From Candidatus Parcubacteria bacterium (GTDB lineage Bacteria; Patescibacteriota; Minisyncoccia; Phycocordibacterales; UBA5272), in contig JBDKFI010000002.1 in the NCBI GenBank assembly GCA_039798825.1, positions 1-34,198 of the forward strand: a stretch of 34,198 nt of DNA, given 5' to 3'. Under the pieces are notes generated by a model. That model saw only the letters and a program-made list of their open reading frames with translations, ran no database searches and was not told where the DNA came from. The translations under genes were made by a program, and so were the position numbers. How positions within the stretch are numbered: position 1 is the stretch's first letter; every line of letters begins with the position of its first letter. This document shows positions 1 to 34,198 of this stretch, piece after piece.

Positions 1-624
1 GATGGACGCATCTTTGAGTGAGTACCCAATGTTGTGCTCTATTGGGAAAATGAGAAACGACGGTGCGTGCTCGTTGTCGATGTTTGCAATCGACATGCGC
101 ACAGGTTTGGTGCTTTTTGCAAGCTGATGAGCAAGCCTCAGTTTTGCTTTCTTGTAGTTTGCAAACGACCCGTGACTTTCTATGTGTTCAGGAGAGAGGT
201 TGGTGAAGATGAGTGCATCCATAGACACTCCGACGTGTCTGAAGAACCGAGCACCCTCAGATGTCATCTCGATGATTGCATAGTCGCATCCGGCATCTAC
301 TGCTTCACGAAGAAACTTTTGTGTGAAGAATCTGCCAGGCATCGTCATCTTGTACATGTTTGGACGACTCGTTTCTCCTACCTTAAATCGTATCGTGGAG
401 AGAATTGCTGTTTTTTTGCCACACGCTTCGAGTACTGCGTTTACGAACTCCACGGTAGAGGACTTTCCTTTTGTGCCAGTGATGCCGATGACGAAGATGT
501 GTTGTGAGGGATTTCTGTAGATGATCGTGCCCGTGATAGCAAGTGCCAAGTGGTATACAGGCTGGAAGAATCTATAGACTTTTTTCGGAATGAGTTGTTC
601 TACGGCACGAAGCAGTTTTTCCAT
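1..624 (-). CDS. Mur ligase family protein (MurE-like), N-terminal part; 3' end runs off the window
   Basis: Not in the ORF track because it is open at the window edge. Reverse-strand translation from ATG at 624 reads MEKLLRAVEQLIPKK...HIFVIGITGTKGKSSTVEF...IIEMTSEGARFF...FTNLSPEHIESHGSF. This includes the Mur-ligase ATP-binding GxTGTxGKSS motif. The listed + ORFs 34..507 and 323..520 are antisense to it. Confidence 0.75.
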   Translation of the reverse strand, partial: MEKLLRAVEQLIPKKVYRFFQPVYHLALAITGTIIYRNPSQHIFVIGITGTKGKSSTVEFVNAVLEACGKKTAILSTIRFKVGETSRPNMYKMTMPGRFFTQKFLREAVDAGCDYAIIEMTSEGARFFRHVGVSMDALIFTNLSPEHIESHGSFANYKKAKLRLAHQLAKSTKPVRMSIANIDNEHAPSFLIFPIEHNIGYSLKDASI

Positions 625-631
625 ATGTAGT

Positions 632-637
632 AGTATA
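632..637 (-). promoter_or_regulatory. -10 box TATACT, 7 nt upstream of the Mur-ligase ATG (leaderless-type arrangement)
   Basis: Reverse strand reads cgtgTATACTactacatATG. Confidence 0.5.
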
Positions 638-689
638 CACGTTTAAGAATTTGGAATACTACCTCAGATTCAAGACGTGGGGAGGTTGA

Positions 690-1250
690 TTATTTTATCT
701 TAGACAGAGCCTCTTTAATAAGTGCGCTTGTGTTTGTCTCGCTTTGATTAATTTTTTGAAGTACCTCGTGAATCTCTTTCGGTGAGTAGCCAAGCGCCTC
801 AAGCGCGAGACGCACCTCAAAGAATGTGTCTGGTTTCGTCGCATCATGAAGGTGTCCCAGTTTTCCTTTTAGCTCGAGGATGATTTTCTCTGCAGTTCTT
901 TTTCCAATTCCTGGTGTGTGTGAAAGTAGCGTCGCGTCTGCTCGCTCTACCGCATCTGCAACAGATGCAGGGGAGTGTACTGAGAGCATTGCAAGGGCTG
1001 ACTTAGGACCAATGCCAGAGACGTTGATGAGCTTTTCAAAGAGCTCAAGTTCCTGTTTGGTTTCAAACCCGTAGAGTGCTAGTTGATCCTCTCGAGCGTG
1101 TGTATGAACGAAAAGCGAGACTGTCTTTTCCTCTTCGCATGCAAGAAGTGTGGGAAGCGGTGCAAGCACCGTGTACCCAACACCCCCCACAAGGAGAATG
1201 ATACTTTTTTCTGTCGAGGAGTGTACGTGCCCGGTGAGGTAGCCAATCAT
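690..1250 (-). CDS. ruvA: Holliday junction branch migration protein RuvA
   Basis: MIGYLTGHV... N-terminus, helix-hairpin-helix region (INVSGIGPKSALAML, LLSHTPGIGKRTAEKII) and a C-terminal domain. Start moved to the internal MIGYL Met (1250) because the upstream extension translates a heptamer repeat. Confidence 0.9.
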   Translation of the reverse strand: MIGYLTGHVHSSTEKSIILLVGGVGYTVLAPLPTLLACEEEKTVSLFVHTHAREDQLALYGFETKQELELFEKLINVSGIGPKSALAMLSVHSPASVADAVERADATLLSHTPGIGKRTAEKIILELKGKLGHLHDATKPDTFFEVRLALEALGYSPKEIHEVLQKINQSETNTSALIKEALSKIK

Positions 1251-1257
1251 AGGAGGT

Positions 1258-1263
1258 AGTATA
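1258..1263 (-). promoter_or_regulatory. -10 box TATACT, 7 nt upstream of the ruvA ATG
   Basis: Reverse strand reads ctggTATACTacctcctATGattgg. Confidence 0.5.
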
Positions 1264-1277
1264 CCAGGATGGGCGCC

Positions 1278-1319
1278 AGACAGTAGACAATAGACAGTAG
1301 ACAACAGACAGGAGACAAT
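1278..1319. repeat. Six tandem heptanucleotide repeats AGACA[G/A]N
   Basis: Direct reading: agacagt agacaat agacagt agacaac agacagg agacaat. Confidence 0.9.
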
Positions 1320-1451
1320 ACGGGATACGGTAAGGGGTAGGAAACACGCAGGAGATCTGTTGCAGAAAACGAAAAAAGGTGGTAGTATTCACGTTACTTA
1401 TGGATTTGACGTCAAACGGACGTCTGTTGTCTAAAGTCTACCTATCTACAT

Positions 1452-1718
1452 ATGGCAATTACAAAAAACGCAAAGAAAGCTAATCGAGTGAGCGTACGAC
1501 GTCGTGTTTCTAACGATGTTCGTCGTCGCACCATGAAAGAAGCGGTGAAGGATGTGCGAAAGGATGTCTCATCAAAGGATGAGAAGTCTCTCAAGACAAC
1601 GCTTTCACTTGCATACAAGGCACTCGACAAGGCTGCAAAGAAAGGCGTCATCAAGCGTGGCACTGCAGATCGAAAGAAAGCTCGTCTTGCAAAAGCTGTT
1701 GCGAAGATCTCAAAGTAA
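1452..1718 (+). CDS. rpsT: 30S ribosomal protein S20
   Basis: 88 aa, very basic: MAITKNAKKANRVSVRRRVSNDVRRR...KALDKAAKKGVIKRGTADRKKARLAK. This is a typical bS20. Confidence 0.95.
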   Translation: MAITKNAKKANRVSVRRRVSNDVRRRTMKEAVKDVRKDVSSKDEKSLKTTLSLAYKALDKAAKKGVIKRGTADRKKARLAKAVAKISK

Positions 1719-1740
1719 CACAACAGAAAACAATACATCA

Positions 1741-1772
1741 AAAAGCACCCGAGGGGGTGCTTTTGATTTTTG
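1741..1772 (+). terminator. Intrinsic terminator after rpsT
   Basis: aaaaGCACCCgaggGGGTGCttttgattttt: a GC stem flanked by an A-tract and a T-tract. Confidence 0.7.
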
Positions 1773-1875
1773 GGTATGTATTTGGCAGGAAGTTCGGTCA
1801 CCACTTTGGTATTTTATTTCATAACTTCGTTATTCATAAAACACTCAAAGTCTCGACCCCGAGAAAAACCGACAA

Positions 1876-1920
1876 AATTATAAAAGAAAAATATTTGAAT
1901 TCAATTTTTCTTTTATAATT
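1876..1920. repeat. AT-rich palindrome with 17-bp perfect arms and an 11-nt spacer
   Basis: aattataaaagaaaaat (1876-1892) and atttttcttttataatt (1904-1920) are exact reverse complements. The spacer contains tgaattca. Confidence 0.85.
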
Positions 1921-1937
1921 CCGTAGACCGGTTTTTC

Positions 1938-2049
1938 GTTCGATTCCTGCCGAATGACGCTTGGGCGTCATTCTCCGAGGGCACAAAATACAAAACACAC
2001 AGGCCTGACCTGTGTGTTTTGTATTTTGTGCCCTCGGCAGGAATCGAAC
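1938..2049. repeat. Long inverted repeat: the 3' part of tRNA-Arg(GCG) plus trailer, paired with a convergent copy interrupted by a 22-nt hairpin
   Basis: 1975-2003 (ccgagggcacaaaatacaaaacacacagg) is the exact reverse complement of 2009-2037. 1938-1949 (gttcgattcctg) pairs with 2038-2049. The left arm carries the extra segment ccg+aatgacgcttgggcgtcattct at 1950-1974. Confidence 0.9.
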
Positions 2050-2100
2050 CTGCATCGCAAGTACCGCAAACTTGAATTCTATCCATTGAACTACGAGAGC
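2029..2100 (-). tRNA. tRNA-Arg (anticodon GCG)
   Basis: Reverse strand: GCTCTCG TA GTTC AATGGATA GAAT T CAAGT TTGCGGT ACTTG CGAT GCAGG TTCGATT CCTGC CGAGGGC A. This is a full cloverleaf with a 7-bp acceptor stem and a GTTCGATT T-loop. No CCA is encoded. Confidence 0.85.
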
Positions 2101-2190
2101 GATGTGTAAGATACTACATTATTTTAAGCCTTTTGGCTAGGGTTCGCCCCGTCCTTATTTATTTTTCTAAGCTTAATGATGTGGTAGACT

Positions 2191-2658
2191 GTGTTAGTGA
2201 CCAACAAGGTAACAAGAAAACCAAATACTGCCTGTTGCATTTGTGGAAAGAGGGTCTACAGAAGGCCGTACGAGATAGAAAAAACGAAGGGACGCATTTT
2301 TTGTAGCTCATCATGCTATGGAATTTCGTGTAGAAAAGAGGTTGCATGTCTGGTGTGTGGAAAGCAAATCCTTTCTCGTTTTAATAAGAAAACGTGCAGT
2401 AGGGTGTGTGCAAACAGAAGTAGAAAAGGTATACGGTATAAGCTTGATAGGCCAGAAGATAAGGCAGAAAAAATAAAAAGTCTCAAGCTGAAGCTGATAG
2501 AACTTCGCGGGCAAGCATGCGAACGTTGTACATATAATAAAGTTAAAGTCCTACAAGTTCATCACAAAAACAGAAACCACGATGATAATCGTATCGAGAA
2601 TCTCGAGCTCGTTTGTCCGAATTGTCACTACGAAGAACACGCATCCTCAGGACTTTAA
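2191..2658 (+). CDS. HNH endonuclease with N-terminal Cys-rich (zinc-ribbon/FCS-like) repeats
   Basis: C-terminus reads LQVHHKNRNHDDNRIENLELVCPNCHYEEH, an HNH motif with a CxxC pair. The N-terminus has CCICGK...FCSSSCYG and CLVCGK...TCSRVCAN. It starts with GTG and lies between two tRNA genes. Confidence 0.85.
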   Translation: MLVTNKVTRKPNTACCICGKRVYRRPYEIEKTKGRIFCSSSCYGISCRKEVACLVCGKQILSRFNKKTCSRVCANRSRKGIRYKLDRPEDKAEKIKSLKLKLIELRGQACERCTYNKVKVLQVHHKNRNHDDNRIENLELVCPNCHYEEHASSGL

Positions 2659-2706
2659 AAAAATGCTTGTATGTGGTATATTGTTGCAACCGTTGAAGTG
2701 ATATAC

Positions 2707-2794
2707 GGAGGAGTGGCAGAGTTGGTCTATTGCACTTGTCTTGAAAACAAGAGTCTGGGTAACCGGACCGTGAGTTCGAATCTCACCTCCTCCG
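2707..2794 (+). tRNA. tRNA-Ser (anticodon UGA)
   Basis: Acceptor GGAGGAG/CTCCTCC, anticodon arm CTTGT-CTTGAAA-ACAAG, long variable arm (GTCTGGGTAACCGGAC) and T-arm GTGAGTTCGAATCTCAC. Confidence 0.9.
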
Positions 2795-2801
2795 CACCGC
2801 T

Positions 2802-2831
2802 AACAAAACCCACAGTATTGTGGGTTTTGTT
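2802..2831 (+). terminator. Intrinsic terminator after tRNA-Ser
   Basis: aacaaaacccacaGTATtgtgggttttgtt. Confidence 0.7.
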
Positions 2832-2836
2832 ATACT
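2831..2836 (+). promoter_or_regulatory. -10 box TATACT, 7 nt upstream of ATG 2844
   Basis: gtTATACTctaaattATG. Confidence 0.5.
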
Positions 2837-2843
2837 CTAAATT

Positions 2844-3098
2844 ATGAACAAAAAACTATGGTTCCGAGCGAAAACATATGGGTGGGGATGGACACCGTGC
2901 TCGTGGGAGGGGTGGTTAGCGATTCTCATTTTTGTGCTATTTCAAGTGTGGAACTTTTTGCGTCTCGATGAGGTTTCTCACTCCGCAAGCGATACGCTCC
3001 GACCGTTTGTCATACAGTCGCTTCTGGCGGTGGTTGTACTCATAGGTGTCGCGTATTATCGTGGAGAAAAACCAGGACGGAGATGGGGAGGGAAGTAA
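2844..3098 (+). CDS. Small membrane protein (2 predicted TM helices), hypothetical
   Basis: 84 aa with hydrophobic stretches WLAILIFVLFQVW and VIQSLLAVVVLIGVAYY. No recognisable family. Confidence 0.55.
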   Translation: MNKKLWFRAKTYGWGWTPCSWEGWLAILIFVLFQVWNFLRLDEVSHSASDTLRPFVIQSLLAVVVLIGVAYYRGEKPGRRWGGK

Positions 3099-3107
3099 GG
3101 GATAAGT

Positions 3108-3128
3108 AGACAGTAGACAATAGTAATT
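3108..3128. repeat. Second copy of the AGACAGT/AGACAAT heptamer motif
   Basis: agacagt agacaat agtaatt. The 16-mer agacagtagacaatag is identical to 1278-1293. Confidence 0.8.
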
Positions 3129-3219
3129 CTAAATCTTGAACTTGCCAAATAATTCTGCTCGACGGAACAAGTAAACTTATCATGTGATGTGGCTACTGGC
3201 CACTCACTTCTCGTCGCGA

Positions 3220-3225
3220 TATACT
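3220..3225 (+). promoter_or_regulatory. -10 box TATACT, 6 nt upstream of ATG 3232
   Basis: gcgaTATACTtccagcATG. Confidence 0.5.
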
Positions 3226-3231
3226 TCCAGC

Positions 3232-3723
3232 ATGGAAAATAACAATCTTCACGAAGTTGTCATTACGGCAATCGTTGTCAAAGATGGAAAGTATTTAATA
3301 ACTCGCAGGTCGGCACAGAAAAAAAGATTTCCTTCTATGTGGACAGTGCCTGGAGGAAAGCTAGAGAAAGACGATTACATCAACACGCCAAAACCAACAA
3401 AAGATTATTGGTACAACGTCCTGGAAAACGTTGTTCGAAGAGAGGTGAAAGAAGAGACAGGAGTAGAGATAACAAACATCGACTATGTTACTAGTTTGGC
3501 AACAGTGCATGCAGACGGAACGCCATCATTTGTGATTTCTGTGATGGCAGATTATGCTTCCGGCGATGTACAACTCCAAGAAGCAGAAACAGACATGCAC
3601 GCGTGGGTGACCCTCGAAGAAGCCAAGACGTATGATCTCATCGGCGGTATCTACGAAGAGTTGCTGATGGCGGATAACCGGAGAAAAGGCATTAGAGAAG
3701 AATGGAAACCTCAAACACTATGA
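3232..3723 (+). CDS. NUDIX hydrolase
   Basis: Nudix box GGKLEKDD...NVVRREVKEETGVE. Start moved to MENNNLHEVV because a -10 box lies inside the longer ORF-track extension. Confidence 0.85.
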   Translation: MENNNLHEVVITAIVVKDGKYLITRRSAQKKRFPSMWTVPGGKLEKDDYINTPKPTKDYWYNVLENVVRREVKEETGVEITNIDYVTSLATVHADGTPSFVISVMADYASGDVQLQEAETDMHAWVTLEEAKTYDLIGGIYEELLMADNRRKGIREEWKPQTL

Positions 3724-4181
3724 AATACCTAGGAATTGATTTCGGAACAAAGAAGGTGGGATTTGCTCAGTCAGACGACGACGGGCGTATCGCGTTCCCC
3801 CTCATGATTTCTCCAAATGATGCACAACTTCTCAAAGACACGCTCGAGCTCATTCGTGAAATGAAGATCGGCACGGTGGTGATCGGTGAAAGCGTAGACC
3901 AGAAAGGTAAACCAAATCCAATTGCCAAAGAAGCTCGTGCCTTTGGTCTTAGTCTTGAGTCGGGAAGCGACGTCGTTGTTACGTTTGAAAAAGAGTGGTA
4001 TTCAACCGTAGAAGCGCGCAAGCAGCCAGGAAAAGAGGGGGCACACGACGTGGATGATCAGGCAGCAGCGATTGTACTTCAGCGGTATTTGGATAAGGTA
4101 AACGGCCCAGTGATTTCTGATGATGAAGAAGTGGGTGACGACGATAGTGGTGACGAAGGTGCGCGTGAAGAATCGTGGTAG
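3720..4181 (+). CDS. ruvX: Holliday junction resolvase-like protein RuvX/YqgF, with an acidic C-terminal tail
   Basis: MKYLGIDFGTKKVGFAQSD... matches the YqgF N-terminal motif. Its ATG overlaps the NUDIX stop (ATGA). The tail is DDEEVGDDDSGDEG. Confidence 0.8.
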   Translation: MKYLGIDFGTKKVGFAQSDDDGRIAFPLMISPNDAQLLKDTLELIREMKIGTVVIGESVDQKGKPNPIAKEARAFGLSLESGSDVVVTFEKEWYSTVEARKQPGKEGAHDVDDQAAAIVLQRYLDKVNGPVISDDEEVGDDDSGDEGAREESW

Positions 4182-4217
4182 CTCGCATCGGATTAGGCGA
4201 TAGGTGGTAGATAATAG

Positions 4218-4223
4218 TAGAAT
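4218..4223 (+). promoter_or_regulatory. -10 box TAGAAT, 6 nt upstream of ATG 4230
   Basis: atagTAGAATacggaaATG. Confidence 0.45.
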
Positions 4224-4229
4224 ACGGAA

Positions 4230-4598
4230 ATGATGCAGGAAAACACAGAACCAACCACGCAAGAAGCACAGGTCTTCGCAACTATTGATGACTTTCAAAA
4301 AATAGAACTCCGACTAGGGACGGTCATATCTGTCGATGTGGTAGAAGGTGCAGATAAACTCTACATTTTGAAAGTTGATCTAGGTGAAGCTGCTCCACGA
4401 CAAATCCTTTCTGGTATACGAGAGTATGTTCAGCCGGAGGAACTGCTCGGTAAACAGTTTCCGTTTGTGACCAATCTCGCACCGCGCATGCTTCGCGGAC
4501 ATGAGTCGCAAGGAATGATTCTTGCAGGTTCAGAGGGTGAGACGCTCGCTCTTCTTGCACCGACTAAACAACTTCCAAATGGCACAAGACTTCGTTAA
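4230..4598 (+). CDS. tRNA-binding domain protein (CsaA/Trbp111/EMAP-like OB fold)
   Basis: FQKIELRLGTVISVDVVEGADKLYILKVDLGE...RQILSGIREYV...FVTNLAPRMLRGHESQGMILA is the typical tRNA-binding domain signature. Confidence 0.8.
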   Translation: MMQENTEPTTQEAQVFATIDDFQKIELRLGTVISVDVVEGADKLYILKVDLGEAAPRQILSGIREYVQPEELLGKQFPFVTNLAPRMLRGHESQGMILAGSEGETLALLAPTKQLPNGTRLR

Positions 4599-5187
4599 TG
4601 TTGAATTAAAGAAGATTGATGCAGTCATCGCGTACATCGCGACACGCACCTGGATTAAATCTGGTGTGTACATCGTAGCACTTCTCGAATCGACCATCTC
4701 ACCGATTCTTCCAGAGCTTGTCGTCGCGGCCGTGCTCTCATATCGAAAAGATATTTCGTGGAAACTATTGAGCGTTATTTCTGCGCTCGGTTCTGCAACG
4801 GGGGCCAGCATATTATATGCTCTTGGAAAATATTTGTATGTTACTCACACACTCTTTTTCGACAAGCTGCTTGGCTCTCAGATAGGAATGTATAGTGAAA
4901 AGTTGTTTGAACATAGCACGTTTGTGAGTATGTTTTTGGCAGCATTTACTCCACTTCCTGATCGCGTGTTTGCATTTCTTTCAGGCACGTTTAGTTTGCC
5001 GATACTTGTTGTCGTCAGCGCTTTTTTCTTGGGTCGATTGATTCGTGTTGGTATCATTGCATACTTTTCATACGAATATGGTGACGAGGCTCGTGAGTAC
5101 ATACTCAAACATACTCGTCGAGCTGTGTATGTGATCGTAGCACTCGCAGTGCTCTATGGAGTACTTGTGTATACAGGTATACTATAG
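4579..5187 (+). CDS. DedA/YqaA-family (VTT-domain) membrane protein
   Basis: Polytopic. ALLESTISPILPELVVAAVL and LAAFTPLPDRVFAFLSG resemble YqaA/DedA motifs. Start taken at MAQDF (4579), overlapping the upstream stop by 20 nt. Confidence 0.65.
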   Translation: MAQDFVNVELKKIDAVIAYIATRTWIKSGVYIVALLESTISPILPELVVAAVLSYRKDISWKLLSVISALGSATGASILYALGKYLYVTHTLFFDKLLGSQIGMYSEKLFEHSTFVSMFLAAFTPLPDRVFAFLSGTFSLPILVVVSAFFLGRLIRVGIIAYFSYEYGDEAREYILKHTRRAVYVIVALAVLYGVLVYTGIL

Positions 5188-5189
5188 AG

Positions 5190-5423
5190 ATGAAACATCA
5201 TGTTTGTATATTCGATGACTATATCATCGTTGATGGCGAAACAATTCCGATAGGAAAGATTTTGATCGAGCAAGAAATCACCAAAGCATTAAGTGATGTG
5301 CTTGATAGCATTGTTCACAAAATCGGTACGGGGGAGGTCATTGTGTGTGGAGAAGGAGACGCAAGGCGCATGCTCGGAAGGAAACTCGAAGACAGGCTCG
5401 GAAGAGAGGTTTCGTATGAATAG
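5190..5423 (+). CDS. Hypothetical protein (77 aa)
   Basis: Clean ORF 2 nt after the upstream stop with protein-like composition. No recognisable family. Confidence 0.5.
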   Translation: MKHHVCIFDDYIIVDGETIPIGKILIEQEITKALSDVLDSIVHKIGTGEVIVCGEGDARRMLGRKLEDRLGREVSYE

Positions 5424-5725
5424 ATTCACCCCGCACGTGGCGGGGTGGGTGACTAGCACAGGGTATTGATGGGCGTCCTTTCTTGATCGACTGTTTCCCA
5501 CCGCATGTTGTTCTGCTGCGGCTTCGGGAGGGTTCTCGGCAAACGGAGTGACACGCCCGCATGTTTCGGGCACACCTCTTTGGGCGTGACGAATCCGAGC
5601 GTTCTCACGTACGGTGAGCATCCGCGGATGCTCATATCAAAACCAAGGAGTTCCATGTAGCCCTCACTTTCTTGTTGGAACAGGCCTCTCTAAGACTACA
5701 CCGAAGATGAAGTCTTTTCAAATTG
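5424..5725. ncRNA. GC-rich, hairpin-dense non-coding block; candidate structured RNA of unknown family
   Basis: My hand count gives 53-62% GC over 5461-5580, against a visibly AT-richer neighbourhood. It has several strong hairpins: GAGCATCCGCGGATGCTC, GCCCGaaacatgCGGGC, CACCCCGCcacgtGCGGGGTG and CCGCAgcagaacaacaTGCGG. ORFs here are Arg/Pro/His-rich and overlapping. It directly abuts the 3' end of tRNA-Arg(UCU). Confidence 0.4.
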
Positions 5726-5797
5726 TGCCTCGGAGTGGAATCGAACCACTATTAACGGCTTAGAAGTCCGCTGTTCTATCCATTGAACTACCAAGGC
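5726..5797 (-). tRNA. tRNA-Arg (anticodon UCU)
   Basis: Reverse strand: GCCTTGG TA GTTC AATGGATA GAAC A GCGGA CTTCTAA GCCGT TAAT AGTGG TTCGATT CCACT CCGAGGC A. The anticodon loop CTTCTAA is canonical. There is one A31-G39 mismatch in the anticodon stem. Confidence 0.8.
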
Positions 5798-5839
5798 ATA
5801 TGGTGTATCAATACTAGCAAAAAAATAGGATTCTCGCGA

Positions 5840-5845
5840 TATACT
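5840..5845 (+). promoter_or_regulatory. -10 box TATACT, 7 nt upstream of ATG 5853
   Basis: gcgaTATACTagtttctATG. Confidence 0.5.
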
Positions 5846-5852
5846 AGTTTCT

Positions 5853-6086
5853 ATGGAAAGACCAAAACCACAAGAGCCGACAAATTCATTTGAAAGAGAG
5901 CAAGTTCTCGGGAATTTACTTCAATTAGAACTTGCTGAGCTCGTAGGTGAAGATGTGGAGTCGTTTATCGACAACAAAGGAGAACAGGTGAGGGTGTTTC
6001 TAAGTAACCATCCAGGTTTTCTTGATTTTTTCGAAGGACACAAAGAAGAGGCACTACAAGAAGTGCACAAGGATCTCTATCACTAG
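5853..6086 (+). CDS. Hypothetical acidic protein (77 aa)
   Basis: ORF with a leaderless-type promoter. No recognisable family. Confidence 0.5.
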   Translation: MERPKPQEPTNSFEREQVLGNLLQLELAELVGEDVESFIDNKGEQVRVFLSNHPGFLDFFEGHKEEALQEVHKDLYH

Positions 6087-6136
6087 GGAAGGGTGGCAAA
6101 AACGAAAAAAGTATTGTAGTATAGGAGAACCCATAG

Positions 6137-6212
6137 GGGCGATTAGCTCAGTTGGTAGAGCAGCGCTTTTACACAGCGAAGGTCACAGGTTCGAATCCTG
6201 TATTGCCCACCA
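6137..6212 (+). tRNA. tRNA-Val (anticodon UAC), CCA encoded
   Basis: GGGCGAT TA GCTC AGTTGGTA GAGC A GCGCT TTTACAC AGCGA AGGTC ACAGG TTCGAAT CCTGT ATTGCCC A CCA. Confidence 0.9.
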
Positions 6213-6230
6213 CAGAAACAGTAGTCAAAC

Positions 6231-6257
6231 ATGACACGGTCTCACGTGTCATTTTTG
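6231..6257 (+). terminator. Hairpin plus T-run after tRNA-Val
   Basis: ATGACACGgtctcaCGTGTCATtttt. Confidence 0.55.
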
Positions 6258-6258
6258 A

Positions 6259-6264
6259 TACACT
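6259..6264 (+). promoter_or_regulatory. -10-like TACACT, 7 nt upstream of ATG 6272
   Basis: gaTACACTtactatcATG. Confidence 0.4.
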
Positions 6265-6271
6265 TACTATC

Positions 6272-7009
6272 ATGAACTTCCCAATTTTGTACGAAGATAA
6301 ACATACGCTTGTGATCGACAAGCCGTGTGGCATTATGGTGCATCCAGATGACCGTCAAGACGAAGACACTATCGCTGGATGGATGGCACAAACCTACCCG
6401 ATGGACGGTGTGGGGGACAAAGGAAGGGAGGGTATCGTTCATCGTTTGGATAGAAACACGACAGGCGTGCTCATACTCGCGAAAGACAACATCGCTTTCA
6501 CTACATTCAAGAAGCAATTCAGGGATCACACGACACGCAAAGTGTATCGAGCTATTGTGGAGGGAAACATTAAACACGAAACAGGGATGATTTCTCTTCC
6601 TATCGCTCGTGCGAAGTCAGACTTCCGAAAGCGTACCGTTGTAGATCTTTTCTCTGGCGATGCGCGAGGGGGGGAGCGCGAAGCGATTACGCGCTACAAA
6701 GTGCTTGCTCGTTCAACCGGAGACGATGGCAAGCAGTATTCGTATGTGGAGTGCTACCCGCTCACAGGACGCACGCACCAGATCCGTGCGCACTTTAGAG
6801 GGATACGCCATCCAATCATTGGAGATGATTTGTACGGTTCTGCAACAGGAAAAGATAAGGCTCCTCGATCCATGCTGCACGCGCACTCGCTCACTATTCA
6901 AATTCCAGGGGAGTCGGAAGGATACACCGAAAAGACGTTTATGGCAGATGTGCCACAAGACATGAAAGAAACCCTCACAAAGCTTGGATTTGAACGGGAT
7001 GTCGCGTAA
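6272..7009 (+). CDS. RluA-family pseudouridine synthase (no S4 domain)
   Basis: ILYEDKHTLVIDKPCGIMVHP and HRLDRNTTGVLILAK (catalytic Asp motif). The ORF-track start at 6152 lies inside tRNA-Val, so the start was moved to MNFPILY. Confidence 0.85.
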   Translation: MNFPILYEDKHTLVIDKPCGIMVHPDDRQDEDTIAGWMAQTYPMDGVGDKGREGIVHRLDRNTTGVLILAKDNIAFTTFKKQFRDHTTRKVYRAIVEGNIKHETGMISLPIARAKSDFRKRTVVDLFSGDARGGEREAITRYKVLARSTGDDGKQYSYVECYPLTGRTHQIRAHFRGIRHPIIGDDLYGSATGKDKAPRSMLHAHSLTIQIPGESEGYTEKTFMADVPQDMKETLTKLGFERDVA

Positions 7010-7070
7010 GGTAAAGGGTATTGTCTAAAGGCTTTTTCCGTGCTATCATAGCCGAACGTAAACACTATTT

Positions 7071-7499
7071 ATGAAAACGACTATCAAACTCACCCCGGTT
7101 GACGTGGAGGCTCGCAAAGGACTTACTTTCGCCTCTGGTGACGTGGTTCGGGTGTGGAACAAAATCAAGGAAGCTGATGGAAAGACTCGCCTCCAAGCGT
7201 TTGAAGGTATGGTACTTGCTCGAAAGCACGGTACAGAGATTGGAGCGACGTTTACTGTTCGTCGTGTTGCTTCGGGTGTAGGTGTTGAACGAGTATTTCC
7301 ACTTTACTCTGTTATGATCGACAAGATCGAAATCGTTCGTCACTCAAAGACACGTCGAAGCAAGCTCTACTATGTTCGCGACAAGGCACTCCGCGATGTA
7401 CGTCGAAAGTTGAAGGCTGACACGAAGGTTGTGAAGAAAGGTGCTACAACAACCGTTGAAGCAGCAGTTGAAGAAGAGACACAAGAAGTCACTGCATAA
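7071..7499 (+). CDS. rplS: 50S ribosomal protein L19
   Basis: FASGDVVRVWNKIKEADGKTRLQAFEGMVLARKHGTEIGATFTVRRVASGVGVERVFPLYSVMIDKIEIV is a typical bL19, with a basic/acidic C-terminal extension. Confidence 0.95.
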   Translation: MKTTIKLTPVDVEARKGLTFASGDVVRVWNKIKEADGKTRLQAFEGMVLARKHGTEIGATFTVRRVASGVGVERVFPLYSVMIDKIEIVRHSKTRRSKLYYVRDKALRDVRRKLKADTKVVKKGATTTVEAAVEEETQEVTA

Positions 7500-7500
7500 C

Positions 7501-7529
7501 AAAAATCCACGCATATGCGTGGATTTTTA
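7501..7529. terminator. Bidirectional terminator between rplS and the SDR gene
   Basis: aaaaATCCACGCatatGCGTGGATtttt. Confidence 0.75.
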
Positions 7530-7530
7530 T

Positions 7531-8199
7531 TTACCAAGGATATTCTTTTCCTTCGTACCAGAATCTACCAGTAGCAGGGGAGGACGTGGCAAGTGTGTAG
7601 ATCTGCTCCGCAGCTTGCTTGGGAGTGTGGTCTGCATTTGTTCCTCCTATTGTGGTTTTTGTCCATCCTGGATGCACCGAGGAAACAATCGCGTGCCTCT
7701 CGAGTCGCAGTGCGAGTGTACGTGTGTACATGTTGAGTGCTGCCTTTGAGATTTTGTAGGAAGGGTAGTGTCCTTCGTGATGGCTTTCGTGTCCTACAAG
7801 CGAAAGCGATCCCGCAGACGATGATACGTTCACAATGTGTGCGCTTTCTTCCAAGAGTGGAATGATGCGCTCGGTGAAGTCGATGGTGCCGATGAGATTT
7901 ACTGCGAGTGTTTGTGTCAGTGTTTCTCGAACTACCGCTGTTTCATTTTCATCGACGAGTGTCCCTGCGTTATTGACGAGGATGGAGATCTTGATATCTT
8001 GTGCTTGAATGGTTTGCACACAGTCTTCGATGCTTTCTTCTGAAGCGAGGTCCAAGGTGAGCGTTGTCGTGTTCTGAAGTGGCGCGATTTCAGTTTCGTG
8101 TTCCACGGTGCCGATCACCTGGTAATCAGCTGCCATGAAGCGCTCTGCGAGCGCACGACCGATACCTCTTGCAACACCTGTGATGAGAACTGTTTTCAT
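7531..8199 (-). CDS. Short-chain dehydrogenase/reductase (SDR)
   Basis: MKTVLITGVARGIGRALAERF (TGxxxGxG), NNAG, and an SxxxxxxxxxxxxYxxSK catalytic region (YKISKAALN). Confidence 0.85.
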   Translation of the reverse strand: MKTVLITGVARGIGRALAERFMAADYQVIGTVEHETEIAPLQNTTTLTLDLASEESIEDCVQTIQAQDIKISILVNNAGTLVDENETAVVRETLTQTLAVNLIGTIDFTERIIPLLEESAHIVNVSSSAGSLSLVGHESHHEGHYPSYKISKAALNMYTRTLALRLERHAIVSSVHPGWTKTTIGGTNADHTPKQAAEQIYTLATSSPATGRFWYEGKEYPW

Positions 8200-8205
8200 G
8201 AGGGT

Positions 8206-8211
8206 AGTATA
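8206..8211 (-). promoter_or_regulatory. -10 box TATACT, 6 nt upstream of the SDR ATG
   Basis: Reverse strand reads ctgcTATACTaccctcATG. Confidence 0.5.
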
Positions 8212-8286
8212 GCAGGAGGGGGATCAAATGGCTTTGACACAATTTTTGTAGTTTGTGTGCGGTGGTGCAGGGGATTAGAATTCAGA

Positions 8287-9009
8287 TTAACTTTTCTGTA
8301 CTGAAATAAAGAAATGCTGAAAAGGGAATGAGTATTTGTTCTGGTCTAAGTATTTTGAAGAAAGATAATCCTCAAGTTCTGATTTGTGTTTCAAAAACTG
8401 AAGTTTATTCTCTGGGATTCCATTTCCAAAAACAAATGAAAGAGCATTAACCATATCTTCTAATTTATTAGTTGTTACATGGGTGATAACTTTTCTTATT
8501 GAAACAGTTCCATAAGATTCTAAAATTGAAAGAATGGATTGATACCCATGAATATTTTTATCAAACTGTTGTTCATTAATATATTCCAATAATTTATTCC
8601 AATCATCATCCTCACCTCTATAGCTTACAAGGAGGAGAATTCCTTGTGGTGAAACAAGTTCCCACGCTCGAGATAGAAAAGGTCGATGATTTTCCTCAGT
8701 GTATGAAAGTGAATGAGATGAAAGAACTACATCAAATGTCCCAGGAACATCCACGGGAAATCTTCCTTCTATCACCCTCAGTCCTCCTTCCTTTAGAAGG
8801 GATACAAATGTTGTTTTTGATTCCACTGCTACATATTGTTCAACTTTCTTCGAAAGTGGGAGTGCGAGTTCTCCGTTGCCTGCACCTATATCGAGTAATG
8901 ATCCGGCGTCAATTTTTTGAATTTCTTTCGTAATCTCCTCAAGTAAAATCTTCTTCTCATCGGTATGAGACATAAAGATCTCAAAATCATTCTTGTAAGC
9001 CTCTTCCAT
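8287..9009 (-). CDS. Class I SAM-dependent methyltransferase
   Basis: LLDIGAGNGELALPL (motif I) and DVVLSSHSLSY. The gene is visibly more AT-rich than its neighbours. Confidence 0.8.
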   Translation of the reverse strand: MEEAYKNDFEIFMSHTDEKKILLEEITKEIQKIDAGSLLDIGAGNGELALPLSKKVEQYVAVESKTTFVSLLKEGGLRVIEGRFPVDVPGTFDVVLSSHSLSYTEENHRPFLSRAWELVSPQGILLLVSYRGEDDDWNKLLEYINEQQFDKNIHGYQSILSILESYGTVSIRKVITHVTTNKLEDMVNALSFVFGNGIPENKLQFLKHKSELEDYLSSKYLDQNKYSFPFQHFFISVQKS

Positions 9010-9015
9010 TCCAGA

Positions 9016-9021
9016 AGTATA
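9016..9021 (-). promoter_or_regulatory. -10 box TATACT, 6 nt upstream of the methyltransferase ATG
   Basis: Reverse strand reads ctggTATACTtctggaATG. Confidence 0.5.
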
Positions 9022-9083
9022 CCAGTTCCACCCCCCGAAAAGACCTACCTAGAAACCCTTTATTTATATACCTAAAATAATTG

Positions 9084-9290
9084 GTGTGCCTATCGGGAAT
9101 TTCTTCGACAAGTTTTCTTTCGTCGCCACTCAAGAAACTCGCCTCCCGCTCCTCGTTGTTGTGCGTGCTCGCACAACATACTCCGGACTTTCGAATCCCG
9201 CCCGCAAGCAAAGCAGTTTGCTTGCTTAGGCCCAAAGTACAAAAACGGCCAGTAAAGCCGTTTTTGTATTTTGTGTGCCTATCGGGATTC
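9084..9290. repeat. Cluster of tRNA-His 3'-end copies: a direct 15-mer copy plus a convergent inverted copy interrupted by a hairpin
   Basis: gtgtgcctatcggga occurs at 9084-9098 and at 9273-9287. On the + strand, ttcgaatcccg (9190-9200), then a 26-nt insert (9201-9226), then taggcccaaagtacaaaaacggc (9227-9249) mirror the tRNA T-loop/acceptor end plus trailer. Confidence 0.85.
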
Positions 9291-9346
9291 GAACCCGAAC
9301 TGAGGGCTCCACAAGCCCGCGTGCTAACCATTACACTATAGGCACC
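9274..9346 (-). tRNA. tRNA-His (anticodon GUG) with an encoded G-1
   Basis: Reverse strand: G GTGCCTA TA GTGT AATGGTTA GCAC G CGGGC TTGTGGA GCCCT CAGT TCGGG TTCGAAT CCCGA TAGGCAC A. The extra 5' G is the His identity element. Confidence 0.9.
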
Positions 9347-9509
9347 ATGTTCAGTTCCTTTTCAGGAATCAGGTTTTTACTCTACCACATTTTATTCGTT
9401 TTTTGAAGGGCAGGGGAAGGTGGTGGTGGCGTAGAGTCTTGCCGCATGGGCATCTCTTTTTCTTTATCCATTTCCGTGGTAGTATTTCAATACTCTACAA
9501 GAGTCATCT

Positions 9510-9593
9510 GCCCAGGTGGCGAAACTGGTAGACGCACTACCTTGAGGTGGTAGCGCTGGCAACGGCATGGAGGTTCAAGTCCTCTCCTGGGCA
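9510..9593 (+). tRNA. tRNA-Leu (anticodon GAG)
   Basis: Acceptor GCCCAGG/CCTGGGC, anticodon arm CTACC-TTGAGGT-GGTAG, long variable arm, and T-arm GGAGGTTCAAGTCCTCT. Confidence 0.9.
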
Positions 9594-9600
9594 CAACAAA

Positions 9601-9632
9601 ACAAAACACTGACTTCTTTGTCAGTGTTTTGT
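9601..9632. terminator. Bidirectional terminator after tRNA-Leu and the PAP2 gene
   Basis: acaaaaCACTGACttctttGTCAGTGttttgt. Confidence 0.7.
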
Positions 9633-9647
9633 GTAGACCTCAACTTT

Positions 9648-10286
9648 TTAGTGCTTCGTACCTCTCCATGTTTTTCCCACTGCAACACCGATCACGGTTC
9701 CAATAATTGCACCTGCGACGAATTCGGAAAACCAGTGGATTCTAAGTGAGACACCAATCCCGATGTAGAACGCATAGGTGTATGCAAGGATGTGGACTGA
9801 AGGATATTTCTTTCCAAGAAATGTCGTGAGTGCAAACACTATAGAAAATGCGACAGTTGTGTGTGATGATGGCCAGCCCCAGAAAATCCCGTGTTCAAGA
9901 AATCCAAACTGAAAGTTTCGACTACTGTCATGGATGATGTCGAGTACGTTTGGCTGCACTCTTCCGGTGAACGCTTTGTACAATGATGATATCGCCCAGC
10001 CTAAGAATGCTGCTTGTGCCAGCATCCACCCAATCACTTTCGCTTGCGTATCGTTGCGAACTAGTCCAACGATAAGCAACACAAAGGGGAGAAGTATCGG
10101 GATCAGGAAGCCACCGAAAAGCGCGGGGTTAAAAAATGCATTCAAGGTTTCTCCGCGTACGAAAAGAAAGTACTGCCAATCAAATCCAGAAAGAACAATG
10201 ATGCCGGTAAGTATGGCAGCACACAGTTGCCAGAGTAGATTCTTGCCAGTGAAACTATCTACGAGGATGCGTTTCAAGTTGTTCAT
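9648..10286 (-). CDS. PAP2-superfamily membrane phosphatase
   Basis: Polytopic. It has KAFTGRVQP, WPSSHT and SLRIHWFSEFVAG, resembling the KxxxxxxRP / PSGH / SRxxxxxHxxxD motifs. Start chosen at MNNLKRIL, which makes an ATGA overlap with the HxlR stop. Confidence 0.65.
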   Translation of the reverse strand: MNNLKRILVDSFTGKNLLWQLCAAILTGIIVLSGFDWQYFLFVRGETLNAFFNPALFGGFLIPILLPFVLLIVGLVRNDTQAKVIGWMLAQAAFLGWAISSLYKAFTGRVQPNVLDIIHDSSRNFQFGFLEHGIFWGWPSSHTTVAFSIVFALTTFLGKKYPSVHILAYTYAFYIGIGVSLRIHWFSEFVAGAIIGTVIGVAVGKTWRGTKH

Positions 10287-10600
10287 CGTGTAAGTAGTTT
10301 GCCACACTTCCTCATTTCTTCAATGAGTCCACTTAATTTCATGCCTTGTTTGGTGAGTTCATACTCAACTCGAGGTGGGCGCTCCTTAAACGCTGTGCGT
10401 GTGATGAGTTTGTGACCCTCAAGCATTTTAAGTTTATTCGTAATAGTGCGTGAACTTATAGGCGCAAGGGAGAGTTCGAGTTGATTAAATCGCTTTACAC
10501 CACCCAAAAGATCGCGAATAAGGAGAAGTGTGCACTCATCGCCAAGAAGCTCCGCCATATGTGCCACAGGACATACATCTTTTCGATGTGTAGGTTGCAT
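10283..10600 (-). CDS. HxlR-family (MarR-like winged-helix) transcriptional regulator
   Basis: CPVAHMAELLGDECTLLLIRDLLGGVKRFNQLELSLAPISSRTITNKLKMLEGHKLITRTAFKERPPRVEYELTKQG. Start moved to MQPTHRK, which has a -10 box 6 nt upstream. Confidence 0.85.
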   Translation of the reverse strand: MQPTHRKDVCPVAHMAELLGDECTLLLIRDLLGGVKRFNQLELSLAPISSRTITNKLKMLEGHKLITRTAFKERPPRVEYELTKQGMKLSGLIEEMRKCGKLLTR

Positions 10601-10606
10601 GGGTGT

Positions 10607-10612
10607 AGTATA
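10607..10612 (-). promoter_or_regulatory. -10 box TATACT, 6 nt upstream of the HxlR ATG
   Basis: Reverse strand reads gttaTATACTacacccATG. Confidence 0.5.
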
Positions 10613-10682
10613 TAACACTTTACAAAGTAAAGTAAACAGCTTACACTGAATGCACACTACTCAGTAATCACCACACTTCATC

Positions 10683-11213
10683 ATGAAAACATACATTGCA
10701 CTATCTGGAAGTTTACGAAAGGATTCCTACAACACTCATCTTTTGCACGCAGCACAGGAGCTTGCGGGGGAGGGTGTTCAGATTAAGATCTTCGACATCT
10801 CACCACTCCCATTTTTTAATCAGGATATGGAAGGAGCGTTTCCATCTGAGGCTCAGGCGCTTAAGGATGCAATTGAATCATCAGACGGTGTTATCTTTGC
10901 GACCCCTGAATACAATAGATCAATTCCGGGTGTTCTTAAAAACGCAATTGACTGGGCATCTCGTCCATGGGGAAAGAATTCGTTCAAAGGAAAGAAGGTG
11001 CTCGTGCTCGGCGCATCAGTCGGCGCGATTTCTACAGCACTAGCTCAGTATCACCTCAAGCAAATCATGAACTATCTTGACGCTCGTGTGCTTGGACAGC
11101 CAGAGTTTTATTTGGGTGATGCACAAGGAAAGTTTGATGCGGAGGGGCGTCTTACTGACGAACAAACAAGGGCTCATGTAAAGGTAGCGCTTGATGCGCT
11201 CGCGCAGGCGTAG
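10683..11213 (+). CDS. NAD(P)H-dependent FMN reductase family oxidoreductase
   Basis: ALSGSLRKDSYNTHLL...FATPEYNRSIPGVLKNAIDWASRP. It is divergent from the HxlR regulator, a common pairing. Confidence 0.85.
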   Translation: MKTYIALSGSLRKDSYNTHLLHAAQELAGEGVQIKIFDISPLPFFNQDMEGAFPSEAQALKDAIESSDGVIFATPEYNRSIPGVLKNAIDWASRPWGKNSFKGKKVLVLGASVGAISTALAQYHLKQIMNYLDARVLGQPEFYLGDAQGKFDAEGRLTDEQTRAHVKVALDALAQA

Positions 11214-11225
11214 GTAGAGAGAGGT

Positions 11226-11260
11226 AAAAACAGGCCGCACGATCGTGCGGCCTGTTTTGT
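11226..11260. terminator. Bidirectional terminator
   Basis: aaaaACAGGCCGCACgatcGTGCGGCCTGTtttgttt. Confidence 0.75.
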
Positions 11261-12463
11261 TTATCGTCCAAAGAGATACTTTCGTACGAGCTCGTTGTCT
11301 TTTTTCCAAATGATATTGTCGATAAAGTAGTGGTGGATATTAATGAAGAGAATAAATGAAATGAGAAATGTTGGAGCAGAGAACAGAGGTGTAGTTTTGT
11401 GCATATCCAAGTAGTGCGGCACAAACCAAAACAGAAGCGCGCCAGACACAATGGTAAAGAGTGAAAATCTAAGCAGTGAGAGCGTTGCACGTTCGTTTAC
11501 CTCATCTGGAAGACCTACATCACGCGCTTCGGATATGTGTTTGTTTGTTGCGTAGACACGCACGAGTGCAAGGTATTGTAGTGAGTGAAGAAATGGAATG
11601 ACATAGAAATATGCAGGGTGTGAAAAAAGTGGTACATACCATAGGTAGATAGATACGAAAGCAAGGATGCCGGCCACGTGCGGGAAGGTTTTAGTTTGTA
11701 GATAACGGATCACGTGGAAGTAGATGATGTATGAAAGTGTCACAAGCAGTGCAGCCATAAGTGTGAAGGTGATCAGTTTTCCAAGCATGAGCGGGACTGT
11801 TTGAATACCAACCAAGAGGAGTGCGTGGTGGAGATAGTTTGTGATGTTTAGTCCGGTGTAAGAGAGGCCGTAGAAGGTAAAGGTGGTTCCGTAGAGATTT
11901 GCAGGCACCCATGCGATGGCCCAGAGTATGTACAGATTGGTGAGCACAATGTTTCTTTCGAATGCGTTGTAGAAAAAGTTTTTAAAGATATTCGAAACAA
12001 CAAGACAGCCAAATATTTGCTTCACGTAGTGCCAACCAACAGTGAAGAACATGATGTTGATCGCAAGTCCAAGAAGATAGGTGCTCGATTGGAGGTGCGC
12101 AGTGACGAGTAGTGTAAGGAGTACAAGTGGTACGATTGTCGACACCCAAAGGTATCGCACACTGCTTGAGAGTTTGTGCCTATTTTCTTTGTACAAAATA
12201 TAGTACGAGGCCATGAAATGCGGATAGTTCACGAGAAAGGCAAGTGAAAATGCAACAGTAGATACAACAGGTACTGCATCTTTGTGCACAAAGAGTGTAA
12301 AGAGTATATAGAGCAGTATTGAGCATCCCCCCATGAGGAACGCCTCTGTGTTTCCGATACGTTTAAGGGCAAGTGCTTCAGGTTCTTGAGTCATAGATCT
12401 TCTAAGAGTACTCCCAAGTGCACTTCTCCGGAAGGGGAAAGTGGCAAGTGATATACTGCGCAT
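11261..12463 (-). CDS. Polytopic membrane protein with conserved His motifs, function unknown
   Basis: About 10 hydrophobic segments with motifs NYPHFMASY, WHYVKQIFG, FLHSLQY and NIHHYFIDNIIWK. The start is uncertain; an in-frame alternative Met lies at 12394. Confidence 0.65.
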   Translation of the reverse strand: MRSISLATFPFRRSALGSTLRRSMTQEPEALALKRIGNTEAFLMGGCSILLYILFTLFVHKDAVPVVSTVAFSLAFLVNYPHFMASYYILYKENRHKLSSSVRYLWVSTIVPLVLLTLLVTAHLQSSTYLLGLAINIMFFTVGWHYVKQIFGCLVVSNIFKNFFYNAFERNIVLTNLYILWAIAWVPANLYGTTFTFYGLSYTGLNITNYLHHALLLVGIQTVPLMLGKLITFTLMAALLVTLSYIIYFHVIRYLQTKTFPHVAGILAFVSIYLWYVPLFSHPAYFYVIPFLHSLQYLALVRVYATNKHISEARDVGLPDEVNERATLSLLRFSLFTIVSGALLFWFVPHYLDMHKTTPLFSAPTFLISFILFINIHHYFIDNIIWKKDNELVRKYLFGR

Positions 12464-12466
12464 ACT

Positions 12467-12907
12467 ATGGATGAGCCTGTTTTGTTTTACGAGCGTGAAT
12501 ATTACGTATTCTCTAATTTCTCCTCATTTGCTATTGAGTGGAAAGGAAGAGTGTGGATGACATCAGAGCATGTGTATCACTCAGAGCGTTTTGACGACAC
12601 AAAAATGAAAGATGAAATTCATTCGATGCGTTCTGCTCACGATGCTTTTACCTATGCTCAAGTGAACAAACTACTTCAGCGAAAGGATTGGAATGACATT
12701 AAGACAGTCGTTATGAAAAAGATACTTCACGCAAAGGTTGTACAGCATGCATATGTGAAGAAGAAGCTTCTCGAATCTGGTAGTCGTGAAATTATCGAAA
12801 ACTCTTGGCAAGATGATTTTTGGGGCTGGGGCGCAAACAAAGATGGCAAGAACATGCTTGGCAAGCTTTGGATGGAAGTGCGAGACGAAGTTCGTCAGTC
12901 GGCGTAA
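12467..12907 (+). CDS. NADAR-family (YbiA/DUF1768-like) protein
   Basis: FYEREYYVFSNFSSFAIEWKGRVWMTSEHVYHSERF...DDFWGWGANKDGKNMLGKLWMEVR, the characteristic NADAR motifs. Confidence 0.8.
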   Translation: MDEPVLFYEREYYVFSNFSSFAIEWKGRVWMTSEHVYHSERFDDTKMKDEIHSMRSAHDAFTYAQVNKLLQRKDWNDIKTVVMKKILHAKVVQHAYVKKKLLESGSREIIENSWQDDFWGWGANKDGKNMLGKLWMEVRDEVRQSA

Positions 12908-12911
12908 GTGG

Positions 12912-12917
12912 TATACT
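12912..12917 (+). promoter_or_regulatory. -10 box TATACT (extended TGgTATACT), 6 nt upstream of ATG 12924
   Basis: gtgGTATACTttcctcATG. Confidence 0.55.
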
Positions 12918-12923
12918 TTCCTC

Positions 12924-13316
12924 ATGAAGGACTCCTCGCTCCCACATGTTCACATGGACAGGTACCCTAAACTTGTGAAGGAGGGTGTGTTTATTGTGGA
13001 CGATCAAGTGTGGAGCACTCAGAAGCGCATCGCCCGCATCTACGGAAGAAGCATTCCAACCATCAACGATCACTTAAAAAAGATTTACAAAGAAAAAGAA
13101 TTAATGAAAGCAGCAAGTGAGCGTGAGATCGTCGTGACACAAACTGAAGGAAAAAAGAAAGTAGCGCGAAAGGTGTTTGTCTATAATGCAGATATGGTGA
13201 TCGCTATTGGGTTTCGCGTGAAAGGTGAGTGGGGGAAGGAGTTCCGTGTCTGGGCGCGCGAAGTGGTACGAGAAAGCTATGATCCGAAGGATCAGATCAG
13301 GCACCTTATGAAGTAA
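12924..13316 (+). CDS. RhuM-family N-terminal domain protein (short, possibly truncated)
   Basis: WSTQKRIARIYGRSIPTINDHLKKIYKEKEL...VFVYNADMVIAIGFRVKGEWGKEFRVWAREVV resembles the RhuM N-terminal region. It is only 130 aa, and its end overlaps the convergent FAD-oxidase stop by 11 nt. Confidence 0.65.
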   Translation: MKDSSLPHVHMDRYPKLVKEGVFIVDDQVWSTQKRIARIYGRSIPTINDHLKKIYKEKELMKAASEREIVVTQTEGKKKVARKVFVYNADMVIAIGFRVKGEWGKEFRVWAREVVRESYDPKDQIRHLMK

Positions 13317-14892
13317 TCAGGTAATCGAGGTTTCTTGTCACGTGTCGAACGAGATAGTCTTTTGAAATACCTAGTTTTTTACTTGGATTAAAGATAGATA
13401 GTGGATCCCAGGCTTCTTTGATGCGCTTAAAAACAGCACGAGTCGATTCGTTATATACACTGTGGAGTGATGACGTCCTTTCGAGTCCGTCTCCTGAAAC
13501 GGCACTGATCCCTCCTTTGTACGAAGCAGCAACGGAAAACATCTGTTCTCGATATTCTTGAAGGTCGGTTTCGTACGACACACTCTGAATGTCAAACGAC
13601 GTACTCAGTGATATGTGTCCACTTCCTGCGTAGCCTGTGATGATATAAGGCCTACCGCTTATTGACGCTTGCGTATCGAGGTCGTGAATACAGTCAGCAT
13701 ATACATGGTTTCCTACGATGATACCTTCACAGGATGTTGCAATTGCTTGTGTGCCTTTGGTGTAGTCCTTAAAAAGAGAGTGGAGAAATGAGTTGCTCGA
13801 AAGTTTCTGAGCTTTTGTTTCATCGAGTGTGTGTACTGTTTCCAAACTATCAAGCGCCTTCGAAAGAGTGGTCAGGTTTTTTCGTAACAACTCCTCGTCG
13901 TTTCCTCGAAGTGTGACAAGCAGAAAGTAGGGCATGTTTGCAAGATCTTTCGGTAGGAGGTTTGGGTGTAAATTATCTACAAGCTTTGCATAGGTCGCAT
14001 CAAAGAGAAACAAACCTTCCGCCTGATGGTGTTTTGCAATTGAGATGGAGGATTCAAGTTTGCTAATATGTGGAATCGGTAGCAGCAGTATGTCGGAGTA
14101 TTTTTTCTTCGGGACAACACGCAAGGTGATCGAGGTGATGATTGCAAGTGTCCCTTCAGATCCAACGAGTTGGTCGATGAGCTGACGGGGTCCTATGGAG
14201 GTATTCCATAGTGAGTATCCTGTAGCATCATCGCTTTGCTCACGGCGAGAAGCTCGGAGAATAGGGGAGGCTTCTGATAGAAGTGGGAATATTGCCTGAT
14301 AGATACCAAGAAGTCTTCCGCTCGGTGTCACACCATCTTGTATATGATGTTCTTCGCCAGAGTCAACCACTACGGTGATACCTTCAATCCACTCACGAAT
14401 CGTTCCTGCGTAGAATGAGTACTGCGTTGCGCTTTTAGTGGCGACCATTCCTCCTATGGTGGCGTTTGAATCTTCATGCGCAAGTACAGGAACCTCCATT
14501 CCCCATGAGGACAGCTTCTCTCTAAGGTCATCAATACTGACGCCTGCATCCACCGTCACCGTGCTGTCCATCATATTAAGCTGCCGAATATGGGAAAAAT
14601 AACGAGTGAGGTCTATTGAAATACCTTCGCCAAGAGCGCCGCCACTTGCGGCCGTGTGTCCACCGCATACCGTAAGGGGTATTCTGTACTCTCGAGCAAA
14701 TGAAATGGCATGCTTAATGTCTGAGGCCGTTTTCGGGTAGAGTACTGCTTGTGGATATATTGCATACGGAGATCCGTCTGTTCCATGGTCTTTGAGTGCG
14801 ATCTGAGAACAATCTAAGTCTCCACGTATGACCTTTGAAAGCTCGATGAAGAGCGGGGGAACGCTCGAAAAAATATTAGAGGCCGTTAGCAT
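13306..14892 (-). CDS. FAD-binding oxidoreductase (PCMH-type FAD-linked oxidase, GlcD-like)
   Basis: YPKTASDIKHAISFAREYRIPLTVCGGHTAASGGALGEGISIDL and GGMVATKS, which are typical of the FAD_binding_4 fold. 528 aa. Confidence 0.85.
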   Translation of the reverse strand: MLTASNIFSSVPPLFIELSKVIRGDLDCSQIALKDHGTDGSPYAIYPQAVLYPKTASDIKHAISFAREYRIPLTVCGGHTAASGGALGEGISIDLTRYFSHIRQLNMMDSTVTVDAGVSIDDLREKLSSWGMEVPVLAHEDSNATIGGMVATKSATQYSFYAGTIREWIEGITVVVDSGEEHHIQDGVTPSGRLLGIYQAIFPLLSEASPILRASRREQSDDATGYSLWNTSIGPRQLIDQLVGSEGTLAIITSITLRVVPKKKYSDILLLPIPHISKLESSISIAKHHQAEGLFLFDATYAKLVDNLHPNLLPKDLANMPYFLLVTLRGNDEELLRKNLTTLSKALDSLETVHTLDETKAQKLSSNSFLHSLFKDYTKGTQAIATSCEGIIVGNHVYADCIHDLDTQASISGRPYIITGYAGSGHISLSTSFDIQSVSYETDLQEYREQMFSVAASYKGGISAVSGDGLERTSSLHSVYNESTRAVFKRIKEAWDPLSIFNPSKKLGISKDYLVRHVTRNLDYLITS

Positions 14893-15040
14893 AAATACTT
14901 TTACCGTTTTGGTAGATGAGGTAGACGATGCAGAGTGCGAACATGGTGATGCAGAGTATCATAAAGAATCTAAATAAGATCTTTGAAGATGTGTCTGATT
15001 GTGTGGTTTGTTGTGAAGAGGGTGATGTGGCTGGCTCCAT
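14876..15040 (-). CDS. Possible 54-aa single-pass membrane peptide (below the ORF-track cutoff)
   Basis: Manual translation gives MEPATSPSSQQTTQSDTSSKILFRFFMILCITMFALCIVYLIYQNGKSIYANGL. Its stop overlaps the FAD-oxidase start by 17 nt. Confidence 0.35.
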   Translation of the reverse strand: MEPATSPSSQQTTQSDTSSKILFRFFMILCITMFALCIVYLIYQNGKSIYANGL

Positions 15041-15162
15041 GATGTTTATAAGTATATCGTTAAAACACTAAAGCTATAAGTATTGTTCTGTCCACAGCAA
15101 AACTTACAGTTCGCACTGTATACTTACCTCTATAGATACTTAATTAATAATCTTTAAAGACA

Positions 15163-17184
15163 ATGAAATTTCTCGCAACATTTTTTACTAAACTGTATCA
15201 GTATGCAACAGCGTTTCTCGTAATCGGCTCACCCCTTTTCTTCGTTCCGGGAACTGCGTTCACGCCGGAAGTGACGTATTACGTGACCATGATGACGGTG
15301 ACTGCAATTGCTCTCTTGTCATACATTATCGTGGCTTTGATTACTCGTTCATGGCACAGTGTTTCTCGACTTGAATTTATCTCCTACTTTGCATTTTCGG
15401 CAGCTGTCGTGCTCTCTGTTGCATTTGCACGGGATCAGAGAACTGCACTCTTCGGTGAGGCCTTCAATCCATTCTCGGGTGCGTCACTTCTCGCGCTCCC
15501 TGTGATTGTGTACCTTGTGAGATCTCTGCCGGATGCGCTTCGTCTTAAGCTTAAGTATGTTCTTGCGATTGTTCTTGGTGTTGCGACCTTTGTCTTCATG
15601 TCGGCACTCATGCTTACCGGGACACTTATCGACACCGTAAAGCAACTTTTCCTTGGTTTTTCAGATGCAGTTTCCTTCAGTGTGTACATTGGTATCTTCG
15701 TTTTGGGTGCGTACTTCTTTTCACGAAAGGCAAAGTTCCCGACAATGTACAAGGCTCCCATCATTATTGCTGCGACAATTTTCCTCGCATGGATTGTTTC
15801 AATTGCTTCTACTGACGCCGTTCGACCAAACTTCACAAGTTCTATCTCTGTTGCGAAGAACGTCATGATGACAGACGGTGTATTTGGTATCGGTGCAGGG
15901 GATTATATGCGAGCATGGCAACTCTATCGCCCTGAAAGCGTTATCTCATCGTCATATTTCGGGTATGAGTTTAGCCAAGGCTTTAGTGCTATGACAACAC
16001 TCCTAACAACAATCGGTGTTGTTGGCGTGATTGCACTCCTTCTCCTTACGCTATCCGCACTCTTCAGTACGTGGAAAACATATAAGGAAACAAAAGAAGG
16101 GGAGGATCACGTCGTCTCTGGATTCCTTGTTCTTGTTCTTTTGTACCTCACCATCATGTCATGGGTTGTACCGCTCTCGTTTGGTATGCTTATCGTTTGG
16201 ATGGTGGTGGCAGGCCTTGGTTTTGCAAAAGCTCGCCTCTCTGAATATCACCCAAGCAAGAAGCTTTCTCTACTTCTCGTACCACTTATGGTTGTTCTTG
16301 TTGCTAATACGTATGTGCTTACGCAGAAGGTCCGAGCGTTCACAGTATTCGGCCAGGCACAGAAAGTCCTTTCGACAAACGGAGCAACAGAAGAAGTTGG
16401 AACACTTCTCGACCGCGCGTCAGCTATCTACGCATATGATGGATTTAAGCGCGCCTATGTAGAATATGTTATTGCAGCAGAGCGAGAGCTTCTCGCGAAG
16501 ACATCAGATAACAAGGATGCGCTTCAAGCAGAGTACGCAACCAAAGCACAAGCCGCTGTGGATGCTGCGCGAGCGGCGACGGCTATCAATGGTGGAAACT
16601 ATCAGAACTACGTAACGCTTGGTCGTTCGTACGAACTCGCACTTCCTTTTGATAAGGAAAATGCATACAAGAATGCAAAGAGCTCATACGAAGAGGCGGT
16701 CAAGCTGTATCCGAATAACCCATACCTCTACATCATGCTTGCTCGTCTTGAGGCGTCAGCAGGAACCAAAGAGGGCGTTCGAACACAACTTACAGAAGCT
16801 CTCAAGAAGAAACAAAACTTCGCAGATGCTCTTTACCTCATGAGTCAGCTAGAGGCATCGGAGCAAAAGATACAGGAAGCTATCAACTATGCTGTTGAGG
16901 CAATTAAAAGCGCACCAGAGGATCCTCTCGTATACACACAAGCAGGCCTTCTCTTTTACGGAGCAAAGGACTACGAAAACGCCGTACTTGCGCTTAACAC
17001 CGCTCTTGAAAAAGACCCAAACAATGCAAATATTGCATACTTCCTAGCACTTTCTCTTCGCGATGGTGGACGTCCTGATCTTGCAAAGCAAATAGCTGAC
17101 GAACTTCTTAAGGCAAATCCCGATAACGCTGAACTAAAGGCATTTATCAGTTCGCTTGATCAGAAAGTTCCTGCTAAAAAATAA
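15163..17184 (+). CDS. Polytopic membrane protein with C-terminal TPR repeats (architecture like O-antigen-ligase/glycosyltransferase-TPR fusions)
   Basis: The N-terminal ~390 aa have at least 10 hydrophobic helices. The C-terminal ~200 aa have TPR-like repeats (AKSSYEEAVKLYPNNPY, ENAVLALNTALEKDPNNANI, LLKANPDNAE). Confidence 0.75.
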   Translation: MKFLATFFTKLYQYATAFLVIGSPLFFVPGTAFTPEVTYYVTMMTVTAIALLSYIIVALITRSWHSVSRLEFISYFAFSAAVVLSVAFARDQRTALFGEAFNPFSGASLLALPVIVYLVRSLPDALRLKLKYVLAIVLGVATFVFMSALMLTGTLIDTVKQLFLGFSDAVSFSVYIGIFVLGAYFFSRKAKFPTMYKAPIIIAATIFLAWIVSIASTDAVRPNFTSSISVAKNVMMTDGVFGIGAGDYMRAWQLYRPESVISSSYFGYEFSQGFSAMTTLLTTIGVVGVIALLLLTLSALFSTWKTYKETKEGEDHVVSGFLVLVLLYLTIMSWVVPLSFGMLIVWMVVAGLGFAKARLSEYHPSKKLSLLLVPLMVVLVANTYVLTQKVRAFTVFGQAQKVLSTNGATEEVGTLLDRASAIYAYDGFKRAYVEYVIAAERELLAKTSDNKDALQAEYATKAQAAVDAARAATAINGGNYQNYVTLGRSYELALPFDKENAYKNAKSSYEEAVKLYPNNPYLYIMLARLEASAGTKEGVRTQLTEALKKKQNFADALYLMSQLEASEQKIQEAINYAVEAIKSAPEDPLVYTQAGLLFYGAKDYENAVLALNTALEKDPNNANIAYFLALSLRDGGRPDLAKQIADELLKANPDNAELKAFISSLDQKVPAKK

Positions 17185-17897
17185 TGACACTGCATGAAGT
17201 AGAAGAAACATTGGATACACTTATCAAGCGCCACACAGGGCTTGATGAGAGTGCTCTTGTAACACTACTTCGTGCTGGAGGATGGGAAGAGAAGGACATT
17301 CGAGAGGCGTTGGTATTGTTTCGTCTTCATGTCCCACAAATAGAAGAAGCACTCCCAACTGTAGAAGAAGAACGTCTTTTGCCTGCAAATGTTCCACGAG
17401 ACCACTTACTTGCGGAGGGGGAACCAAATCTACAACCTCGTGTGGAAGCAACGGAAACAAGAGAGGTTGAGTCGCTACGGACAAGTAACGAAACTGGAGC
17501 AAAGGAGGAGTTTCCTCACAATCTACCTCTTCGTCCATTTGAGACATCAGAGCATGTGTGGCCATTCTCACGCTATAAAGATGTGTTTTATGGTGACGAT
17601 GATGTTGTGGAGGAAAAGGTGCCCACACCAACACCAACCCCGGCTGTTCAGGCGGTGGAGAGACCCGCTTTTCATGAGGTGGAGGCTGTTTCACCACACG
17701 TGACATCAGAACCACCTGTAGAGCAAGATGTATATACTCGAGAACCTCAAGCACCACGAGAGCTCGCTGTGAATGAAAGCATCACGCGCACCTATGTGCC
17801 ATCGAAAGGAGATGAGCGACTCATCATACTCGCATCATCAATGCTTCTTTTCATCTTGCTTCTTCTTGGATATCTGTATGGCAATGGACGTTTGTGA
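17184..17897 (+). CDS. Hypothetical acidic/Pro-rich protein with a C-terminal TM anchor
   Basis: TAATG overlap with the upstream gene, a PTPTPTP linker, and a C-terminal LIILASSMLLFILLLLGYLYG. Confidence 0.55.
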   Translation: MTLHEVEETLDTLIKRHTGLDESALVTLLRAGGWEEKDIREALVLFRLHVPQIEEALPTVEEERLLPANVPRDHLLAEGEPNLQPRVEATETREVESLRTSNETGAKEEFPHNLPLRPFETSEHVWPFSRYKDVFYGDDDVVEEKVPTPTPTPAVQAVERPAFHEVEAVSPHVTSEPPVEQDVYTREPQAPRELAVNESITRTYVPSKGDERLIILASSMLLFILLLLGYLYGNGRL

Positions 17898-17962
17898 CCT
17901 TGTCACATATCGGGCACGTTGTCTGTTATTAAGGGTACTAGCAAACAAATACGCATTACACT

Positions 17963-18751
17963 ATGGAACCAACAGTTGATTACAAAAAATATACATGGAT
18001 TATTGGAACACTCGCTCTTGTGGGCATTTTCTTTGCCTCAATTGCCTTTGGTATTTCTGAATTAAAGACGTCTGCTCATCCAAATGGTCAGCAGGCGACA
18101 GTTTCTGTTTCGGGAGATGGTGAAGTAACAGCGGTTCCAGATATTGCAACTCTTACGGTCACTATCCGTGAATCAGCAAAAACGGTCGCAGAAGCTCAAG
18201 AACTTGTGGAAACAAAAACAAAAGCAGCGATTAACGCGCTTGCCAATCTCGGCGTTGAAGAAAAGGATAGGAAGACTACATACTACAATGTGAGCCCAAT
18301 GTATGAACAAACTGGAGTGATTCCAACGACGTACCCAACACCAAGAACTCCCAAGATTATTGGATACGAAGTTTCTCAGTCATTTGAAATCAAGGTGAGA
18401 AAGATTGATACGGCAGGGGACGTGTTCGGAGCGCTCGGTGCCGCTAATATCTCAGAGATATCTGGTCCTTCATATACGATCGACGACCCTGAAGCGCTTC
18501 AGGCACAAGCAAAAGAAAAAGCTATCGCTGAAGCACAAAAGAAAGCAAAGGAAACAGCAAAGGCTCTCGGTATGAGTCTTGGAGAGATTATTGGATACTC
18601 CGAAGATCAAGGTGGTTACTACCCAATGTATGCTCGTGATACGATGTCCGCTCAGTATGCAAAAGGTGGAGCTCTTGGTCCTGAAGTAACGCTCCCAGCA
18701 GGTGAAAACAAAGTAACCTCTCGAGTAACTATCGTCTACCTTCTTAAATAA
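17963..18751 (+). CDS. SIMPL/DUF541-domain protein with an N-terminal TM segment
   Basis: VSVSGDGEVTAVPDIATLTVTI...AKEKAIAEAQKKAKETAKALGMSLGEIIGYSE is the typical SIMPL pattern. Confidence 0.8.
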   Translation: MEPTVDYKKYTWIIGTLALVGIFFASIAFGISELKTSAHPNGQQATVSVSGDGEVTAVPDIATLTVTIRESAKTVAEAQELVETKTKAAINALANLGVEEKDRKTTYYNVSPMYEQTGVIPTTYPTPRTPKIIGYEVSQSFEIKVRKIDTAGDVFGALGAANISEISGPSYTIDDPEALQAQAKEKAIAEAQKKAKETAKALGMSLGEIIGYSEDQGGYYPMYARDTMSAQYAKGGALGPEVTLPAGENKVTSRVTIVYLLK

Positions 18752-18761
18752 GGTGTGATAG

Positions 18762-18800
18762 CAAAAATACAAACGTCCAACAGGGCGTTTGTATTTTTTT
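18762..18800 (+). terminator. Intrinsic terminator after the SIMPL gene
   Basis: caaaaATACAAACGtccaacagggCGTTTGTATttttttt. Confidence 0.75.
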
Positions 18801-18895
18801 GTGGTTATAGACAAGGCGGTAACAGAAGAGTCTCTCTATCAAATGAGCGTAGAACCTCGCCGCCGGAAACCCACAACTGATGGGGTTTTATGTAA

Positions 18896-18924
18896 TTGAC
18901 AAGAGGCGGTTCATTTGATATAAT
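18896..18924 (+). promoter_or_regulatory. Consensus sigma70-type promoter upstream of secE-nusG
   Basis: TTGACA (18896-18901), a 17-nt spacer, then TATAAT (18919-18924). Confidence 0.7.
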
Positions 18925-18981
18925 GGATGTATTCAAATGCCCGTCGGGGGCGTTTTTTAGAATAAGGCTAGTACCACCACT

Positions 18982-19164
18982 ATGAATCTTCTCAACTATT
19001 TTAAAGAAACAAAAGCAGAACTTAAGGAAGTTGTGTTCCCAACACTCGCACAAACGATCACCTTTACGGTGGCGGTTATCACTCTCTCTCTTCTTGTGGC
19101 GGTTGGACTTGGTGCAATAGATATTGGTCTCAAAGAAGGACTTGTTAAACTTCTCGCTCGCTAG
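18982..19164 (+). CDS. secE: Preprotein translocase subunit SecE
   Basis: 60 aa: FKETKAELKEVVFPT followed by a single TM helix. It lies immediately upstream of nusG. Confidence 0.85.
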   Translation: MNLLNYFKETKAELKEVVFPTLAQTITFTVAVITLSLLVAVGLGAIDIGLKEGLVKLLAR

Positions 19165-19207
19165 TGAATGTGAACTATTTATCGTCTAACATTTAAAAAC
19201 TATTTCT

Positions 19208-19753
19208 ATGGCTAAACAAGAATTTACAGGAGAGCGACACTGGTATGCAATTCATACCTACAGCGGATATGAAAACGCCGTGCAACGAAACTTGAAGCAA
19301 CGTATTGAATCACTCGGCATGGAAAACAAAATTTTCGCCGTTGTTGTTCCGCTTGAAAAGAAGATTAAGGTGAAAGGCACAAAGCGTGTGGAAGTAGAAG
19401 AGAAGATTTACCCAGGATATGTCCTCGTGGATATGATTGTGGACGATAATAGTTGGTATGTCGTTCGAAATACTCCTCGAGTAACAGGCTTCGTGGGAGC
19501 AGGGACAACTCCAGTGCCGCTTTCACAACAGGAAATCGATTTCCTCTTCTCTCGTATGAACACAGGGGAGGTAGAGCATGATATCAGTATGGATGTTGGT
19601 GAACTTGTCTCCATCACTGATGGTCCGTTTAAGGATTTTGAAGGCAAGGTATCTGAAGTAGATAAGGCACGAGGAAAGCTTAAGGTGCTTGTGAATATGT
19701 TTGGTCGCGAGACCCCGGTTGAGCTCGACTTCCTTCAGGTGAAGAAAGTGTAA
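19208..19753 (+). CDS. nusG: Transcription termination/antitermination factor NusG
   Basis: HWYAIHTYSGYENAV (NGN domain) and a C-terminal KOW (GDLVSITDGPFKDFEGKVSEVD...LKVLVNMFGRETPVEL). Confidence 0.95.
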   Translation: MAKQEFTGERHWYAIHTYSGYENAVQRNLKQRIESLGMENKIFAVVVPLEKKIKVKGTKRVEVEEKIYPGYVLVDMIVDDNSWYVVRNTPRVTGFVGAGTTPVPLSQQEIDFLFSRMNTGEVEHDISMDVGELVSITDGPFKDFEGKVSEVDKARGKLKVLVNMFGRETPVELDFLQVKKV

Positions 19754-19888
19754 CGACAACTATATACGTAACAAGGCTTACGTTGTAAGGCGTTGTACGT
19801 AAAAAGTGAAATTTAATCATTAAACAGTACGTTTACCAGAGCTATTGATAATCATCAAGAAACCTGGTAAAATAGGCAAACTTTAATT

Positions 19889-20299
19889 ATGGCAAAGAAA
19901 ATTACAAAATACGTAAAGGTACAGATCGAAGCGGGTAAAGCTACTCCTGCACCTCCACTTGGTCCTGCCCTTGGACAGGCGGGTGTTCAGATCGGTGACT
20001 TCGTAAACAAGTTTAACGCAGCGACACAAGGAATGCAGGGTCGTATGTCGGTAAAGATTTATGTATACGAAGACCGTACGTATGATTTTGTCATCAAAAC
20101 TCCAACAGCCACATCACTTGTGATGAAGGCTGCAAACGTTGCAAAGGGTAACTCAAAAGGAAACGCCGGAACCATCTCATCTGACAAGGTTCGCGAGATT
20201 GCGGAACTTAAGTTGAAGGATCTCACTGCTCACACTGTAGAACAGGCCATGAAGATTATCGAAGGAACAGCTCGTTCAATCGGTATCAAGGTGAAGTAG
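19889..20299 (+). CDS. rplK: 50S ribosomal protein L11
   Basis: VKVQIEAGKATPAPPLGPALGQAGVQIGDFVNKFN is the canonical uL11 motif. Confidence 0.95.
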   Translation: MAKKITKYVKVQIEAGKATPAPPLGPALGQAGVQIGDFVNKFNAATQGMQGRMSVKIYVYEDRTYDFVIKTPTATSLVMKAANVAKGNSKGNAGTISSDKVREIAELKLKDLTAHTVEQAMKIIEGTARSIGIKVK

Positions 20300-20342
20300 T
20301 TGCCGACAATTCTCCACTACGTACGTAGCGAGAATGACAACT

Positions 20343-20380
20343 ACAAACAAAACCACCCGAGATTGGGTGGTTTTGTTTTG
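20343..20380 (+). terminator. Intrinsic terminator directly after rplK
   Basis: acaaacaaaaCCACCCgagattGGGTGGttttgttttg. Confidence 0.75.
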
Positions 20381-20399
20381 TGGAGAGGTTTCTGATAGT

Positions 20400-21518
20400 A
20401 TGGTGGCTATGAACACACGAGAAGTCGGAGCCCTTCCATCTCAAAAATTGATGGAATACATTGCGCAAGGCGCTTTCAAGAACGTCAAGGAATCCCAAGT
20501 CAGTCCGGCGTCGATCGATGTGACTGTCTCTGGTGAATGGTATCGAGTGGATGGGGTGTTTCTTCCAAAGACCGACGAAACCATTCCATCACTCATTGAG
20601 CGCATGAATGGACATCGTCACGCAGTACAAGAGCCACTCGAGCGAGGGGTTGTGTATGTTGCTCGTTTGAATGAAACCTTTTCTCTTCCTGCTGATTTGT
20701 ACGCGTACTGCAATCCAAAGTCTTCTACTGGTCGTCATGACATTCATGTTCGTATTGTTCGCGACGGAACTGCGCGATATGATACGCTCCCTGCGGGGTC
20801 ATCTGGTGATTTGTGGGCGATCATTGTTCCTCGGTCGTACCCAGTACTTCTTCATCCTGGATTTGCCATCAGCCAAGTGCGTTTCTTTAATCAAGATACA
20901 CGGTTTACCGAATCAGACCTCGACATTGAGTGGCGCAGAAAGTCTCTCGCATATCACCTCACAGGTGAAGCGTATTCATATGAAAGTTTTCGTATGAAAG
21001 ATACTGACGGATCGATGCTCCTCACACTTGATCTTTCTCAAGATATTGTTGGGTATGAGTGTCGAGGGTCAAACAAGGTGATTGATCTTGGTTCACCAAA
21101 TGGTTCGATTGACCCGTCTACCCATTTTTATCCTATTAGAAAAACAGGAGACAGTATTCTGCTTCGCAAAGATAGCTTTTATATTCTTTCAACCAAAGAA
21201 GCGCTTCTTGTTCCTCCGCATCTCGCAAGTGAGATGGTAGATATGGATTCACGAACGGGAGAGTTCAGAACTCATTACGCAGGATTCTTTGATCCAGGGT
21301 GGGGGCATGGTAAAGATGGCGAAGGACGTGGTCGCCCGATCACGCTTGAGGTGCGAACGTTTGAAGATGTAGTGGTCACTCACGGGCAGCCTATCGGAAA
21401 AGTTCGTTTTGAAAAAATGTCTGAAATCCCAAATGTTCATTACGATCAGAAAAATTCAAACTACCTCACTCAGTCTGGTCCAAAACTTGCGAAGCAGTTT
21501 AAGGCTTTTGAAAACTAA
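20400..21518 (+). CDS. dcd: 2'-deoxycytidine 5'-triphosphate deaminase, long (about 370 aa) DCD type
   Basis: LPSQKLMEYIAQGAF...ASIDVTVSGEWYRV...CNPKSSTGRHDIHVRI resembles the long DCD family. Start moved downstream of the rplK terminator, and GGAGAGG lies 10 nt upstream. Confidence 0.75.
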   Translation: MVAMNTREVGALPSQKLMEYIAQGAFKNVKESQVSPASIDVTVSGEWYRVDGVFLPKTDETIPSLIERMNGHRHAVQEPLERGVVYVARLNETFSLPADLYAYCNPKSSTGRHDIHVRIVRDGTARYDTLPAGSSGDLWAIIVPRSYPVLLHPGFAISQVRFFNQDTRFTESDLDIEWRRKSLAYHLTGEAYSYESFRMKDTDGSMLLTLDLSQDIVGYECRGSNKVIDLGSPNGSIDPSTHFYPIRKTGDSILLRKDSFYILSTKEALLVPPHLASEMVDMDSRTGEFRTHYAGFFDPGWGHGKDGEGRGRPITLEVRTFEDVVVTHGQPIGKVRFEKMSEIPNVHYDQKNSNYLTQSGPKLAKQFKAFEN

Positions 21519-22000
21519 CGAGTATACGCTGTGATGGAAAGCGGGTAGGGGGTATCATCACCTTCTGATATGGTTTCATTGTGTGTTATGTCCCACTCAT
21601 CCTTGTTGAATGAAGGGAAGAATGTATCGCCATCAAACTGTGCGTGCACGTGTGTGATGATAAGTTTGTGTGCGTACGGTAGAAACGCTTCATAGATTTG
21701 TGCACCGCCAATAACAAACACCTCTTCCTCGCTTGCTGCGTAGCGATCGAGTATATCTTGTGGGGATGTGTATACATCAGCACCTTCGTATGAGAAGTTT
21801 GGGTCCCTCGTTAGAATAATCGTTTGTCGCCCAGGGAGAAGTCTGCCAATAGAAGCAAACGTTTTTCGACCCATAATGATCGGATGACCCATGGTTACTT
21901 CTTTGAAATGACGCAGATCGCGTGGGATTTTCCACATGAGAGCATTCTCTTTCCCGATGACGTTATTATCTGCGATGGCTGCGATGATGGTAAGTGACAT
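21515..22000 (-). CDS. folA: Dihydrofolate reductase
   Basis: IIAAIADNNVIGKENALMWKIPRDLRHFKEVTMGHPIIMGRKTFASIG...VIGGAQIYE. Confidence 0.9.
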   Translation of the reverse strand: MSLTIIAAIADNNVIGKENALMWKIPRDLRHFKEVTMGHPIIMGRKTFASIGRLLPGRQTIILTRDPNFSYEGADVYTSPQDILDRYAASEEEVFVIGGAQIYEAFLPYAHKLIITHVHAQFDGDTFFPSFNKDEWDITHNETISEGDDTPYPLSITAYTR

Positions 22001-22006
22001 AGGGGC

Positions 22007-22951
22007 TTATACAGCGATAGGTGCTTTGATTGCGTCGTGCGGGTCGTAGCCCACAAGTTCAAAGTCGTCGATTGTGAAATCTTCAAGCTTCTTTTTATCA
22101 GGATTAATCTTCATCGTTGGCATTGCTCGTTTATCGTTGCGTCGTGCGAGCTGTTCATCTGCTTGTGCGAGGTGGTTATTGTAGAGGTGAACGTCGCCAC
22201 CTGTCCAGATAAATTCACCAAGTTCCAATCCCACAATCTGAGCGATGATCATCGTCAGAAGTGCATACGATGCGATATTAAAGGGAACACCAAGAAACGT
22301 ATCACAGCTGCGCTGATAGAGTTGGCATGAAAGTTTGCCGTTTGCGACATAGAACTGAAACAGACAATGGCATGGAGGAAGACCCGCTTTAGCCATTTCA
22401 CTTATGTAGGTGACGTCCCATGAGTTGACGATAATTCTGCGTGAGTTTGGATCCGTCTTTAACTGCTCAATGACATTTTGTAATTGATCGATACAAACAC
22501 CTGTTTCTGAATCTTTCCAACATCTCCACTGCTTTCCGTACACTGGTCCAAGTTCACCGTATTCTTTTGCAAACTCCGCATCGTTTTTTACTTTTTCTAC
22601 AAACTCTTTAATGCCCGCATTCCACTCATCGGTTCCTGTTTTTGGGACGGGGATAGTATTTTTTATGAGATACGCTTTGTATGGCCACTCATTCCAGATA
22701 CCGACACCGTTTTCTACAAGGTAGCGAATGTTGGTGTCGCCACGTATAAACCAAATGAGTTCGTGGATGATGGATTTCGTCGCCATCTTTTTAGTTGTCA
22801 AAAGCGGAAACCCTTCTGAGAGATCAAATCTCATCTGGTGACCGAAAATAGAAAGCGTGCCTGTGCCTGTACGGTCGCCTTTCTGTACTCCTTCTTGTTT
22901 AATTCGCTCTACTAAATCAAGGTAGATATCATCGACGTGTTTTGATTGCAT
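22007..22951 (-). CDS. thyA: Thymidylate synthase (ThyA, long form with an insert)
   Basis: [19 protein letters not shown], the catalytic [11 protein letters not shown], and [24 protein letters not shown]...[10 protein letters not shown]. Confidence 0.95.
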
Positions 22952-23093
22952 ATAGAGTACAGTATAGCTTCTTGTGCGTGTTCGTCGATACCGTGTACAG
23001 AAGAAAAAGATGTGGTATCGTAACGTTTTCCAAATGAATGCGACGTGATACGCTTACTGTATAGTAGCCAGCACCAAATAATCACCAAGCCGC

Positions 23094-24272
23094 ATGAAAG
23101 ACAAACTTGTAGAAAAACTCATCAAACAGGAAGATAAGCGTCAGCATTCAGTCATCAACCTCATAGCATCAGAGAATTACGTTTCCCAAGATGTGTTGGA
23201 TGCACTCGGATCAACGCTTACTAACAAGTATTCAGAAGGGTACCCAGGGAGGCGGTATTATGGTGGGAACACCATCATCGATCAGGTGGAAGATCTTGCT
23301 CGCACACGAGCGCTCGCCCTTTTTGATCTTACTCCAAAGAAGTGGCACGTGAATGTACAGCCGCTCTCTGGATCTCCTGCGAACTTGGCGGTGTACTCAG
23401 CACTTGTTCCGATCGGTGGAAAGATCATGGGACTCAAACTATCAAGCGGAGGTCACCTCACACACGGTCAGTCGGTATCGATGACAGGAAAGATATGGAA
23501 GCAAGTGCCCTATGAAGTTGACCCAACAACAGAGAGATTGAATTATAAAGAGGTGGAACGCATTGCGCTTGAAAACAAACCAGATATTATCGTTGCTGGT
23601 TTCACCGCATATCCGCGCACTATTGATTTCAAAAAATTTGCAGCCATTGCGAAAAAGGCAGGAGCGCTTCTTATGGTGGACATGTCACACACTGCAGGAC
23701 TTGTTGCAGGTGGTGCATATCCAAGTCCGTTTCCGTACGCAGATATCGTGACGACAACTGTTCACAAAACACTTCGTGGCCCACGAAGCGCAATGATTTT
23801 TGTTCGAAAAGATGCTCGCGAGATGGATAAGAAAATCGACAAAGCAATTATCCCTGGACTTCAAGGAGGTCCACACAATAATCAGATTGCTGCAGTTGCA
23901 GTTGCTCTTAAAGAGGCAGCTACGCCAGCGTTTAAAAAGTATGCACACCAAGTAGTGAAGAACGCTCAAGCGCTTGGGGATGCACTTCAGAAGCTCGGCT
24001 GGCGCGTTATCACCGGCGGTACGGACTCACATCTATTGTTGATTGACACCTGGGCAGATGGAAAAGGTGTTTCAGGAAAAGATGCAAGCGACAGACTTGA
24101 GAAAGCGGGGATCATTGTGAACATGAATACCATCCCACAAGACCCTCGTGGTGTGATGGATCCGTCTGGAATTCGTATCGGTACCGCAGCAGAAACAACT
24201 CGCGGAAAGAAAGAGAAAGATATGAAAAGTATTGCGCACAAGATAGACGCAGTTCTTCGCTCTAAGAAATAA
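23094..24272 (+). CDS. glyA: Serine hydroxymethyltransferase
   Basis: INLIASENYVSQDVLDALGSTLTNKYSEGYPGRRYYGG and TTTVHKTLRGPR (PLP Lys motif). Confidence 0.95.
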   Translation: MKDKLVEKLIKQEDKRQHSVINLIASENYVSQDVLDALGSTLTNKYSEGYPGRRYYGGNTIIDQVEDLARTRALALFDLTPKKWHVNVQPLSGSPANLAVYSALVPIGGKIMGLKLSSGGHLTHGQSVSMTGKIWKQVPYEVDPTTERLNYKEVERIALENKPDIIVAGFTAYPRTIDFKKFAAIAKKAGALLMVDMSHTAGLVAGGAYPSPFPYADIVTTTVHKTLRGPRSAMIFVRKDAREMDKKIDKAIIPGLQGGPHNNQIAAVAVALKEAATPAFKKYAHQVVKNAQALGDALQKLGWRVITGGTDSHLLLIDTWADGKGVSGKDASDRLEKAGIIVNMNTIPQDPRGVMDPSGIRIGTAAETTRGKKEKDMKSIAHKIDAVLRSKK

Positions 24273-24293
24273 CATAATAATACACACTCACAC

Positions 24294-25001
24294 ATGAAAG
24301 GAAAATTAATTGTTATTGACGGAATCGATGGATCAGGAAAAGCGACACAAGCAGCACTCCTTGCAAAGCGTCTCAAAAAAGAAGGGTATGCAGTAAAGAC
24401 AATAGACTTCCCACGGTACAAGGATAATTTCTTTGGCAAACTCATTGGAGAATGTCTCACGGGTACGTACGGCGACTTCGTTGGGTTACACGCACGCATC
24501 GCTTCGTGTTTGTATGCGGGGGACAGATTTGAATCAAGTAAACAGATACGAACGTGGATAGAGAAGGGGTATGTTGTTATCACCGATCGATACGTGAGTA
24601 GCAATCAAATCCATCAGGGTGGAAAGATAGAAAATTTGAAAGAACGGAAAGTATTTCTTTCATGGCTTGATCAGATGGAGTACAAGGTGTTTGGTATTCC
24701 GAAACCAGATCTCGTCATCTATCTGGACGTTCCATTTGAAGTAAGTGCGATGTGGCTTAAGAACAAAACTGCTCAGAACAAGAAGTCATATTTGAAGGGG
24801 GGTAAAGATACCGCCGAAGAAAGTATGAAATATTTACAAGACTCACGAGATAGTGCGCTCTTGCTTGCGCGTCAAAACAAGAACTGGACACGTATCGCGT
24901 GTTGTAAGGGTATGGTGTGTATGCCACCTGAACCTGTGGGTGAAGAAGTGTACAAAAGAGCACTCAAGCTTTTTGGAAAATATGCAAAAACTAAAGATTA
25001 A
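24294..25001 (+). CDS. tmk: Thymidylate kinase
   Basis: LIVIDGIDGSGKATQAALLAKRL (P-loop), the DRY motif (ITDRYVSS) and PDLVIYLDVP. Confidence 0.9.
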   Translation: MKGKLIVIDGIDGSGKATQAALLAKRLKKEGYAVKTIDFPRYKDNFFGKLIGECLTGTYGDFVGLHARIASCLYAGDRFESSKQIRTWIEKGYVVITDRYVSSNQIHQGGKIENLKERKVFLSWLDQMEYKVFGIPKPDLVIYLDVPFEVSAMWLKNKTAQNKKSYLKGGKDTAEESMKYLQDSRDSALLLARQNKNWTRIACCKGMVCMPPEPVGEEVYKRALKLFGKYAKTKD

Positions 25002-25404
25002 AAAACTTCATCAAGACGCGAAGCTTCCTGTTCGTGCACATTATGACGACGCAGGGCTCGATGTATTTTCGTATGAGCGCATGGTGATCCCTCCGCACAC
25101 CACGGTAAAAGTGCCTACAGGTATTGCATACGAAATACCAGACGGGTACTGTATTTTTACGTGGGACAAAAGCTCACTTGGTTCGAAAGGTTTAAAGACT
25201 GTCGGTGGTGTGTGTGATTCTGGGTATCGTGGAGAACTCTTTGTGCCGCTTCACAATCTACACGACGTGGAGTACGTGTTTGAAGCGGGGGACAAGATAG
25301 CGCAAATCGTCATTCAGCAAGTTTCATTGTGGGAAGTGGAGGAGGTTGAAACGTTGTCTGAAAGTATTAGAGGCGGTGGAGGTTTTGGAAGTACTGGGAA
25401 ATAG
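24982..25404 (+). CDS. dut: dUTP diphosphatase
   Basis: AHYDDAGLDVFS, GVCDSGYRGEL, a KIAQIV motif and the C-terminal RGGGGFGSTG. Start at MQKLKIKK overlaps the tmk end by 20 nt. Confidence 0.9.
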   Translation: MQKLKIKKLHQDAKLPVRAHYDDAGLDVFSYERMVIPPHTTVKVPTGIAYEIPDGYCIFTWDKSSLGSKGLKTVGGVCDSGYRGELFVPLHNLHDVEYVFEAGDKIAQIVIQQVSLWEVEEVETLSESIRGGGGFGSTGK

Positions 25405-25489
25405 ATTTTGCTCAGTGTCGACGAGCAGTATTTGTTGTGGTAGTGTATCGTCACAGGTTCTTTTCAGTAAACTTTGAGGAGATCTCATC

Positions 25490-26089
25490 ATGGGAAAGTA
25501 TGTTGTGGTGACGGGGTTTGCGCCCCTTGGCTTCAAGGTTGAGGCACTTGCCTCGACGGTGTCTCGTGCTACGGAGTATGAAGTGCTCTCCACTTCGTGT
25601 ATGAAGAGTACTATGGTTGGACAACGTGCACAGCAATTGCTTGCTCGCGAGGATCTGAGCAGGGAGGCTACGTATGACCTCACTCGAGCCAGTATGGATG
25701 AGCACTTCCACAAAGTGGTGCTCCCAGCTCACTCGTGCCAGGTGTGTTTCATCGACAACCTGGTGCCCGCGCTCCGCGCCGTCACGAGTACTCGTGACAT
25801 CTTCCTTCTGCACCAGGTGATGTGGGACATGAACTTTCAGGAGAATCGCGACCAGGTCAAGCGCCTGCGTCCAGATCTGTACATCGTGTCCATTCCTTCG
25901 CTTAAGGTGTTCGCAGATGAACATCGCTTGATCGACGCCGTCGCAAGACCTCTGTACAAGGACATGGTCACCTGGTACTCGCACTTCGAGTTTCGTGCGA
26001 AACATGTGCCAGTTGTGCGCGTGGATGCGGAGCGTACCGGTATGTACGGCCTCCTTCATGATCACCTGGTGGATGTCATCAGGTCCTGA
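25490..26089 (+). CDS. Hypothetical protein; possibly a P-loop-kinase-like fold with a degenerate Walker A; GC-rich gene
   Basis: GAGGAG lies 7 nt upstream of the ATG and a strong terminator follows. The N-terminus KYVVVTGFAPLGFK and RPDLYIVSIPSLKVFADE loosely parallel the tmk segments KLIVIDGIDGSGKA and KPDLVIYLDVPFEVS. The codon style (CTG/GTG/CGC) differs from the neighbours. The antisense ORF 25451..26065 is judged spurious. Confidence 0.6.
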   Translation: MGKYVVVTGFAPLGFKVEALASTVSRATEYEVLSTSCMKSTMVGQRAQQLLAREDLSREATYDLTRASMDEHFHKVVLPAHSCQVCFIDNLVPALRAVTSTRDIFLLHQVMWDMNFQENRDQVKRLRPDLYIVSIPSLKVFADEHRLIDAVARPLYKDMVTWYSHFEFRAKHVPVVRVDAERTGMYGLLHDHLVDVIRS

Positions 26090-26091
26090 CC

Positions 26092-26128
26092 AACGGCCCG
26101 ACGCTTCGCGTCGGGCCGTTCTTTTTAT
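26092..26128 (+). terminator. Intrinsic terminator
   Basis: AACGGCCCGACGcttcGCGTCGGGCCGTTctttttatt. Confidence 0.8.
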
Positions 26129-26144
26129 TCGCCCTTAAATAAGG

Positions 26145-26150
26145 TAGTAT
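26145..26150 (+). promoter_or_regulatory. -10 box TAGTAT, 6 nt upstream of the argS ATG
   Basis: aaggTAGTATagtgatATG. Confidence 0.5.
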
Positions 26151-26156
26151 AGTGAT

Positions 26157-27860
26157 ATGAATTCCTATGCGAGCATCTACAGCGCACTTGAAGAATTGTG
26201 CGAGACCTACAGTGTACAGGCGTCCTTTTCGCTTGATCAACCAGAAGATGGAGATAACGGTGACTACGCAACAAACGTTGCGTTTCTTGTCGGCAAAGTA
26301 ACAGGTGAGTCTCCTCGCATCGCCGCAGAGAAGCTCGTGGAAAAACTTTCACCAGTTGTAGATGAGCTCGTCGAAACAATTGAAGTCGCAGGACCTGGGT
26401 TCATTAATTTCTTTTTAAAGGACGATGTGCGAACCGATGAAGCTGAAACAGTTGCTATGACTGACATGGTAAACGTCGTCACACAAGGTGGTGTGATTGT
26501 TGAGTACACTGATCCGAATCCGTTTAAACTTTTCCACATTGGACACTTAGTGCCAAATGCAATTGGTGAGTCAATCGCCCGTATGTATGAAGCAAAAGGG
26601 TATCGTGTATCTCGTGTGTGCTACCAGGGAGACGTCGGGATGCATGTTGCGACCACACTCTGGGGTCTTTCACAGTTTGGCGAAGAACCACCCCACGAAC
26701 AAGCGACGCTTCGTGAAAAGGTTGCGTATCTTGGGCGCGCGTATGCGCATGGCACACAGGCGCTCACTGACAACGAAGCAGTCAAACAGGAGATAATTGC
26801 CATCAATAAAAAAATATTTGCACGAAGTGATGAAGCGATAAATAAAACGTATGATCTTGGAAAGAGGTGGAGTCTTGAATATTTCGAGACGCTCTACAAG
26901 AAGCTCGGTACTGCATTTGACCACTACGTTTTTGAAAGTGAGGTAGGGGATGACGGTGTGCGTATTGTGAAAGAAAACTTGGGCACCGTATTTGAAGAAT
27001 CAGACGGAGCAATTGTATTTAAAGGAGAGCGTGTAGGTCTTCATACACGAGTGTTTGTAAATTCACAAGGGCTTCCAACATATGAAGCAAAGGAGCTTGG
27101 CAACACCTACAAAAAAGAAAAGCTTGTCCCGCATGCAGAGCTCTCTGTTGTGGTTACCGCGCATGAGGTCGATGAATATTTTAAAGTTATGAAAGCGGTA
27201 CTTGCAGAGATCGACGCACCTCTTGGAGAAAGACTTCTTCACGTATCACACGGTATGCTTCGTTTGCCTGAAGGGAAGATGTCATCACGTACGGGAAACA
27301 TTGTACCCGCAGAAGAGCTCATAGACTTAGTGGAAGAGCGCATCAAAGATCGACTTGAAGACATGCAGGTGGAAGGTGAAGAGAAAGTACAATTAGTGAA
27401 CGATATCGCAGTTGGTGCGATCAAGTTTTCAATACTTAAAAGTGCGCCAGGTAAAGATATGATTTTTGACTTCGAGAAGTCTCTTTCGTTTGAAGGAGAT
27501 TCTGGTCCATACCTTCAGTATACTCACGCGCGCATTGCTGCTGTGCTTGCAAAAGCTCTACAAGCAAAGATTGGTATTGAAAGCTACAGTGTGGAGCGTT
27601 CGGAGCGAGAGCTTGAGCGATCAATCATTGAGTATGCGCAGGTGCTTGAAAAAGCATGCAAAGAGATGGGTCCACACCACCTTGTTCAGTATTTGCTCGT
27701 CCTTGCGCGTGCATTTAATAGTATGTATGCCCGTCAACAGATAGTGGATGAGTCAAATAAAGAAACAAGTGCATACTATGTCATGCTTGCAACTGCTACC
27801 AAAAACATTCTTGCGCACGGGCTCTCTACGCTCGGTATCAAGGCACCCGAGAAGATGTAA
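26157..27860 (+). CDS. argS: Arginine--tRNA ligase
   Basis: VEYTDPNPFKLFHIGHLVPNAIG (HIGH), a GKMSSRTGN motif (class I KMSKS equivalent) and the C-terminal DALR anticodon-binding region. Confidence 0.95.
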   Translation: MNSYASIYSALEELCETYSVQASFSLDQPEDGDNGDYATNVAFLVGKVTGESPRIAAEKLVEKLSPVVDELVETIEVAGPGFINFFLKDDVRTDEAETVAMTDMVNVVTQGGVIVEYTDPNPFKLFHIGHLVPNAIGESIARMYEAKGYRVSRVCYQGDVGMHVATTLWGLSQFGEEPPHEQATLREKVAYLGRAYAHGTQALTDNEAVKQEIIAINKKIFARSDEAINKTYDLGKRWSLEYFETLYKKLGTAFDHYVFESEVGDDGVRIVKENLGTVFEESDGAIVFKGERVGLHTRVFVNSQGLPTYEAKELGNTYKKEKLVPHAELSVVVTAHEVDEYFKVMKAVLAEIDAPLGERLLHVSHGMLRLPEGKMSSRTGNIVPAEELIDLVEERIKDRLEDMQVEGEEKVQLVNDIAVGAIKFSILKSAPGKDMIFDFEKSLSFEGDSGPYLQYTHARIAAVLAKALQAKIGIESYSVERSERELERSIIEYAQVLEKACKEMGPHHLVQYLLVLARAFNSMYARQQIVDESNKETSAYYVMLATATKNILAHGLSTLGIKAPEKM

Positions 27861-27940
27861 TGTTTGCTTGTATCATCGTCAGCAAACAGTATCTCGTATA
27901 GCTTGAGTGAAATGAGCTGGACTATTCGAATAGTTCGTTA

Positions 27941-27946
27941 TAGTAT
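27941..27946 (+). promoter_or_regulatory. -10 box TAGTAT for the ileS leader transcript
   Basis: cgttaTAGTATagaac, about 260 nt upstream of the ileS ATG. Confidence 0.45.
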
Positions 27947-27952
27947 AGAACT

Positions 27953-28204
27953 ATAAGCGACGAAGGGAGTAATCACCCCTGAGCTTTGGGAAGAAATGTT
28001 TGTCTGAAGACCTCTAACACCTTCGGTCGGGCACGTAGAACCCTCACACATAAGCCCATTTCCAGTTTTGAATACTAGAATTTTCTAAAAACAAAACTGG
28101 GGATGGGGAAACAAGGTGGTACCACGGGAATCAATTGAAACTCGTCCTTGGAAAACAATTTATACAAATTGTTTCTCGAGGACGAGTTTTATTTTTATCA
28201 CCTT
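27953..28204 (+). promoter_or_regulatory. T-box riboswitch leader of ileS, with terminator/antiterminator
   Basis: The conserved T-box core AAGGTGGTACCACGGG lies at 28113-28128, with a UGGU to pair the tRNA NCCA end. The Stem I base is GCGACGAAGGGAGTAAT (GA/K-turn plus AGUA-like). A long terminator hairpin pairs 28138-28147 (AAACTCGTCC) with 28180-28189 (GGACGAGTTT), followed by TTTTATTTTT. Confidence 0.8.
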
Positions 28205-31200
28205 ATGAACGACAACACACAGAACAAACCAGCAACCGTGAGCGACAAGGAGCTCGAAACGCTCGCTTTTTGGCAGGAGCACAAGATTTTCGAGAAGTCT
28301 GTTGAAACACCGGCAGGCGAAACCCCAAAGGGTCAGTTTTCGTTTTATGACGGACCTCCATTTGCTACAGGACTTCCTCATCATGGCACTCTCATGGCAG
28401 GAACAGTGAAAGATGTGATACCTCGATATCAGACGATGAAAGGAAACAGTGTTCGTCGTGTCTGGGGATGGGATTGCCACGGTCTTCCAATTGAGAATTT
28501 GATCGAAAAGAAGCTCGGTCTTCAGTCTAAAAAAGACATTGAAGAGTTTGGTATCGACAAGTTCAACAAGGATGCATTTGAAAGTGTGCTCCAATACGAA
28601 GAAGAGTGGAAGAAAGTCATTCCTCGACTAGGTCGTTTTGTCGATATGGATCATCCGTACAAAACGATGGACGCGACCTATACTGAAAGTATTTGGTGGG
28701 CATGGAAGACACTTTATGAAAAAGGCCTTGCGTATGAGGGAAACAAAATGATGCACATCTGTCCGAGATGCGAGACACCGCTTGCCCAGTCTGAGGTAGG
28801 ACTTGAATATCACGACGTGACAGACCTTTCTGTGACTGCGAAGTTTGAATTGGTTGATGAACCGGGGACCTATGTGCTTGCATGGACCACTACACCTTGG
28901 ACGTTACCTGGAAACGTAGCGCTCGCCGTTCATAAAGACATCGACTATGTAAAAGTAAAAAGTTCTTTTGAAGGGAAAGATGCTTATTTTATTTTGGCGA
29001 AGAAGAAAGTAGAGGAGTATTGTAAGGAGAGTGGCTCATATACTGTTATTGAGGAATTTACTGGTGAGAAGTTGATCGGCAAAACATATAGACCAATTTT
29101 CCCATACTTTATCGACAAAGAAATCGAGCACAAAGAAAACATTTGGAAGATTTGGCATGCAGACTTCATTACCGATGTTGACGGTACTGGTATTGCTCAC
29201 GAAGCGCCAGCTTTCGGTGCAGAAGACATGGAGCTTGCAAAGGCGAACAACATTCCTGTGATCAAACACGTGAAGATGGACGGTACCTTCACTGATGATG
29301 TGACTGATTTCGCGGGTATGAAAGTAAAAGTGAAGGACGATACACAGTCAGCAGACATTGAGATCATCAAATATCTTGCGCACGCTGGTTCGCTTTTCGA
29401 AAAGCATAAAATCGTTCACTCATACCCACTCTGCTGGCGATGCAAGACGCCACTTCTTAATTATGCGACAAGTAGTTGGTTTGTGGATGTGCCAAAGATG
29501 AAAGAAAAACTTCTTTCTGAAAACCAGGGTGTTGGATGGACACCGGAGCATATTCGCGATGGTAGGTTTGGTAAGTGGCTGGAAGGTGCGCGTGAGTGGG
29601 CGGTGTCTCGTTCTCGCTATTGGGGAGCACCGCTTCCTGTGTGGAAATCTGAGGCTGGTGAAGTGAAGATTATAGGCTCCCTTAAGGAGCTTGCAGAGCT
29701 TTCAACACGTAAACCAAAGAACACGTATTTCGCGATACGACACGGTGAAGCACAAAGTAACGTCGATCGTGTCATCGATAGTTTAGGTGATCCAGATAAT
29801 CACTTAACGGAAACTGGAAAAGAGCAGGCGCGTCACGCTGGACATTTCGCGAAAGAGCAGGGGATAGATGTGGTTATCTACTCACCTCTTCTTCGTACAG
29901 AAGAAACAGCACAGATTATTCACGAAATTTCTGGAGCTCATTTAAAGATGGATGATCGTCTTCGGGAAATGCATGCAGGAACCTTTTCTGGAAAAAGTTT
30001 GGACGAGTTCCATAAGTTTCAGCGTAGCGGTACGCTTCGTCTCGACGACGCAATTGCAGGCGGTGAATCTCATCGCGATGTGATGCATCGAATGATGAGC
30101 GCACTTCATGCATGTGAACAAGAATATGATGGAAAGAAGATTCTCTTCGTGACACACGGATCTCCGCTTTGGATGCTTGAGTCTGCTGCACACTTAAGAA
30201 CAGATGAGGAAATCTACGGGGATATCATGATGCATGAAGATACCTCTCCGGCGCACGCTCACATTGTTCCAGTTCATCCGCTTCTTGTGCCACGCGACGA
30301 GACAGGAGCTGTTAATCTTCATCGTCCATATATCGATGAAGTAGAACTTGAGGTTGATGGTACGCGATTTACCAGAATCGGGGACGTGTTTGATTGTTGG
30401 TTTGAGTCTGGGTCAATGCCGTTTGCTTCTCTTCACTATCCGTTTGAAAATAAAGAAACATTCGATAAGAATTATCCAGCCGACTTTATCGCAGAAGGTA
30501 TGGATCAAACGAGAGGATGGTTCTACTCGCTTATCAACTTAGGTGTTGGGTTATTTGATCGCACACCATATAAACATGTAATCTGCACGGGGCTCATCAA
30601 TGGAGCGGATGGTCAGAAAATATCCAAGAGCCTTGGCAATTACACAGACCCACTCCTTTTGGTTGATAAGTTTGGTGCTGACGCGTTTCGGTACTATCTC
30701 ATGTCAAGCACGGTGATCAAAGGGGAAAGTATTTCGTTTAAAGATACTGAGCTTGAAGATGTGTACAAAAAGCTCATCATGCGTCTCGATAACGTACTAT
30801 CACTGTACGCAATGAATAAAAAAGATGGGGTACAGCGAAGTGCGACATCAGACGATGTGCTTGATACATGGATCATTAACCGTGTGCACGAAGTTGTGCG
30901 TGCTGCAACGGATGGGTATGAAACGTACAAACTTGATGAAGCAACTCGTCCAACAGATCAATTCGTCGATGATCTTTCGGTGTGGTACGTTAGGCGTGCA
31001 CGTTCACGACTGAAAGGGGATGAGGGAGATGAGGTCCAGGCGCGTACCTACGCCACACTTTCATACGTGTTGTGGGTACTTGCTCGCACACTTGCACCAG
31101 TAATGCCATTTATTGCAGAGCGTATCTACAGGATGGTTGACGGTGAGAAAGAGTCAGTTCATTTGGAACGTTGGCCTGTGGCACCAGAAGTAGATAGTGA

Positions 31201-31666
31201 GTCACTCGTGGTAATGGCGCGCATACGAGAAGTAGTGACCGAAGCATTATCCCTTAGAACACAAGCGAAAATCGCCGTTCGTCAACCGCTCCAGAAGCTC
31301 ACCCTTAAAGACGAGATTCCTACGTTGTACCACCAGATTCTTCTCGACGAATTAAACGTCAAAGAGCTCGCATTCGACGCATCACTTGCGTCGCCATGTG
31401 TGCTTGATACCACGATGACACCGTCTCTTCAAGAAGAGGGAGATGTGCGTAACCTTATGCGCGCAGTTCAAGACGCGCGAAAAGAACAAGGGCTCACACC
31501 GAAAGATGTAATTACACTCAGTACTTCCTATGAAGTACCAGAACAGTTCCGTACCGATCTCATGAATACGTGCAAAATTTCTTCTATCACACAAGGAGAG
31601 GGGGAGTATATGGTTGAAATATCAACCGGTCAGATATCGTTTGATATACAACGTGCTGGTGTCTAA
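28205..31666 (+). CDS. ileS: Isoleucine--tRNA ligase (type 2-like) with an internal histidine-phosphatase domain insertion
   Basis: PPFATGLPHHGT (HIGH), editing-domain motifs TTPWTLPGN and GTGIAHEAPAFG, and GQKISKSLGNY (KMSKS). An inserted segment at 29705-30316 carries RHGE...SPLLRTEETA...LREMHAG...FVTHGSP. Start moved to MNDNTQNK because the ORF-track start lies inside the T-box terminator. Confidence 0.95.
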   Translation: MNDNTQNKPATVSDKELETLAFWQEHKIFEKSVETPAGETPKGQFSFYDGPPFATGLPHHGTLMAGTVKDVIPRYQTMKGNSVRRVWGWDCHGLPIENLIEKKLGLQSKKDIEEFGIDKFNKDAFESVLQYEEEWKKVIPRLGRFVDMDHPYKTMDATYTESIWWAWKTLYEKGLAYEGNKMMHICPRCETPLAQSEVGLEYHDVTDLSVTAKFELVDEPGTYVLAWTTTPWTLPGNVALAVHKDIDYVKVKSSFEGKDAYFILAKKKVEEYCKESGSYTVIEEFTGEKLIGKTYRPIFPYFIDKEIEHKENIWKIWHADFITDVDGTGIAHEAPAFGAEDMELAKANNIPVIKHVKMDGTFTDDVTDFAGMKVKVKDDTQSADIEIIKYLAHAGSLFEKHKIVHSYPLCWRCKTPLLNYATSSWFVDVPKMKEKLLSENQGVGWTPEHIRDGRFGKWLEGAREWAVSRSRYWGAPLPVWKSEAGEVKIIGSLKELAELSTRKPKNTYFAIRHGEAQSNVDRVIDSLGDPDNHLTETGKEQARHAGHFAKEQGIDVVIYSPLLRTEETAQIIHEISGAHLKMDDRLREMHAGTFSGKSLDEFHKFQRSGTLRLDDAIAGGESHRDVMHRMMSALHACEQEYDGKKILFVTHGSPLWMLESAAHLRTDEEIYGDIMMHEDTSPAHAHIVPVHPLLVPRDETGAVNLHRPYIDEVELEVDGTRFTRIGDVFDCWFESGSMPFASLHYPFENKETFDKNYPADFIAEGMDQTRGWFYSLINLGVGLFDRTPYKHVICTGLINGADGQKISKSLGNYTDPLLLVDKFGADAFRYYLMSSTVIKGESISFKDTELEDVYKKLIMRLDNVLSLYAMNKKDGVQRSATSDDVLDTWIINRVHEVVRAATDGYETYKLDEATRPTDQFVDDLSVWYVRRARSRLKGDEGDEVQARTYATLSYVLWVLARTLAPVMPFIAERIYRMVDGEKESVHLERWPVAPEVDSESLVVMARIREVVTEALSLRTQAKIAVRQPLQKLTLKDEIPTLYHQILLDELNVKELAFDASLASPCVLDTTMTPSLQEEGDVRNLMRAVQDARKEQGLTPKDVITLSTSYEVPEQFRTDLMNTCKISSITQGEGEYMVEISTGQISFDIQRAGV

Positions 31667-31677
31667 CCTCTGCCCCA

Positions 31678-32232
31678 ATGGCTATTGAAAAGTACACAAC
31701 AGAAGCACTTGTTATCGAACACTTCGATCAAGGTGAGCATGATAGGATGTACAAACTCTTTACGAGAGATTTTGGTTTGGTCATGGCACATGCCAAAAGT
31801 GTGCGCAAGCTCGAGAGTAAATTACGCGCACACATCTCTCCGCGATCGAAGTCACTCGTGACACTTGTTCAAGGTAAGGATGTTTGGCGTCTCGTTGGAG
31901 CAGAAGAACGTGGTCCTCGTCAGCCAGTGCTTCATGAAATAGCTCATCTCATTAAACGATTCATTCGAGGCGAGGGTGCACACACAACTCTGTATGATCG
32001 ACTTGCGTCATACCTTGAGGTTGAGCGTTCCTTTGATCCACAGAAAGCAAGGTTACTACTTTACTATGTGCTTCTTGTTGAGCTTGGATATGCCGATGCA
32101 AAAGCAATAGGGTCAAAAAGTATGAAAGAGTACGCTTCATGGAATATGGTTGATCTGTATACGCATCTTCTCCTTTCCTACGACGGCGTTAGATCGCATG
32201 TGCATGCAGTTTTGAAAGAAGCACAACTTTAG
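31678..32232 (+). CDS. recO: DNA repair protein RecO (short form)
   Basis: The N-terminal OB-fold pattern TEALVIEHFDQGEHDRMYKLFTRDFGLVMAHAKSVRK is typical of RecO. It is 184 aa and lacks a zinc-finger module. Confidence 0.75.
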   Translation: MAIEKYTTEALVIEHFDQGEHDRMYKLFTRDFGLVMAHAKSVRKLESKLRAHISPRSKSLVTLVQGKDVWRLVGAEERGPRQPVLHEIAHLIKRFIRGEGAHTTLYDRLASYLEVERSFDPQKARLLLYYVLLVELGYADAKAIGSKSMKEYASWNMVDLYTHLLLSYDGVRSHVHAVLKEAQL

Positions 32233-32258
32233 CAGGAAGGCGTTCGCAGTATCCCTGC

Positions 32259-32264
32259 TATACT
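32259..32264 (+). promoter_or_regulatory. -10 box TATACT, 6 nt upstream of ATG 32271
   Basis: ctgcTATACTacaggtATG. Confidence 0.5.
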
Positions 32265-32270
32265 ACAGGT

Positions 32271-34133
32271 ATGGATAAGGACAACGAAGAATTACACGCG
32301 ATCGACAATCTTGAGCAGAAACTCTATGATCCGAAGAGGAAGATAGACAACATGGCATTTCACCATGTGCGCGATCGTGCAGAAAAGCAACTCCCCACAT
32401 CGTGGGGTGAGACAACGTCCGTGATTACGCCCGTATCGGAGGAGCACGGTTTTTCGTTTGGTGCAAAAGTACTCATGGGAGCCTCCATCCTTCTTTTTCT
32501 TGTTCTTTGTTTTACCGCGTGGAGAGTTTTGTCACTTCGAAATGTTGTCTCAGAAAAAAATATAGACATGGTGCTCGACATAGCTCCCTACATAGAAGGT
32601 GGAGAATCAACACCACTTGTGGTGAGCCTTACGAACAGAAACCAAGTTGAACTTACCAATGCATCGCTTACACTCATGTACAAGCAGGGAACTGGTGCAC
32701 AAGACGAACAAGAGAAAGTGCAAGTGAGGCGTGAGCTTGGAACCGTAACATCAGGAGATCTTAAGCGTCAGGACTTCGATGTGGTGCTGTACGGAAGTGA
32801 AGCGGAGGCGAGAGATATTACCCTTAAGCTTGAATACAAAGTGCCGGGATCAAATGCTCTCTTTAGTAAAGTTGTCGTCTCGCAAGTGGTGCTCAAAAGT
32901 CCACCGCTTTCTATACGCATCGAGGGGCCAGATAGTCTTTCTGCGGGTCAGGTGGGCGCGTTTACGGTTGTTGTAAAAAACAATACAGGGACAACTACCA
33001 CGCCATCACTTGTGTCACTTGTTCTCCCTACCAATTTCACAATCAATGAGACAACACCAAAAGCAAGCACTCGTGGAAACCTTTGGCAGGTGGGCGTACT
33101 CGATGCCGGAGTTTCCTATACGATCAAAGTAGTAGGAACGCTATCTGGTTCAGGTGGTGAGGTAGCAACCATTCGCGCCATCATTGGTTCTGTGGGTGGT
33201 TCAGTGTCGGAAGTGGGAGTAGTCTACTCCTCGACACTTCTTGATGTGAAGCTTCGAAGTTCCCCACTTGAACTCTCAGCTGTTCTATCAACAGATAGAG
33301 GCCAGAGTGAAAATCTTCGTTATGGAGACAAGGCATATATTGCGGTTGGATATAAAAATACAAGCAGTGAACCGCTTCACGATGTTGCTCTAGTGCTTCG
33401 TATAGCAGGAGATGCAGCACTTATGAAACAAATAACTTCTCAAGAGGGATACTATAATTCTGCACTTGGTACGATCACATGGGACACAGCAAGTGTGCCC
33501 GCGCTTGCAAGTATGCCAGCTGGAAAAGAGGGCACCTTTTTTGTAACTATTCCGATCGTAACAAAAGGAACCAATGCTCCAAAACTTTCTGTTACAGTTG
33601 ATGCGAGCGCAACGCTTAAGGAAAAAGATGATGTGACATCATCTGTATCTAAGTCATTTGTAGTACAAGGAAGTGCAAGTGTCTCTGCTCGTACGCAGTA
33701 TAAAAATTCCTCATTTCAAAATACAGGCCCGATTCCACCGCAACCTAACGTAGATACAACGTATAGTATTCATGTGAGTGTTTCTGCACAAAACGCACTT
33801 GAAAATACCAAGGTTTCGTTTGTGTTGCCTGCGTATGTAACCTGGAGAAATATCGGAGATACATCAAAGATGTCATATGACACACGAACAAGAACCGTGA
33901 CGTGGAATGTCGGCGCGGTAGATGCTGGCAAGACTGTTGCGACAGATATCGGTGTGACGGTGCGGCCATCTCAAGTGCATGTTGGCATATCTCCACCAAT
34001 TACAGGCGGTATCGTTCTTGATGCGGATGAAGTAGATTCCAAAGCGCACATTAAAACAACTATTTCAGGCGCGACGACCTACATAGGGGGTGAGTCATGG
34101 ACAGTAGACCCATCTCTTGTGGTAGACCGGTAG
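32271..34133 (+). CDS. Membrane-anchored surface protein with about four CARDB/DUF11-like beta-sandwich repeats
   Basis: It has an N-terminal TM (ASILLFLVLCFTAW). The repeated pattern is: LVVSLTNRNQVELTNASL; AGQVGAFTVVVKNNTGTTTTPSLVSLVLP...LDAGVSYTIKV; YIAVGYKNTSSEPLHDVALVL; and YSIHVSVSAQNALENTKVSFVLP...VDAGKTVATDIGV. Confidence 0.7.
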   Translation: MDKDNEELHAIDNLEQKLYDPKRKIDNMAFHHVRDRAEKQLPTSWGETTSVITPVSEEHGFSFGAKVLMGASILLFLVLCFTAWRVLSLRNVVSEKNIDMVLDIAPYIEGGESTPLVVSLTNRNQVELTNASLTLMYKQGTGAQDEQEKVQVRRELGTVTSGDLKRQDFDVVLYGSEAEARDITLKLEYKVPGSNALFSKVVVSQVVLKSPPLSIRIEGPDSLSAGQVGAFTVVVKNNTGTTTTPSLVSLVLPTNFTINETTPKASTRGNLWQVGVLDAGVSYTIKVVGTLSGSGGEVATIRAIIGSVGGSVSEVGVVYSSTLLDVKLRSSPLELSAVLSTDRGQSENLRYGDKAYIAVGYKNTSSEPLHDVALVLRIAGDAALMKQITSQEGYYNSALGTITWDTASVPALASMPAGKEGTFFVTIPIVTKGTNAPKLSVTVDASATLKEKDDVTSSVSKSFVVQGSASVSARTQYKNSSFQNTGPIPPQPNVDTTYSIHVSVSAQNALENTKVSFVLPAYVTWRNIGDTSKMSYDTRTRTVTWNVGAVDAGKTVATDIGVTVRPSQVHVGISPPITGGIVLDADEVDSKAHIKTTISGATTYIGGESWTVDPSLVVDR

Positions 34134-34160
34134 TGAAGGTAATAGGGTATAGATAACAGT

Positions 34161-34195
34161 AGAGACGCCCCACACCGGAGGTGTGGGGCGTCTCT
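34161..34195 (+). terminator. Strong GC hairpin after the surface-protein gene
   Basis: AGAGACGCCCCACACCggagGTGTGGGGCGTCTCT. The window ends before any T-run can be seen. Confidence 0.65.
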
Positions 34196-34198
34196 GTG

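Follow-up and report, generated by a model that had tools for sequence, protein, structure and literature searches.

Aminoacyl-tRNA synthetases are among the best-studied enzymes, and their accessory domains for editing, tRNA binding and signalling have repeatedly revealed new biology. Class Ia synthetases shuttle the CCA end of the tRNA to a nested hydrolytic domain, CP1. Among the histidine phosphatases, many His_Phos_1 enzymes are dimers, the superfamily includes the protein phosphatases SixA, Sts-1 and PGAM5, and Escherichia coli AppA is a branch 2 member that cleaves phosphoanhydrides. Fusion of a His_Phos_1 domain to a nucleic-acid enzyme has a precedent in the Rv2228c-type proteins, where the role of the phosphatase is unclear. 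The first-pass annotation of the window analyzed here, a stretch of 34,198 nucleotides from a Candidatus Parcubacteria bacterium, proposed that an intact branch 1 histidine phosphatase lies nested inside an isoleucyl-tRNA synthetase (IleRS), and held this architecture to be undescribed. In agreement, no description of a phosphatase in IleRS was found in the accessible full-text literature or in the available text of a 2026 survey of 96,219 IleRS architectures, and the same sources yielded no paper describing a GNAT domain in IleRS. A second hydrolase in the catalytic core of IleRS, intact as judged by its catalytic residues, present across a large bacterial radiation and echoed on ArgRS, would therefore be new within the literature searched.

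The ORF listing and the translation showed that ileS runs as one unbroken frame on the forward strand, from the ATG at 28205 to the stop at 31666, and encodes 1153 amino acids; the start agrees with the consensus N-terminus of the homologs (MNxNxxPK), and the reading frame and motifs reported by the first-pass annotation were all recovered at their positions. The product scored 837 bits against the ileS equivalog TIGR00392 (cut-off 621), in a match split into two stretches by the insert, and also matched PF00133, PF08264 and PF19302. Its closest PDB entries were the IleRS2 structure 8c8v (E 3e-204) and the IleRS1 structure 1ffy (E 2e-88). The stronger similarity to IleRS2 and eukaryotic IleRS (E about 1e-200, versus 1e-88 for IleRS1) and the presence of DUF5915 correspond to a type-2 organization, and Pfam and PDB comparison detected no ZBD at the C-terminus.

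Alignment with 120 homologs revealed that the synthetase motifs are conserved. In the HIGH-type signature PHHGT (aa 58-62; 28376 to 28390, forward strand), P58, H59 and G61 are invariant, while position four has H in about 76 sequences, S in 20 and T in 18. The missing fourth His, replaced by T here, was counted as a deviation within the family and not as a loss, since S or T occurs in 38 of the 120 homologs. The CP1 editing motif TTTPWTLPGN (aa 228-237; 28886 to 28915, forward strand) is the same in 120 of 120, and a second CP1 motif, GTGIAHEAPAFG, is nearly invariant, as is the CP2-CP3 linker AREWAVSRSRYWG (aa 462-474; 29588 to 29626, forward strand). The KMSKS-type motif KISKS (aa 805-809; 30617 to 30631, forward strand) appears as K[LIM]SKS in 119 homologs and as KLSKR in one. 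It lies in the C-terminal part of the synthetase (30296 to 31663, forward strand), which comprises the rest of CP3 (LHRPYID), the second Rossmann half (DCWFESGSMPFA, DQTRGWF), and the anticodon-binding and type-2 C-terminal domains, and in which Pfam identified the second tRNA-synt_1 stretch, Anticodon_1 (aa 887-1031) and DUF5915. With its HIGH-type, KMSKS, CP1-editing and anticodon-domain features all conserved, the host is predicted to be a working type-2 IleRS. Acquired mupirocin-resistance enzymes were rejected as its identity (MupA, NF000257, 627 bits; MupB, NF000258, 661 bits; cut-off 1900), and so was the IleRS with GNAT (NF040702, 313 bits versus a cut-off of 1999, with no acetyltransferase match in Pfam).

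As the first-pass annotation had anticipated, the profile search placed PF00300 (His_Phos_1) at aa 510-663, between two stretches of PF00133 (tRNA-synt_1), with an E-value of 2.1e-33 and 116 bits (gathering score 21.7). When the 204-aa segment was searched alone, the match reached E 9.4e-35 and 120.5 bits, far above chance level. In the alignment with Priestia megaterium IleRS2 (8c8v), query residue 497 corresponds to residue 475 and query residue 702 to residue 485, which leaves a loop of 9 residues in 8c8v, and in the closest relatives that have no insert, among them Uhrbacteria and Falkowbacteria, the insertion point is occupied by about 1-10 residues. The earlier statement that this loop is short in ordinary type-2 IleRS was borne out. 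The alignment with the closest insert-less relatives defined the exact borders, the extra segment being aa 501-697 (about 197 aa; 29705 to 30295, forward strand) in the CP3 hairpin; the start first proposed, 29705, was exact, whereas the proposed end, 30316, lay about 20 nt too far.

Structure prediction with AF2 gave a confident model of the insert alone (pLDDT 96.1, pTM 0.92), and the linkers that join it to the synthetase were also modelled confidently. The model has the phosphoglycerate-mutase-like alpha/beta fold, and its best Foldseek matches were PspA, PhoE, GpgP and TIGAR (E about 1e-13, TM 0.72-0.76), so that the nearest structures of the predicted domain are small-metabolite phosphatases and not mutases. 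Phosphoglycerate mutase proper (dPGM), whose full-length architecture spans about 230-250 aa and ends in a C-terminal tail, was rejected, because its NCBIfam models scored far under their cut-offs (TIGR01258, 30 versus 81.7 bits; GpmB, 86 versus 261) and the target-normalized TM of the mutases, 0.52-0.62, was below that of the compact phosphatases. The insert exceeded no NCBIfam equivalog cut-off. By the model, it is an autonomous, compact PhoE/PspA-like histidine phosphatase at the tip of the CP3 hairpin.

The catalytic residues were followed in close homolog alignments of 81 and 120 sequences and in a wider set of 173 domain copies. The RHG motif (R512, the nucleophile H513, and G514; 29738 to 29746, forward strand), which extends in the translation to RHGE at 29738-29749, aligns with R10 and H11 of PhoE (1H2E); R512 and H513 are invariant in the close homologs and present in all non-truncated copies of the wider set. 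The second phosphate-binding Arg, R564 in SPLLRTEETA (29894 to 29896, forward strand), is likewise invariant and aligns with the PhoE Arg. The general acid/base E588 in LREMHAG (29966 to 29968, forward strand) is invariant in the close homologs, with E or D at this position in almost every one of the 173 copies, and the second catalytic His, H651 in VTHGS (30155 to 30157, forward strand), is invariant in the close homologs, its equivalent being missing solely from truncated or partial copies. All five residues align to the catalytic residues of PhoE, and essentially every one of the 173 copies, the extra ones described below among them, retains the full signature. The mean frequency of the commonest residue per column was 0.60 in the insert, compared to 0.85 and 0.72 in the IleRS parts; by these alignments, the insert evolves faster than the synthetase body, with its catalytic residues under strict selection.

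These data bear on the idea that the domain is a non-catalytic module, such as a ligand sensor, a dimerization surface or a prop for a CP3 without its zinc knuckle. The CxxC...CxxC cysteines of CP3 were indeed lost in the subclade of the window, and dimers are common among His_Phos_1 enzymes. However, all five catalytic residues have stayed invariant while the rest of the insert diverged, and distant insert-bearing IleRS retain the zinc cysteines, indicating that the insert is no simple replacement of the knuckle; we regard a non-catalytic role as very improbable. The domain is instead predicted to be an active phosphohydrolase, and the nested architecture with its catalytic competence, as read from residues and model, is almost certain.

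An origin of this arrangement in an assembly chimera or a frame-shifted gene fusion has a practically negligible probability. The nested domain occurs in all of the best 120 homologs (62-78% identity; NCBI, JGI, ENA and Logan assemblies), and because the architecture is common to all of them, misassembly is excluded; it also occurs in 22 GTDB species representatives, and more than 120 independent assemblies share it. Within the window, the ileS frame is single and uninterrupted, the GC content is continuous across both insert junctions, and the modelled linkers are confident. The ileS gene is real and vertically inherited, and its single chain combines two enzymes. IleRS with the insert are often annotated merely as "class I tRNA ligase family protein" because of the nested domain.

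Within Patescibacteria the insert is distributed widely but in patches; the host NJ tree was rough and was used only for patchiness, not for counting gains and losses. Some IleRS carry 2-4 copies of the domain, in tandem or at three other sites, some of the extra copies being located at the start of the anticodon-binding domain. Where there are two copies, they form orthologous pairs of old origin that have been inherited stably, and up to four intact copies are kept in one IleRS. The clade-wide occurrence, the multi-copy forms and the same domain on ArgRS go beyond the first-pass annotation. A locus from Acidimicrobiia that apparently had a different insert at the same site proved, by HMM mapping, to be an ordinary insert-less IleRS.

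The nearest 150 representatives of the insert form a taxonomically mixed set, in which one tandem protein is a dinoflagellate transcript and the long proteins are nearly all IleRS. The fusion partners found in this set were IleRS, ArgRS, the tRNA-modification enzyme TsaC/Sua5 and ATP sulfurylase, while no ValRS or LeuRS host was present despite their having the same architecture. The ArgRS::His_Phos_1 fusions (P0157, P0278 and P0279), found in syntenic loci (L081-L084), are rare (3 clusters in 120 ArgRS relatives), and the domain is appended at the C-terminus, 4-8 residues past the terminal Met of ArgRS, as a clean addition with no IleRS remnants around it. The two contigs that carry an IleRS beside this fusion both end at aa 448 of that IleRS, and its nearest longer relatives mostly have no PF00300, with one exception, which suggests from sequence comparison that this IleRS has no insert of its own. 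In the window, argS (26157 to 27860, forward strand) lies immediately upstream of ileS. In some relatives the phosphatase domain is on the argS product instead of the ileS product.

The spacer between the two genes contains a candidate divergent T-box-like leader (27951 to 28152, forward strand), in which a short stem-I loop presents an AUC (Ile) codon. Its match to RF00230 was below the gathering score (31.3 versus 93 bits; E 2.5e-5 for the 421 nt searched). The T-box core AAGGUGGUACCACGGGAA aligned with high posterior probability, and a terminator-like hairpin (28139-28188) with a T-run follows. The motif was absent upstream of ileS in 30 other loci.

One reading of the distribution is that the insert is a generic, broad-specificity PhoE-like phosphatase housed in a surface loop that tolerates insertions, in the product of an essential gene with constitutive expression, serving only the need of the cell for a phosphatase, with no link to aminoacylation, and that the other copies arose via rearrangements in ileS and argS. 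Nested and free-standing relatives are indistinguishable, having the same charge and no nested-specific conserved residue, and the closest structures, as noted above, act on small metabolites. The variable insertion positions imply that no precise geometry is needed, and the close insert-less relatives do well, in keeping with the patchiness. The ArgRS fusion lies in a gene next to ileS, as local shuffling of DNA would allow, and the nearest free-standing homolog is encoded between secY and adk, in a gene cluster of ordinary housekeeping functions. One ancestral insertion, rearranged locally, may underlie both the several sites in IleRS and the fusion to ArgRS, which may then not count as independent evidence of selection for tethering. 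No free-standing His_Phos_1 gene that could represent a fusion precursor was found within 6 kb on either side of ileS in insert-less genomes. Although such a passenger domain is quite possible, it does not account easily for fused partners that, among the nearest 150 relatives, are all adenylate-forming, with IleRS overwhelmingly dominant and ValRS and LeuRS unseen, nor for the age and stable inheritance of the two-copy pairs and the maintenance of as many as four intact copies.

The shared chemistry of these partners suggests another role, in which the tethered phosphatase would hydrolyse PPi or an adenine nucleotide (AMP or 3'-phospho-adenosine compounds) and so pull activation or relieve product inhibition. 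ATP sulfurylase is classically coupled to pyrophosphatase, and all four partners (IleRS, ArgRS, TsaC/Sua5 and ATP sulfurylase) attack the alpha-phosphate of ATP and release PPi. For a diffusible substrate the position in the host is irrelevant, which matches the variable sites, and the fold neighbours are small-molecule phosphatases. A search for a ppa gene in the window found none, weak evidence given its 34 kb. To our knowledge, no branch 1 histidine phosphatase hydrolyses PPi, which speaks against this role; in its favour, branch 2 members reportedly cleave phosphoanhydrides (PMC13573052). Neither tethering nor the presence of several diverged copies would be explained by a substrate that diffuses, and patchiness would be odd for a core function unless it were complementary to ppa. 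The mixed taxonomy of the nearest-150 set weakens the argument from partners, and the ATP-sulfurylase fusion adjoins a sulfotransferase, where a PAP/PAPS 3'-phosphatase would fit equally well. We consider by-product clearance rather unlikely.

On balance, we lean towards some functional coupling of the phosphatase to aminoacylation, because the nearest long relatives are nearly all IleRS, because IleRS carry extra copies, and because ArgRS and TsaC are also fused; the tether to the synthetase would then be why the domain has been kept. Our tentative choice for its activity, made by analogy with CP1 and with only a slight lead over the passenger reading, is that the domain clears the 3' end of the tRNA of a phosphate or pyrophosphate. 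In its favour, CP3 starts at the linker whose equivalent in yeast IleRS, 453-ARDWNVSRNRYWG-465, lines the CCA/reveromycin pocket (PMC7955072). The earlier suggestion of a site close to the path of the tRNA 3' end stood as far as placement along the chain is concerned, with the insert in CP3, 27 residues after this linker. Both functional ideas that the first-pass annotation offered as speculation, a phosphatase for the tRNA end or for a nucleotide by-product, stay among the leading candidates. The flexible 3'-CCA end would enter the nested phosphatase as it does the neighbouring CP1 editing domain. There, a blocking 2'- or 3'-phosphate would be taken off A76, or a 3'-pyrophosphate removed in two steps, such lesions being left by RNases or installed by toxSAS-type toxins. 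The chargeable 3'-OH would thereby be restored beside the aminoacylation site, making the insert a pre-charging repair domain, and in two-copy variants the copies could divide the two steps or form a pseudo-dimer. The lesion itself is documented: 3'-pyrophosphorylated tRNA blocks aminoacylation and can be tRNA-specific (10.1101/2021.04.30.441581; PMC11559606).

In its patchiness, its varying copy number and its rapid divergence, the insert is more like a trait driven by conflict than like a part of core metabolism. The nested phosphatase might be imagined as a quality-control or repair site of a new kind, one that provides a synthetase-embedded immunity against weapons that modify tRNA ends (the 3'-pyrophosphate of toxSAS, the phosphate left by RNase toxins), with two copies for two hydrolytic steps, a speculative extension that we hold with little confidence. 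Several observations stand against repair of the tRNA end. Specialization for RNA handling is unmarked in the charge, in nested-specific residues and in the nearest structures, the copies at the start of the anticodon domain or at the C-terminus of ArgRS are probably far from the acceptor end, and one fusion partner, ATP sulfurylase, is unrelated to tRNA. Moreover, repair for one or two tRNA species would need a tRNA-specific threat in the host organisms.

Conflict would also fit a protein phosphatase that strips an inhibitory phosphate from the synthetase or a partner, for example one placed by a HipA/HipT-like kinase toxin, and thus acts as a built-in antidote. Kinase toxins do inactivate class I synthetases (HipA acts on GltX and HipT on TrpS), protein phosphatases occur in the superfamily, a weak match of the insert to the SixA profile was observed (E 8e-10), and such a scenario would suit both the patchiness and the variation in copy number. 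However, the SixA match is well behind the best one, the neighbours by structure are lid-bearing metabolite phosphatases, and no kinase turned up in the window; we also know of no kinase that targets IleRS, and consider this antidote role improbable.

The significance of the architecture depends on which role is correct. Action on the tRNA 3' end, which we tentatively favour, would be the first case of tRNA-end repair carried by a synthetase, and toxins that attack tRNA would face a new counter-measure. Under clearance of PPi or nucleotides, ultra-small genomes would have wired product removal onto adenylate-forming enzymes, and branch 1 chemistry would be extended, while even a mere passenger would illustrate cleanly how a domain can be inserted into an essential enzyme in nature. 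The nested phosphatase is also a potential lineage marker for Patescibacteria.

Comparison with known systems showed that the synthetase body is like that of P. megaterium IleRS2 (8C8V) and Thermus thermophilus IleRS (1ILE), both type-2, eukaryote-like and mupirocin-tolerant, with which it shares the Rossmann fold, the HIGH-type and KMSKS motifs, the CP core, CP1 editing, CP2, CP3, and the anticodon-binding and type-2 C-terminal domains. Where the solved type-2 enzymes have a 9-residue CP3 turn, the protein of the window has the 197-aa phosphatase; its subclade further differs in being without the CP3 zinc cysteines and in having HHGT in place of HxGH. The best matches of the insert in both sequence and structure, PhoE/YhfR of Geobacillus stearothermophilus (1H2E/1EBB), PspA (4IJ5) and GpgP (4PZ9/6S2Q), have the same R-H...R...E...H set in about 200 aa, but they are free-standing and usually dimeric enzymes with known small substrates, whereas the insert is nested and shares 22-28% identity with them. 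Its best NCBIfam match was the Rv2228c/RnhC-type bifunctional RNase H-acid phosphatase (NF005567; E 1.4e-25, 90 bits versus a cut-off of 326), where the fusion is terminal, with RNase H, and not nested in a synthetase. An IleRS hosting a second catalytic domain, a nested or appended GNAT acetyltransferase, has been recognized by curators in NF040702 ("ileS_w_GNAT"), with an accessory domain that differs from that of the window protein. The ArgRS::His_Phos_1 proteins share the phosphatase subfamily of the insert (about 35% identity) and come from the same bacterial radiation, and their genes adjoin ileS or recO in the same synteny, although the domain is appended and not nested. The conceptual analogue is the CP1 editing domain of IleRS, ValRS and LeuRS, a hydrolytic domain nested in a Rossmann connective peptide and acting on the tRNA 3' end; CP1 has an unrelated fold and chemistry (ester hydrolysis of mischarged tRNA) and is universal, while the phosphatase is lineage-specific and patchy.

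The ileS open reading frame, which starts with ATG at 28205 and ends with the stop codon at 31666 (+), is a single unbroken frame encoding 1,153 amino acids; the ATG fits the family consensus N-terminus MNxNxxPK in the homolog alignment, and an upstream TTG at 28148 falls inside a terminator-like hairpin. Pfam analysis revealed that tRNA-synt_1 (PF00133, E 5e-129) is split into two stretches by an intervening His_Phos_1 match (PF00300, aa 510-663, E 2.1e-33), as the first-pass annotation had predicted, with Anticodon_1 and then DUF5915 following C-terminally. The 204-aa segment searched alone matched PF00300 with E 9.4e-35, and the protein scored 837 bits against the NCBIfam model TIGR00392 (ileS), above its cut-off of 621. 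Alignment with the closest insert-less relatives (GTDB genomes of Uhrbacteria, Falkowbacteria and others), which read '...ELEELS-G-EKVTDLHK...' at the site, delimited the insert to residues 501-697 (nt 29705-30295). In the type-2 IleRS (IleRS2) of Priestia megaterium (8c8v), query positions 497 and 702 align to 475 and 485; the site, said in the earlier annotation to be short in ordinary type-2 enzymes, is a 9-residue turn in this crystal structure, compared to about 204 residues in the window. By the nomenclature of Candida and yeast IleRS, the insert is located in the connective-peptide subdomain CP3 (PMC7191050; PMC7955072). The CP2-CP3 linker of yeast IleRS (453-ARDWNVSRNRYWG-465) lines the reveromycin/tRNA-CCA pocket (PMC7955072), and the linker of the window protein (AREWAVSRSRYWG, aa 462-474) is 27 residues upstream of the insert. 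In many distant insert-bearing IleRS a CxxC...CxxC zinc knuckle flanks the insert, and its cysteines are gone in the subclade of the window (KSEAGE, 29645-29662; EVDGTR, 30350-30367).

Among solved proteins, the insert is closest in sequence to PhoE, a broad-specificity phosphatase (1EBB/1H2E; E 2e-13), to which all the catalytic residues align. These residues are R512/H513 (29738), R564 (29894), E588 (29966) and H651 (30155), exactly where the motifs had been placed on first reading, and they are invariant in two alignments, one of 120 and one of 81 homologs, together with the further family-typical positions N519, S560, G592, E621 and R629. In the same alignments the insert as a whole is conserved less strongly than the rest of the protein: the commonest residue of a column reaches a mean frequency of 0.60 in the insert versus 0.85 and 0.72 in the synthetase parts. 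Of 173 domain copies, drawn from the 150 nearest representatives at 50% identity, all but those cut by contig ends have the complete signature R-H-[GA]...R...[ED]...H. Judged on these alignments, the phosphatase domain is intact and under selection, and a non-catalytic role for it appears very improbable. AlphaFold2 modeled the insert with a pLDDT of about 93-95 in the full-length protein, and also confidently by itself (pLDDT 96.1, pTM 0.92), consistent with a domain that folds autonomously. Foldseek placed it nearest to compact metabolite phosphatases (TM 0.72-0.76), namely Hydrogenobacter phosphoserine phosphatase, PhoE, mycobacterial glucosyl-3-phosphoglycerate phosphatase, TIGAR and Rv3214. 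A mutase-type (dPGM) assignment was rejected: true mutases gave a poorer structural fit and all dPGM NCBIfam models scored far below their cut-offs, and the insert is therefore phosphatase-type. That it dephosphorylates proteins is improbable.

The host is predicted to be a functional IleRS. All 120 homologs share the editing motif TTTPWTLPGN without any change, GTGIAHEAPAFG, WAVSRxRYWGAPLPVW, DCW[FY]ESG and DQTRGWFY are conserved among them, and K[LIM]SKS is found in 119, the remaining one having KLSKR. The HIGH-type motif takes the form PH.G[HST] in the family; the window has PHHGT (28376-28390, aa 58-62), in which the fourth His is replaced by Thr. Ser or Thr likewise occupies this position in 38 of the 120 close homologs, and PHHGT is a deviation of this sub-lineage from a motif whose usual role is to contact ATP. 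One polypeptide carries two intact catalytic centres and, as read from its translation, is bifunctional.

Some IleRS carry more than one copy of the domain, as Pfam confirmed, and variants of 1,380-1,490 aa have two His_Phos_1 domains. Two tandem copies occur in CP3 in the protein representatives P0130, P0136, P0141, P0172 and P0238, and in four loci of GTDB Peribacterales (L016, 4570-8985; L018; L019; L020). P0124 and P0139 have one copy in CP3 and another directly before the anticodon-binding domain, P0177 and P0189 have one after the WF[DE]SG motif and one before the anticodon domain, and the fragment P0122 has four, including one in the CP2 region. The catalytic residues are kept in all copies. 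Within the tandem group, A copies share 50-64% identity and B copies 41-47%, versus only 23-28% between A and B, so that the duplication is old and has been inherited stably; the two-copy form of Peribacterales is an old pair inherited orthologously.

The combination of PF00300 with IleRS domains was present in 120 of the 120 best full-length homologs (62-78% identity, 1,138-1,202 aa), which came from NCBI, JGI, ENA and Logan assemblies and bore the names Nomurabacteria, Pacebacteria and Parcubacteria. At least 22 insert-bearing loci were found among GTDB species representatives; those among the matches listed belong to Minisyncoccia/Paceibacteria, Yanofskybacteria, Spechtbacterales, Peregrinibacteria/Peribacterales and some auto-labelled MAGs. 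This recurrence, with a GC content that is continuous over both junctions, argues against an assembly artefact, the chance of which is negligible. Among the GTDB matches listed, many insert-less IleRS2 occur in other Patescibacteria (Uhrbacteria, Falkowbacteria, Saccharimonadia and some Peribacteria) and in Bacillota, Chlamydiota, Actinomycetota and others. A rough neighbor-joining tree split the insert-bearing synthetase bodies into a minimum of three or four groups, with insert-less ones placed among them, and the distribution is therefore described here only as patchy. An exhaustive phmmer search with the insert alone against 1.84 billion representatives returned 13,696 matches at E<1e-3, the best 150 of which were classified with custom HMMs. 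Among these 150, the long matches were nearly all IleRS, or fragments of it, in which the domain occupies the same position in CP3, about 57 were free-standing proteins of approximately 160-255 aa, and a few were tandem two-domain proteins, one of them a dinoflagellate transcript, so that this set is taxonomically mixed. The closest free-standing homolog among the matches listed (P0132, L085:6889-7506; 42% identity) belongs to a small-genome bacterium, where its gene lies in a ribosomal-protein cluster, flanked by secY and adk and on the opposite strand. Nested and free copies were indistinguishable in charge and conserved positions. This, the metabolite phosphatases among the structural neighbours, the variable insertion sites and the complete lack of the insert in close relatives favor a metabolic phosphatase that is a mere passenger of the synthetase, an explanation we consider possible and rank second.

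Three non-IleRS fusion types were found among the nearest relatives: ArgRS with a C-terminal His_Phos_1 (P0157), TsaC/Sua5 with a C-terminal His_Phos_1 (P0178, L089:977-2140), and a His_Phos_1-PUA-ATP sulfurylase (P0267, L088:8001-9707), whose gene adjoins a sulfotransferase in a glycan (glycosyltransferase/Asn-synthase) cluster. The ArgRS fusion recurs across independent assemblies, forming three clusters (P0157; P0278 at 88%; P0279 at 49%) amid otherwise ordinary Parcubacteria ArgRS; the phosphatase begins 4-8 residues past the terminal Met of ArgRS, and no IleRS remnant was found around it. Four such loci (L081:10001-12070, L084:2981-5050, L082:10001-12163 and L083:1349-3511) are syntenic with the window, where the order is argS, ileS with the nested domain, recO and a large surface protein. 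In L081 and L084 the fused argS is followed by recO and a homologous large protein, with ileS absent between them. In L082 and L083 the gene directly after it is an ileS belonging to a different clade; the contig stops before CP3 of this ileS is reached, and its nearest longer relatives mostly lack PF00300. This hints that the domain resides on one synthetase or the other, ArgRS or IleRS. All four hosts (IleRS, ArgRS, TsaC/Sua5 and ATP sulfurylase) are adenylate-forming, PPi-releasing enzymes, as would suit a domain that clears PPi or an adenine nucleotide, but we know of no branch-1 histidine phosphatase that cleaves PPi, and this explanation, ranked third, is rather unlikely.

Other features of the window were also recorded. 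The argS-ileS spacer (27951-28152) resembles a divergent T-box leader with a short stem I, at a sub-threshold RF00230 score of 31 bits (gathering score 93); it contains the T-box core AAGGUGGUACCACGGGAA, a possible Ile specifier loop, GGGAGUA-AUC-ACCCC, lies in the short stem I, and the terminator-like hairpin with its T-run (28139-28188) overlaps the upstream TTG. No such motif was found ahead of ileS in 30 other Patescibacteria loci, and the leader is therefore given as a side note. A 155-aa ORF with an HNH endonuclease domain (2191-2658, +), which may be a mobile-element remnant, lies between tRNA-Arg(GCG) (2028-2100) and tRNA-Ser(UGA) (2707-2795). A pseudouridine synthase ORF (6152-7009) overlaps tRNA-Val(UAC) (6137-6212), and its true start is probably downstream of TTG 6152. 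A NUDIX hydrolase (3184-3723, +) and a NADAR-domain protein (12467-12907, +) both have nucleotide-derived substrates. A compact thymidylate-synthesis cluster (20334-25001) comprises a 394-aa dCTP-deaminase-like protein (DCD_N/DCD_C), folA and thyA on the minus strand, followed by glyA and tmk; such a cluster stands out in genomes of this type, for which a paucity of nucleotide biosynthesis is usually reported.

With regard to function, we infer that the phosphatase is active and is retained because it is attached to the synthetase. Ranked first, though tentatively, is that the tethered domain would act on the tRNA 3' end as a phosphatase or pyrophosphatase. In class Ia synthetases, a nested hydrolase, CP1, already receives the CCA end. 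Action on the tRNA end is supported by the apparent position of CP3, which carries the insert and begins at the wall of the CCA pocket, and by three of the four hosts dealing with tRNA. The 3'-pyrophosphorylation of tRNA by toxSAS enzymes blocks charging and can be specific for certain tRNAs (10.1101/2021.04.30.441581; PMC11559606). The patchiness, copy-number variation and fast divergence of the insert resemble conflict-driven traits.

The literature search found no description of a histidine phosphatase in any aminoacyl-tRNA synthetase, in agreement with the initial impression of novelty, and the words phosphatase, CPR and GNAT are absent from a 2026 preprint annotating 96,219 IleRS domain architectures. 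The architecture is already implicit in databases, since the sequences are public and Pfam matches are precomputed, and NCBI often labels such proteins just 'class I tRNA ligase family protein'. The potential of the nested-phosphatase IleRS for new biology is real but unproven. The IleRS2 half and the PhoE-like His_Phos_1 half are both unremarkable members of their families, and it is their combination that is unusual. Accessory catalytic domains have precedents in the CP1 editing domain of synthetases and, in or on IleRS, in the NCBIfam model 'ileS_w_GNAT', and the best NCBIfam match of the insert, the Rv2228c-type RNase H-acid phosphatase, likewise has His_Phos_1 fused to a nucleic-acid enzyme.
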